Shown here: in pieces, positions 1-39,586 of the stretch | How the letters are laid out: every line of letters starts with the position of its first letter | How positions within the stretch are numbered: position 1 is the first letter of the stretch | DNA from: Escherichia phage vB_EcoP_LNA3 | Length of the DNA: 39,586 nt | Sequence record: MZ311862.1 | Reading direction: 5' to 3' (one strand) | Made by a program: the position numbers and the translations under genes | The notes under the pieces: model-generated | What the model saw: only the letters and a program-made list of their open reading frames with translations | Database searches by the model: none | What the model was told of the DNA's origin: nothing

Positions 1-167
1 ACTACATCGTCACTAAAGCTAGCCGTGAGTTCAACGCTAAGTTCTTCGGTAGCCCAGAGTCTGAACTGTACCTTCGTGAGCAGGAAGCAGAACTCTATCA
101 GCAGGTCATGGAATACGAGATGGATACTGGTCGCTACAACATGATGTCTGACATTGGGAGGGACTAA
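1..167 (+). CDS. tail tubular protein A (gp11), C-terminal part; 5' part is at 39187..39586
   Basis: Translation from base 3 ends ...[54 protein letters not shown], matching the remembered T7 gp11 C-terminus (WIVTKASRQFNNRFFG...). Stop TAA 165..167 overlaps the gp12 ATG. Confidence 0.85.
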
Positions 168-2524
168 TGCCGCTTATTACGCAAAGCATAAAAAATCTTA
201 AGGGTGGCATTAGCCAACAGCCTGACATCCTGAGGTTCTCAGACCAAGGCGAGGCACAGGTTAACTGCTGGTCATCCGAGAGTGATGGACTCCAGAAGCG
301 GCCACCTACAGTCTTCAAGCGACGTCTTAACATCGACGTTGGAAGCAACCCTAAGTTCCACCTGATTAACCGTGATGAGCAGGAGCAGTATTACATCGTG
401 TTCAATGGGTCCAACATTCAGGTAGTTGACTTGAGTGGTAAGCAATACTCAGTGTCAGGTGCGGTAGACTACGTTAAGTCCTCCAACCCACGAGATGACA
501 TCCGTGTCGTTACCGTGGCAGACTATACGTTCGTCGTTAACCGTAAGGTTGTCATCAAAGGTGGAAGCGAGAAGTCACACTCTGGTTATAACCGCAAAGC
601 ACGAGCTTTAATCAACCTACGTGGTGGACAGTATGGTCGAACCCTTAAGGTGGGAATCAACGGTGGCGTTAAGGTCTCGCATAAGCTACCAGCAGGTAAT
701 GATGCCGAGAATGACCCGCCTAAGGTGGACGCTCAAGCCATTGGTGCAGCTCTGAGAGACCTTCTTGTTACTGCCTACCCTACCTTCACGTTTGACCTTG
801 GGTCTGGATTCCTGCTAATCACAGCTCCTTCAGGGACCGATATTAACTCAGTGGAGACGGAGGATGGCTACGCTAACCAGCTAATAAGCCCAGTCCTAGA
901 CACTGTGCAGACAATTTCTAAACTACCTCTTGCCGCTCCTAATGGGTATATCATTAAGATTCAAGGTGAGACCAACAGTAGCGCCGATGAATATTACGTG
1001 ATGTATGACTCCAATACTAAGACGTGGAAGGAGACAGTAGAGCCGGGAGTGGTCACTGGGTTCGATAACACCACAATGCCACATGCTCTGGTGAGACAAT
1101 CTGACGGCTCCTTTGAGTTCAAGACTCTGGACTGGTCTAAGCGTGGTGCTGGTAATGATGACACAAACCCTATGCCTAGCTTCGTGGATGCTACGATTAA
1201 CGATGTGTTCTTCTACAGGAACAGGCTAGGGTTCTTGTCAGGCGAGAACGTAATCATGAGCCGTTCAGCAAGCTACTTTGCGTTCTTCCCTAAGAGTGTG
1301 GCGACACTGAGTGATGATGACCCTATTGATGTAGCTGTAAGTCATCCTAGAATCTCAATCCTTAAGTATGCCGTTCCGTTTAGCGAGCAGCTACTACTTT
1401 GGTCAGATGAGGTGCAGTTCGTGATGACAAGCTCAGGGGTCCTTACCTCGAAGTCTATCCAGCTTGATGTAGGCTCAGAGTTTGCCTTAGGAGATAATGC
1501 CAGACCGTTCGCTGTAGGACGCTCAGTCTTCTTCTCAGCGCCTCGTGGGTCATTCACCAGCATTAAGCGATACTTCGCTGTAGCAGATGTGTCTGACGTG
1601 AAGGATGCCGATGATACCACTGGTCACGTACTATCCTATATCCCTAACGGGGTGTTTGACATTCAGGGAACAGGGACTGAGAACTACATCTGCGTCAACT
1701 CTACAGGTGCATACAACCAAATCTACCTCTACAAGTTCTTGTTTAAGGACGGCGTACAGCTTCAAGCCTCTTGGTCTCACTGGGAGTTCCCTAAAGCTGA
1801 TAAGATTCTGGCGTCTGCGTCGATTGGCTCTACCATGTTCATTGTTCGTCAGCACCAAGGCGGCGTGGACCTTGAGCACCTTAAGTTCATCAAGGAGGCA
1901 ACTGACTTTCCGTCAGAGCCGTATAGACTCCACGTTGACTCCAAGGTGTCTATGGTCATCCCAATTGGCTCGTTTAATGCTGACACATATAAGACTACGG
2001 TTGACATTGGTGCTGCTTATGGTGGTAATGCTCCGTCTCCCGGTCGGTACTATCTGATTGACAGTCAGGGTGCTTATTTGGACCTTGGGGACTTGACCAG
2101 TATCTCTACTGTGATTACCCTCAACGGCGATTGGTCAGGACGTACAGTTTTCATCGGGCGGCCCTATCTGATGTCCTACAAGTTCTCACGGTTCCTGATT
2201 AAGATTGAAGATGATAGTGGCACCCAGTCTGAAGACACTGGTCGTCTACAGCTTCGTCGGGCTTGGGTCAACTACAAGGACACTGGCGCTCTGAGACTCA
2301 TTGTCAGAAACGGTGAGCGAGAGTTCGTTAACACCTTTAATGGGTACACCCTTGGTCAGCAAACCATAGGGACTACTAACATTGGTGACGGGCAGTATCG
2401 CTTCGCTATGAATGGTAACGCATTAACCACAAGTCTAACCTTAGAGTCCGACTATCCTACCCCAGTGTCAATCGTTGGGTGTGGCTGGGAGGCGTCATAC
2501 GCTAAGAAAGCTCGTTCCGTCTAA
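167..2524 (+). CDS. tail tubular protein B (gp12)
   Basis: 785-aa ORF directly after gp11, size and position as in T7 (794 aa); GGGAGGG Shine-Dalgarno upstream. Confidence 0.9.
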   Translation: MPLITQSIKNLKGGISQQPDILRFSDQGEAQVNCWSSESDGLQKRPPTVFKRRLNIDVGSNPKFHLINRDEQEQYYIVFNGSNIQVVDLSGKQYSVSGAVDYVKSSNPRDDIRVVTVADYTFVVNRKVVIKGGSEKSHSGYNRKARALINLRGGQYGRTLKVGINGGVKVSHKLPAGNDAENDPPKVDAQAIGAALRDLLVTAYPTFTFDLGSGFLLITAPSGTDINSVETEDGYANQLISPVLDTVQTISKLPLAAPNGYIIKIQGETNSSADEYYVMYDSNTKTWKETVEPGVVTGFDNTTMPHALVRQSDGSFEFKTLDWSKRGAGNDDTNPMPSFVDATINDVFFYRNRLGFLSGENVIMSRSASYFAFFPKSVATLSDDDPIDVAVSHPRISILKYAVPFSEQLLLWSDEVQFVMTSSGVLTSKSIQLDVGSEFALGDNARPFAVGRSVFFSAPRGSFTSIKRYFAVADVSDVKDADDTTGHVLSYIPNGVFDIQGTGTENYICVNSTGAYNQIYLYKFLFKDGVQLQASWSHWEFPKADKILASASIGSTMFIVRQHQGGVDLEHLKFIKEATDFPSEPYRLHVDSKVSMVIPIGSFNADTYKTTVDIGAAYGGNAPSPGRYYLIDSQGAYLDLGDLTSISTVITLNGDWSGRTVFIGRPYLMSYKFSRFLIKIEDDSGTQSEDTGRLQLRRAWVNYKDTGALRLIVRNGEREFVNTFNGYTLGQQTIGTTNIGDGQYRFAMNGNALTTSLTLESDYPTPVSIVGCGWEASYAKKARSV

Positions 2525-2531
2525 CTTATTG

Positions 2532-2581
2532 AAGGGCCTATAGATTTACCTTAACTATCACTATAGGGACTATAGGCCCTT
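2532..2581 (+). promoter_or_regulatory. perfect 12-bp inverted repeat (AAGGGCCTATAG / CTATAGGCCCTT) enclosing the gene 13 promoter; candidate RNase III site (T7 R13 position)
   Basis: Arms at 2532..2543 and 2570..2581 are exact reverse complements; the 26-nt loop holds the promoter core. Confidence 0.5.
2551..2569 (+). promoter_or_regulatory. phage RNA polymerase promoter (phi13 position)
   Basis: TTAACTATCACTATAGGGA, one of 11 copies of the conserved 19-mer; sits 32 bp upstream of the gene 13 start. Confidence 0.8.
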
Positions 2582-2600
2582 AAGGTTATAAGGAGACTTT

Positions 2601-3071
2601 ATGTATATTCGCAAGGCTACGGAACCGGATGTCCACTACTTTCTGTGGCATCTTTCAGCAGATGATGTTAATGAGTGCAAAGCAAACTATGGGTCAACCG
2701 TTGGTCTCTCTGAGAGACTGCTTAAGCATCTATCTCCTTCATCTGTGGTTTTAACGAACTGTGTAGGCGAAGTATTTGCCTATGGTGGAAACCAAGGGGA
2801 TAACGTATGGTTCTTGACTTCAAGTCTTGTCGAAAGGTTAAGTCCGAAAGACAAGCGGGAGTTCATTCAGCGCATCTCTGAGTACAGGGACTTAATGTTA
2901 GACCAATACGGGACCATCTGGAACTACGTGTGGTCAGGCAATAAGTCTCACATTAGATTCTTGCGGTTACTGGGAGCTAAGTTCCACCATGATGTGACTA
3001 TCAGTCCAGTAACAGGTGAGCGTTTTCAATTATTCACAATCTCTAAGGAGGACGTATGTGCGAACCCGTAA
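2601..3071 (+). CDS. internal virion protein A (gp13 position)
   Basis: 156-aa ORF with AAGGAG Shine-Dalgarno, between gp12 and gp14 as in T7; assigned by synteny only. Confidence 0.6.
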   Translation: MYIRKATEPDVHYFLWHLSADDVNECKANYGSTVGLSERLLKHLSPSSVVLTNCVGEVFAYGGNQGDNVWFLTSSLVERLSPKDKREFIQRISEYRDLMLDQYGTIWNYVWSGNKSHIRFLRLLGAKFHHDVTISPVTGERFQLFTISKEDVCANP

Positions 3072-3643
3072 GTATCGGTTTAGGTATCATGGCTGTAGCC
3101 GGGGCCACTATGTCCGCATCTCAACAGGCCAAAGCTGAGGGTGCTGCTATCGACGCTCAGAACAGACAGGCTCAGGAAATGGTTAAGCAGATGAACTACT
3201 CTGACGCCAACCTGAAGATGCAGGAGCGAGACCTGAAGGAGCAGCAGATGGCTGAACTGACAGAGACCACGTTAAATGGTATCCGCAATCATGGTATGGT
3301 CCGAGCTGCTGTAGCTGAGTCCGGTCTGGAAGGCAACTCTATGGACAGGATTGAACGTCAGGTCGCTGGAGACACAGTCAAGGAGAGAGCCGGGATTACC
3401 GAAAGCTACAACCGTGACTATGCGGCTATCTTCGGGAACCGTATCGCCAACATTGAGAACACCAAGTCTGCTATCCGTGGTCAAGGTACAATCATCAAGA
3501 CCAGCCCACTAGCTCATGCACTTAATGTTGCTAACGCCGGGATGCAGGGGTACGCTGCTGGTAAGTCAATATCTGGGGCATCAAGCTCTGGTGGTTCTGC
3601 ACCGATTAGTGCTGCTAAAGGCACACCTACAGGTCATAGCTAA
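3056..3643 (+). CDS. internal virion protein B (gp14)
   Basis: 195 aa starting MCEPVSIGLGIMAVAG..., hydrophobic N-terminus, Gln/Ala-rich, as in T7 gp14 (196 aa); TAAGGAGG upstream. Confidence 0.85.
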   Translation: MCEPVSIGLGIMAVAGATMSASQQAKAEGAAIDAQNRQAQEMVKQMNYSDANLKMQERDLKEQQMAELTETTLNGIRNHGMVRAAVAESGLEGNSMDRIERQVAGDTVKERAGITESYNRDYAAIFGNRIANIENTKSAIRGQGTIIKTSPLAHALNVANAGMQGYAAGKSISGASSSGGSAPISAAKGTPTGHS

Positions 3644-3654
3644 GAGGAGGACTA

Positions 3655-5937
3655 ATGGCTAGTAATATTGAATCAGCTCTGGCTAATCGGACTATGGGTC
3701 GCGGCAGAGCGCCGGGTAAAACTATCGCCGTCAACTATCAAGCAGCCAACGTTCAGGCTCCGACTGGGGACTCCGGTCTGGCTCGTGCGTTAACCAACTT
3801 CGTTGAGTCTGGGACTGGATTGTACAAGCAGTTCAAGGACGAGGAGAAGACCAGAGCTGACGAGCGGTCTAACGAGATTATCCGTAAACTGACACCTCAG
3901 CAAAGACGTGAGGCTATCCAGAACGGCACATTGCTGTATCAGGATGACCCTTACGCTATGGAAGCACTTCGAGTCAAGACTGGTCGTAATGCTGCCTTTG
4001 CTGTAGACGACGAGATTAACGTTAAGATTCAGAACGGTGAGTTCCGTACACGTCAGGACATGGAAGAGTATCGCCACCAGCGACTTCAGGACGCCGCTAA
4101 GTCCTATGCTGAAGAGGCGGGTATTAACCCTACAGACGAGTTCTTCCAGCGTGGGTTCAACGATAACATCACAGACCGAAACATCGCTATCTATGGGTCT
4201 TTCAATAAGTATTTCAGCAAGCAGTCTGAAGAGACAGCAATGTTGAACACTCGTATTGAGATGAACTCATTCCTGAACGATGGCGACCTGATGCGTTCAC
4301 CTGAGTCTGGCAAGACATTCATGGCCTACCTTCGGGATGGATTGACGACTGCTGCTATACCTTCGGACCAGAGAGCACGAGAGGTCATCACCCAGACGGT
4401 CCGTGACGCAATCCAGAAGTCAGGAGGCTCAAACTTCCTACAGCAAGTCCGTGGCGAGCGTATCACCCTTAACGGTGTTGACGCTACCATCGAAGAGATT
4501 GTAGGACCTGACGTCTTCAATGCTGCTATGGTTGAGGCCCAAGGTACTGAGTATAAACTGGTGGCTAAGTATCAGGAAGACTTGTCGTTAGGCGTTCAGT
4601 CTGCGATTCTTCAGGATGACCCAACCATCGGTCTGGCCCAGATTCAGAAACTCAAGGAGCAGAACAACCTGCTTCAGCCGGGTGAAGAACTAACGCCTCA
4701 GCGTCAGATGCTTATTAATGCCGAAGCCAGCTTACTGGAAGCTGTCAAGCGTAAGTCCGCTGAACAGGCTAAGGAGAACACTAAGTTAATCCAGACCCAG
4801 AATAAGCAACTGGTCATTGACCAAGTTTATCATCGACGTCTGGCTGGGGACAACGTGTCCACCAACTATGAGGACCTTCCGGTCTCTGAAGCTACAGGAG
4901 AGTTCAAGCGTTCAGACATGAACAACTATGCGTCTGCCAAGCTACAGCAGATTGACCAGATGGACATCCCTGAGGCTTCTAAGGACGCCCAGAAGGTTGC
5001 ATTGTTAAGGGCTGACACTAACAACGGTCCGTTCCGTAATGCCTTCCAGACTCTTACTCAGGACGCTGCTGGTGAGTGGCAGGCTGCGGTCATCCGTGGA
5101 CAGTACGACCCAGACAAGATGCAACGCTTCGAGTCTCTTCGTCGTGCCTACACTCAGGACCCTTCAAGTTTTGCTGCTCTGTATCCTGACCAAGCTCAGT
5201 TGTTCTCTACGTTCGACCAGATGGACAAGATTGGTCTGGACCCTCAGACGATGATTGAAGCTGATAAGCAAGCTGCAAGTCAAAGCAGTGAGATGCGCAT
5301 TGAGTCAGACAAGGCGTGGCAGGAGTTGAAGAACGACTCTCGGAATAAGGACCTTTCGCGTCTTCCTACGTCTCTGGACGCAAGTGCTCGTAAGGTCTGG
5401 GACTCATGGTACTATCGTACAGGTAACGCTGACGCTGCAACTCAGCAGACTCAACGCTGGCTGAATGAGAACACCGTAACGTTCCAGTCTGAAGGTTCTG
5501 ATGGTAAGTCAATCGGCATGGTGTCCAAGCACCAGCTTATGGTCGGGGATAACCCAGAGTCGTGGCAGGTTGGTCGAGACATTATCGACACCGCTCGTAA
5601 GCAGCTCATTAAGACCAACCCTTGGGTAGTGAACTCTCAGTTGTCCGTTGTTGAACAGAACGGCTCTATCTTCCTCCAAGACGCTACAGGGACTATTCGT
5701 ATTCGCTACGATAAAGAACTTGTAGGTAAACTCTACCGCGAACAACAGCAGAAGGCACAAGATGCCGCATACGCTCAGGCAGAACGTGACGCTAACAAGC
5801 GAGCGCGTATCGTCGGGACTAAAGCTGCTGGTGACAAACGTCGAGCTGACCGAGAGGCCAACATCGAGAAGCGCGGTGGGATGTACAATGACGTCTCACT
5901 GGAGGGTATCGCAAACACCTTAATCGGTAAGGAGTAA
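3655..5937 (+). CDS. internal virion protein C (gp15)
   Basis: 760-aa ORF at the gp15 position (T7 747 aa); strong Shine-Dalgarno. Confidence 0.85.
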   Translation: MASNIESALANRTMGRGRAPGKTIAVNYQAANVQAPTGDSGLARALTNFVESGTGLYKQFKDEEKTRADERSNEIIRKLTPQQRREAIQNGTLLYQDDPYAMEALRVKTGRNAAFAVDDEINVKIQNGEFRTRQDMEEYRHQRLQDAAKSYAEEAGINPTDEFFQRGFNDNITDRNIAIYGSFNKYFSKQSEETAMLNTRIEMNSFLNDGDLMRSPESGKTFMAYLRDGLTTAAIPSDQRAREVITQTVRDAIQKSGGSNFLQQVRGERITLNGVDATIEEIVGPDVFNAAMVEAQGTEYKLVAKYQEDLSLGVQSAILQDDPTIGLAQIQKLKEQNNLLQPGEELTPQRQMLINAEASLLEAVKRKSAEQAKENTKLIQTQNKQLVIDQVYHRRLAGDNVSTNYEDLPVSEATGEFKRSDMNNYASAKLQQIDQMDIPEASKDAQKVALLRADTNNGPFRNAFQTLTQDAAGEWQAAVIRGQYDPDKMQRFESLRRAYTQDPSSFAALYPDQAQLFSTFDQMDKIGLDPQTMIEADKQAASQSSEMRIESDKAWQELKNDSRNKDLSRLPTSLDASARKVWDSWYYRTGNADAATQQTQRWLNENTVTFQSEGSDGKSIGMVSKHQLMVGDNPESWQVGRDIIDTARKQLIKTNPWVVNSQLSVVEQNGSIFLQDATGTIRIRYDKELVGKLYREQQQKAQDAAYAQAERDANKRARIVGTKAAGDKRRADREANIEKRGGMYNDVSLEGIANTLIGKE

Positions 5938-5942
5938 TAATA

Positions 5943-8900
5943 ATGGCGACTCGTGGTATTCGCAATAACAATCCGGGTAACATCCGGGTAAGTAAGGACC
6001 AATGGGAAGGAATGACTGGAGATGATGGCGCATTCGTCACCTTCGATAGTCCAGAGTCTGGCGTCCGAGCTTTAGGTAAAAACCTGCTGTCCTACGGTCG
6101 CCGAGGTTATGACTCCATCGAGAAGATTATCAACCGATGGGCACCTCCTAACGAGAACGACACTAAGGCTTATATTGACTCAGTGGTGGCTGCAACCGGT
6201 ATTCCAGCTACCCAGAGTCTCGACCTATCGAACCCGGACACCCTGTCTGCTCTGGCGCAAGCTATTAGCTTCCAGGAGACAGGCTCCCGGTACAATCCTG
6301 AAGTCTATCAGAAGGGAGTCGCACGGGCACTCAATGGCATTAGCCCAAAGACTCCACCAGTAAGCGCTAACGTATTTGACGCACTCACGGAAGGACTCAA
6401 GGCTAAACCTAAAGTAGCTCTGGGCGAGAACCTTCCGACCGCTGCTGGTCTAAACATTGAGGGTCAAGCACCTGAAGCTCCCAACGAATCGTTCGGTGAG
6501 ATGTTCTATAAGTCTACTGGCGAGACCATGCAGGAACGAGAGGATCGCTCTACGTGGTTCGGTTTCGGCTCGGCTACAGAAGCTGAAGTGAAGAACTCTA
6601 TGATCGGCGTGGCTATCCGCGCTGGTCAGACCGAGGACTCACTTGATGTCATTGGCGATGTGTTCAACCCTACCCGCTGGAACAACCATAAGTGGTCTCG
6701 TGAGGAGCTGGACCAGATTCGTAACGCTGGAGTTCTCCCTCAGTATTACGGTGTCATTACTGGCGGCTCCCCTCAGAACCTGACCGAGCTTATTAACTTA
6801 GCGCTTGAGAACCAGAAGTTGGACCAAGAGAAGGCCAAGGCTGGGACTGGTGCTCAGTTAGCTGCTGGTGTGATTGGCGCTGGTGTGGACCCTCTGACCT
6901 ACGTTCCTATCGCTGGACAGATTGGTAAGGGTGGCAAGCTGGTCAACAAGATGTTCACCGTGGCTGCTCAATCTGGAGCACTTGCTGGTGTATCAGAGAT
7001 GGCCCGTACCTCAGTGGCTGGTGGTGATGCTCATGTGGCTGAGGCTATCCTTGGCGGTGCTCTCTTCGGTGGAGGTATGACTGCTATCGCTGATGGTTTA
7101 GGCAGAGCTTTAGGTCGTAACACTAACGAGTTCGCTGGACCAGCCATACGTCTGGAAGCTCGTGAGACAGCCCGTAACGTTGATGGTCAGGACCTGTCTC
7201 GTCTACCTATTCAAGAAGGTGAGGAGACCTTTAGTCATCAAGGCGTTAAGTTCGCTGACGTTCCGAATGAGCCGGGTAGTGTACGACTGGAAGATGGTTC
7301 AATCCTGATTGGTGAAAACCCTCTGAACCCTAAGACACGTCAAGTCTTTGACGAAGTGATTGAGCCAGAACGTGCCGCTGCTGGTGTGAACCTTGGTGGA
7401 CTTACCGAGATTGGCCTGAAGCTGCTTCGGTCTGAGAACCCAGAGATTCGTGGAGTCGCTGCTGACTTAGTGCGTTCACCAACCGGTATGCAGTCAGGGG
7501 CCTCAGGTAAAATCGGGACCACTGCGTCAGACGTATTCGAGAGACTTCGTGCTGTGGACCATCGGTTCTACAACGACATCGACGATGCGGTTACTGAGGC
7601 ACTAAAGGACCCATACTTCCAGACAGCATTCTGGCGAGACTCTGGCGCATTCCGTCAGGACATCTACCAGCGTGTGTCTATGGCTATTGAAGACGGAAGT
7701 GGGAACCTGAAGGCTGAACTGACTCCGGGAGAACTGAAAGTCTATGACCTACTGAAGAACCAGTTTGACGCCAAGCGTGAGATGATGGAGAACCCGGCGA
7801 TGTTTGGTCGTCCAGACTCTCAGTCTATCTTTCCGGGTAGCCGCTTCAATGGAACCTACGTCCCTCATGTGTATAGCAAACAGATGAAGGAGCTGTACAT
7901 CAAGGAGCTTGGGAGTCCAGAGGCGTTGCAGGAGGCCATCAAGAAGTCATGGTTGACCAGCTATGCGTCTCGACCTGAAGTCAAGAAACGCGTGGACGAG
8001 GCACTCTTAGAGTCTGACCCTACGTTGACTCCAGAGGGACTTGCTGCTGCGGTCGATAAGTACGCCAACGATAAGGCTTACGGTATCTCCCACACCGAGC
8101 AGTTCGAACGTTCATCCGTAATGGAAGAGAACATCAACGGTCTGGTTGGTCTGGAGAACAACAGCTTCCTTGAGGCTCGTAACCTGTTCGATAGCGATAT
8201 GTCAATCGTCCTACCTAACGGTCAGACCTTCAGTGTCAACAACCTGCGTGAGTGGGACCTTGACAAGATTGTCCCGGCCTACAACCGTCGAGTTAATGGC
8301 GATATTGCTATCATGGCTGGTACAGGCAAAACCACGAAGGACATGAAGGACTTGGTTGAGACCATGATGAACAAGGCTGGGGATGACGGTAAGTTGAAAG
8401 GTGAAGTATCTACCTTACGTGACACCTTGAAGATTCTAACAGGTCGTGCTCGACGTGATGGTGCTGATGATGCAGCCTTCGCTACCGTGATGCGCACAAT
8501 GACAGACCTATCGTTCTTCGCTAAGAATGCCTACATGGGTGTTCAGAACTTAACGGAGATTGGTGGTATGCTGGCTCGTGGCAACGTTCGTGCAATGCTG
8601 CATGGAGTCCCGATTTTCCGTGACCTAGCCTTCCGTAACAAGAAGGTTGGGGCCTCAGAGATTAAGGACCTGCACAATGTTATCTTCGGTAAGGAACTGG
8701 ATGACTCAATCCGTCCGTCTAAACAGGATGTCATTGACCGTCTGCGATCTTACAGTGACCTCGGTCGTGGTACAGCTACAGCTCTGGGGACTGCCAAGTA
8801 TTACACTGGCGAACTTGCAGTACGCTCTCCGTTCACTAAAGTCCTCAACGGTACGACCAACTACCTGTTAGATGCTGGACGTCAAGGCTTCCTGTCTGAC

Positions 8901-9830
8901 ATCGTGGAGCATAGCCTGACTGGTAGTAAGCGTAAGTTCGATGACCGCTGGCTGAAGACCGCTGGTATATCTGACGAGCAGTGGAATGGCATTAAGTCCC
9001 TAATCCGTGAGTCAGTGACTCGTGGTCCAGACGGGAAGTATACCATCAATGATAAGAAGGCGTTCAGTCAGGACCCAAGGGCTATGGACCTATGGCGTAT
9101 GGGTGACACCATCGCTGACGAAACGTTACTACGTCCTCATAAGCTGTCCAACATGGACGCAAAGGCTTATGGTCCTCTAGCTAAGACTGTCCTTCAGTTT
9201 AAGAACTTCGTCATCAAGTCCATCAATGGACGTACCATGCGAACCTTCTATAACGCCACGAAGAACAACCGAGCGATGGACGCTGCCCTGTCCACTGTGA
9301 TCTCTATGGGTCTTGCCGGTATCTACTACGTGGCTCAGGCTCATGTCAAGGCTTACGCTATGCAGGATGGTCGAGACCGTGACTACCTCAAGCAAGCTCT
9401 AGACCCGACGATGATTGGATATGCAGCTCTATCACGTAGTTCACACCTTGGTGGACCACTTGGGGTAGCTAACCTTCTGGGTGGCATCGCTGGATATGAG
9501 GACACTAAGATGCTCCGTTCGTCTATCCTACCTCGTTCGCCTACAGAGAAGCCTGAACGTTCCATCGCGTATGGTGCAGCTACAAGTGACCCTGTGATGA
9601 ATGTTGTTGGTAACTTCTTGGAGCAGGTGCCAGCTTTCGGATATGCTGCTAACGTTGGCGCTTCGGCTTACAACTTGGCTGGCTACCTCAAGGCTGATAC
9701 TCGTGTCAACGAGCGTGACTACATGACCGGGATGTATAACACCTTCCGTGAACTGGTACCGAACGACCCGATTACTCAGAAGTTGTTACTGGGAACGTTT
9801 GAGGAGCAAGGTATCCACATCAAGGACTAA
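5943..9830 (+). CDS. internal virion protein D (gp16) with N-terminal lytic transglycosylase domain
   Basis: 1295 aa; N-terminus MATRGIRNNNPGNIR...WEGM...FVTFDSPESGVRALGKNLLSY resembles the gp16 transglycosylase motif (T7 gp16 is 1318 aa). Confidence 0.9.
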   Translation: MATRGIRNNNPGNIRVSKDQWEGMTGDDGAFVTFDSPESGVRALGKNLLSYGRRGYDSIEKIINRWAPPNENDTKAYIDSVVAATGIPATQSLDLSNPDTLSALAQAISFQETGSRYNPEVYQKGVARALNGISPKTPPVSANVFDALTEGLKAKPKVALGENLPTAAGLNIEGQAPEAPNESFGEMFYKSTGETMQEREDRSTWFGFGSATEAEVKNSMIGVAIRAGQTEDSLDVIGDVFNPTRWNNHKWSREELDQIRNAGVLPQYYGVITGGSPQNLTELINLALENQKLDQEKAKAGTGAQLAAGVIGAGVDPLTYVPIAGQIGKGGKLVNKMFTVAAQSGALAGVSEMARTSVAGGDAHVAEAILGGALFGGGMTAIADGLGRALGRNTNEFAGPAIRLEARETARNVDGQDLSRLPIQEGEETFSHQGVKFADVPNEPGSVRLEDGSILIGENPLNPKTRQVFDEVIEPERAAAGVNLGGLTEIGLKLLRSENPEIRGVAADLVRSPTGMQSGASGKIGTTASDVFERLRAVDHRFYNDIDDAVTEALKDPYFQTAFWRDSGAFRQDIYQRVSMAIEDGSGNLKAELTPGELKVYDLLKNQFDAKREMMENPAMFGRPDSQSIFPGSRFNGTYVPHVYSKQMKELYIKELGSPEALQEAIKKSWLTSYASRPEVKKRVDEALLESDPTLTPEGLAAAVDKYANDKAYGISHTEQFERSSVMEENINGLVGLENNSFLEARNLFDSDMSIVLPNGQTFSVNNLREWDLDKIVPAYNRRVNGDIAIMAGTGKTTKDMKDLVETMMNKAGDDGKLKGEVSTLRDTLKILTGRARRDGADDAAFATVMRTMTDLSFFAKNAYMGVQNLTEIGGMLARGNVRAMLHGVPIFRDLAFRNKKVGASEIKDLHNVIFGKELDDSIRPSKQDVIDRLRSYSDLGRGTATALGTAKYYTGELAVRSPFTKVLNGTTNYLLDAGRQGFLSDIVEHSLTGSKRKFDDRWLKTAGISDEQWNGIKSLIRESVTRGPDGKYTINDKKAFSQDPRAMDLWRMGDTIADETLLRPHKLSNMDAKAYGPLAKTVLQFKNFVIKSINGRTMRTFYNATKNNRAMDAALSTVISMGLAGIYYVAQAHVKAYAMQDGRDRDYLKQALDPTMIGYAALSRSSHLGGPLGVANLLGGIAGYEDTKMLRSSILPRSPTEKPERSIAYGAATSDPVMNVVGNFLEQVPAFGYAANVGASAYNLAGYLKADTRVNERDYMTGMYNTFRELVPNDPITQKLLLGTFEEQGIHIKD

Positions 9831-9846
9831 ACTATCACTATAGGAA
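9828..9846 (+). promoter_or_regulatory. phage RNA polymerase promoter (phi17 position)
   Basis: TAAACTATCACTATAGGAA, overlapping the gp16 stop codon and 50 bp upstream of gene 17. Confidence 0.75.
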
Positions 9847-9895
9847 ACTGGAGGCGCTACCATAGGTCTCCTTTTAATTCATAACAGGAGGCATA

Positions 9896-12800
9896 ATGTC
9901 CACGATTACACAATTCCCTTCAGGAAACACTCAGTACAGGATTGAGTTCGACTACCTAGCCAGAACGTTTGTTGTTGTTACGCTGGTGAATAGCTCTAAC
10001 CCTACCATGAACCGTGTACTGGAAGTTGGTCGAGATTACCGATTCCTTAATCCAACGATGATTGAGATGTTGGTTGACCAATCAGGTTTCGACATCGTTC
10101 GCATTCACCGTCAGACTGGAACTGACTTAGTGGTAGACTTCAGGAATGGCTCAGTGTTGACAGCTAGTGACCTGACAAATTCAGAGCTTCAGGCTATCCA
10201 TATTGCAGAAGAAGGTCGAGACCAAACGGTTGACTTAGCGAAGGAATATGCCGATGCTGCTGGTAGCTCTGCTGGCAACGCTAAGGATAGCGAGGACGAA
10301 GCACGCCGAATCGCTGCGAGTATCAGGGAAGCTGGTCTAATTGGCTATATTACCCGTCGCTCCTTCGAGAAAGGCTACAACGTTACAACATGGAGCGAGG
10401 TCCTGCTATGGGAAGAGGATGGTGATTATTACCGCTGGGATGGTACGCTTCCAAAGAACGTTCCTGCTGGTTCAACTCCTGAAACTTCCGGTGGGATTGG
10501 ATTAGGTGCGTGGGTTAGTGTTGGTGATGCTGCTTTAAGGAGTCAGATTTCAAACCCGGAAGGGGCAATACTCTACCCTGAATTACATAGAGCACGCTGG
10601 CTTGATGAAAAAGATGTTCGTGGTTGGGGTGCTAAAGGGGATGGTGTCACTGATGATACAGCAGCGTTAACGAGAGCATTAAACGACACACCGGTTGGAC
10701 AAAGGATTAATGGCAATGGGAAGACATATAAGGTCACATCCCTGCCTGACATTAGTCGCTTCATCGACACTCGTTTCGTTTATGAGCGCATTCCCGGACA
10801 ACCTCTTTATTATGCCTCTGAAGGATTTGTTCAGGGTGAGCTGTTCAAAATAACGGACACCCCTTATTACAATGCGTGGCCTCAAGATAAAGCCTTTGTA
10901 TACGAGAACGTAATCTACGCACCTTATATGGGTAGTGACCGTCACGGTGTTAGCCGTCTCCATGTGTCATGGGTTAAGTCTGGTGACGATGGTCAAACAT
11001 GGTCTACTCCAGAGTGGCTTACCGACTTGCACCCAGAGTATCCTACAGTGAACTATCATTGTATGAGTATGGGTGTATGTCGCAACCGTCTGTTTGCCAT
11101 GATTGAAACACGTACTTTAGCCAATAACGCATTAACCAATTGTGCATTGTGGGATCGCCCCATGTCTCGTAGCCTGCATCTTACTGGTGGTATCACTAAA
11201 GCTGCAAATCAGCGATATGCAACAATACATGTACCAGACCACGGACTATTCGTGGGTGATTTTGTTAACTTCTCTAATTCTGCGGTAACAGGTGTATCCG
11301 GTGATATGACTGTTGCAACCGTAATAGATAAGGACAACTTCACGGTTCTTACACCAAACCAGCAGACTTCAGATTTGAATAACGCTGGAAAGAATTGGCA
11401 CATGGGTACTTCTTTCCATAAGTCTCCATGGCGTAAGACAGATCTTGGTCTAATCCCTCGTGTCACAGAGGTGCATAGCTTTGCTACTATTGATAACAAT
11501 GGCTTTGTTATGGGCTATCATCAAGGTGATGTAGCTCCACGAGAAGTTGGGCTTTTCTACTTCCCTGATGCTTTCAATAGCCCATCTAATTATGTTCGTC
11601 GTCAGATACCATCTGAGTATGAACCAGATGCGGCAGAGCCGTGCATCAAGTACTATGACGGTGTATTATACCTTATCACTCGTGGCACTCGTGGGGATAG
11701 ACTAGGTAGCTCTTTGCATCGTAGTAGAGACATAGGTCAGACTTGGGAGTCACTGAGATTTCCACATAATGTTCATCATACTACATTACCTTTTGCTAAA
11801 GTAGGGGATGACCTTATTATGTTTGGTTCAGAACGTGCAGAAAATGAATGGGAAGCATGTGCACCAGATGATCGTTACAAGGCATCTTATCCTCGCACCT
11901 TCTATGCACGCTTGAATGTAAACAATTGGAATGCAGATGATATTGAATGGGTTAACATCACTGACCAGATTTATCAGGGCGGAATAGTTAACTCAGGTGT
12001 AGGCGTTGGTTCGGTAGTTGTGAAGGATAATTACATCTACTACATGTTTGGTGGAGAAGACCATTTTAACCCATGGACATATGGAGATAACTCAGCGAAG
12101 GATCCATTCAAATCAGATGGTCATCCCTCAGATTTGTATTGCTACAAACTGAAGATTGGCCCAGACAATCGTGTTTCCAGGGATTTCAGGTATGGTGCTG
12201 TACCTAACAGAGCTGTTCCAGTGTTTTTTGATACGAATGGGATTCGCACTGTTCCTGCGCCAATGGAATTTACAGGGGATTTGGGTTTAGGTCATGTGAC
12301 CATTAGAGCCAGCACCAGTAGTAACATTCGCTCTGAAGTTTTAATGGAAGGTGAATATGGGTTTATCGGGAAATCTATACCGACTGATAACCCGGCAGGG
12401 CAGCGCATCATATTTTGCGGGGGTGAAGGCACCAGTTCAACGACTGGCGCACAGATTACGCTTTATGGTGCAAATAACACCGACTCAAGGCGAATAGTTT
12501 ACAACGGGGATGAGCATCTATTTCAGAGTGCTGATGTTAAGCCTTATAACGATAACGTCACTGCGCTTGGTGGGCCTAGCAACCGTTTCACCACCGCATA
12601 CCTCGGAAGTAACCCTATTGTTACTTCTAACGGGGAGAAGAAAACAGAGCCGGTAGTTTTTGATGATGCTTTCCTGGATGCCTGGGGTGACGTTCGCTAC
12701 ATCATGTACCAGTGGTTAGATGCTGTTCAACTGAAAGGCAATGATGCTCGTATTCACTTCGGGGTTATTGCTCAGCAAATTCGTGATGTATTCATTGCAC

Positions 12801-13090
12801 ATGGTCTGATGGACGAAAACAGTACGAATTGTCGTTATGCTGTTCTGTGCTATGACAAGTATCCACGGATGACCGATACGGTATTTTCGCACAATGAAAT
12901 CATTGAACACACTGACGAGGAGGGTAATGTCACTACTACGGAAGAACCTGTGTACACCGAGGTGGTTATTCACGAAGAGGGTGAGGAGTGGGGTGTTCGG
13001 CCTGACGGAATTTTCTTTGCTGAAGCCGCTTATCAGAGAAGAAAACTGGAAAGAATCGAAGCCAGACTTTCTGCTCTTGAACAGAAGTAA
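9896..13090 (+). CDS. tail spike: T7 gp17-like N-terminal adaptor fused to an endosialidase (endo-N-acetylneuraminidase) with a C-terminal intramolecular chaperone domain
   Basis: 1064 aa. N-terminus (FDYLARTFVVVTL) is like the T7 tail fibre N-terminus; the rest matches my memory of the K1F endosialidase, including Ser/Lys at positions 911/916 (SNGEKK) at the start of the last 154 residues. Confidence 0.85.
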   Translation: MSTITQFPSGNTQYRIEFDYLARTFVVVTLVNSSNPTMNRVLEVGRDYRFLNPTMIEMLVDQSGFDIVRIHRQTGTDLVVDFRNGSVLTASDLTNSELQAIHIAEEGRDQTVDLAKEYADAAGSSAGNAKDSEDEARRIAASIREAGLIGYITRRSFEKGYNVTTWSEVLLWEEDGDYYRWDGTLPKNVPAGSTPETSGGIGLGAWVSVGDAALRSQISNPEGAILYPELHRARWLDEKDVRGWGAKGDGVTDDTAALTRALNDTPVGQRINGNGKTYKVTSLPDISRFIDTRFVYERIPGQPLYYASEGFVQGELFKITDTPYYNAWPQDKAFVYENVIYAPYMGSDRHGVSRLHVSWVKSGDDGQTWSTPEWLTDLHPEYPTVNYHCMSMGVCRNRLFAMIETRTLANNALTNCALWDRPMSRSLHLTGGITKAANQRYATIHVPDHGLFVGDFVNFSNSAVTGVSGDMTVATVIDKDNFTVLTPNQQTSDLNNAGKNWHMGTSFHKSPWRKTDLGLIPRVTEVHSFATIDNNGFVMGYHQGDVAPREVGLFYFPDAFNSPSNYVRRQIPSEYEPDAAEPCIKYYDGVLYLITRGTRGDRLGSSLHRSRDIGQTWESLRFPHNVHHTTLPFAKVGDDLIMFGSERAENEWEACAPDDRYKASYPRTFYARLNVNNWNADDIEWVNITDQIYQGGIVNSGVGVGSVVVKDNYIYYMFGGEDHFNPWTYGDNSAKDPFKSDGHPSDLYCYKLKIGPDNRVSRDFRYGAVPNRAVPVFFDTNGIRTVPAPMEFTGDLGLGHVTIRASTSSNIRSEVLMEGEYGFIGKSIPTDNPAGQRIIFCGGEGTSSTTGAQITLYGANNTDSRRIVYNGDEHLFQSADVKPYNDNVTALGGPSNRFTTAYLGSNPIVTSNGEKKTEPVVFDDAFLDAWGDVRYIMYQWLDAVQLKGNDARIHFGVIAQQIRDVFIAHGLMDENSTNCRYAVLCYDKYPRMTDTVFSHNEIIEHTDEEGNVTTTEEPVYTEVVIHEEGEEWGVRPDGIFFAEAAYQRRKLERIEARLSALEQK

Positions 13091-13222
13091 TAAACAAAAC
13101 CCTTTTGCCATTAAGTTGGTGGGTAGATGTTAGAAGGTTGCAGAGGTAGAGGCTAACTACACTCTAACCAACGTATGTAACAACTTTGGGTCACGGACGA
13201 CCTGCTTTAAACTGGAGGTTTT

Positions 13223-13417
13223 ATGATTGAGTTAGACTTCAAGAATGAGGTCCTTAAAGCCTCTCCTATCGTCGGGACCGCTGCGGCTGATGGTGCCAGT
13301 CGGTTCTTCTTTGGACTCACACTGAACGAATGGTTCTACGTTGCGGCTATCGCGTACACCGTTGTCCAAATTGGTGTGCTGGTCTACAAAACGATTAAAG
13401 GAGGTGGTAAAACATGA
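13223..13417 (+). CDS. holin (gp17.5)
   Basis: 64 aa, MIELDFKNEVLKASPIVGT...LNEWFYVAAIAYTVVQIG closely matches T7 gp17.5. Confidence 0.85.
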   Translation: MIELDFKNEVLKASPIVGTAAADGASRFFFGLTLNEWFYVAAIAYTVVQIGVLVYKTIKGGGKT

Positions 13418-13677
13418 CGCAGATGGACTTAGAGAAGTTCCTATTGATGCTGGATACTGAACGTGCTCGACTCATGCTGCAAGACTTACGTGACGACTCT
13501 AAGCGTTCACCTCAGCTCTACAACGCCATTGAGAAGCTGCTTGCTCGTCACAACTTTGTGTTAAGTAAGGTGTCTGTGGACGAGAAGACGCTGGCTGATA
13601 TGGAGGCCCTGAACGCAGAGTACGATAAGGTGCTTTCAGCGACTGAGGATAATGACACAGGGTATGGTGTTCAATAA
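13414..13677 (+). CDS. terminase small subunit (gp18)
   Basis: 87 aa with the conserved RSPQLYNAIEKLLARH motif; start overlaps the holin stop (ATGA). Confidence 0.85.
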   Translation: MTQMDLEKFLLMLDTERARLMLQDLRDDSKRSPQLYNAIEKLLARHNFVLSKVSVDEKTLADMEALNAEYDKVLSATEDNDTGYGVQ

Positions 13678-13682
13678 GTGTT

Positions 13683-13726
13683 AGACTCAAGGTCATTACT
13701 ATATGTAGTGGCCTTTATGGTTAACA
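13683..13726 (+). ncRNA. conserved hairpin element, candidate RNase III site (T7 R18.5 position)
   Basis: TAGACTCAAGGTCAT-loop-GTGGCCTTTATGGTTAAC; the AAGGTCAT/GTGGCCTT stem recurs at 22245 and 29603 with different loops. Confidence 0.45.
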
Positions 13727-13778
13727 CTAACTAGTGGAGGCGACTCTGCGTGAAATCTGATAAACCGGGAGGGCAACT

Positions 13779-14228
13779 ATGCTCGAATTTTTAAAGAGAG
13801 CGGCTCCGTGGTTACTTGCAGCAGTGATGTTTGCTGGTGGCTACCACACCGCTAACAATAAGTGGGAGGCTAAGGTCAATGCAGAATACACCTCGAATCT
13901 TAAGGCATCGGAAGATACAAGGCTTGCTGTCCAAGCTGAAGTCAACAAAGTGTCAAAACGGTTTCAGGACGAAATGTCCTCGCTGGAAGGCAGCACTGAT
14001 AGGATTATTGCTGACCTTCAGTCTGACAATAAGCGGCTGCGCATCCGAGTCAAACCAACGAGTGGAACCACGCAAAGTGACGGTCGATGCGTCATTGATG
14101 GTTACGCCGAACTTGACGAACGAGATGCTAAACGTCTTATCGCCATCGGAGTGAAAGGAGACAAGTGGATTAAGGCCCTTCAGGACACTGTGAGAGCCTT
14201 GCAGCAAGATAAGGAGGTGACGCATTGA
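13779..14228 (+). CDS. i-spanin (Rz-like, gp18.5)
   Basis: 149 aa with N-terminal membrane anchor ([12 protein letters not shown]), after gp18 as in T7. Confidence 0.8.
13879..14154 (+). CDS. o-spanin (Rz1-like lipoprotein, gp18.7), embedded in +1 frame within 18.5
   Basis: Embedded ORF with signal peptide and lipobox ([16 protein letters not shown]), similar to T7 gp18.7; GGGAGG 9 nt upstream of the chosen ATG. Confidence 0.6.
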   Translation: MQNTPRILRHRKIQGLLSKLKSTKCQNGFRTKCPRWKAALIGLLLTFSLTISGCASESNQRVEPRKVTVDASLMVTPNLTNEMLNVLSPSE

Positions 14229-15988
14229 GTAAAGATTTAGTGGCGCGTCAGGCGCTAATGACTGCCCGTATGAAGGCAGACTTCGTGTTCTTCCTGTTCG
14301 TCCTGTGGAAAGCTCTGTCACTACCAGTCCCGACTCGCTGTCAGATTGACATGGCGAAGAAACTATCGGCTGGGGACAACAGGCGTTTCATCCTACAGGC
14401 GTTCCGTGGTATCGGGAAGTCATTCATTACGTGCGCATTCGTGGTATGGAAACTGTGGAACAACCCAGACTTGAAGTTCATGATTGTGTCGGCCTCAAAG
14501 GAACGAGCCGATGCAAACTCCATCTTCATCAAGCGAATCATCGACCTCATGCCTCAGCTTCGGGAACTCAAACCTAAGCAGGGGCAGCGAGATGCGGTTA
14601 TCAGCTTCGACGTTGGACCAGCCAAGCCAGACCACTCACCTTCGGTTAAGTCAGTTGGTATCACTGGTCAGTTGACTGGTAGTCGTGCTGACATCCTGAT
14701 TGCCGATGACGTGGAGGTTCCGAACAACTCAGCGACTCAGGCTGCCCGAGACCGTCTGTCAGAGCTTGTGAAAGAGTTCGACGCTATCCTGAAGCCGGGA
14801 GGTACAATCATCTATCTGGGTACTCCTCAGAACGAGATGACCTTGTATCGTGAGCTGGAAGGCCGTGGGTACACCACTACTATCTGGCCTGCTCGTTATC
14901 CACGCGACAGGAAGGACTGGCAGTCTTACGGCGACCGTCTGGCTCCAATGCTTCAGGCAGAGCTTGAAGAGGACCCTGAGTCATTCTACTGGCGTCCGAC
15001 TGATGAAGTACGCTTCGATGATACGGACCTTAAGGAACGTGAGCTGTCATATGGTAAGGCTGGCTTCGCTCTACAGTTCATGCTTAACCCGAACCTGAGT
15101 GATGCCGAGAAGTACCCACTGAAGCTCCGTGACCTTATCGTAGCGGACTTGGACCCAGCGTCCAGCCCAATGGTCTACCAATGGTTACCGAACCCTCAGA
15201 ACAAGCGTGAGGACGTTCCTAACGTTGGACTCATGGGTGACTCGTACCACACGTATCAGACTGTAGGTTCTGCCTTCAGCTCATACACCCAGAAGATTCT
15301 GGTCATTGACCCTAGTGGTCGTGGTAAGGATGAAACTGGCTATGCGGTACTGTACCAGCTTAATGGCTACATCTTCGCTATGGAAGTTGGTGGTATGCGT
15401 GGTGGTTATGAAGACTCTACGCTTGAAGCACTGGCTAAGATTGGTCGTAAGTGGAAGGTCAACGAATACGTCATTGAGGGTAACTTCGGTGATGGTATGT
15501 ACCTTGAGCTATTCAAGCCTGTAGCGGCCCGTATCCATCCTGCGGCTGTAACTGAAGTGAAGAGTAAGGGTCAGAAAGAACTCCGCATCTGTGACGTTCT
15601 GGAGCCTATCATGGGGTCTCACCGACTTATCGTTAACGCTGCTGCTATCGTTCAAGACTACCAGTCAGCCTCTGATAAGGATGGTGTTCGTAACCCTATC
15701 TACTCTCTCTTCTACCAGATGACACGTATATCTCGTGAACGTGGAGCCTTGGCACACGATGACCGACTTGATGCTCTGGCTATCGGTGTACAGTTCTTCG
15801 TGGAGTCTATGGCTAAGGATGCCAACAAGGGCGAACGTGAAGTCACTGAGGAGTGGCTGGAGGAACAGATGGAGAACCCACGGAAAGGCTTCGAGTCCAT
15901 CCACACTGAGTTCTGGGACAATGGGGTCCGGGTAACTCATAATACGGACGACGAGCTGGGACTAGGGTCCTACGTTACGTTCCACTAG
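14225..15988 (+). CDS. terminase large subunit (gp19)
   Basis: 587 aa closely matching T7 gp19 ([29 protein letters not shown]...). Apparent TTG start 7 nt after AAGGAGG; an ATG at 14258 is the alternative. Confidence 0.9.
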
Positions 15989-16084
15989 CTGAATGAATAA
16001 CTATAGGCGAAAACTGAATTAATAAGCAGTTAGTAACCTATAGTTACTACCAGTCTAACCTACTGTTTTACAAGGAGTTTGGAC

Positions 16085-16103
16085 TTAACTATCACTATAG
16101 GGA
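16085..16103 (+). promoter_or_regulatory. phage RNA polymerase promoter (phiOR position)
   Basis: TTAACTATCACTATAGGGA downstream of gene 19, before the right-end region. Confidence 0.75.
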
Positions 16104-16279
16104 AGACCCCCGGTTACTTATAGTATTACTGTAGTGAATATACATATGCAGACTTTATGCAAGACCTTAGGAGGCAGACTCCGAGTTCTTACCTAAGGCT
16201 TGCACCGATGGAAGGAGGGTGATATTAATCATCACACCCTCATAACTTAAGTAGACCCAAGAGACAGGAGGTATGTAGC

Positions 16280-16438
16280 ATGGGTAAGACCAAGGCTGTT
16301 CTTAAAGCTCTGGCGACCAATAGAGCTACGTACAGGTTTCTTGCTGCTGTTCTACTTGCTGCTGGCGTTACTGCTGGAAGTCAGTGGGTCTGGTGGGTCG
16401 AGACTCTCGTATGTACTCTGGTGTCTGAGTGTCATTAA
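16280..16438 (+). CDS. small hydrophobic protein (gene 19.5 position)
   Basis: 52-aa ORF (MGKTKAVLKALATNRATYRFLAAVLLAAGVTAGSQWVWWVETLV...) with AGGAGG 6 nt upstream; below the ORF-track cutoff. Confidence 0.45.
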   Translation: MGKTKAVLKALATNRATYRFLAAVLLAAGVTAGSQWVWWVETLVCTLVSECH

Positions 16439-16676
16439 CGCCATCATGGTAACAATCAACGAAAGCAAGACCTAAGGTCAGTTCATAGCTGACGCTACTC
16501 TACTGACCTTAGCTACTGTAGTCAAGGACTTTAGGTAACACCTTAAGAGAAGCTCACTTAGGGTCATCCTACTTATTGGTCTATCCTAGTGTCGCCTGAC
16601 CTACGGTCCTTGACCTACAGTGGCTGTGGCCTACAGTAGTGACGATGAGTTTTGGACCAAAAGTTTGAGACCACAT

Positions 16677-16853
16677 CTCACAGTTCAAGAACCTCAAGTC
16701 TCCCCATAGGCCCTCTTTCAGTCAGACCAAAGGCCCTACCCCAGTCTATCATAAGGCTGGACCGATGGTCAAGACTTCAGGTCAACGATAGGTGGTGACT
16801 ATGGCTTAGGGAAGGACGATAGGTGGTGACTATAGGTCTGTCTTTGAGTCTCT
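16677..16853 (+). repeat. predicted terminal-repeat region; genome left end predicted at about 16677
   Basis: TCTCACAGTT...ACCTCAAGTCTCCCCATAGG parallels the remembered T7 left terminus TCTCACAGTG...ACCTAAAGTTCCCCCATAGG; ...GTCTTTGAGTCTCTATCTGT parallels the end of the T7 repeat. Boundaries approximate (about +/-30 bp). Confidence 0.5.
16785..16833 (+). repeat. 18-bp direct repeat ACGATAGGTGGTGACTAT, two copies
   Basis: Exact copies at 16785..16802 and 16816..16833, 31 bp apart, inside the predicted terminal repeat. Confidence 0.7.
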
Positions 16854-16870
16854 ATCTGTATCAGACCATA

Positions 16871-16950
16871 AGTCACTAACCTACAGTCTCACTAACCTAC
16901 AGTCTCACTAACCTACAGTCTCACTAACCTACAGTCTCACTAACCTACAG
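16871..16950 (+). repeat. tandem array of 16-bp units TCTCACTAACCTACAG (four perfect copies plus one near-copy)
   Basis: Perfect units at 16887, 16903, 16919 and 16935; degenerate CCTACAG-containing units continue to about 16995 and also occur at 16600..16640. Confidence 0.9.
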
Positions 16951-17103
16951 TCTCAACCATAAGACACCAACACCTACAGTCATAGACCTACAGTTACTAG
17001 ACACAAAGCTATAGACTTAAGGTCAAAGACATGTTAGTCAAAGACTATATCCTATTACACCATGGGGCCGACGATAGCTTAATCAATATTATTTCAAATT
17101 ACC

Positions 17104-17132
17104 TATTGACTATAGGTCTAGACTATGGCTTA
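17104..17132 (+). promoter_or_regulatory. host sigma70-type early promoter (T7 A1-like)
   Basis: TTGACT, 17-bp spacer, CTTAAT; the TTGACT-ATAGG context resembles the remembered T7 A1 promoter. Confidence 0.5.
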
Positions 17133-17246
17133 ATAGCTTCCGTCAACACGACACGGCAACAACCGGATAGTGAAGACGCCTGGTCATCCCGGTTAAGTAG
17201 ACAGCCTGATAAGTCATACGAACAACAGGCAGATGACAGAAAGTAG

Positions 17247-17275
17247 TTGACAAGAAGTAAGACTTAAAGTAGTAT
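17247..17275 (+). promoter_or_regulatory. host sigma70-type early promoter (T7 A2/A3-like)
   Basis: TTGACA, 17-bp spacer, TAGTAT. Confidence 0.5.
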
Positions 17276-17429
17276 GTACCACATCAACACGAAACAACGG
17301 TGAAGCCTAACACTGAAACAGGCTAGCACGGCGACGACAGCCAGTGCGAATGCTCTTTAACAATCTGGATAACTCTTAATGTGCGCCGATAGCGACTAAC
17401 TACATGGCCTTTAGTCTACATCTGAAGGC

Positions 17430-17449
17430 CCTGACTGATAGTCACTAAC
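17430..17449 (+). repeat. 20-bp conserved element CCTGACTGATAGTCACTAAC, copy 1
   Basis: Identical copy at 17747..17766; each lies about 15-30 bp upstream of a gene start. Copy 1 follows a GGCCTT/AAGGCC hairpin (17407..17428). Confidence 0.7.
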
Positions 17450-17465
17450 TTAACGGATGGACACT

Positions 17466-17711
17466 ATGAAACACTTAAGCACAATCACTAATCGCAATGA
17501 AGTATTCGTGAACACTAAAGGTTATGCGTGGATTCAGCTTAAAGAGATGAGAGGAGCGCGTCACCGTGTGGTAGTTCGCAAGGTATCAAGCAAGCCGTTC
17601 AGCAACTACAGCGTAGATACTATGCGTATAGACAACGAGACTTACCTGATAGACTCGCAGATAACCGTGCGTCCTACAGCGGGCATCTCAGCTCCTTATT
17701 TCGCTAACTGA
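17466..17711 (+). CDS. hypothetical early protein upstream of the Ocr-like gene
   Basis: 81 aa from ATG 17466 (84 aa from ATG 17457); first ORF after the early promoters; no similarity I recognise. Confidence 0.5.
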   Translation: MKHLSTITNRNEVFVNTKGYAWIQLKEMRGARHRVVVRKVSSKPFSNYSVDTMRIDNETYLIDSQITVRPTAGISAPYFAN

Positions 17712-17746
17712 GAGTGATTAACTACAGGTCGTTAGACTGATAGCGG

Positions 17747-17766
17747 CCTGACTGATAGTCACTAAC
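17747..17766 (+). repeat. 20-bp conserved element CCTGACTGATAGTCACTAAC, copy 2
   Basis: Exact repeat of 17430..17449, just upstream of the Ocr-like gene. Confidence 0.7.
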
Positions 17767-17794
17767 ACATAATTAACTTTGAGAGGATATAACT

Positions 17795-18298
17795 ATGGAA
17801 CGTAATGCTAACGCATACTATGAGCTGCTGGCTGCAACCGTTGAGGCATTTATCGAGCGTATTCAGTACGACCACCTGACTCAAGATGATGACTACAGCG
17901 ATGCGCTGCATGAGGTCGTAGACGGTCAGGTTCCCCACTATTACCACGAGATTTTTACGGTGATGGCTGCTGATGGTATAGACCACGAGTTCGAAGACTC
18001 TGGGATGATGCCTGAAACCAAGGACGTAACGCGTATACTACAAGCTCGCATCTATGAGGCGCTTTATAACGATGTGTCTAATAGCTTGGATGTAGTCTGG
18101 TTTGAGGCTGAAGAGGCAGACGAAGAGGATGAATATTGGGTAGTTGACGCTAAAACAGGCGCAATAATTGTGCAAGCTGTAGCTCTTGAGGTCGCTACTG
18201 CATGTGCCAAGGTCAACTATGCAATAGGTCGCCACCTGAAGGTGGAAGACATCAATGATAACGTAGTGTTCGACCCTGCGGCTGAGGACTGCGAGTGA
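17795..18298 (+). CDS. ocr: Ocr-like anti-restriction protein (gene 0.3 homologue) with C-terminal extension
   Basis: [45 protein letters not shown] matches the T7 Ocr core; 167 aa versus 117 in T7. Confidence 0.8.
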
Positions 18299-18447
18299 TG
18301 GTAACTTATGGTCTCTGCCAGCACCACGTCGCCAACGCCCGGCTTATGGTCAAGACCGGGCGGTTAACCCATGATGAGACTATGCGTATCCTGAAGGTGG
18401 TCTACAAGCGCCGCAAGCGCATACACGACAGTTTGCACGCTGAGTGA
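18298..18447 (+). CDS. small basic hypothetical protein (gene 0.4 position)
   Basis: 49-aa ORF coupled to the Ocr-like gene by a TGATG overlap; below the ORF-track cutoff. Confidence 0.4.
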   Translation: MVTYGLCQHHVANARLMVKTGRLTHDETMRILKVVYKRRKRIHDSLHAE

Positions 18448-18513
18448 TAAACGAGAGGTCACGACTGATAGGTGGCCTCAAAGATTACCACTTACATTGA
18501 TAGGAGAATTACT

Positions 18514-18681
18514 ATGAAATTTACAATCATCGCACTTTACGTAACCATTATTCTATCTTGGCTTACTGCGGTGCTCACTGATGGTAACGCATTACGACTG
18601 GGCTGGCTGGCAGTGGACATTATATTCTCTCCGGTAGGTGTCGTGCGCGGTATCTTGATGTGGATTGGACTGGCAGGATAA
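18514..18681 (+). CDS. small membrane protein (hypothetical)
   Basis: 55 aa with two hydrophobic segments; TAGGAG 5 nt upstream of ATG 18514 (the track's 18472 start lacks a Shine-Dalgarno). Confidence 0.5.
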   Translation: MKFTIIALYVTIILSWLTAVLTDGNALRLGWLAVDIIFSPVGVVRGILMWIGLAG

Positions 18682-18684
18682 ACT

Positions 18685-18882
18685 ATGAGTCTTGCACTAT
18701 TGATAGCCATAGGCTATGGACTTATCGCCTACGTGCTGGTGAGAGACATCAACAAAGCGCGTGAAGTCTACAAATTCAACTATGTACGTCTGGGCCGCTG
18801 GACTGTACGTCAACCTAACGGACAATTCATGCGCAACTTAGCGAACGTCTGGGATATAGCAACTATTGGGAGCAAACTGTAA
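18685..18882 (+). CDS. small membrane protein (hypothetical)
   Basis: 65 aa with N-terminal hydrophobic segment MSLALLIAIGYGLIAYVLV. Confidence 0.5.
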   Translation: MSLALLIAIGYGLIAYVLVRDINKAREVYKFNYVRLGRWTVRQPNGQFMRNLANVWDIATIGSKL

Positions 18883-19142
18883 TGAAAACCGTATACATTA
18901 ACAAACCATCTAGCCATAGCCGTGTAGAGCAAATAGAGCGTGACATGTTCTTACATCGCCGCATGAGGGCTGAGGGCCATAAGTACGAACTGATGAGTCT
19001 GGCGTTTGGTGGACGACCGATCACTGACGATGGTAAACTTTTAGTCTCAGGCTGGAAGGCGATAGACCAACGGTCAACCATCAAGCACACGACTCACGGT
19101 GACTTCAGCCATCTCAACGCTAACCCTCTGATATGCAAGTGA
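18882..19142 (+). CDS. hypothetical early protein
   Basis: 86-aa ORF coupled by a TAATGA overlap to the preceding gene; occupies the slot where T7 has the gene 0.7 kinase. Confidence 0.5.
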   Translation: MKTVYINKPSSHSRVEQIERDMFLHRRMRAEGHKYELMSLAFGGRPITDDGKLLVSGWKAIDQRSTIKHTTHGDFSHLNANPLICK

Positions 19143-19149
19143 TTCTGAC

Positions 19150-19167
19150 TTAACTATCACTATAGGA
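19150..19167 (+). promoter_or_regulatory. phage RNA polymerase promoter directly upstream of the RNA polymerase gene
   Basis: TTAACTATCACTATAGGA about 72 bp before the gene 1 ATG. Confidence 0.7.
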
Positions 19168-19239
19168 CTCAAGGTCTAAGACTCCAAGTGAAAGACCAAA
19201 GAGACTTTAAGTGAAAGACTAATAACAAGGACTTTAAGT

Positions 19240-21921
19240 ATGAGCGTCATCTCTATTGATAAACACGACTTCTCTGATGTGTCGAACGCCATTGAGCCGT
19301 TTAACCTGCTGGCAGACCACTACGGGCAAGACCTTGCAGTCAAACAGCTTCAGCTTGAGCATGAGGCCTACACAGAAGGCGAGCGACGTTTCATCAAGAA
19401 CCTTGAGCGCCAGACCGAGCGCGGGGAACTGGCAGACAATCAGGTCGCCAAGCCTTTGATGCAGACTCTGGTGCCTAAGATTGCGCAAGCAGTCAAGGAG
19501 TGGCACGAAGGCCAAGACGGGAAGCTGTCAACCTCTCGTCCTAGCGTAGCGTTCACCAAGTTGAGCACTGAAGAGAAGGCCGTCAAGGACCGCTCTATGC
19601 GCATCTCCTGTGAGTCCGCTGCGGTTATCATACTGAAGGTCATACTCTCCAAGCTGGTCAAGCCTGAAGGGATACCGATTACACCTATGGCCTCAGCGTT
19701 AGGTCGCACACTTGAGGACGAAATCCGCTTCGGTCGCATCCGTGACAAGGAGAAGGAGCACTTCAAGAAGGCGATAGCTGAGAACCTGAACAAGCGAGCT
19801 GGGGCATCCTACAAGAAAGCCTACATGCAAGCTGTAGAGGCATCCATGCTGGAGCAAGGCCAACTGGAAGATGCGTGGGGGACTTGGAGTCCGACCGAAG
19901 CGGTACACGTTGGCATCAAGATGCTCGAGATTGTCATCCAGTCCACACAACTGGTCGAGCTTAAGCGTTATGGTGCTGGCAATGCGGCGGCTGACGTTGA
20001 GATGGTCCACCTGTCAGACTTCTGGGTAAAGAAGATGGCACAACGTGGATTCAGCCTTGCGGGTATTGCGCCAGTCTATCAGCCTTGCGTCGTTCCACCT
20101 AAACCGTGGACTGGTGTAGTAGGCGGTGGGTACTGGGCCAAAGGTCGCAGACCGTTACCATTGATTCGCTTAGGGTCTAAGTCTGCGGTAGCACGTTATG
20201 AAGACGTGTACATGCCTGAAGTCTATGACGCTGTGAACATCATTCAAAATACACCTTGGAAAGTGAACAAGAAGGTATTGAACGTGGTGAACATGGTCGA
20301 GAAGCTGAACAACACGCCTATTGATGACATCCCTCAGATGGAACCGCTGAAGCCTGAGGACTATGCTGGTGAGACCGAGGAGGAACTCAAGGCATGGAAG
20401 AAGGCTGCTGCTGGTATCTATCGCCGCGAGAAGGCCCGACAGTCACGCAGATTATCACTGAGCTTTATCATCAACCAAGCGAATAAGTTCTCTCAGTTCA
20501 AGGCCATCTGGTTTCCATACAACATGGACTGGCGCGGTCGAGTCTACGCTGTGCCGATGTTCAACCCTCAGGGTAACGACATACAGAAGGGTCTCCTGAC
20601 TCTGGCAGTCGGTAAGCCTATTGGTGCTGACGGTTTCAAATGGCTGAAGGTCCATGGTGCAAACTGCGCGGGTGTTGATAAAGTCACCTTCGAGGAGCGC
20701 ATCAAGTGGGTGGAAGACAACCACGAAAACATCATGGCTGCTGCTAAGGCACCGATGGATAGTATTGAGTGGTGGGGCAAGTTAGACTCTCCGTTCTGCT
20801 TCCTTGCGTTCTGCTTCGAGTATGCTGGTGTAATGCACCACGGATTGTCTTACTCCTGCTCACTGCCGATAGCGTTCGATGGGTCATGCTCTGGTATTCA
20901 GCACTTCAGTGCGATGCTTCGTGACCACATCGGTGGACATGCAGTAAACCTGACGCCATCCGGCATGGTACAAGACATCTACCGCATTGTGTCTGACCGC
21001 ATTGAGGAGGAGCTTAAAGTCCTGCTGATTACCGGTACTGACAACGAGATGGTCACTCACGAGGATAAGAAAACTGGTGAGATTACCGAACGTATCAAGC
21101 TGGGGACACGAGAGCTGGCCCGTCAGTGGTTGACATACGGTATGTCACGCAAGGTCACTAAGCGTTCAGTCATGACTCTGGCATACGGGTCGAAAGAGTA
21201 CGGCTTCGCTGACCAAGTTTACGAGGACATCGTGATGCCAGCGATTGACTCAGGATCTGGCGCTATGTTCACCGAGCCGAGCCAAGCGTCTCGCTTCATG
21301 GCTAAGATGATTTGGGAAGCTGTGAGTGTGACCGTAGTTGCTGCGGTTGACGCGATGAAGTGGCTTCAAGGTGCTGCCAAGCTGCTGGCTGCTGAGGTGA
21401 AGGACAAGAAGACTGGAGAAATCCTGAAGCCTTGCCTTCCGGTACACTGGGTCACTCCTGATGGTTTCCCGGTCTGGCAGGAATACCGCAAGAAGGATAC
21501 CACTCGTCTGAACCTGATGTTCTTAGGGTCATTCAACCTTCAGCCTACCGTCAACAGAGGTACGAAGAAAGAGCTGGACAAACACAAGCAGGAGTCAGGC
21601 ATTAGCCCGAACTTCGTCCACTCACAAGATGGTAGCCACCTCCGCAAGACTGTAGTCCATACTCACCGCAAGTATGGCGTGATGTCGTTCGCAGTGATTC
21701 ACGATAGCTTCGGGACCATCCCGGCTGACGCTGAGTATCTGTTCCGTGGGGTCCGTGAGACTATGGTCGAGACCTACCGCGACAACGATGTGCTGCTTGA
21801 CTTCTACGAGCAGTTTGAATACCAGCTTCACGAGAGCCAGCGCGATAAGTTGCCAGAGCTTCCGAAGAAAGGTAAACTGAATATTGAGGACATCTTGTCT
21901 TCAGACTTTGCATTCGCTTAA
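19240..21921 (+). CDS. T7-like single-subunit DNA-dependent RNA polymerase (gp1)
   Basis: 893 aa, collinear with T7 RNAP (DFSDV...PFN.LADHYG...; C-terminal ...DILSSDFAFA). Specificity loop at 21541..21600 reads QPTVNRGTKKELDKHKQESG. Confidence 0.97.
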   Translation: MSVISIDKHDFSDVSNAIEPFNLLADHYGQDLAVKQLQLEHEAYTEGERRFIKNLERQTERGELADNQVAKPLMQTLVPKIAQAVKEWHEGQDGKLSTSRPSVAFTKLSTEEKAVKDRSMRISCESAAVIILKVILSKLVKPEGIPITPMASALGRTLEDEIRFGRIRDKEKEHFKKAIAENLNKRAGASYKKAYMQAVEASMLEQGQLEDAWGTWSPTEAVHVGIKMLEIVIQSTQLVELKRYGAGNAAADVEMVHLSDFWVKKMAQRGFSLAGIAPVYQPCVVPPKPWTGVVGGGYWAKGRRPLPLIRLGSKSAVARYEDVYMPEVYDAVNIIQNTPWKVNKKVLNVVNMVEKLNNTPIDDIPQMEPLKPEDYAGETEEELKAWKKAAAGIYRREKARQSRRLSLSFIINQANKFSQFKAIWFPYNMDWRGRVYAVPMFNPQGNDIQKGLLTLAVGKPIGADGFKWLKVHGANCAGVDKVTFEERIKWVEDNHENIMAAAKAPMDSIEWWGKLDSPFCFLAFCFEYAGVMHHGLSYSCSLPIAFDGSCSGIQHFSAMLRDHIGGHAVNLTPSGMVQDIYRIVSDRIEEELKVLLITGTDNEMVTHEDKKTGEITERIKLGTRELARQWLTYGMSRKVTKRSVMTLAYGSKEYGFADQVYEDIVMPAIDSGSGAMFTEPSQASRFMAKMIWEAVSVTVVAAVDAMKWLQGAAKLLAAEVKDKKTGEILKPCLPVHWVTPDGFPVWQEYRKKDTTRLNLMFLGSFNLQPTVNRGTKKELDKHKQESGISPNFVHSQDGSHLRKTVVHTHRKYGVMSFAVIHDSFGTIPADAEYLFRGVRETMVETYRDNDVLLDFYEQFEYQLHESQRDKLPELPKKGKLNIEDILSSDFAFA

Positions 21922-21933
21922 CAGGAGAGAGTT

Positions 21934-22149
21934 ATGAAATTTGCACACAAGCAGGCTGGAGTTAATGGCGGGACTCAAATCGTGACCGTAACAGAACACA
22001 ACGGCATGGGTCTGGTGAAGACCACGGTTATCCCTACCGAGATGTCAAAGCAGCTTAACGTCCCGTTCAAGACCCTCGTCCATCTTGTGGAGTCCAGCCA
22101 CGAGAAATACCTGAAAGACGCAGTGTCCAAGATGGAGCAGACCAAATGA
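21934..22149 (+). CDS. hypothetical protein
   Basis: 71-aa ORF with AGGAGAG Shine-Dalgarno immediately after gene 1. Confidence 0.55.
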   Translation: MKFAHKQAGVNGGTQIVTVTEHNGMGLVKTTVIPTEMSKQLNVPFKTLVHLVESSHEKYLKDAVSKMEQTK

Positions 22150-22225
22150 CAGACCTCCAGTTACTGGCCTTGTGGCTGGGATCACTCGCAGTATTCACTT
22201 TAATCCAGCGCAGAAGAGGTTAACC

Positions 22226-22243
22226 TAAACTATCACTATAGGA
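22226..22243 (+). promoter_or_regulatory. phage RNA polymerase promoter (phi1.1 position)
   Basis: TAAACTATCACTATAGGA; by analogy with T7 this region may hold the primary replication origin. Confidence 0.75.
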
Positions 22244-22244
22244 T

Positions 22245-22288
22245 TAGACTCAAGGTCATGACTCAAAGTCGTGGCCTTCATGATTAAC
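22245..22288 (+). ncRNA. conserved hairpin element, candidate RNase III site (T7 R1.1 position)
   Basis: TAGACTCAAGGTCAT-GACTCAAAGTC-GTGGCCTTCATGATTAAC; same stem as the elements at 13683 and 29603. Confidence 0.45.
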
Positions 22289-22316
22289 CCTAACTCACTC
22301 AATCAGGAGCCACACC

Positions 22317-22496
22317 ATGTATCAGAACACTATCAACTTCGAGCGCATCCGTGAACGCCAGCAGACTGAAGGTTACATTCCTAAGGGCCGCAAGCTGAAC
22401 AAGACTAAACGTGGCGGTGGTGTCAAGGGTGCTTTCCGTAACGCTGAAGGTAAAGACTCTATGATCAACCAAGAGAAGTATTTCGTAAGAGCGTAA
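22317..22496 (+). CDS. gp1.1-like small basic protein
   Basis: 59 aa containing KGRKLNKTKR, matching T7 gp1.1; AGGAGC Shine-Dalgarno; below the ORF-track cutoff. Confidence 0.65.
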   Translation: MYQNTINFERIRERQQTEGYIPKGRKLNKTKRGGGVKGAFRNAEGKDSMINQEKYFVRA

Positions 22497-22498
22497 CC

Positions 22499-22747
22499 AT
22501 GAGAAGACGTTGGCTGTTTGAAGCATCCACGAGCCAGTGGTCATCGTTAGGCCGGACACACCGCGAAATGAGTGAGGCAGGACTTGAGGTACGAATGGAT
22601 GACCTGCCGTGCTCTCGGACAACTCTGGTCCGAATCATTGAAGCAGACGGGAAGCCTCTGGTCTCCCGCGAGTTTACCGAACACGAAATCTTTAGCTGTG
22701 AGCAATGGTGCTTGCAGCAACTGAATGCTTATAGGAGCTGGAAATAA
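22499..22747 (+). CDS. gp1.2-like protein (T7 gp1.2 inhibits host dGTPase)
   Basis: 82 aa (T7 85 aa), positional equivalent, with the same C-terminal ...WK. Confidence 0.6.
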   Translation: MRRRWLFEASTSQWSSLGRTHREMSEAGLEVRMDDLPCSRTTLVRIIEADGKPLVSREFTEHEIFSCEQWCLQQLNAYRSWK

Positions 22748-23772
22748 TGACTACTACCCTCAAGACCAACCCGCATCGCGCTGTAGATTACTCTGAGTCA
22801 GGCGTTAAGAAAGCTCTGGAAGCTGCCGGGTCACTGGAAGCTGAAGTGAAGTATGACGGTGTGCGCCTGAATCTCCCGGTACTGCGTGAAGGTGAGACCT
22901 ACTGGCTGAGCCGTGAGTCTAAACCTCTTCCAGCCTTGGAGTGGATGAACTCTGAGTTAGGGAATGCGTGGACCCAAGCTGACTGGCGATGGTTCCTACG
23001 TCAAGCTGGCTACGAAGGTGTGGGCATGATGATTGATGGCGAGGTCATGGTCAAAGGTGTAGACTTCAACACCTCCTCAGGTCTCATCCGAACGAAGTGG
23101 CTCAAGCCTAACAACGAGGAGTTTGCTGAATGCTATCCCGGCCGTGGCAAGAAGGTCCCGTTCTGGGTCGCCCGGTCACGACTTCAGGTTGTGGTTTACG
23201 GTGTCATCGACATGACAACCATTGCTGACCCGAAAGCCGAAGGTCCTATCCATAGCGTCACACGCCTGAAGGCCGAAGCTATCGTCCCTCTCCTCCAGAA
23301 ATACTTCCCGGAAATCGACTGGGTTCTGTCTGAGTCAAACACGGTCTATGACCTTGAGTCGCTCAACTCCCTGTATGAACAGAAGCGTCTGGAAGGACAC
23401 GAGGGTCTGGTGGTCAAGGACCCGCTGGGTAAATACAAGCGTGGCAAGAAGTCAGGCATGTGGAAAATGAAGCCAAGCGAAGAGGCGGATGGTCACGTTG
23501 TCAGACCAGTATGGGGAACCGAAGGTCTCGCCAACGAAGGTCTAGTAATTGGTTTCGACGTTATGCTTGAGAACGGGATGGAGGTCTCCGCAACTAACAT
23601 TAGTCGCGCCCTTATGTCCGAGTTCACAGAGAACGTAAAGTCAGACCCTGACTACTACAAGGGGTGGGCTTGCCAGATTACCTACATGGAGGAGACACCA
23701 GATGGCTCATTACGACATCCCTCGTTCGACCAGTGGCGTGGAACGGAAGACAATCCAACCGTTAAGAGCTAA
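22747..23772 (+). CDS. ATP-dependent DNA ligase (gp1.3)
   Basis: 341 aa with the KYDGVR adenylation motif, at the T7 ligase position. Confidence 0.9.
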   Translation: MTTTLKTNPHRAVDYSESGVKKALEAAGSLEAEVKYDGVRLNLPVLREGETYWLSRESKPLPALEWMNSELGNAWTQADWRWFLRQAGYEGVGMMIDGEVMVKGVDFNTSSGLIRTKWLKPNNEEFAECYPGRGKKVPFWVARSRLQVVVYGVIDMTTIADPKAEGPIHSVTRLKAEAIVPLLQKYFPEIDWVLSESNTVYDLESLNSLYEQKRLEGHEGLVVKDPLGKYKRGKKSGMWKMKPSEEADGHVVRPVWGTEGLANEGLVIGFDVMLENGMEVSATNISRALMSEFTENVKSDPDYYKGWACQITYMEETPDGSLRHPSFDQWRGTEDNPTVKS

Positions 23773-23782
23773 CTAAACGTCA

Positions 23783-23820
23783 ACCCAGTGGTCTTCGGAC
23801 TGCTGGGTTTCTTTGCTTTG
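23783..23820 (+). terminator. intrinsic terminator (T7 TE early-terminator position)
   Basis: CCCAGTGGTC-TTCG-GACTGCTGGG stem-loop (10 bp with two G-U pairs, UUCG loop) followed by TTTCTTTGCTTTG. Confidence 0.7.
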
Positions 23821-23857
23821 TGCTAGCAAGCTATCGTCTGGGCCACCAGCTAGACCC

Positions 23858-23875
23858 TAAGCTATCACTATAGGA
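23858..23875 (+). promoter_or_regulatory. phage RNA polymerase promoter (variant, G at -12)
   Basis: TAAGCTATCACTATAGGA, 28 bp upstream of the 23903 gene. Confidence 0.65.
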
Positions 23876-23902
23876 CAACCATCAACAACCTAAGGAGACT
23901 CT

Positions 23903-24163
23903 ATGTCTAAGAACTTAATGTTCAACCGTTATACCGCTACCTTCCACCTGTCCAACAACCCGTTCGCTTGCATTAAGCGAAACGAGAAGCTGGGATACTT
24001 CGGGAAGGTCATTAAGCTGTCACCTACAGTCTATGCTCTGATTACTTCAGGTAAAGCTGAAGAGGCTCGCCAGAAGCGTGAGACCGACGTACCTGTGGTA
24101 TACACCAAGTGGCCTCGCGTTCGTCTGTTTATTGAGTTCGTGAAGGAGGTGATCAATGGTTAA
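23903..24163 (+). CDS. hypothetical protein (gene 1.6 position)
   Basis: 86-aa ORF with TAAGGAG Shine-Dalgarno. Confidence 0.55.
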   Translation: MSKNLMFNRYTATFHLSNNPFACIKRNEKLGYFGKVIKLSPTVYALITSGKAEEARQKRETDVPVVYTKWPRVRLFIEFVKEVING

Positions 24164-24596
24164 GGTGGGGGATACAGTTGAATATGTTGGACCAGTTCCA
24201 ACCCACAAGGGACGCTCCTGTGGCAAGGTGATAGTGGTTAAAAATGAGCACGTAGCTGTTGTTAAGTGGCCCCGTTTATCTGAACCACTCACTCACTCCA
24301 TTAGTTCCTTAAGTATTACCAAGCAGGCGCAGTCCGAGCCGACAACCATAGGTCAGGAAGATAGCGTCCGTAAGCCATCTTACTATCAGGTCTTTGACGG
24401 AGTGGAGTCCATTGAGATTATCGCTCGGTCCATGACTGTCAGTGAGTTCCGTGGGTTCTGCATGGGTAACGTCCTGAAGTATCGACTCCGGGCTGGTAAG
24501 AAGTCAGAGCTAGCAACTATGGAGAAGGACCTAAACAAAGCGGCCTTCTATCAGGAGCTGTTCAACCTGCATAAAGGTAAGTGTTATGACGTATGA
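24156..24596 (+). CDS. hypothetical protein (gene 1.7 position; C-terminal half possibly DUF3310-like)
   Basis: 146-aa ORF with GAAGGAGG Shine-Dalgarno; the domain assignment is a weak recollection. Confidence 0.5.
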   Translation: MVKVGDTVEYVGPVPTHKGRSCGKVIVVKNEHVAVVKWPRLSEPLTHSISSLSITKQAQSEPTTIGQEDSVRKPSYYQVFDGVESIEIIARSMTVSEFRGFCMGNVLKYRLRAGKKSELATMEKDLNKAAFYQELFNLHKGKCYDV

Positions 24597-24813
24597 GGAA
24601 CTTAAAGCTGTAGGGGTGAAGCGTAGAGCGCTCAGTTTTTACCGAGCATACAAGGCGCTACGTAAGGGTATGTTAGCGTTCTCATTAGGACACAGTGAGT
24701 ATTGCGACTATGACCTCCTACCGTTTGCTTATATGAAGACTCCTAGTATTATTATTAGGGTGGAGGAGTATGACCATTCTGACGACTGTGTAATGGTGAA
24801 CCGATATGCTTAA
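24586..24813 (+). CDS. hypothetical protein (gene 1.8 position)
   Basis: 75-aa ORF overlapping the previous stop. Confidence 0.5.
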   Translation: MTYEELKAVGVKRRALSFYRAYKALRKGMLAFSLGHSEYCDYDLLPFAYMKTPSIIIRVEEYDHSDDCVMVNRYA

Positions 24814-24900
24814 ACCGAGTGAGTGGTGCCGGGAGATGTACGAGAAGACTCTCAACCCGGACTACATTACGTTATACAACCAATGGAAGGAGCGTGGTCT

Positions 24901-25059
24901 ATGACTGACGTAGAAAAGAAATACATCGTGGAGCTTGAGGGTCGCGTTCAGTCATTCGAGGTTCCGGTGTACGCAAAGTCTCTTGAAGAGGCTACCCTGA
25001 AGTCCCAAGAGTATGAGGACGCTGGGTTTGTGGTCGGACGGATTCGTCCTGAGACCTAA
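24901..25059 (+). CDS. gp2-like inhibitor of host RNA polymerase
   Basis: 52 aa from ATG 24901 (AAGGAG 8 nt upstream): ...[33 protein letters not shown] matches T7 gp2 (SFEVPIYAETLDEAL...PAGFEVTRVRP). The track's 24823 start is a GTG with no Shine-Dalgarno. Confidence 0.7.
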
Positions 25060-25074
25060 ACTATCACTGTAGGA
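25057..25074 (+). promoter_or_regulatory. phage RNA polymerase promoter (phi2.5 position; variant, G at -2)
   Basis: TAAACTATCACTGTAGGA upstream of the SSB gene. Confidence 0.6.
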
Positions 25075-25115
25075 CAGACGTCAAGTTCGTAACTTTAAAT
25101 AGGAGATTTACACCA

Positions 25116-25829
25116 ATGGCTAAAGAGCAACTGAAGACTTTCACCACTCCGGTAGCTGGTATAGTTGAGCCTTACGCATGGCTGAACAAAGCAGACACCA
25201 AGTTTAATGAGCGTGGTGAGCATAAGGTTAACCTGACATTCGACCTGAGCAACCCGAAGGTCCGTAAGATGATTGATGTCTTACAGAAGATTCACGACGA
25301 TGCGTATGCGAAAGCACTCGCAGACCACGAGAAGAACCCACCTCAGGTTCAGCGTGGCAAGAAGCCTATCGAGCCGCGTGAAGGCGACATGCCGTGGATT
25401 GAGAATGGTGACGGCACTGTTACCCTTAAGTTTAAATGCTTTGCGTCTTACCTTAAAGACGGCAAGTCCGAGCCTATCGTATTACGGTTCTACGACACCG
25501 ATGCTAAGTTAATCCGTGACGTCCCGAATATTGGCGCTGGCTCAAAGCTGAAGGTCAAGTTTAAAGTCCTGCCATTCAAGTGGAACGCTGCTACTGGTGC
25601 AAGCGTTAAGCTCCAGCTTGAGTCCTGCCTTCTGGTAGAACTGAAGGAGTGGAAAGGTGATGGTGCTGGTGGCGATGGTGGCTGGGGTGATGATGAAGAC
25701 CTCGGTACTGGTTACAAAGCGTCAACCGATGGTGACTTCGGTGACGATGACTTCGGTGACGATGACTTCGGTGACGATGGTTCCGAAGGTGGTGACGACT
25801 CCAGCTCTGGTGGAGATTACGACTTCTAA
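25116..25829 (+). CDS. single-stranded DNA-binding protein (gp2.5)
   Basis: 237 aa with an acidic C-terminal tail ending in Phe (...GGDYDF), as in T7 gp2.5. Confidence 0.9.
   Translation: MAKEQLKTFTTPVAGIVEPYAWLNKADTKFNERGEHKVNLTFDLSNPKVRKMIDVLQKIHDDAYAKALADHEKNPPQVQRGKKPIEPREGDMPWIENGDGTVTLKFKCFASYLKDGKSEPIVLRFYDTDAKLIRDVPNIGAGSKLKVKFKVLPFKWNAATGASVKLQLESCLLVELKEWKGDGAGGDGGWGDDEDLGTGYKASTDGDFGDDDFGDDDFGDDGSEGGDDSSSGGDYDF
25734..25778 (+). repeat. three in-frame tandem copies of a 15-bp unit (GACTTCGGTGACGAT) within the SSB acidic tail
   Basis: Perfect tandem copies encoding the tripled DFGDD motif in the gp2.5 C-terminal tail. Confidence 0.9.
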
Positions 25830-26281
25830 TGGCCCAATGGTCTGCAAAACGGGGGCACTCTGTGGGTGCCTACCGCTCTGGACTTGAAGCCAAGAACCAG
25901 CAGTGGCTGGAACAGAACGGCGTCAAAGCGGAGTACGAAAGCCATTATATCAACTATGTGATTCCGGCTTCCGACCACAAGTACACACCAGACTTTATCC
26001 TTCCAAACGGTATCATCGTGGAGACCAAAGGAATCTTCGCAGTTGAAGACCGTAAGAAGCACCTTCTGGTACGAGAACAGCACCCAGAGTTAGACATCCG
26101 GTTCGTGTTCTCGAGTTCCCGCTCCAAGTTATACAAAGGGTCTCCGACCACGTATGGCGCATGGTGCGAAAAGAACGGCTTTAAATTTGCCGATAAATTC
26201 ATCCCGGTTGAGTGGCTGCGAGAGGCGACTGTACGTCTGCCTTCAGGTATACTCATCCCCAAGAAGAAAGGAGTTAAGTGA
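25829..26281 (+). CDS. endonuclease I (Holliday junction resolvase, gp3)
   Basis: 150 aa; YVIPASDHKYTPDFILPNGIIVETKG...RKKHLLVREQHPELDIRFVFSSSRSKLYKGSPTTYG closely matches T7 endonuclease I. Confidence 0.92.
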   Translation: MAQWSAKRGHSVGAYRSGLEAKNQQWLEQNGVKAEYESHYINYVIPASDHKYTPDFILPNGIIVETKGIFAVEDRKKHLLVREQHPELDIRFVFSSSRSKLYKGSPTTYGAWCEKNGFKFADKFIPVEWLREATVRLPSGILIPKKKGVK

Positions 26282-26736
26282 TGACTACCTGTAAAGACCT
26301 TGAAGTTGGAACACGTTACAGATTCTCAAAGAACACCCTGTTGAATAACCCCAGCTTCACTGATGCTGTTTTCGAAAAGCGAGAAGACCATAGCGTAATT
26401 GTGGAGAAGGGGTGGCATCCTGAGGATTATATCGGTGAGACTACCAGCTGGAATGGTCACGAGACCTACAGTGTAGAAGTTGTTGACCAGCCTCAAGTCC
26501 TGCCAGCTTCGAGCGTACCTCCTGTGACTGTGAAGCGTGAAGTCCTGACAATCGACAAGATTGGTGTAGGCCAGACGTTCATCGTCCATGGAAAGCCTGA
26601 AGAAGTTTACGTGAAGATTAGCAACTCACACGTCTTCAACCATAAGCGTCTCCAGATGCACACCACGGACGCACAACGCTTCACCCAGCACCTGAATCTA
26701 GTGGTCGTAGAATTGGTGGTGTACAATGGTAAGTAA
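26281..26736 (+). CDS. hypothetical protein between endonuclease I and lysozyme
   Basis: 151 aa from ATG 26281 (AAGAAAGGAG upstream; TGATG overlap with the gp3 stop). T7 has no gene here. Confidence 0.6.
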   Translation: MTTCKDLEVGTRYRFSKNTLLNNPSFTDAVFEKREDHSVIVEKGWHPEDYIGETTSWNGHETYSVEVVDQPQVLPASSVPPVTVKREVLTIDKIGVGQTFIVHGKPEEVYVKISNSHVFNHKRLQMHTTDAQRFTQHLNLVVVELVVYNGK

Positions 26737-27184
26737 GGTACAGTTCAACCCACGGTCCAGGACTGACGCTATCTTCGTTCACTGTTCGGCTACCAAGCCA
26801 GAGATGGACATCGGGGTAGAGACCATCCGTATGTGGCACAAGCAGCAAGGCTGGCTGGACGTAGGCTACCACTTTATCATCAAGCGCGATGGTACTGTGG
26901 AAGAGGGACGCCCGGTAAACGTCGTAGGGTCACACGTTAAGGACTGGAACTCACGGTCTGTAGGCGTCTGCCTTGTAGGTGGAGTTGACGCTAAGGGCAA
27001 GTTTGAAGCTAACTTCACTCCAGCCCAGATGAACTCCCTGCGCAACAAGCTGGCTGACCTGAAGTCCCTGTATCCTCAGGCAGAAATCAAAGCACATCAT
27101 GATGTAGCACCAAAGGCGTGTCCAAGTTTCGACTTACAGCGCTGGCTGTCTACTAATGAGCTGGTCACTTCCGACCACGGTTAA
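26726..27184 (+). CDS. lysozyme / N-acetylmuramoyl-L-alanine amidase (gp3.5)
   Basis: 152 aa; TDAIFVHCSATKP...GWLDVGYHFIIKRDGTVEEGR...AHHDVAPKACPSFDL...ELVTSD matches T7 lysozyme. Confidence 0.92.
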   Translation: MVSKVQFNPRSRTDAIFVHCSATKPEMDIGVETIRMWHKQQGWLDVGYHFIIKRDGTVEEGRPVNVVGSHVKDWNSRSVGVCLVGGVDAKGKFEANFTPAQMNSLRNKLADLKSLYPQAEIKAHHDVAPKACPSFDLQRWLSTNELVTSDHG

Positions 27185-27208
27185 TAAACTCTAAAGGAGA
27201 ATAACTTA

Positions 27209-27424
27209 ATGATTAAACTTATCGAATTTCTAGGTCGTCTGGTGGTGCGTGGTTATCGTCGTGCTGCGGTACTGGAACGAAAGGTAGAAAAGAAGACTGC
27301 TGATGGCGCGGCTGATGCTGCTGCTCTGGCTGACAAGCTGACCATCGCGTCACTGGAAGCTGGCATGAAGGCTCGTCAGGCTGATACCAAAGCTGACAAG
27401 TTGTCTCAGTTCTTCAAAGACTAA
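27209..27424 (+). CDS. hypothetical protein
   Basis: 71-aa Ala/Lys-rich ORF with AAGGAG Shine-Dalgarno. Confidence 0.5.
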   Translation: MIKLIEFLGRLVVRGYRRAAVLERKVEKKTADGAADAAALADKLTIASLEAGMKARQADTKADKLSQFFKD

Positions 27425-27440
27425 ACTATCACCTTAGGGA
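27422..27440 (+). promoter_or_regulatory. degenerate phage-promoter-like sequence (phi3.8/phi4 position)
   Basis: TAAACTATCACCTTAGGGA differs from the consensus at -4 and -3; function uncertain. Confidence 0.35.
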
Positions 27441-27492
27441 TGGGACCATGAGTCCTGTCCCTTTGTTCGCATTTGTGACTAAGGAGTGACCG

Positions 27493-27672
27493 ATGGTTAC
27501 AGTTATTCTAGTTCTAACGCTTATCAGTGGTAGTGGGCAAACTATCAGCCAAGTACCTATAACAGCACCAACATTACAGGACGCATTCACAATATGTGAC
27601 CAGTCCGGCTCAAAGTGGGCCGACAAGTTTGGCGATGTCTCAAACGTTGCAGCAGGGTATGAGTGTATTTAA
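27493..27672 (+). CDS. small putative secreted or membrane protein (hypothetical)
   Basis: 59 aa (MVTVILVLTLISGSGQ...) with AAGGAG 6 nt upstream; bracketed by 12-bp direct repeats TAAGGAGTGACC at 27480 and 27670; below the ORF-track cutoff. Confidence 0.45.
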   Translation: MVTVILVLTLISGSGQTISQVPITAPTLQDAFTICDQSGSKWADKFGDVSNVAAGYECI

Positions 27673-27679
27673 GGAGTGA

Positions 27680-29383
<1,704 letters not shown>

Positions 29384-29434
29384 ATGTCAATGCCCTGAGT
29401 GCGATTGGAAGTCACCATACGGAGGACACCATTA

Positions 29435-29599
29435 GTGTTTAAGAAACTTAAAGCTCGATACCATCGGTTCATGTACAAATGGTGGAGCGATGAAGCAACC
29501 TGCCTGTCGAACATTCTGGGAGACCAGCGGTTCAACTCTGCGGCATGGAAGAAAGCCAACCGGAAGTTCATGTATCACTTCTTGCGTACAGACTTCTAG
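29435..29599 (+). CDS. hypothetical small protein (gene 4.3/4.5 position)
   Basis: 54 aa from GTG 29435, 8 nt after GGAGGA; the track's 29399 start is also non-ATG with no Shine-Dalgarno. Confidence 0.4.
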   Translation: MFKKLKARYHRFMYKWWSDEATCLSNILGDQRFNSAAWKKANRKFMYHFLRTDF

Positions 29600-29602
29600 G
29601 TC

Positions 29603-29645
29603 TAGACTCAAGGTCATTCATAGCGAGTGGCCTTTATGATTAGAC
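29603..29645 (+). ncRNA. conserved hairpin element, candidate RNase III site (T7 R4.7 position)
   Basis: TAGACTCAAGGTCAT-TCATAGCGA-GTGGCCTTTATGATTAGAC; third copy of the stem. Confidence 0.45.
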
Positions 29646-29663
29646 TAAAGCGGAGGATTAACC

Positions 29664-31835
29664 ATGTTTGACCTTAAGAGTATCTGGGGTTCTGACATCG
29701 AGACCAACGGTCTCCTTGATACAGTCTCCCAGTTTCACTGTGGGGTCCTGATTAACGCCGAGTCGAATGAGACCCTTAAGTATGGGGTAGCTCCGATGGT
29801 CGGTATCGTCGGCGGCTTCAAAGAGTATGTTCATAAAGTGGAAGAGATTGCCGCATCACCTGATGGTATGCTGGTATTCCATAACGGTATCAACTATGAC
29901 GTCCCGGCTATAGACAAGCTGAAGCGTTTGTACTTTGGGAAACGCTTTAACTTCCCGAAACATAAGATGATTGATACCTTGGTGCTGGGACGCTTGATGT
30001 ATCCAAACATTAAGTTCTCAGACATGGGCGCGGTGAAAGCTGGTCGTCTGCCACCTAAGATGATGGGACGCCAGTCTCTTGAGGCTTGGGGCTATCGTCT
30101 CGGTGAGATGAAAGGTGAGTACAAACACGATTACGTTGCCAAGTGCAAGGCTGAAGGTATCGAATATAAGGCTGGGGACGAATGGTTGTTCCCGTCTCAG
30201 GAGATGCTGGACTATAACGTTCAAGACGTTGTGGTCACACTGGCGTTGTTCAAGAAGTTCCTGACTGACAAGTATTACTTCCAGTCTGAACAGTTCGCTT
30301 TCGACCAGATTTATGCGTTGCGTCTGGAACATGATGCTGCGTGGACCTGTGCGAAGATGGAACGTAACGGCTATCCGATGAACACCGAGATGGTCGAAGG
30401 TTTATATCGTGAACTCACCGTCAAACGTGCAGAGCTGCTGGACAAGCTGCGTTCGACTTTCGGCAGCTGGTACGCACCAAAGGGAGGCAAGGAGTTCTTC
30501 AAGCACCCACGGACAGGCAAGGACCTTCCGAAGTATCCGCGCGTCGTGTATCCTAAGGTCGGGTCAGTATTCAAGAAGCCGAAGAACAAAGCTCAACGCT
30601 TAGGTCTGGAGCCTTGCGAGTTCGACTCACGAGACACGATGGAAGGAGCACCGTTCACGCCAATCACTTACGTTGAGTTTAATCCGGGGAGCGGAGACCA
30701 CTTAGCGAAAGTCTTGATGGAGCGTGGTTGGGAGCCTGTTGACTTCACTGACACTGGGAAACCTGTAGTCGATGACGAGACGTTGGAACACGTTAAGTTA
30801 CCAGACGCAGAGGCTCAGGCTTGCGTAGAGCTGGTCCGTGAGTATCTGGTAGTCCAGAAGCGTATCGGACAGGCTGCTGAAGGTAAGAACGCATGGTTGA
30901 AACTTGTAGGTCCAGACGGGCGTATGCACGGTTCAATCAACCCTTGTGGAGCAGTAACCGGACGTGCGACACATAGTTCACCAAACATGGCTCAGGTCCC
31001 GGCTAACGGTGCTCCATATGGTGAGACTTGCCGTGGTGCTTTCGGTGCAGCGTGGAACAAGAAGGACGGTAAGCCAGACCCTTGGATTCAAGTAGGCGTG
31101 GATGCTTCAGGTCTTGAGCTTCGTTGTCTGGGGAACCGAGCGGCTCCGTTTGATGGTGGTGCCTATGCGAAGACTGTGGTAGAAGGTGACATCCACTGGG
31201 CCAACGCAGTAAACGCTGGGTTAGCACCTAACGTCCCACGCGATAAGTCGAACCACGACCATGATGCTTTCCGTAACAACGCTAAGACGTTCATCTATGC
31301 GTTCCTGTATGGTGCAGGGGCCGCTAAGATTGGACTGATAGTAGGCGGTGGTAAGAAGGAAGGTTCAGCTCTCATGAAGAAATTCATTGAGGGTACACCA
31401 GCTATTAAAGACCTCAGGGAAGCTGTGCGTAATACGTTAATATCAGACTCTAAGTGGGTGGACGGAGAGAACATCGTCAAGTGGAAACGCCGTTGGTTGC
31501 GTGGACTTGATGGTCGTCGTATCCACATCCGGTCTCCGCACTCAGCACTTAACGCCTTACTTCAAGGTGATGGTGCGGTAGTATGTAAGCACTGGATTGT
31601 CGAGACTGAACGTATGCTCGAAGAGGCAGGGTATGTTCACGGCTGGGAAGGTGACTTTGCGTACATGGCTTGGGTGCATGACGAATTGCAGATTGCGTGT
31701 CGTACTCAGGAGATTGCCGAAGAAGTCGTAAAGATTGCTCAACTTGCTATGCGTAAGGTGGGTGAGTTCTATAACTTTAAATGTGTCATTGATACCGAAG
31801 GTAAGATTGGACCAACGTGGAAGGAGTGTCACTAA
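29664..31835 (+). CDS. DNA polymerase (gp5, family A)
   Basis: 723 aa collinear with T7 DNA polymerase (SDIETNGLL...FHCGV, ...SLEAWGYRLGEMKGEYK..., ending GPTWKECH). Confidence 0.96.
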   Translation: MFDLKSIWGSDIETNGLLDTVSQFHCGVLINAESNETLKYGVAPMVGIVGGFKEYVHKVEEIAASPDGMLVFHNGINYDVPAIDKLKRLYFGKRFNFPKHKMIDTLVLGRLMYPNIKFSDMGAVKAGRLPPKMMGRQSLEAWGYRLGEMKGEYKHDYVAKCKAEGIEYKAGDEWLFPSQEMLDYNVQDVVVTLALFKKFLTDKYYFQSEQFAFDQIYALRLEHDAAWTCAKMERNGYPMNTEMVEGLYRELTVKRAELLDKLRSTFGSWYAPKGGKEFFKHPRTGKDLPKYPRVVYPKVGSVFKKPKNKAQRLGLEPCEFDSRDTMEGAPFTPITYVEFNPGSGDHLAKVLMERGWEPVDFTDTGKPVVDDETLEHVKLPDAEAQACVELVREYLVVQKRIGQAAEGKNAWLKLVGPDGRMHGSINPCGAVTGRATHSSPNMAQVPANGAPYGETCRGAFGAAWNKKDGKPDPWIQVGVDASGLELRCLGNRAAPFDGGAYAKTVVEGDIHWANAVNAGLAPNVPRDKSNHDHDAFRNNAKTFIYAFLYGAGAAKIGLIVGGGKKEGSALMKKFIEGTPAIKDLREAVRNTLISDSKWVDGENIVKWKRRWLRGLDGRRIHIRSPHSALNALLQGDGAVVCKHWIVETERMLEEAGYVHGWEGDFAYMAWVHDELQIACRTQEIAEEVVKIAQLAMRKVGEFYNFKCVIDTEGKIGPTWKECH

Positions 31836-31993
31836 TGGCTATTACTTATAGCGAGCAGGAGGTCAAAGACCTGATGCGGTCAGCTTGGTGGTGTGGACAC
31901 GAGGAGTCTCGTTATAGTCCAAACCTCAGTGGACAGTGCAGTCGAGACATTCGTGAAATTCTGAAAGAACATAACGAAGAAGGGGAAGACTAA
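31835..31993 (+). CDS. hypothetical small protein (gene 5.3 position)
   Basis: 52-aa ORF starting in a TAATGG overlap with the gp5 stop; shares the 16-bp start context ACTAATGGCTATTACT with the next gene; below the ORF-track cutoff. Confidence 0.45.
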   Translation: MAITYSEQEVKDLMRSAWWCGHEESRYSPNLSGQCSRDIREILKEHNEEGED

Positions 31994-32277
31994 TGGCTAT
32001 TACTAAACGTATTCGTGTAAGTTTCGACCTGAAGCTGGTTGTCAACTCAAAGGAAGAAGAGACCATGTGTCGCCAACTGGCTGAGTTGACTAAAGCCTAC
32101 GCTGAGGGTGAGAAGCTGGATGGACTTCAGTTGGTTCTGGTCAAAGCAGCAATCGAGTCAGGCCCTGAGTCTGCCCTTGAGATTGCCGCCAAGAAGACCA
32201 TCAAGGAGGAGCTGGTAGACGCCTTTGATGATGGTAAGTTCGGAGTATCCAACCTGCGATTCGAGGTCAAGCAATGA
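31993..32277 (+). CDS. gp5.5-like protein (T7 gp5.5 binds host H-NS)
   Basis: 94 aa; MAITKRIRVSFDL matches the T7 gp5.5 N-terminus (MAMTKRFKVSFDV). Confidence 0.7.
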   Translation: MAITKRIRVSFDLKLVVNSKEEETMCRQLAELTKAYAEGEKLDGLQLVLVKAAIESGPESALEIAAKKTIKEELVDAFDDGKFGVSNLRFEVKQ

Positions 32278-32483
32278 GTGAATACTTACGGGTCCTAGCG
32301 GCCCTTAAGTCCTGCCCGAAGACCTTCCAGTCCAACTATGTGCGCAACAACGCTGCACTGGTGGCTGAGGCTGCGAGTCGTGGACATCTAAGCTGCCTGT
32401 CTATGGATGGGCGTAACAACGGTGCGTGGGAGATTACCGCTGCTGGCACCAAGTTCCTGAACCAACATGGAGGCTGTCTATGA
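32274..32483 (+). CDS. gp5.7-like protein
   Basis: 69 aa (same as T7 gp5.7) with LKSCPKTFQSNYVRNNAALVAEAASRGH...GAWEITAAGTKFL near-identical to T7. Confidence 0.85.
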   Translation: MSEYLRVLAALKSCPKTFQSNYVRNNAALVAEAASRGHLSCLSMDGRNNGAWEITAAGTKFLNQHGGCL

Positions 32484-32935
32484 AGATACCTGAAAGTCTG
32501 AAAGAGCTGGTCCTTGACATAGGTGAGTGTGAGTGCGAGAAGGAGCACCGCAAGTACGCTGAGTTCTACGCATCTTGGTCATACACCTTGACAGAGAATG
32601 ACGTTGAGTCATATACCGAGTCTCCCGCTGAGGCCTATGAGTGGCGTCAGTTCATCGGGCTGACCATCGTAGCCAGTGGTATGTGGAATGACAGCTACGG
32701 TTCAGAGGTAAATGACTGGGGAGTATATCGCCAGGTTGAGAAGGAGACTGAGATGTCTTCAAACTTCTGGAACCTGATGTCCCACCTCAACTCAGATGAC
32801 AACGACATGGCACATGAGTTCGCAAACAAATGGCTGAAGCCTGAGGTGACTCTGGAACGTATTGAGGAGCCTAAAGTTCCCTTGATTCCATATGCAGTCG
32901 CTATGGCTACAGGAGGTCTGGACGATGGGTGCTGA
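32480..32935 (+). CDS. acidic hypothetical protein (gene 5.9 position, about three times larger)
   Basis: 151 aa from ATG 32480 (GGAGG upstream, ATGA overlap with the gp5.7 stop); Asp/Glu-rich. Confidence 0.55.
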   Translation: MKIPESLKELVLDIGECECEKEHRKYAEFYASWSYTLTENDVESYTESPAEAYEWRQFIGLTIVASGMWNDSYGSEVNDWGVYRQVEKETEMSSNFWNLMSHLNSDDNDMAHEFANKWLKPEVTLERIEEPKVPLIPYAVAMATGGLDDGC

Positions 32936-33794
32936 GAAGAAGATAGCTCTTGTTCTTGATGGCGATTACCTAGTATTCTCTTCTATGGCTGCTGCCGAGG
33001 ACGAGACAGACTGGGGTGATGACATCTGGACCCTTATCTGCGACCACGAGAAGGCTCGCCGTATCCTTGAGAACACCATCGCTGAAATCGTTAAGAAGCG
33101 CAAGGCGTGGAAAGACGCTAAGATTGTGATGTGCTTTACTGATGATAACAACTGGCGTAAGGACGTTTTGCCTACCTATAAGGCTAACCGTAAGGGTTCT
33201 CGCAAGCCTGTAGGTTACAAGAAGTTCGTAGACGAAGTGATGGATGATCCACGGTTCAACAGCTTCCTGCGTCCAACGCTTGAGGGCGATGATTGTATGG
33301 GTATCATCGGGACCAGACCTCAGATTGTCGGATGCGACCATGCGGTGCTGGTGTCCTGCGATAAGGACTTCAAGACCATCCCGAACTGTGAGTTCTTCTG
33401 GTTAACCACTGGTGAAATCCTGAGTCATACGACTTCCGAGGCAGACTACTGGCACATGGAGCAGACCATCAAGGGTGACACTACAGATGGCTACGGCGGT
33501 ATTCCGGGGATGGGTGAGGACACCACTCGTGCATTCCTTGACGAACCGTACTACTTCGTGCAGGAGAGCCGCGAGCTTAAGACTGGCAAGAACAAAGGCC
33601 AGATTAAGACTGAGTGGAAGAAGTATCCGAAGCGTGAAGACATGACGCTGTGGGACTGCATGGTTACACTGGCTGCTAAGGCTGGCATGACCGAGGAGGA
33701 ACTTCTGGTCCAAGCTCAGGTCGCTCGTATTTGTCGAGCATCTGACTATGACCCTAAGTCCAAGGAGGTCATCCTATGGACACCATCCATGTAA
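32925..33794 (+). CDS. 5'-3' exonuclease (gp6)
   Basis: 289 aa from ATG 32925 (AGGAGG upstream); CDHEKARRILEN, NWRKDVLPTYKANRK, LEGDDCMGIIG and SCDKDFKTIPNCEF match T7 gp6. Confidence 0.92.
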   Translation: MGAEKKIALVLDGDYLVFSSMAAAEDETDWGDDIWTLICDHEKARRILENTIAEIVKKRKAWKDAKIVMCFTDDNNWRKDVLPTYKANRKGSRKPVGYKKFVDEVMDDPRFNSFLRPTLEGDDCMGIIGTRPQIVGCDHAVLVSCDKDFKTIPNCEFFWLTTGEILSHTTSEADYWHMEQTIKGDTTDGYGGIPGMGEDTTRAFLDEPYYFVQESRELKTGKNKGQIKTEWKKYPKREDMTLWDCMVTLAAKAGMTEEELLVQAQVARICRASDYDPKSKEVILWTPSM

Positions 33795-33868
33795 TTTACT
33801 GGGTCGGACTTCTTGCCCTTTACTGCATGTACAAGTGGTTCGGGTCGAACAACCGCCCTAAACACTGA
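33776..33868 (+). CDS. small hydrophobic protein (gene 6.3 position)
   Basis: 30-aa ORF with AAGGAGG 7 nt upstream, overlapping the gp6 3' end. Confidence 0.35.
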   Translation: MDTIHVIYWVGLLALYCMYKWFGSNNRPKH

Positions 33869-33922
33869 GTCTAGCCGATAGTCATATCCTATCAATCCAA
33901 CAGTCATCCATAGGTGAAACAC

Positions 33923-33941
33923 TAAACTATCACTATAGGGA
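33923..33941 (+). promoter_or_regulatory. phage RNA polymerase promoter (phi6.5 position)
   Basis: TAAACTATCACTATAGGGA, exact consensus. Confidence 0.8.
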
Positions 33942-34004
33942 CTTTAGGACCTAAGATATGACTATAAGATAGACTTTAGTCTTAACTTAAAGAGGAGATT
34001 CAAG

Positions 34005-34277
34005 ATGGCTCTTAATGCTATTGAAAACGTTGTTAAGCAGTTACAGGAAGAAAGACTCGATGTCCCTAACATCTCCCAGTCTGCTATCCAGTTCCTGCAC
34101 GTATTGTTCAACGCAAGCTACGCTGAGAAGATGGGAGTTATCAGTCTCCTCAAGCAGCAAGGCTACAGCGATGCGTTCATTGCCGGGTTCATCAAGGGTC
34201 TCCAGTATTGTTCTGACACTCTCGACTCTGCGATTTCTATGCGTCGTGAGCTGAAAGATACCGTTCAGTTTGATTAA
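34005..34277 (+). CDS. hypothetical protein (gene 6.5 position)
   Basis: 90-aa ORF with AAGAGGAG Shine-Dalgarno. Confidence 0.6.
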   Translation: MALNAIENVVKQLQEERLDVPNISQSAIQFLHVLFNASYAEKMGVISLLKQQGYSDAFIAGFIKGLQYCSDTLDSAISMRRELKDTVQFD

Positions 34278-34291
34278 CTGTAGGAGGGACT

Positions 34292-34516
34292 ATGTGTTTC
34301 AGTCCGAAGATTAGCACTCCGAAGCCTTCGGTCCAAGCACCTGAGCCAGCACCTCTGAGTGAGGAAGTTGCGTCAGTTGACATCGGGGCTGAATCAGATG
34401 TGGACACCAACGAGACCAAAGGTATCAAAGACCTGAAGGTCAAGAAGGAGTCTGCACCTAAAGATAAATCGTCAGTAAGTCGCGCTATGCGTAACTCTGG
34501 CGTCAACATGGGGTAA
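34292..34516 (+). CDS. gp6.7-like virion protein
   Basis: 74 aa; MCFSPKISTPK...EPAPL matches the T7 gp6.7 N-terminus. Confidence 0.8.
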   Translation: MCFSPKISTPKPSVQAPEPAPLSEEVASVDIGAESDVDTNETKGIKDLKVKKESAPKDKSSVSRAMRNSGVNMG

Positions 34517-34520
34517 GACA

Positions 34521-34925
34521 ATGCTACCATATCTCAACTCACGCGAAGGTCGCCACATGTGCGCTTGTCGCCTCTGGGAAGACGGGCAGTCTAACTTCAA
34601 GTCATTCGAGGACTTCAAGGCTCATACTTACCGTATGGCTGACGAGTTCGACGGTGAAGAATACACAATCTACGATGTATCAGGTCAACCAGTAGCGTAT
34701 CTCTACATGCTGGCTACCGCATCTTGGCACAGACCGACTCCCGGTCTTGACCTTTCAATCGTCGCTATTCGTCGTGACTCGCAGTCCTACCGCAAGGTTC
34801 TTGAGACTGTCAGACGCATCATAGACGAAGAGTGCAAGCGTTGGGGTCTTGGCTGGTATTCTCGTGTCAAGCATGTTTCTGGGTCGGTAGACATCGTAAC
34901 AACTAAGGAGATTAACCGTGGGTAA
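34521..34925 (+). CDS. gp7-like virion protein
   Basis: 134 aa (T7 gp7 133 aa) at the syntenic position. Confidence 0.65.
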   Translation: MLPYLNSREGRHMCACRLWEDGQSNFKSFEDFKAHTYRMADEFDGEEYTIYDVSGQPVAYLYMLATASWHRPTPGLDLSIVAIRRDSQSYRKVLETVRRIIDEECKRWGLGWYSRVKHVSGSVDIVTTKEINRG

Positions 34926-35166
34926 ATCAATCAGTAAGGCTTTCAAGAAAGTGGTGAAAAGTACGTTAGGGACAGTAGGTCTTGGCTCTGACGATGCACC
35001 TAAGGTTGTTGAGGCCCAGACCCCAGCAGCACCAGTGGAAGTACCGAACGATAAAGTGGAAGATGTGGATACCGAAGCAACCGCATCTGACGAGAAGAAA
35101 GTGAAGCGTTCAGGTAAGCGTAGCCTTCAGGTCTCTCGCACCTCTGGTGGTGGTATTTCTATTTAA
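34918..35166 (+). CDS. gp7.3-like tail-associated protein
   Basis: 82 aa; MGKSISKAFKKVVKS... ending ...SLQVSRTSGGGISI, like T7 gp7.3 (...SLSVARSSGGGINI). GTG start 7 nt after TAAGGAG. Confidence 0.75.
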   Translation: MGKSISKAFKKVVKSTLGTVGLGSDDAPKVVEAQTPAAPVEVPNDKVEDVDTEATASDEKKVKRSGKRSLQVSRTSGGGISI

Positions 35167-35177
35167 GGAGGTGACGA

Positions 35178-36746
35178 ATGGCTGAACGTGAAGGGTTCGC
35201 TGCTGAAGGAGCCAAAGCGGTCTATGACCGCCTGAAGAACGGTAGACAGCCATATGAGACACGCGCTCAGAATTGTGCTGCTGTCACTATCCCGTCACTG
35301 TTTCCTAAGGAGTCCGACAACTCGTCTACTGAGTACACCACTCCGTGGCAAGCTGTAGGTGCTAGATGTTTGAACAACTTGGCTGCAAAGCTGATGTTGG
35401 CATTATTCCCCCAGTCACCGTGGATGCGACTTACAGTCTCCGAATATGAGGCTAAGACCTTGAGTCAGGACTCAGAGGCTGCTGCTCGTGTTGACGAGGG
35501 GCTTGCTATGGTCGAGCGTGTGTTGATGGCCTACATGGAGACAAACAGTTTCCGTGTGCCATTGTTCGAAGCTCTGAAGCAGCTTATAGTCTCCGGTAAC
35601 TGTCTGCTCTACATTCCAGAGCCTGAACAGGGAACCTACAGTCCCATGCGAATGTACCGCTTAGTGTCTTACGTTGTTCAACGTGATGCGTTCGGTAACA
35701 TCTTGCAGATTGTGACTCTCGACAAGGTAGCGTTTAGTGCTCTACCGGAAGACGTGAAGTCTCAACTCAACGCAGACGACTATGAGCCTGACACCGAGCT
35801 GGAAGTGTATACGCACATTTACCGTCAGGACGACGAATATCTACGCTACGAGGAAGTGGAAGGCATTGAGGTAGCAGGGACCGAGGGTTCCTACCCACTG
35901 ACTGCATGTCCATACATCCCGGTACGAATGGTTCGACTGGATGGTGAAGACTACGGTCGTTCTTACTGCGAGGAGTATCTGGGAGACCTGAACTCGCTGG
36001 AGACGATTACAGAAGCTATCACTAAAATGGCTAAGGTAGCCTCCAAGGTGATTGGCCTCGTTAACCCGAACGGTATCACGCAACCTCGACGTCTGAACAA
36101 GGCGGCTACAGGTGAGTTCGTGGCTGGTCGCGTTGAGGACATCAACTTCCTGCAACTGACGAAAGGTCAGGACTTTACGATTGCCAAGTCGGTGGCTGAT
36201 GCTATCGAGCAACGTTTAGGCTGGGCCTTCCTTCTTAATAGTGCTGTTCAGCGTAATGCCGAGCGAGTCACTGCTGAAGAGATTCGTTATGTTGCTGGCG
36301 AACTGGAGGCGACCTTAGGTGGCGTGTACTCAGTACAGTCACAAGAGCTTCAGTTACCTATCGTCCGTGTTCTGATGAACCAGCTTCAGTCTGCTGGAAT
36401 GATTCCTGACCTTCCGAAAGAAGCGGTAGAGCCTACTGTCTCCACTGGTCTGGAAGCGTTAGGTCGTGGTCAAGACTTAGAGAAGCTGACTCAGGCGGTG
36501 AACATGATGACTGGACTTCAGCCTCTGGCTCAGGACCCGGACATCAACTTGCCGACCCTTAAGCTGCGACTCCTGAACGCTCTGGGTATAGACACCGCTG
36601 GATTACTCCTGACGCAAGACGAGAAGATTCAGCGCATGGCTGAACAGTCGTCTCAACAGGCAGTAGTCCAAGGTGCTGGTGCTGCTGGTGCCAACATGGG
36701 AGCTGCTGTAGGTCAGGGAGCTGGTGAGGACATGGCTCAAGCCTAA
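35178..36746 (+). CDS. head-to-tail connector / portal protein (gp8)
   Basis: 522 aa collinear with T7 gp8 (YETRAQNCA..TIPSLFPK, TPWQAVGAR, AFGN.LQ.VT.D, LGGVYS..SQELQLP). Confidence 0.95.
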   Translation: MAEREGFAAEGAKAVYDRLKNGRQPYETRAQNCAAVTIPSLFPKESDNSSTEYTTPWQAVGARCLNNLAAKLMLALFPQSPWMRLTVSEYEAKTLSQDSEAAARVDEGLAMVERVLMAYMETNSFRVPLFEALKQLIVSGNCLLYIPEPEQGTYSPMRMYRLVSYVVQRDAFGNILQIVTLDKVAFSALPEDVKSQLNADDYEPDTELEVYTHIYRQDDEYLRYEEVEGIEVAGTEGSYPLTACPYIPVRMVRLDGEDYGRSYCEEYLGDLNSLETITEAITKMAKVASKVIGLVNPNGITQPRRLNKAATGEFVAGRVEDINFLQLTKGQDFTIAKSVADAIEQRLGWAFLLNSAVQRNAERVTAEEIRYVAGELEATLGGVYSVQSQELQLPIVRVLMNQLQSAGMIPDLPKEAVEPTVSTGLEALGRGQDLEKLTQAVNMMTGLQPLAQDPDINLPTLKLRLLNALGIDTAGLLLTQDEKIQRMAEQSSQQAVVQGAGAAGANMGAAVGQGAGEDMAQA

Positions 36747-36761
36747 ACTATCACTATAGGA
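36744..36761 (+). promoter_or_regulatory. phage RNA polymerase promoter (phi9 position)
   Basis: TAAACTATCACTATAGGA overlapping the gp8 stop codon. Confidence 0.75.
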
Positions 36762-36840
36762 ACAACACCGTAAGTCCAACTCTAGGTGAGTCAACTAGAC
36801 GAGGCAGGTGTTACCTATTAACTACCAAAGGAGAGACTTA

Positions 36841-37725
36841 ATGTCCCAATCAGTTTATGCCGAGTTCGGCGTTAGCCCTAATGCAATCACTGGCTCCGTT
36901 GAGGACCTTAACGAACACCAACAGTCTATGCTGGAGAAGGACGTAGCTGTCCGTGATGGCGATGACGCCATTACCTTCAAGCAACTGGAAGCCGAGCAGG
37001 AAGAGGCGACCGAAGAAGACGAGAACGTAGAAGAGACTGAGGGTGATGAAGACAACGAGTCCGATGACGAAGAGTCTGAGACCGATGATGATCAGCCTGA
37101 GTTCATCGAACTTGGTGATGCACCGAAAGAGCTGACTGAAAGTGTCACCGCTCTGGATGAAAACGAAGCTGCATTTGACGACATGGTGTCTTCTGCTGTA
37201 GAAGCTGGCAAGGTCACTGCTGATGAAATTACCGCTATCAAGGCTGAATACGCCAAGGACGGTAAGCTGTCTGACGCATCCTACGCTAAGTTGCAGGAAG
37301 CAGGTTACACCAAGCGCTTCGTAGATTCGTTTGTCCGTGGTCAGGAAGCTCTGGCTGAACAGTATGCCGCTGGTGTGGTTCGCTACGCTGGTGGTGCTGA
37401 ACAGTTTAATCGCATCCTGTCACACCTTGAGTCCAACGACCCGTCAACTCGTGAAGCATTGGAAGCTGCCATCGTTCGTAAGGACATTGCGACTACCAAA
37501 GCTCTGCTGAATCTGGCTGGCAAGACTCTGGGTAAAGCTGTGGGTGTTAAACCTCAGCGTACCATCACCACTCAGGCTAAACCTGTGGTCGCACCTAAGG
37601 CTCCTCAGACCGAAGCATTCAGCTCCAAGGCTGACATGATTAAGGCTATGAGTGACCCGCGATACCTGCGTGACGCTAAGTACACTATGGAAGTCCGCGC
37701 TAAGGTAGCTGCCTCAAGCCTGTAG
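36841..37725 (+). CDS. capsid assembly scaffolding protein (gp9)
   Basis: 294 aa from ATG 36841 (AAAGGAGAG upstream), highly acidic, C-terminal ...MIKAMSDPRY as in T7 gp9; the track's 36808 start lacks a Shine-Dalgarno. Confidence 0.9.
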   Translation: MSQSVYAEFGVSPNAITGSVEDLNEHQQSMLEKDVAVRDGDDAITFKQLEAEQEEATEEDENVEETEGDEDNESDDEESETDDDQPEFIELGDAPKELTESVTALDENEAAFDDMVSSAVEAGKVTADEITAIKAEYAKDGKLSDASYAKLQEAGYTKRFVDSFVRGQEALAEQYAAGVVRYAGGAEQFNRILSHLESNDPSTREALEAAIVRKDIATTKALLNLAGKTLGKAVGVKPQRTITTQAKPVVAPKAPQTEAFSSKADMIKAMSDPRYLRDAKYTMEVRAKVAASSL

Positions 37726-37728
37726 GAC

Positions 37729-37747
37729 TAAACTATCACTATAGGGA
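37729..37747 (+). promoter_or_regulatory. phage RNA polymerase promoter (phi10 position)
   Basis: TAAACTATCACTATAGGGA, exact consensus, about 105 bp upstream of the capsid gene. Confidence 0.85.
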
Positions 37748-37851
37748 TACCAATAGACAGACTCAAGGTTTCCCTATTACTTCAGTCCATACGGATTGGG
37801 CGTACAGTAAGTAATAAACTTTATCTTTCAATTGAATAGGAGAATTATCAT

Positions 37852-38895
37852 ATGGCAAACGTTCCGGGTCAGAAAGTTGGTACAGACCAAGGTAAGGGCA
37901 AATCTGGTTCCGACGCTCTGGCGTTGTTCCTGAAGGTCTTTGCTGGCGAAGTCCTGACCGCATTCACTCGCCGCTCTGTAACTGCTGACAAGCATATTGT
38001 CCGTACCATTCAGAACGGTAAGTCTGCTCAGTTCCCGGTCATGGGTCGCACCTCTGGTGTGTATCTGGCTCCTGGTGAGCGACTGTCCGATAAGCGTAAA
38101 GGTATCAAACATACCGAGAAAGTGATTACCATTGATGGTCTGCTGACTGCCGATGTGATGATTTTCGACATTGAAGACGCGATGAACCACTATGACGTGG
38201 CTGGCGAGTACTCCAACCAGTTGGGCGAAGCTCTGGCTATCGCTGCCGATGGTGCTGTTCTGGCTGAAATGGCCACCCTGTGTAACCTCCCGGCTGCATC
38301 CAACGAGAACATTGCTGGTCTAGGCACTGCGTCCGTACTTGAAGTTGGTAAGAAAGCTGACCTCAACACCCCGGCTAAACTGGGCGAAGCAATCATCGGT
38401 CAACTGACCATTGCTCGTGCGAAGCTGACCTCCAACTACGTTCCTGCTGGCGACCGTTACTTCTACACCACGCCGGACAACTACTCTGCAATCCTCGCGG
38501 CTCTGATGCCGAACGCTGCTAACTATGCTGCGCTGATTGACCCAGAGACTGGTAACATCCGTAACGTAATGGGCTTCGTGGTTGTTGAAGTTCCACACTT
38601 GACTCAGGGTGGTGCTGGTGAAACTCGTGGTGACGATGGTATCACTATTGCGACTGGTCAGAAGCACGCCTTCCCAGCTACTGCTACTGGTGATGTTAAA
38701 GTTGCTCTGAACAACGTTGTGGGCCTGTTCTCTCACCGTTCTGCTGTGGGTACTGTGAAGCTGCGCGACTTGGCGCTGGAACGTGACCGTGACGTCGATG
38801 CTCAGGGCGACCTGATTGTTGGTAAATACGCTATGGGTCACGGTGGCCTGCGTCCTGAAGCGGCTGGCGCACTGGTTTTCAGCCCAGCGACGTAA
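37852..38895 (+). CDS. major capsid protein 10A
   Basis: 347 aa collinear with T7 gp10A (LALFLKVF.GEVLTAF, KHTEKVITIDGLLTADV, ...RDLALER..., ...KYAMGHGGLRPEAAGA). Confidence 0.97.
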   Translation: MANVPGQKVGTDQGKGKSGSDALALFLKVFAGEVLTAFTRRSVTADKHIVRTIQNGKSAQFPVMGRTSGVYLAPGERLSDKRKGIKHTEKVITIDGLLTADVMIFDIEDAMNHYDVAGEYSNQLGEALAIAADGAVLAEMATLCNLPAASNENIAGLGTASVLEVGKKADLNTPAKLGEAIIGQLTIARAKLTSNYVPAGDRYFYTTPDNYSAILAALMPNAANYAALIDPETGNIRNVMGFVVVEVPHLTQGGAGETRGDDGITIATGQKHAFPATATGDVKVALNNVVGLFSHRSAVGTVKLRDLALERDRDVDAQGDLIVGKYAMGHGGLRPEAAGALVFSPAT

Positions 38896-39026
38896 GCACC
38901 TTTAGCCAACCTAACGTCGCTACAGTAGCGGCTACACCTGAAGAGGAGACTCTAACTCCTCAACAGAAAGCTGCGCGTACTCGTGCTGCGAACAGGGCCG
39001 CTAAACTGGCTGAGTCCAACAACTAA
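37852..39026 (+). CDS. minor capsid protein 10B by programmed -1 frameshift (predicted)
   Basis: Heptamer G GTT TTC at 38874..38880, 13 nt before the 10A stop; the -1 frame is then open for 49 codons to TAA 39024..39026. Confidence 0.6.
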
Positions 39027-39032
39027 TTGAAA

Positions 39033-39069
39033 CCCCTTGGGTGCCTTCGGGTGCCTGAGGGGTTTTTTT
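39033..39069 (+). terminator. intrinsic terminator (T7 T-phi position)
   Basis: CCCCTTGGGTG / TGCCTGAGGGG arms (pairing includes G-U) followed by TTTTTTT, just after the 10B stop. Confidence 0.75.
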
Positions 39070-39186
39070 GCTTAAAGTGAGGATGATTATGTTTTACTTA
39101 CTTACAGCCTTGGGACTATTTGTTAGTTTCTGGGCGATTATACTATTAACCGGACCATGCAGTCCTTACGACAGATAGGAGGGAGT

Positions 39187-39586
39187 ATGGCTCAATACAT
39201 TCCACTGAATGCTAACGATGACTTAGACGCTATCAACGATATGTTAGCTGCTATCGGTGAACCGGCAGTCCTACAGCTTGACGAGGGGAACGCTGACGTC
39301 TCGAACGCCCAACGTATCCTGCATCGTGTCAATCGTCAGGTCCAAGCTAAAGGCTGGAACTTTAACATCAATGAAGCTGCTGTCCTGACACCTGATGTCC
39401 AAGACAATAGGATTCGATTCTTGCCGTCATACCTTCGTGTAATGACCGCTGGGGCCACCAGCTACTACAGCAACATGGGTGGATACCTGTACGACCTGTC
39501 CACTCAGTCGACCACTTTCACCGACCCTATCACGGTAGAGCTTGTGGAGATGAAGCCATTCTCCGAGATGCCTGTGGTCTTCAGGG
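39187..39586 (+). CDS. tail tubular protein A (gp11), N-terminal part; continues at 1..167
   Basis: MAQYIPLNANDDLDAINDMLAAIGEP...ILHRVNRQVQAKGWNFNI...EMPVVFR matches the T7 gp11 N-terminal region; GGAGGGAG Shine-Dalgarno; truncated by the window end. Confidence 0.85.
   Translation, partial: MAQYIPLNANDDLDAINDMLAAIGEPAVLQLDEGNADVSNAQRILHRVNRQVQAKGWNFNINEAAVLTPDVQDNRIRFLPSYLRVMTAGATSYYSNMGGYLYDLSTQSTTFTDPITVELVEMKPFSEMPVVFR

Follow-up and report, generated by a model that had tools for sequence, protein, structure and literature searches.

The DNA analysed here, a stretch of 39,586 nucleotides referred to as the window, is a complete, circularly permuted genome of a Kayfunavirus (K1F-like phage). 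It contains eight exact matches to ACTATCACTATAGG and, with near-matches, 13 in total compared to 3.7 expected by chance (K1F-type promoters). Gene 3.2 lies between the genes for endonuclease I and the amidase/lysozyme, where the following features were located (coordinates are those of the window).

25060-25073, plus strand: phage-RNAP promoter core, the phi2.5 equivalent, with one mismatch to ACTATCACTATAGG; it opens the unit containing gene 3.2.
25829-26281, plus strand: gene 3, endonuclease I (150 aa), annotated as endonuclease I in the identical Pipis locus.
26267-26273, plus strand: Shine-Dalgarno sequence AAAGGAG for gp3.2, 7 nt 5' of the ATG and within the end of gene 3.
26281-26736, plus strand: gene 3.2 ORF, 151 aa plus stop (ATG at 26281-26283, TAA at 26734-26736).
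26715-26719, plus strand: GGTGG, a Shine-Dalgarno-like element for gene 3.5, within the last codons of gp3.2.
26726-27184, plus strand: gene 3.5, N-acetylmuramoyl-L-alanine amidase/lysozyme (152 aa), with its ATG at 26726.
27425-27438, plus strand: the next phage-promoter-like site (two mismatches), upstream of gene 4 and marking the far limit of the transcription unit.

The sequence-only reading of this DNA had described a 151-aa ORF between endonuclease I and lysozyme, preceded by a good Shine-Dalgarno sequence, overlapping gp3 by one base and overlapped for 11 nt by the lysozyme start, and its coordinates, its ribosome-binding site and both overlaps were borne out. The gp3 stop codon (TGA, 26279-26281) shares one base with the ATG of gp3.2 in the string TGATG, and the 11-nt overlap with the start of gene 3.5 is retained even in the most divergent relatives. 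The Shine-Dalgarno sequence of gene 3.5 is likewise tabulated inside the end of gp3.2 in phage SH3/Dev2 (PMC4925675). In the program-made list of ORFs an alternative GTG start is given at 26278, one codon upstream (152 aa). ATG 26281 is the annotated start in phage Pipis, where the gene is identical and the ribosome-binding site is annotated too.

A promoter-core scan revealed no phage-type promoter match between 25060 and 27425; thus, gp2.5, gp3, gp3.2, gp3.5 and gp3.7 fall within one class II transcription unit. No tRNA or other RNA feature was detected in the gene block with ARAGORN. The translational coupling into the operon that had been proposed from the letters agrees with the overlaps on both sides and with this single unit (25060-27425). 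It is very probable, taking the architecture as a whole, that gp3.2 is a translated class II (middle) gene product which is translationally coupled to both endonuclease I and the amidase/lysozyme.

Escherichia phages Vec13, Pipis and PhiNW-B1 each encode a hypothetical protein with 100% identity to that of the window. The family carries the annotation 'gp3.2 protein' in the K1F record (AM084414) and is named gp3.2 in EcoDS1 and Dev2 as well. In the window, Pipis, ASO2B, Bas105 and K1F alike, the gene lies between gene 3 and gene 3.5 and overlaps both at its ends. DNA from gp3 to gp3.5 with ≥ 80% identity to the window is present in 221 records, with taxonomy lines giving Kayfunavirus, and 220 phage records have a match to gp3.2 (C-terminal domain), indicating that the C-terminal part is essentially universal in the genus. 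In more distant Studiervirinae (approximately 1,045 records) only gp3 and gp3.5 match, the spans being too short for gene 3.2, and in T7, T3 and KP32 gene 3 is followed immediately by gene 3.5. Description of the ORF as extra relative to T7 is thus correct for the T7, T3 and KP32 junction, but it is not peculiar to this genome, being the standard gene 3.2 of Kayfunavirus; it is universal within the genus only, and its annotation names no function. Gene 3.2 is already known, an ordinary, long-annotated gene of the genus that entered GenBank as K1F gene 3.2 some twenty years ago.

On the evidence of sequence searches, the gp3.2 family is narrow. Approximately 254 homologues were found in a collection of 5.8 billion proteins. 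When 1.84 billion cluster representatives were searched exhaustively with phmmer, only 14 clusters were returned, 12 of which are gp3.2 relatives; the two weakest (P0131 and P0132) are multi-stretch matches to much longer proteins and were left out of the assessment. The gene still sits between Phage_endo_I and Amidase_2, its 11-nt overlap unchanged, in the two members that have diverged furthest (47% identity, and 62% over the C-terminal domain). A shorter gp3.2, of 74 aa, is found in Cronobacter phage Dev2 and Citrobacter phage SH3 (PMC4925675).

Three segments of gene 3.2 can be distinguished.

26281-26490, plus strand: exchangeable N-terminal module of the 'TCKDL' type (aa 1-70), a predicted SH3-like β-barrel with pI 4.8.
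26491-26526, plus strand: Pro-rich linker PQVLPASSVPPV (aa 71-82), the 3' cassette boundary, where nucleotide identity resumes.
26527-26733, plus strand: constant C-terminal domain (aa 83-151; approximately aa 78-151 match the stand-alone forms), with pI 9.5.

Alignment of 48 diverse homologues showed that aa 77-151 are near-invariant, with a core of YVKISNSH..FN..LQMHTT..RF (invariant alignment columns), and that aa 1-70 are unalignable between groups. Phages with other N-terminal types have ≥ 90% nucleotide identity to the window in gp3, in the C-terminal part of gp3.2 and in gp3.5, and identity drops to 0 to 50% exactly from the gp3 stop to codon 71 or thereabouts, the start of the linker. 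At least five N-terminal types, named by their leading motif, were recognized: TCKDL (the window), GWP (K1F and EcoDS1), KAIIV, YKFPVTV and YRVLN, together with singletons. The N-module is approximately 65 to 90 aa long across types and the C-domain approximately 70 to 74 aa. With the linker trimmed, no profile-profile similarity was found between N-types, or between an N-type and the C-domain (all hhalign probabilities < 5%). Homology between N-types seen at the first pass (hhalign 82 to 98%) was rejected, as these values were artefacts of a misclassified truncated sequence (P0013) and of residual linker.

The C-domain is intact in every member, whatever the state of the N-module. Many phages have genes encoding the C-domain only (74 to 76 aa), one homologue (P0123) has GWP and TCKDL modules in tandem before the C-domain, and others (P0122, P0044 and P0072) have N-modules that are truncated, decayed or frameshifted. 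We are highly confident, from the alignments, that gp3.2 is made up of a constant C-domain, a Pro-rich linker and an N-module that has been repeatedly replaced by recombination. As judged by nucleotide identity, the unit that varies is the N-terminal stretch of approximately 70 codons and not the whole gene. The GC content of the cassette is 0.465, with approximately 0.49 to 0.52 in the flanks; this contrast is uninformative as to a foreign origin of the cassette. The literature searched contained no description of the architecture of constant core plus cassette, of the predicted SH3-like N-terminal fold or of its occurrence in other groups of phages, which are new here.

Selection was assessed from Nei-Gojobori estimates against the window sequence. 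For the C-domain, dN/dS was 0 to 0.13 in all pairs, at dS of 0.09 to 0.8, which is comparable to gp3 and gp3.5 (0.07 to 0.21). For the TCKDL N-module it was 0.2 to 0.4 among close relatives, and in more distant members the synonymous sites are saturated (pS 0.77 to 0.90), compared to pS of 0.10 to 0.34 for gp3 in the same genomes. In phage CHX131, for example, gp3 differs from that of the window by pN 0.019 and pS 0.105, while the N-module has pS 0.90 and approximately 57% amino acid identity. Synonymous divergence of the N-module so far above that of flanking gp3 shows that the N-terminal alleles are far older than their flanks, and points to cassette exchange rather than rapid drift in situ. 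Within the GWP type, of which there are at least 59 distinct sequences, pN/pS was 0.26 to 0.84 for the N-module and 0.00 to 0.14 for the C-domain of the same type of genome, with K1F pairs higher. These ratios mark both halves of gp3.2 as translated and constrained, the N-terminal half much less so. The estimates do not demonstrate positive or diversifying selection on the N-module, dN/dS being < 1 in every comparison, but only relaxed constraint and allele exchange.

AlphaFold2 modelling of the full-length protein with the 48-sequence alignment gave pLDDT of 85 to 93 for residues 1-70, modelled as a small β-barrel with one short helix, and < 50 for residues 78-151. When the C-domain was modelled alone, with 16 more diverse sequences, pLDDT was 51. 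A chance ORF is ruled out by the number of homologues, the dN/dS of both halves and the pLDDT of approximately 90 for residues 1-70, and on these computed grounds gene 3.2 is a real coding gene. YorP and FeoA ranked top in a Foldseek search of PDB with the N-module model, with E-values that were not significant, and a Foldseek search of BFVD returned only the family's own member. The model resembles the fold class of SH3-like small β-barrels (FeoA, the C-terminal domain of DtxR/IdeR, KapB and Tudor/KOW), to which it has no sequence relationship (7 to 14% identity, and no match to Pfam FeoA, PF04023, even at E ≤ 10). The predicted SH3-like barrel is thus a resemblance of fold, not membership of a family.

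The two halves differ in charge, the window N-module being acidic (net approximately -6) and the C-domain basic (pI as listed above), with pI 6.2 for the whole protein. The other N-types are neutral or basic; thus, acidity is not a general property of N-modules. The protein does not fit a DNA mimic of the Ocr/ArdA kind, not being strongly acidic throughout. The C-domain has three invariant histidines (H103, H117 and H127), which could bind metal. A short resemblance, L-x-x-D-x-I-x-V-G-x-x-F, of 13 to 14 columns opens both halves of gp3.2. This was the only similarity between the halves (hhalign probability 1.9%, and 0.4% after cleaning), and the N-module as a diverged duplicate of the C-domain was rejected.

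Relatives of the window N-module occur outside gp3.2. Weak tblastn matches led to a 158-aa hypothetical protein of Melnykvirinae, present in Klebsiella and E. coli phages and encoded just upstream of DNA primase, whose last 57 residues match the TCKDL profile with an hhalign probability of 97.4% (E 9.5e-12). In this protein (XCG96299 of vB_Kpn1-P3 and UZT29425 of KYP) the TCKDL-like domain is C-terminal to a different, unrelated N-terminal region. In Aeromonas phage BUCT695 a 69-aa ORF (UIW10499) consists of the TCKDL-like domain standing alone, and this Aeromonas protein was the sole return when the collection of 5.8 billion proteins was searched with the N-domain profile. The motif T-x-x-D-[LIV]-x-x-G-x-x-Y-[KR]-F ... 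W-x-G-H-E is common to the window N-module and the Melnykvirinae and BUCT695 domains. From these matches, the window N-module can be regarded as a mobile domain. In the phage collection, gp3.2 was the only protein in which GWP or KAIIV modules were detected.

The type of N-module does not track the host. Phages of the TCKDL type infect Escherichia, Klebsiella, Enterobacter and Salmonella, and those of the GWP type Escherichia, Citrobacter, Hafnia, Kosakonia, Pectobacterium and Salmonella. Among phages of K1-capsule E. coli, K1F has GWP, and PhiNW-B1 and Pipis have TCKDL.

That no motif could be recognized in the ORF, as first noted, agrees with the profile searches, in which gp3.2 had no match in Pfam, NCBIfam or PADLOC even at E ≤ 10 (0 PADLOC families). 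Nothing significant was found among PDB sequences. The only profile matches were to two PHROGs with no assigned function, 16385 (E 3.4e-51) and 15211 (E 4.9e-40), over aa 66-151. Pfam and PHROG likewise gave gp3.2 no annotation as a known anti-defence protein (Ocr, Acr, Tad, Gad, Acb and others). A literature search gave no function, partner, phenotype or expression data for gp3.2, which is not mentioned in a preprint on a phage accessory-gene screen or in its supplements. In the AntiDefenseFinder paper, Ocr is the sole anti-defence entry for Kayfunavirus (PMC11724313). The invariant His and Asn residues of the C-domain, together with the HNH genes at neighbouring junctions, had raised the idea of a degenerate HNH endonuclease, which was rejected: hhalign of the C-domain against the SD6 HNH protein, T7 gp3.8 and T7 gp2.8 gave probabilities < 0.2%, and there was no match to a Pfam HNH family.

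Comparison with known systems shows what is shared and what is particular to the window. The gp3.2 proteins of K1F (CAJ29361/YP_338104), EcoDS1 and Dev2 and the product of CR44b gene 3.01 belong to the same family as that of the window, with the same position and C-domain. In contrast to the TCKDL type of the window, K1F and EcoDS1 gp3.2 have the non-homologous GWP N-module, and Dev2 and SH3 gp3.2 (74 aa) have no N-module. Genes for HNH homing endonucleases (T7 genes 2.8, 3.8 and 5.3) are likewise small extra ORFs between conserved genes of DNA metabolism that are absent from sister phages; however, they are sporadic, whereas gp3.2 is fixed in the whole genus and lacks an HNH motif. In the gene 0.3 slot of T7 and T3, Ocr and a SAM hydrolase are non-homologous alternatives in one syntenic slot of near-identical genomes, and the internal proteins of T4 combine a constant capsid-targeting leader with a variable anti-restriction body. 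Unlike these, the exchange in gp3.2 is of an in-frame domain while the other half of the protein stays constant, and an anti-defence role for gp3.2 is only conjectured.

As gp3.2 has no catalytic signature and is built of one or more small domains of binding type, it is proposed to act by binding rather than catalysis. For the C-domain this is conjecture only, as its models are of low confidence (pLDDT < 50 and 51). One slot of otherwise near-identical lytic genomes is filled here by non-homologous alternatives, which may also be lost or decay, and such a pattern is typical of loci for host takeover and counter-defence. The reading we prefer, to which a probability of roughly 0.35 is given, is that gp3.2 may be a non-enzymatic binding protein with a constant core and an exchangeable specificity module, its likeliest role being that of an accessory in host takeover or counter-defence. 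The core function would lie with the constant C-domain, through contact with an invariant partner that might be a phage or host protein or a nucleic acid. The swappable N-module would add strain-variable binding specificity, its target differing between host strains. The C-domain may also be oligomeric, which could explain the low-confidence models of the monomer, although this is speculation. A narrower version is more tentative: the C-domain, perhaps oligomerizing or binding nucleic acid, might act as the scaffold of a counter-defence or host-takeover adaptor, presenting one of a library of non-homologous domains, each of which would neutralize a different strain-variable host factor and which would be traded by recombination at a fixed in-frame slot.

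A role tied to gp3 and gp3.5 would account for the strict synteny and coupling with these neighbours just as well as a host-directed role. gp3 is responsible for junction resolution and breakdown of host DNA, and gp3.5 is an inhibitor of T7-type RNAP. If gp3.2 were a dedicated accessory or regulator of endonuclease I or the amidase/lysozyme, coupling would hold it at a fixed ratio to them and the N-module would tune activity. Such a role would suit its invariant place between Phage_endo_I and Amidase_2, both of which it overlaps even in its most distant relatives, the location of the ribosome-binding site and start of gene 3.5 inside the gp3.2 coding sequence, and a C-domain as conserved as gp3 and gp3.5. 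However, T7, T3 and KP32 run the gp3-gp3.5 pair without gp3.2, and gp3 and gp3.5 are 85 to 100% conserved where the N-modules are non-homologous, leaving a variable module with no matching variable neighbour. Furthermore, coupling of gp3 to gp3.5 is ancestral, so that the insertion may merely have had to preserve it. Regulation of a neighbour is considered unlikely.

A role as a nucleic-acid-binding accessory in replication or recombination is more doubtful still. Binding of DNA or RNA would fall to the basic C-domain, and the barrel (SH3/Tudor/KOW/Sm-like) would provide a second contact, with nucleic acid or protein. However, no nucleic-acid-binding family was matched in Pfam, NCBIfam or PDB sequences, the window N-module is acidic, and the free replacement, loss and decay of N-modules are hard to square with a core role in replication.

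Least probable by some distance is that gene 3.2 is a selfish or neutral passenger, left by a mobile element that inserted at a known hot spot and kept because its translation drives gene 3.5, with functionless cassettes shuffled as filler through recombination driven by homing endonucleases. In Studiervirinae the gp3/gp3.5 junction and those next to it do recurrently receive HNH genes (in SD6 between gp3.2 and gp3.5; in Klebsiella phage K35PH164C3 and Aeromonas phage KFSA9 between gp3 and gp3.5; in L007, and in T7 as gene 2.8, between gp2.5 and gp3), and truncation or a frameshift is seen in some N-modules. However, the C-domain changes freely at synonymous sites while its amino acids are under strong purifying selection (dN/dS 0 to 0.13), far beyond the needs of a translational spacer, the N-module has dN < dS and a model with pLDDT of approximately 90, and the C-domain has no detectable HNH similarity.

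Its architecture, the predicted SH3-like fold of the window N-module and the relatives of that module elsewhere together make gene 3.2 a reasonable candidate for a determinant of host specificity or counter-defence; the architecture is moderately interesting, the gene itself ordinary. The genomes are otherwise 90 to 100% identical across the block, yet a single in-frame slot of 210 nt accommodates at least five unrelated small domains, and patterns of this kind often reveal host-specific or anti-defence functions. Capsules or O-antigens are the targets of many Kayfunaviruses, K1F among them, and phages of this sort have been explored for therapy and diagnostics. The locus offers a compact, cheaply testable handle on differences in host range between close Kayfunaviruses beyond those due to tailspikes. 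If the adaptor version is true, the gp3/gp3.2 junction would be a single-domain 'anti-defence cassette site' and the N-types (at least five) a ready set of new inhibitor folds. If instead the modules are neutral, the locus would remain an example of how a lytic phage shuffles domains in frame.

The metagenomic gp3.2 homologue P0123 (226 aa) carries a GWP-type N-module followed by a TCKDL-type N-module and then the constant C-domain. This arrangement of two different N-modules in tandem indicates that they are independent units that can be stacked. The predicted SH3-like domain of the window gp3.2 was also found in two other settings:

L028 2198-2674, Klebsiella phage vB_Kpn1-P3: SH3-like domain as the C-terminus of a 158-aa protein
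L030 1498-1707, Aeromonas phage BUCT695 (Grimontviridae): SH3-like domain as a stand-alone 69-aa ORF

The gene for the 158-aa protein lies immediately upstream of DNA primase in Melnykvirinae. Because the match of Pectobacterium phage MA13 to this protein is confined to the N-terminal 98 or so amino acids, the Melnykvirinae protein may, like gp3.2, be modular.

Several phages have HNH endonuclease genes inserted at and near the gp2.5/gp3/gp3.2/gp3.5 junctions:

L033 1446-1817, Escherichia phage SD6: HNH endonuclease gene in the gp3.2-gp3.5 gap
Klebsiella phage vB_Kpl_K35PH164C3: HNH endonuclease gene in the gp3-gp3.5 gap
Aeromonas phage KFSA9: HNH endonuclease gene in the gp3-gp3.5 gap
L007 1894-2343, viral contig: HNH gene (149 aa) in the gp2.5-gp3 gap, with an HNH_3-like motif (VVRHKCDN...NPEHL)

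The record annotation of phage PH1061 also places an HNH endonuclease in the gp3.2-gp3.5 gap. The L007 gene is placed like T7 gene 2.8, and additional DNA is held in the gp2.5-gp3 gap of three other compared loci (L008, L012 and L020). The window has neither an HNH insertion nor such additional DNA at any of these junctions.

K1F gp3.2 is annotated as 156 aa in one and 157 aa in the other of two records (NC_007456, L026, and AM084414, L040), which also differ in the annotated overlap of gp3.2 with gene 3.5. Compared with other GWP-type phages, the K1F C-domain shows unusually high non-synonymous divergence (pN 0.10-0.19). This could reflect a real divergent allele or else a sequencing or frame difference.

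The gene for the SSB gp2.5 (window 25116-25829) encodes an acidic C-terminal tail with a short tandem repeat, DFGDD, present three times and encoded by GACTTCGGTGACGAT units. The length of gp2.5 varies among relatives, being 237 aa in the window compared with 232-233 aa in most loci.

Two Kayfunavirus records have a tRNA-like or pseudo-tRNA element annotated between gp3.7 and the primase-helicase gene:

L035 2195-2270, Enterobacter phage IME278: tRNA-like/pseudo-tRNA element (record annotation)
L036 2210-2285, Salmonella phage CHRF_30030: tRNA-like/pseudo-tRNA element (record annotation)

ARAGORN detected no tRNA in the whole window. In the equivalent interval (27425-27682) there is a promoter-like site, together with a 59-aa ORF whose product is a single-pass membrane protein according to the Pipis annotation.

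The window (1-39586) represents a complete, circularly permuted Kayfunavirus genome, laid out as follows:

about 1-16 kb: structural and late genes
19240-21921: phage RNA polymerase ORF
from about 22 kb onward: class II block

The K1F-type promoter core ACTATCACTATAGG occurs in eight exact copies in the window.

Follow-up and report, generated by a model that had tools for sequence, protein, structure and literature searches.

The locus between gp5.7 and gene 6 of Escherichia phage vB_EcoP_LNA3 raises the question of whether the acidic 151-aa protein encoded there, at the position where T7 carries its RecBCD inhibitor gp5.9, is itself directed at RecBCD. The window analysed is the whole 39,586-nt sequence, a circularly permuted K1F-like genome of the T7 group in which the order of T7 homologues opens with gene 12 at position 167 and closes with gene 11 at the sequence end; matches were obtained to T7 gp1, 1.3, 2, 2.5, 3, 3.5, 4, 5, 5.7, 6, 8-19 and to the central part of gp0.3. 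A preliminary description of this DNA had placed the open reading frame at 32480-32935, called its product rich in Asp and Glu, described it as translationally coupled to gp5.7 and gp6, and compared it with the T7 order of gp5.7, 52-aa gp5.9 and gp6. Each of these points was borne out: the frame by the ORF listing and the sequence, the acidity by computation (net charge −18, pI 4.34), the coupling by an ATGA overlap upstream and an 11-nt overlap with gene 6 downstream, and the gene order by the retrieved T7 sequence. Coordinates of the features discussed below are collected in Table 1.

TABLE 1 Features of the gp5.7/gene 6 slot of LNA3 and its surroundings (positions in the window)
Feature	Coordinates	Strand	Evidence
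Nearest upstream phage-RNAP promoter, consensus TAAACTATCACTATAGGRA	27422..27440	+	11 genome matches vs 0.01 expected
gp5.7 homologue, upstream flank of the slot	32274..32483	+	77% identity to T7 gp5.7; phrog_1334
Upstream junction: GGAGG 32469-32473 within the last gp5.7 codons, then ATGA start/stop overlap 32480-32483	32469..32483	+	Sequence, K1F annotation, junction comparison across loci
CDS of the 151-aa acidic protein, PHROG 4382 family (ATG 32480, TGA 32933-32935)	32480..32935, stop codon included	+	ORF listing; phrog_4382 E=5.6e-46; dN/dS 0.13-0.26
N-terminal acidic alpha/beta domain, residues 1-88	32480..32743	+	AF2 models, alignments, homologues with the N-domain alone
6-nt tandem duplication GAGTGT GAGTGC, creating the 'ECEC' of GECECEKEH	32525..32536	+	Sequence, 2-residue insertion vs 17 aligned relatives, match lengths
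Predicted helix-turn-helix 'LMSHLN' module, residues 91-117 (EMSSNFWNLMSHLNSDDNDMAHEFANK)	32750..32830	+	hhalign 96.9%, E=1.6e-10; phrog_6163 E=0.0076 over residues 92-117
Predicted disordered C-terminal tail, residues 131-151	32870..32932	+	pLDDT <50 in both AF2 models
Gene 6 5'-3' exonuclease, downstream flank of the slot	32925..33794	+	phrog_107 E=1.1e-80; PF02739; 51% identity to T7 gp6

The most probable start of gene 6 is ATG 32925, in agreement with the curated annotation of phage Pipis, and both this ATG and its SD sequence (GGAGG, 32912-32916) lie within the last ~10 codons of the 151-aa frame (AMATGGLDDGC). The next phage-RNAP promoter downstream of the gene is at 33923-33941, and with no terminator-like site found in 29400-34100, the gene falls within the gene 4-to-6 DNA-metabolism transcription unit. 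It is carried by 54 phage records (Escherichia, Salmonella, Shigella and Enterobacter phages) at 88-99% nucleotide identity, annotated as 'hypothetical protein' in every one of them. This distribution, together with a dN/dS of 0.13-0.26 across six pairwise comparisons with relatives, marks the ORF as a real functional gene under purifying selection.

The preliminary description had further suggested that the protein could be an enlarged gp5.9, and this proposal did not withstand comparison. The 151-aa protein gave no match to Pfam PF25708 (Phage_T7_Gp5_9) even at E<=1 and likewise none to phrog_9014, BLASTP against T7 gp5.9 returned E=8.5, and hhalign of the family against a gp5.9 alignment of T7-type and phiYeO3-12/Berlinvirus-type sequences gave a probability of 0.2%. 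A likeness seen by eye between FWNLMSHLNSDDND in the 151-aa protein and the gp5.9 segment VWNDIQGYIDSLEREND was rejected on the same grounds, since the pairing of the segment start EMSSNFWNLMS with TIPRDVWNDIQ, which hhalign does produce, is unsupported (0.2%, E=0.3). The two proteins share the slot between gp5.7 and gene 6, the same translational coupling, an acidic composition (pI about 4 in gp5.9) and the status of a dispensable accessory gene, whereas they differ in length (52 aa in T7), in lacking any sequence or profile similarity to one another, and in architecture. T7 gp5.9 is a parallel coiled-coil dimer (PMC9836394) whose acidic coiled coil, the PF25708 domain, is the part that contacts RecBCD, whereas the 151-aa protein is without that domain and is predicted by AF2 to be globular and alpha/beta rather than a single long helix or coiled coil of about 50-90 aa. 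The wider likeness would be to Ocr, lambda Gam and Ugi, some of them named in PMC9836394, which are also small, strongly acidic, phage-encoded and non-enzymatic.

By composition, the 151-aa protein holds 30 D/E against 12 K/R and six Trp, and only two frames on the + strand of the genome are equally or more acidic: the ocr-like gene at 17795-18298 and the ORF at 36841-37725, which is matched by T7 gp9. AlphaFold2 with a 57-sequence alignment reached a pLDDT of 82.5 overall and about 89 over residues 1-130, and the first AF2 model of the protein had the same topology. The model comprises five helices and five strands in a globular alpha/beta domain: within the N-domain, a helix (5-14), strands 16-19 and 28-36, helices 39-45 and 49-56 and a beta-hairpin (62-88), with the motifs EHRKY and GMWxDSYG; and beyond it, helices 91-102 and 109-118 and a strand (122-127), followed by the tail. 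The LMSHLN hairpin is modelled with high confidence as packing onto the N-domain sheet. Searches of PDB sequences with the protein and with the family profile returned no solved structure, and the fold, as predicted, matches none. The disordered tail is explained by its last ~10 codons, which form a 3' junction that includes the gene 6 SD and ATG and that recurs as DNA in a locus whose slot occupant is unrelated (L025). A mimicry of the T7 DNA polymerase-binding tails of gp2.5 and gp4 had been considered for the Phe-ended acidic tail seen in relatives, and was ruled out because the tail is the translated gene 6 RBS and start region, common to unrelated slot occupants and not conserved in the family.

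The whole protein matches PHROG 4382, with residues 1-132 aligned to profile positions 6-129 of 130, a small family without an assigned function in PHROG and with sequences that are only phage or phage-sized. Its homologues amount to 33 clusters among 5.8 billion proteins (close) and 25 matches among 1.84 billion representatives (remote), one of the latter, a 1148-aa repeat protein (P0053), looking spurious; pattern-based scans of 185,579 bacterial and archaeal genomes, which have limited sensitivity, found no relatives of the family or of the LMSHLN module. Sequence searches of Pfam, NCBIfam, PADLOC and PDB with the protein and the family profile yielded only noise (Nmad4, E=0.18; SLT_L; ANT(4'), E=0.026; and PDC-M02B, E=0.0077), so that homology search revealed no different known domain. 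No mention of the motif strings or of phrog_4382 was found in the literature searched, the family motifs are not present in the supplementary files of two accessory-gene screening papers, and the family is so far catalogued only as PHROG 4382 without function. Charge is conserved among its members: all 57 aligned sequences, including those of only 22-30% identity, are acidic (pI 4.15-4.95, net −9 to −19), and the protein thus shows the high and conserved negative charge of the DNA-mimic class. Acidic columns are conserved at E5/E9/D13 on helix 1, at E18/E20/E22 and at D71/E76/D79, those of helix 1 forming an i/i+4/i+8 row, which hints at DNA mimicry and is only suggestive of it. Catalytic-type conservation was not seen among the 57 members.

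The placement of the homologues in other phages provides one of the ties to the gp5.9 family. In Chaseviridae (PP101, 4HA13, Y2 and SSEM1) and in two metagenomic loci, an N-domain homologue overlaps the 3' end of a module-bearing PF25708 gene, and this pair was present in 6/6 loci examined, drawn from a group of 34 phage records, with overlaps of 8-35 nt. These proteins (Erwinia phage Y2 gp59, PP101 orf50 and 4HA13 gp50 among them) measure 130-139 aa and are homologous to the N-domain of the 151-aa protein (A5 HMM, E 1e-10 to 5e-4 over model positions 6-92); they differ from it in having no LMSHLN module and a short beta-type C-terminus, and in being encoded separately beside the gp5.9-family gene, which two records label 'host recBCD nuclease inhibitor'. 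Genes that are paired in one lineage, and a domain and module that are fused in another, constitute by sequence an association of the Rosetta-stone type. Elsewhere, more distant type-B homologues on three contigs of 15-95 kb (L008, L009 and L114) overlap the stop of a phrog_107 gp6-like exonuclease gene, thus standing downstream of it in the reverse of the T7-like order, and a distant T7-like lineage carries a 34%-identical homologue directly before gene 6. The homologue follows the DNA polymerase gene in Privateervirus and dUTPase in Chaseviridae, and lies between nrdD and nrdG in Suspvirus (Ounavirinae), with no recombination gene nearby.

Another tie is the module itself. Residues 91-117 align with residues 2-28 of small proteins such as L018/P0080 and L090/P0079 at 44% identity over 27 columns, a custom HMM of the module matches at E=1.6e-8, and these two proteins belong to PF25708, with scores exceeding the gathering threshold (E=4e-15 and 1e-8), and sit in the same 5.7/6 slot. 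The 27-residue module has the consensus F-x-x-L-M-S-H-L-N-x-E-D-N-x-M-A-x-E-F and is common to the LMSHLN-type gp5.9-like proteins (phrog_6163/PF25708), such as the 66-aa protein of Cronobacter phage GW1 (P0080), Pectobacterium phage PP74 gp27 (P0079) and Erwinia phage Y2 gp58, some of which, as noted, occupy the slot. In these proteins the module comes first, at the N-terminus, and the gp5.9 domain (…FLDALxAAGVDNW…) after it, whereas the 151-aa protein carries the module on the C-terminal side of an unrelated domain and has no gp5.9 domain. A search with the module alignment (A4 profile) retrieved 114 proteins, nearly all PF25708; nearly all of the 29 that were read carry the module, and a few of the proteins retrieved (P0179-P0189) pair it with other acidic domains. 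Combined as it is with different small acidic phage domains, the module is, on these alignments, promiscuous, and it is C-terminal only in the 151-aa family.

To place the gene among its alternatives, 80 loci were fetched with a gp5.7 query and the distance from gp5.7 to gp6 was measured, the slot survey covering 86 T7-like loci in total. The gap was as short as 3 nt (empty) and as long as 584 nt, varying even among loci with 100% identical gp5.7, and the slot held at least five unrelated families or nothing. Among the K1F-like loci (n=26), it was empty in 8, held a phrog_2251-like protein in another 8, the 151-aa family in 7, a phrog_18166-like protein in 2 and a gp5.9-family protein in 1; the other Studiervirinae showed the same alternatives plus a 54-58-aa basic protein. 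In K1F itself the slot is empty, and gene 6 starts at the ATG that corresponds to the start of the 151-aa ORF. The 151-aa and gp5.9 families occurred together in 0/86 loci, which is not significant since about one co-occurrence is expected by chance. By comparing two loci (L001 and L029) with LNA3, a cassette dS of 0.30 was obtained against 0.02-0.05 for the flanks, a difference indicating that the cassette was exchanged by recombination. Variable content between conserved flanks is the mark of an accessory region, or anti-defence hotspot, and the hypervariability of this slot resembles that of the anti-defence accessory regions of phages described in 10.1101/2023.04.06.535777. The LNA3 genome also encodes homologues of ocr, a gp1.2-like dGTPase inhibitor, gp2, gp5.5 and gp5.7, and as no gp5.9-like protein was found elsewhere in it, the anti-RecBCD role would otherwise be vacant.

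The shared module, the Chaseviridae gene pair and the common slot tie the 151-aa protein to the gp5.9 family at the level of sequence and gene order. The suggestion in the preliminary description that it could instead be an unrelated acidic protein directed at RecBCD or another nuclease is possible, and it is made more plausible by the module, the gene pair, the adjacency to an exonuclease gene and the acidity of all 57 members. Our preferred reading, held tentatively, is that of a non-enzymatic acidic inhibitor within a phage DNA-end-protection module, with RecBCD as its most likely target. Transcribed with the DNA-metabolism genes and coupled in translation to gp5.7 and gp6, the protein would form a stoichiometric complex with a host machinery of DNA-end processing or DNA-binding defence, most likely RecBCD, and its inhibition would shield linear phage DNA, along with intermediates of replication or recombination, during the action of the phage gp6 exonuclease. 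It would then be a functional analogue or partner of gp5.9 and not a homologue of the DNA-mimic coiled coil. RecBCD is proposed as the target because phages usually place a RecBCD inhibitor beside their own recombination genes; lambda gam, for example, adjoins bet and exo. The RecBCD inhibitors encoded by the abc genes of P22 likewise adjoin phage recombination genes, and such inhibitors are small, acidic and dimeric (PMC9836394). Chi sites had also been counted as a proxy for RecBCD exposure (7 in LNA3 against 1.5 expected from dinucleotide shuffles or 3.7 from synonymous-codon shuffles, P about 0.02), and this proxy was dropped, T7, which has gp5.9, also having 7 sites.

Several observations count against RecBCD as the target. 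The coiled coil through which gp5.9 contacts the complex has no counterpart in the 151-aa protein, many early and middle proteins of phages are highly acidic, the Ounavirinae homologue stands apart from recombination genes, and the empty slots of K1F and 8/26 K1F-like loci indicate that the function of the slot is dispensable. The Chaseviridae N-domain protein, moreover, coexists with a gp5.9-family protein, which argues that the two are not redundant and that the N-domain may have a different target. This last point carries the closest alternative, an accessory inhibitor or decoy with a target other than RecBCD, which we consider possible though doubtful: the target could be a different host or defence complex that binds DNA, a guard system responding to gp5.9-type inhibition of RecBCD, or, as docking partner, the LMSHLN hairpin of gp5.9-like proteins. 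Gene coupling in Chaseviridae favours it, as does the likeness of the hypervariable slot to anti-defence regions, and the predicted packing of the hairpin on the N-domain would allow an equivalent contact to form in trans in the phages with the gene pair. A selective rationale is also at hand, since gp5.9 triggers retron Ec48 and type III Sir2-HerA (PMC9836394, PMC13434337) and also inhibits MukBEF (PMC7617805). Guard triggering and MukBEF inhibition would select for alternative or additional proteins, and the sensing of gp5.9 by retron Ec48 and Sir2-HerA could account for gene turnover in the 5.7/6 slot. Against this alternative, it names no candidate target, the PADLOC match of the 151-aa protein is insignificant, and some T7-like phages with an LMSHLN-type gp5.9 protein lack any N-domain protein (L018 and L090).

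The Chaseviridae arrangement also allows a bolder, and rather improbable, proposal of a two-part system, in which the N-domain would bind the LMSHLN hairpin, in trans in Chaseviridae and in cis as a fusion in LNA3, and would either re-target the anti-RecBCD activity or neutralise guards (retron Ec48, Sir2-HerA, OLD-like) that fire upon RecBCD inhibition. If this were true, the 151-aa protein would represent a novel type of adaptor or 'anti-guard' protein, and its fold would be new as well.

A role in the DNA metabolism of the phage itself, for example as an accessory factor that modulates a gp6-type exonuclease or the replisome, would fit the translational coupling to gene 6, the adjacency of a phrog_107 exonuclease gene in two gene orders (upstream of it in T7-like phages, downstream in L008, L009 and L114) and the fact that the homologues are always located in replication or nucleotide-metabolism modules (Privateervirus, Suspvirus and Chaseviridae). 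This explanation is nonetheless unlikely given that K1F gp6, 96.5% identical to that of LNA3, functions with an empty slot, that unrelated proteins occupy the slot as alternatives, and that the 151-aa gene evolves several-fold faster than gp6 in 5/6 comparisons (dN 0.04-0.07 vs 0.003-0.03).

The cluster GECECEKEH, which the preliminary description had singled out, proved to be a lineage-specific feature with variable cysteines. Its second Glu-Cys arises from a tandem duplication (GAGTGT at 32525-32530, then GAGTGC at 32531-32536); only the five closest records match the gene over 455-456 nt, the remaining records matching over 449-450 nt, and 17/17 aligned relatives have G-ECEKEH or a variant in which Cys is replaced by F, W, L or R. 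A duplication limited to the closest phages and a variable Cys argue against a conserved metal-binding site. That the protein binds metal or acts as an enzyme through this cluster, a reading favoured only by the appearance of the motif in the LNA3 sequence, is thus extremely improbable and effectively refuted by the alignment, in which only G67 and G74 are invariant across the 57 members, with K25 and H102 nearly so, and to which the failure of the protein to match Pfam or PDB may be added.

RecBCD is a central hub of bacterial immunity, and to our knowledge the phage inhibitors of it (Gam, gp5.9 and Abc2) are few and structurally unrelated. This work identifies an uncharacterised family of acidic phage proteins with a predicted fold that is so far unmatched and with three genomic ties to the gp5.9 family, a promiscuous 27-residue module joined to several different small acidic phage domains, and a cassette position of highly variable content between genes 5.7 and 6 in T7-like phages. 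On this basis, the 151-aa protein is a credible candidate inhibitor of host DNA-end processing. As K1-specific phages of the group to which LNA3 belongs are in development for therapy, knowing which counter-defence cassette an isolate carries could help to explain differences in host range.

Where gp5.7 meets gene 6 (window positions 32274-32935; fetched phage loci L011-L090) there is a hypervariable cassette slot. With near-identical flanks on either side, it is vacant or occupied by members of at least five unrelated small-protein families, and the cassettes are bounded at the translation-initiation regions. A similar picture was found immediately upstream, where the gp5.5 allele of loci L001, L026 and L029 is extremely divergent (dN 0.64-0.77) while the adjoining gp5.7 is 98-100% identical, which points to a second exchangeable cassette at the gp5.5 position. 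At the gene 5.3 position, T7 gp5.3 is replaced by an acidic protein of unknown function; phage Pipis carries an HNH endonuclease there. A further accessory insertion is the ORF that separates the homologues of genes 3 and 3.5; this ORF matches only PHROGs of unknown function and occupies a position where T7 has no gene.

Features located in the window and in one other phage locus
Feature	Coordinates	Position	Remarks
Conserved element TAGACTCAAGGTCAT...GTGGCCTTTATGrTTA	13676-13732, 22239-22295, 29597-29642	intergenic	three copies
16-nt unit TCACTAACCTACAGTC	16857-16955	non-coding, after gene 19	about five head-to-tail copies
Ocr-like anti-restriction protein	17795-18298		167 aa; phrog_2568, E=1.7e-53
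15-nt tandem repeats GATGACTTCGGTGAC	25728-25787	3' end of gene 2.5 homologue	
ORF	26281-26736	between gene 3 and gene 3.5 homologues	151 aa; phrog_16385, phrog_15211
Acidic protein	31817-31993	gene 5.3 position	52-58 aa; phrog_20928
gp5.5 homologue	31993-32277		mosaic
Homologue of the 151-aa slot protein	3474-3872 of L005 (Escherichia phage SUSP2)	between nrdD and nrdG	

The Ocr-like protein (pI 4.08, net charge -30) differs from the 117-aa T7 Ocr in length and is alignable only with T7 residues 17-90, at 62% identity. The SSB homologue encoded by gene 2.5 carries its tandem repeats in the C-terminal part, where they translate as DDFGD; this looks like the acidic, Phe-containing tail lengthened by repeat expansion.

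Among the non-coding features, the 16-nt repeats are probably part of the genome-end or concatemer-junction region, which makes the window a permuted genome. The three copies of the intergenic element may represent RNase III-type processing sites. Chi octamers (GCTGGTGG) occur seven times in the whole window (at 4074, 7017, 13833, 23843, 25665, 37387 and 39455), where dinucleotide shuffles predict 1.5 and shuffling of synonymous codons predicts 3.7 (P about 0.02). The T7 count is likewise seven, with every site on one strand.

The family of the 151-aa slot protein also extends beyond T7-like phages. In Ounavirinae (Suspvirus, Mooglevirus), its homologue is flanked by nrdD and nrdG, two genes for anaerobic ribonucleotide reductase, and phrog_18166, another occupant of the T7-like slot, weakly matches phrog_2294, labelled "ribonucleotide reductase" (E=8e-8). 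In Chaseviridae (PP101, 4HA13, Y2, SSEM1; loci L122-L124, L121, L118, L120), the dUTPase-terminase interval holds a conserved overlapping gene pair, in which a gp5.9-like gene of PF25708 is followed by a homologue of the N-domain (residues 1-88) of the 151-aa protein, and which is not annotated as such in most records. The FDxLMSHLNxEENxMAEEFR module, for its part, is fused to further acidic domains in retrieved proteins P0179-P0189 and at 3001-3363 of locus L119, in phage contigs of about 96-99 kb, one such domain reading "...LYVLVSDGGDGSYYPHYTM...GCDGDGFHYDT..." (110-121 aa). Its behaviour is that of a promiscuous N-terminal module.
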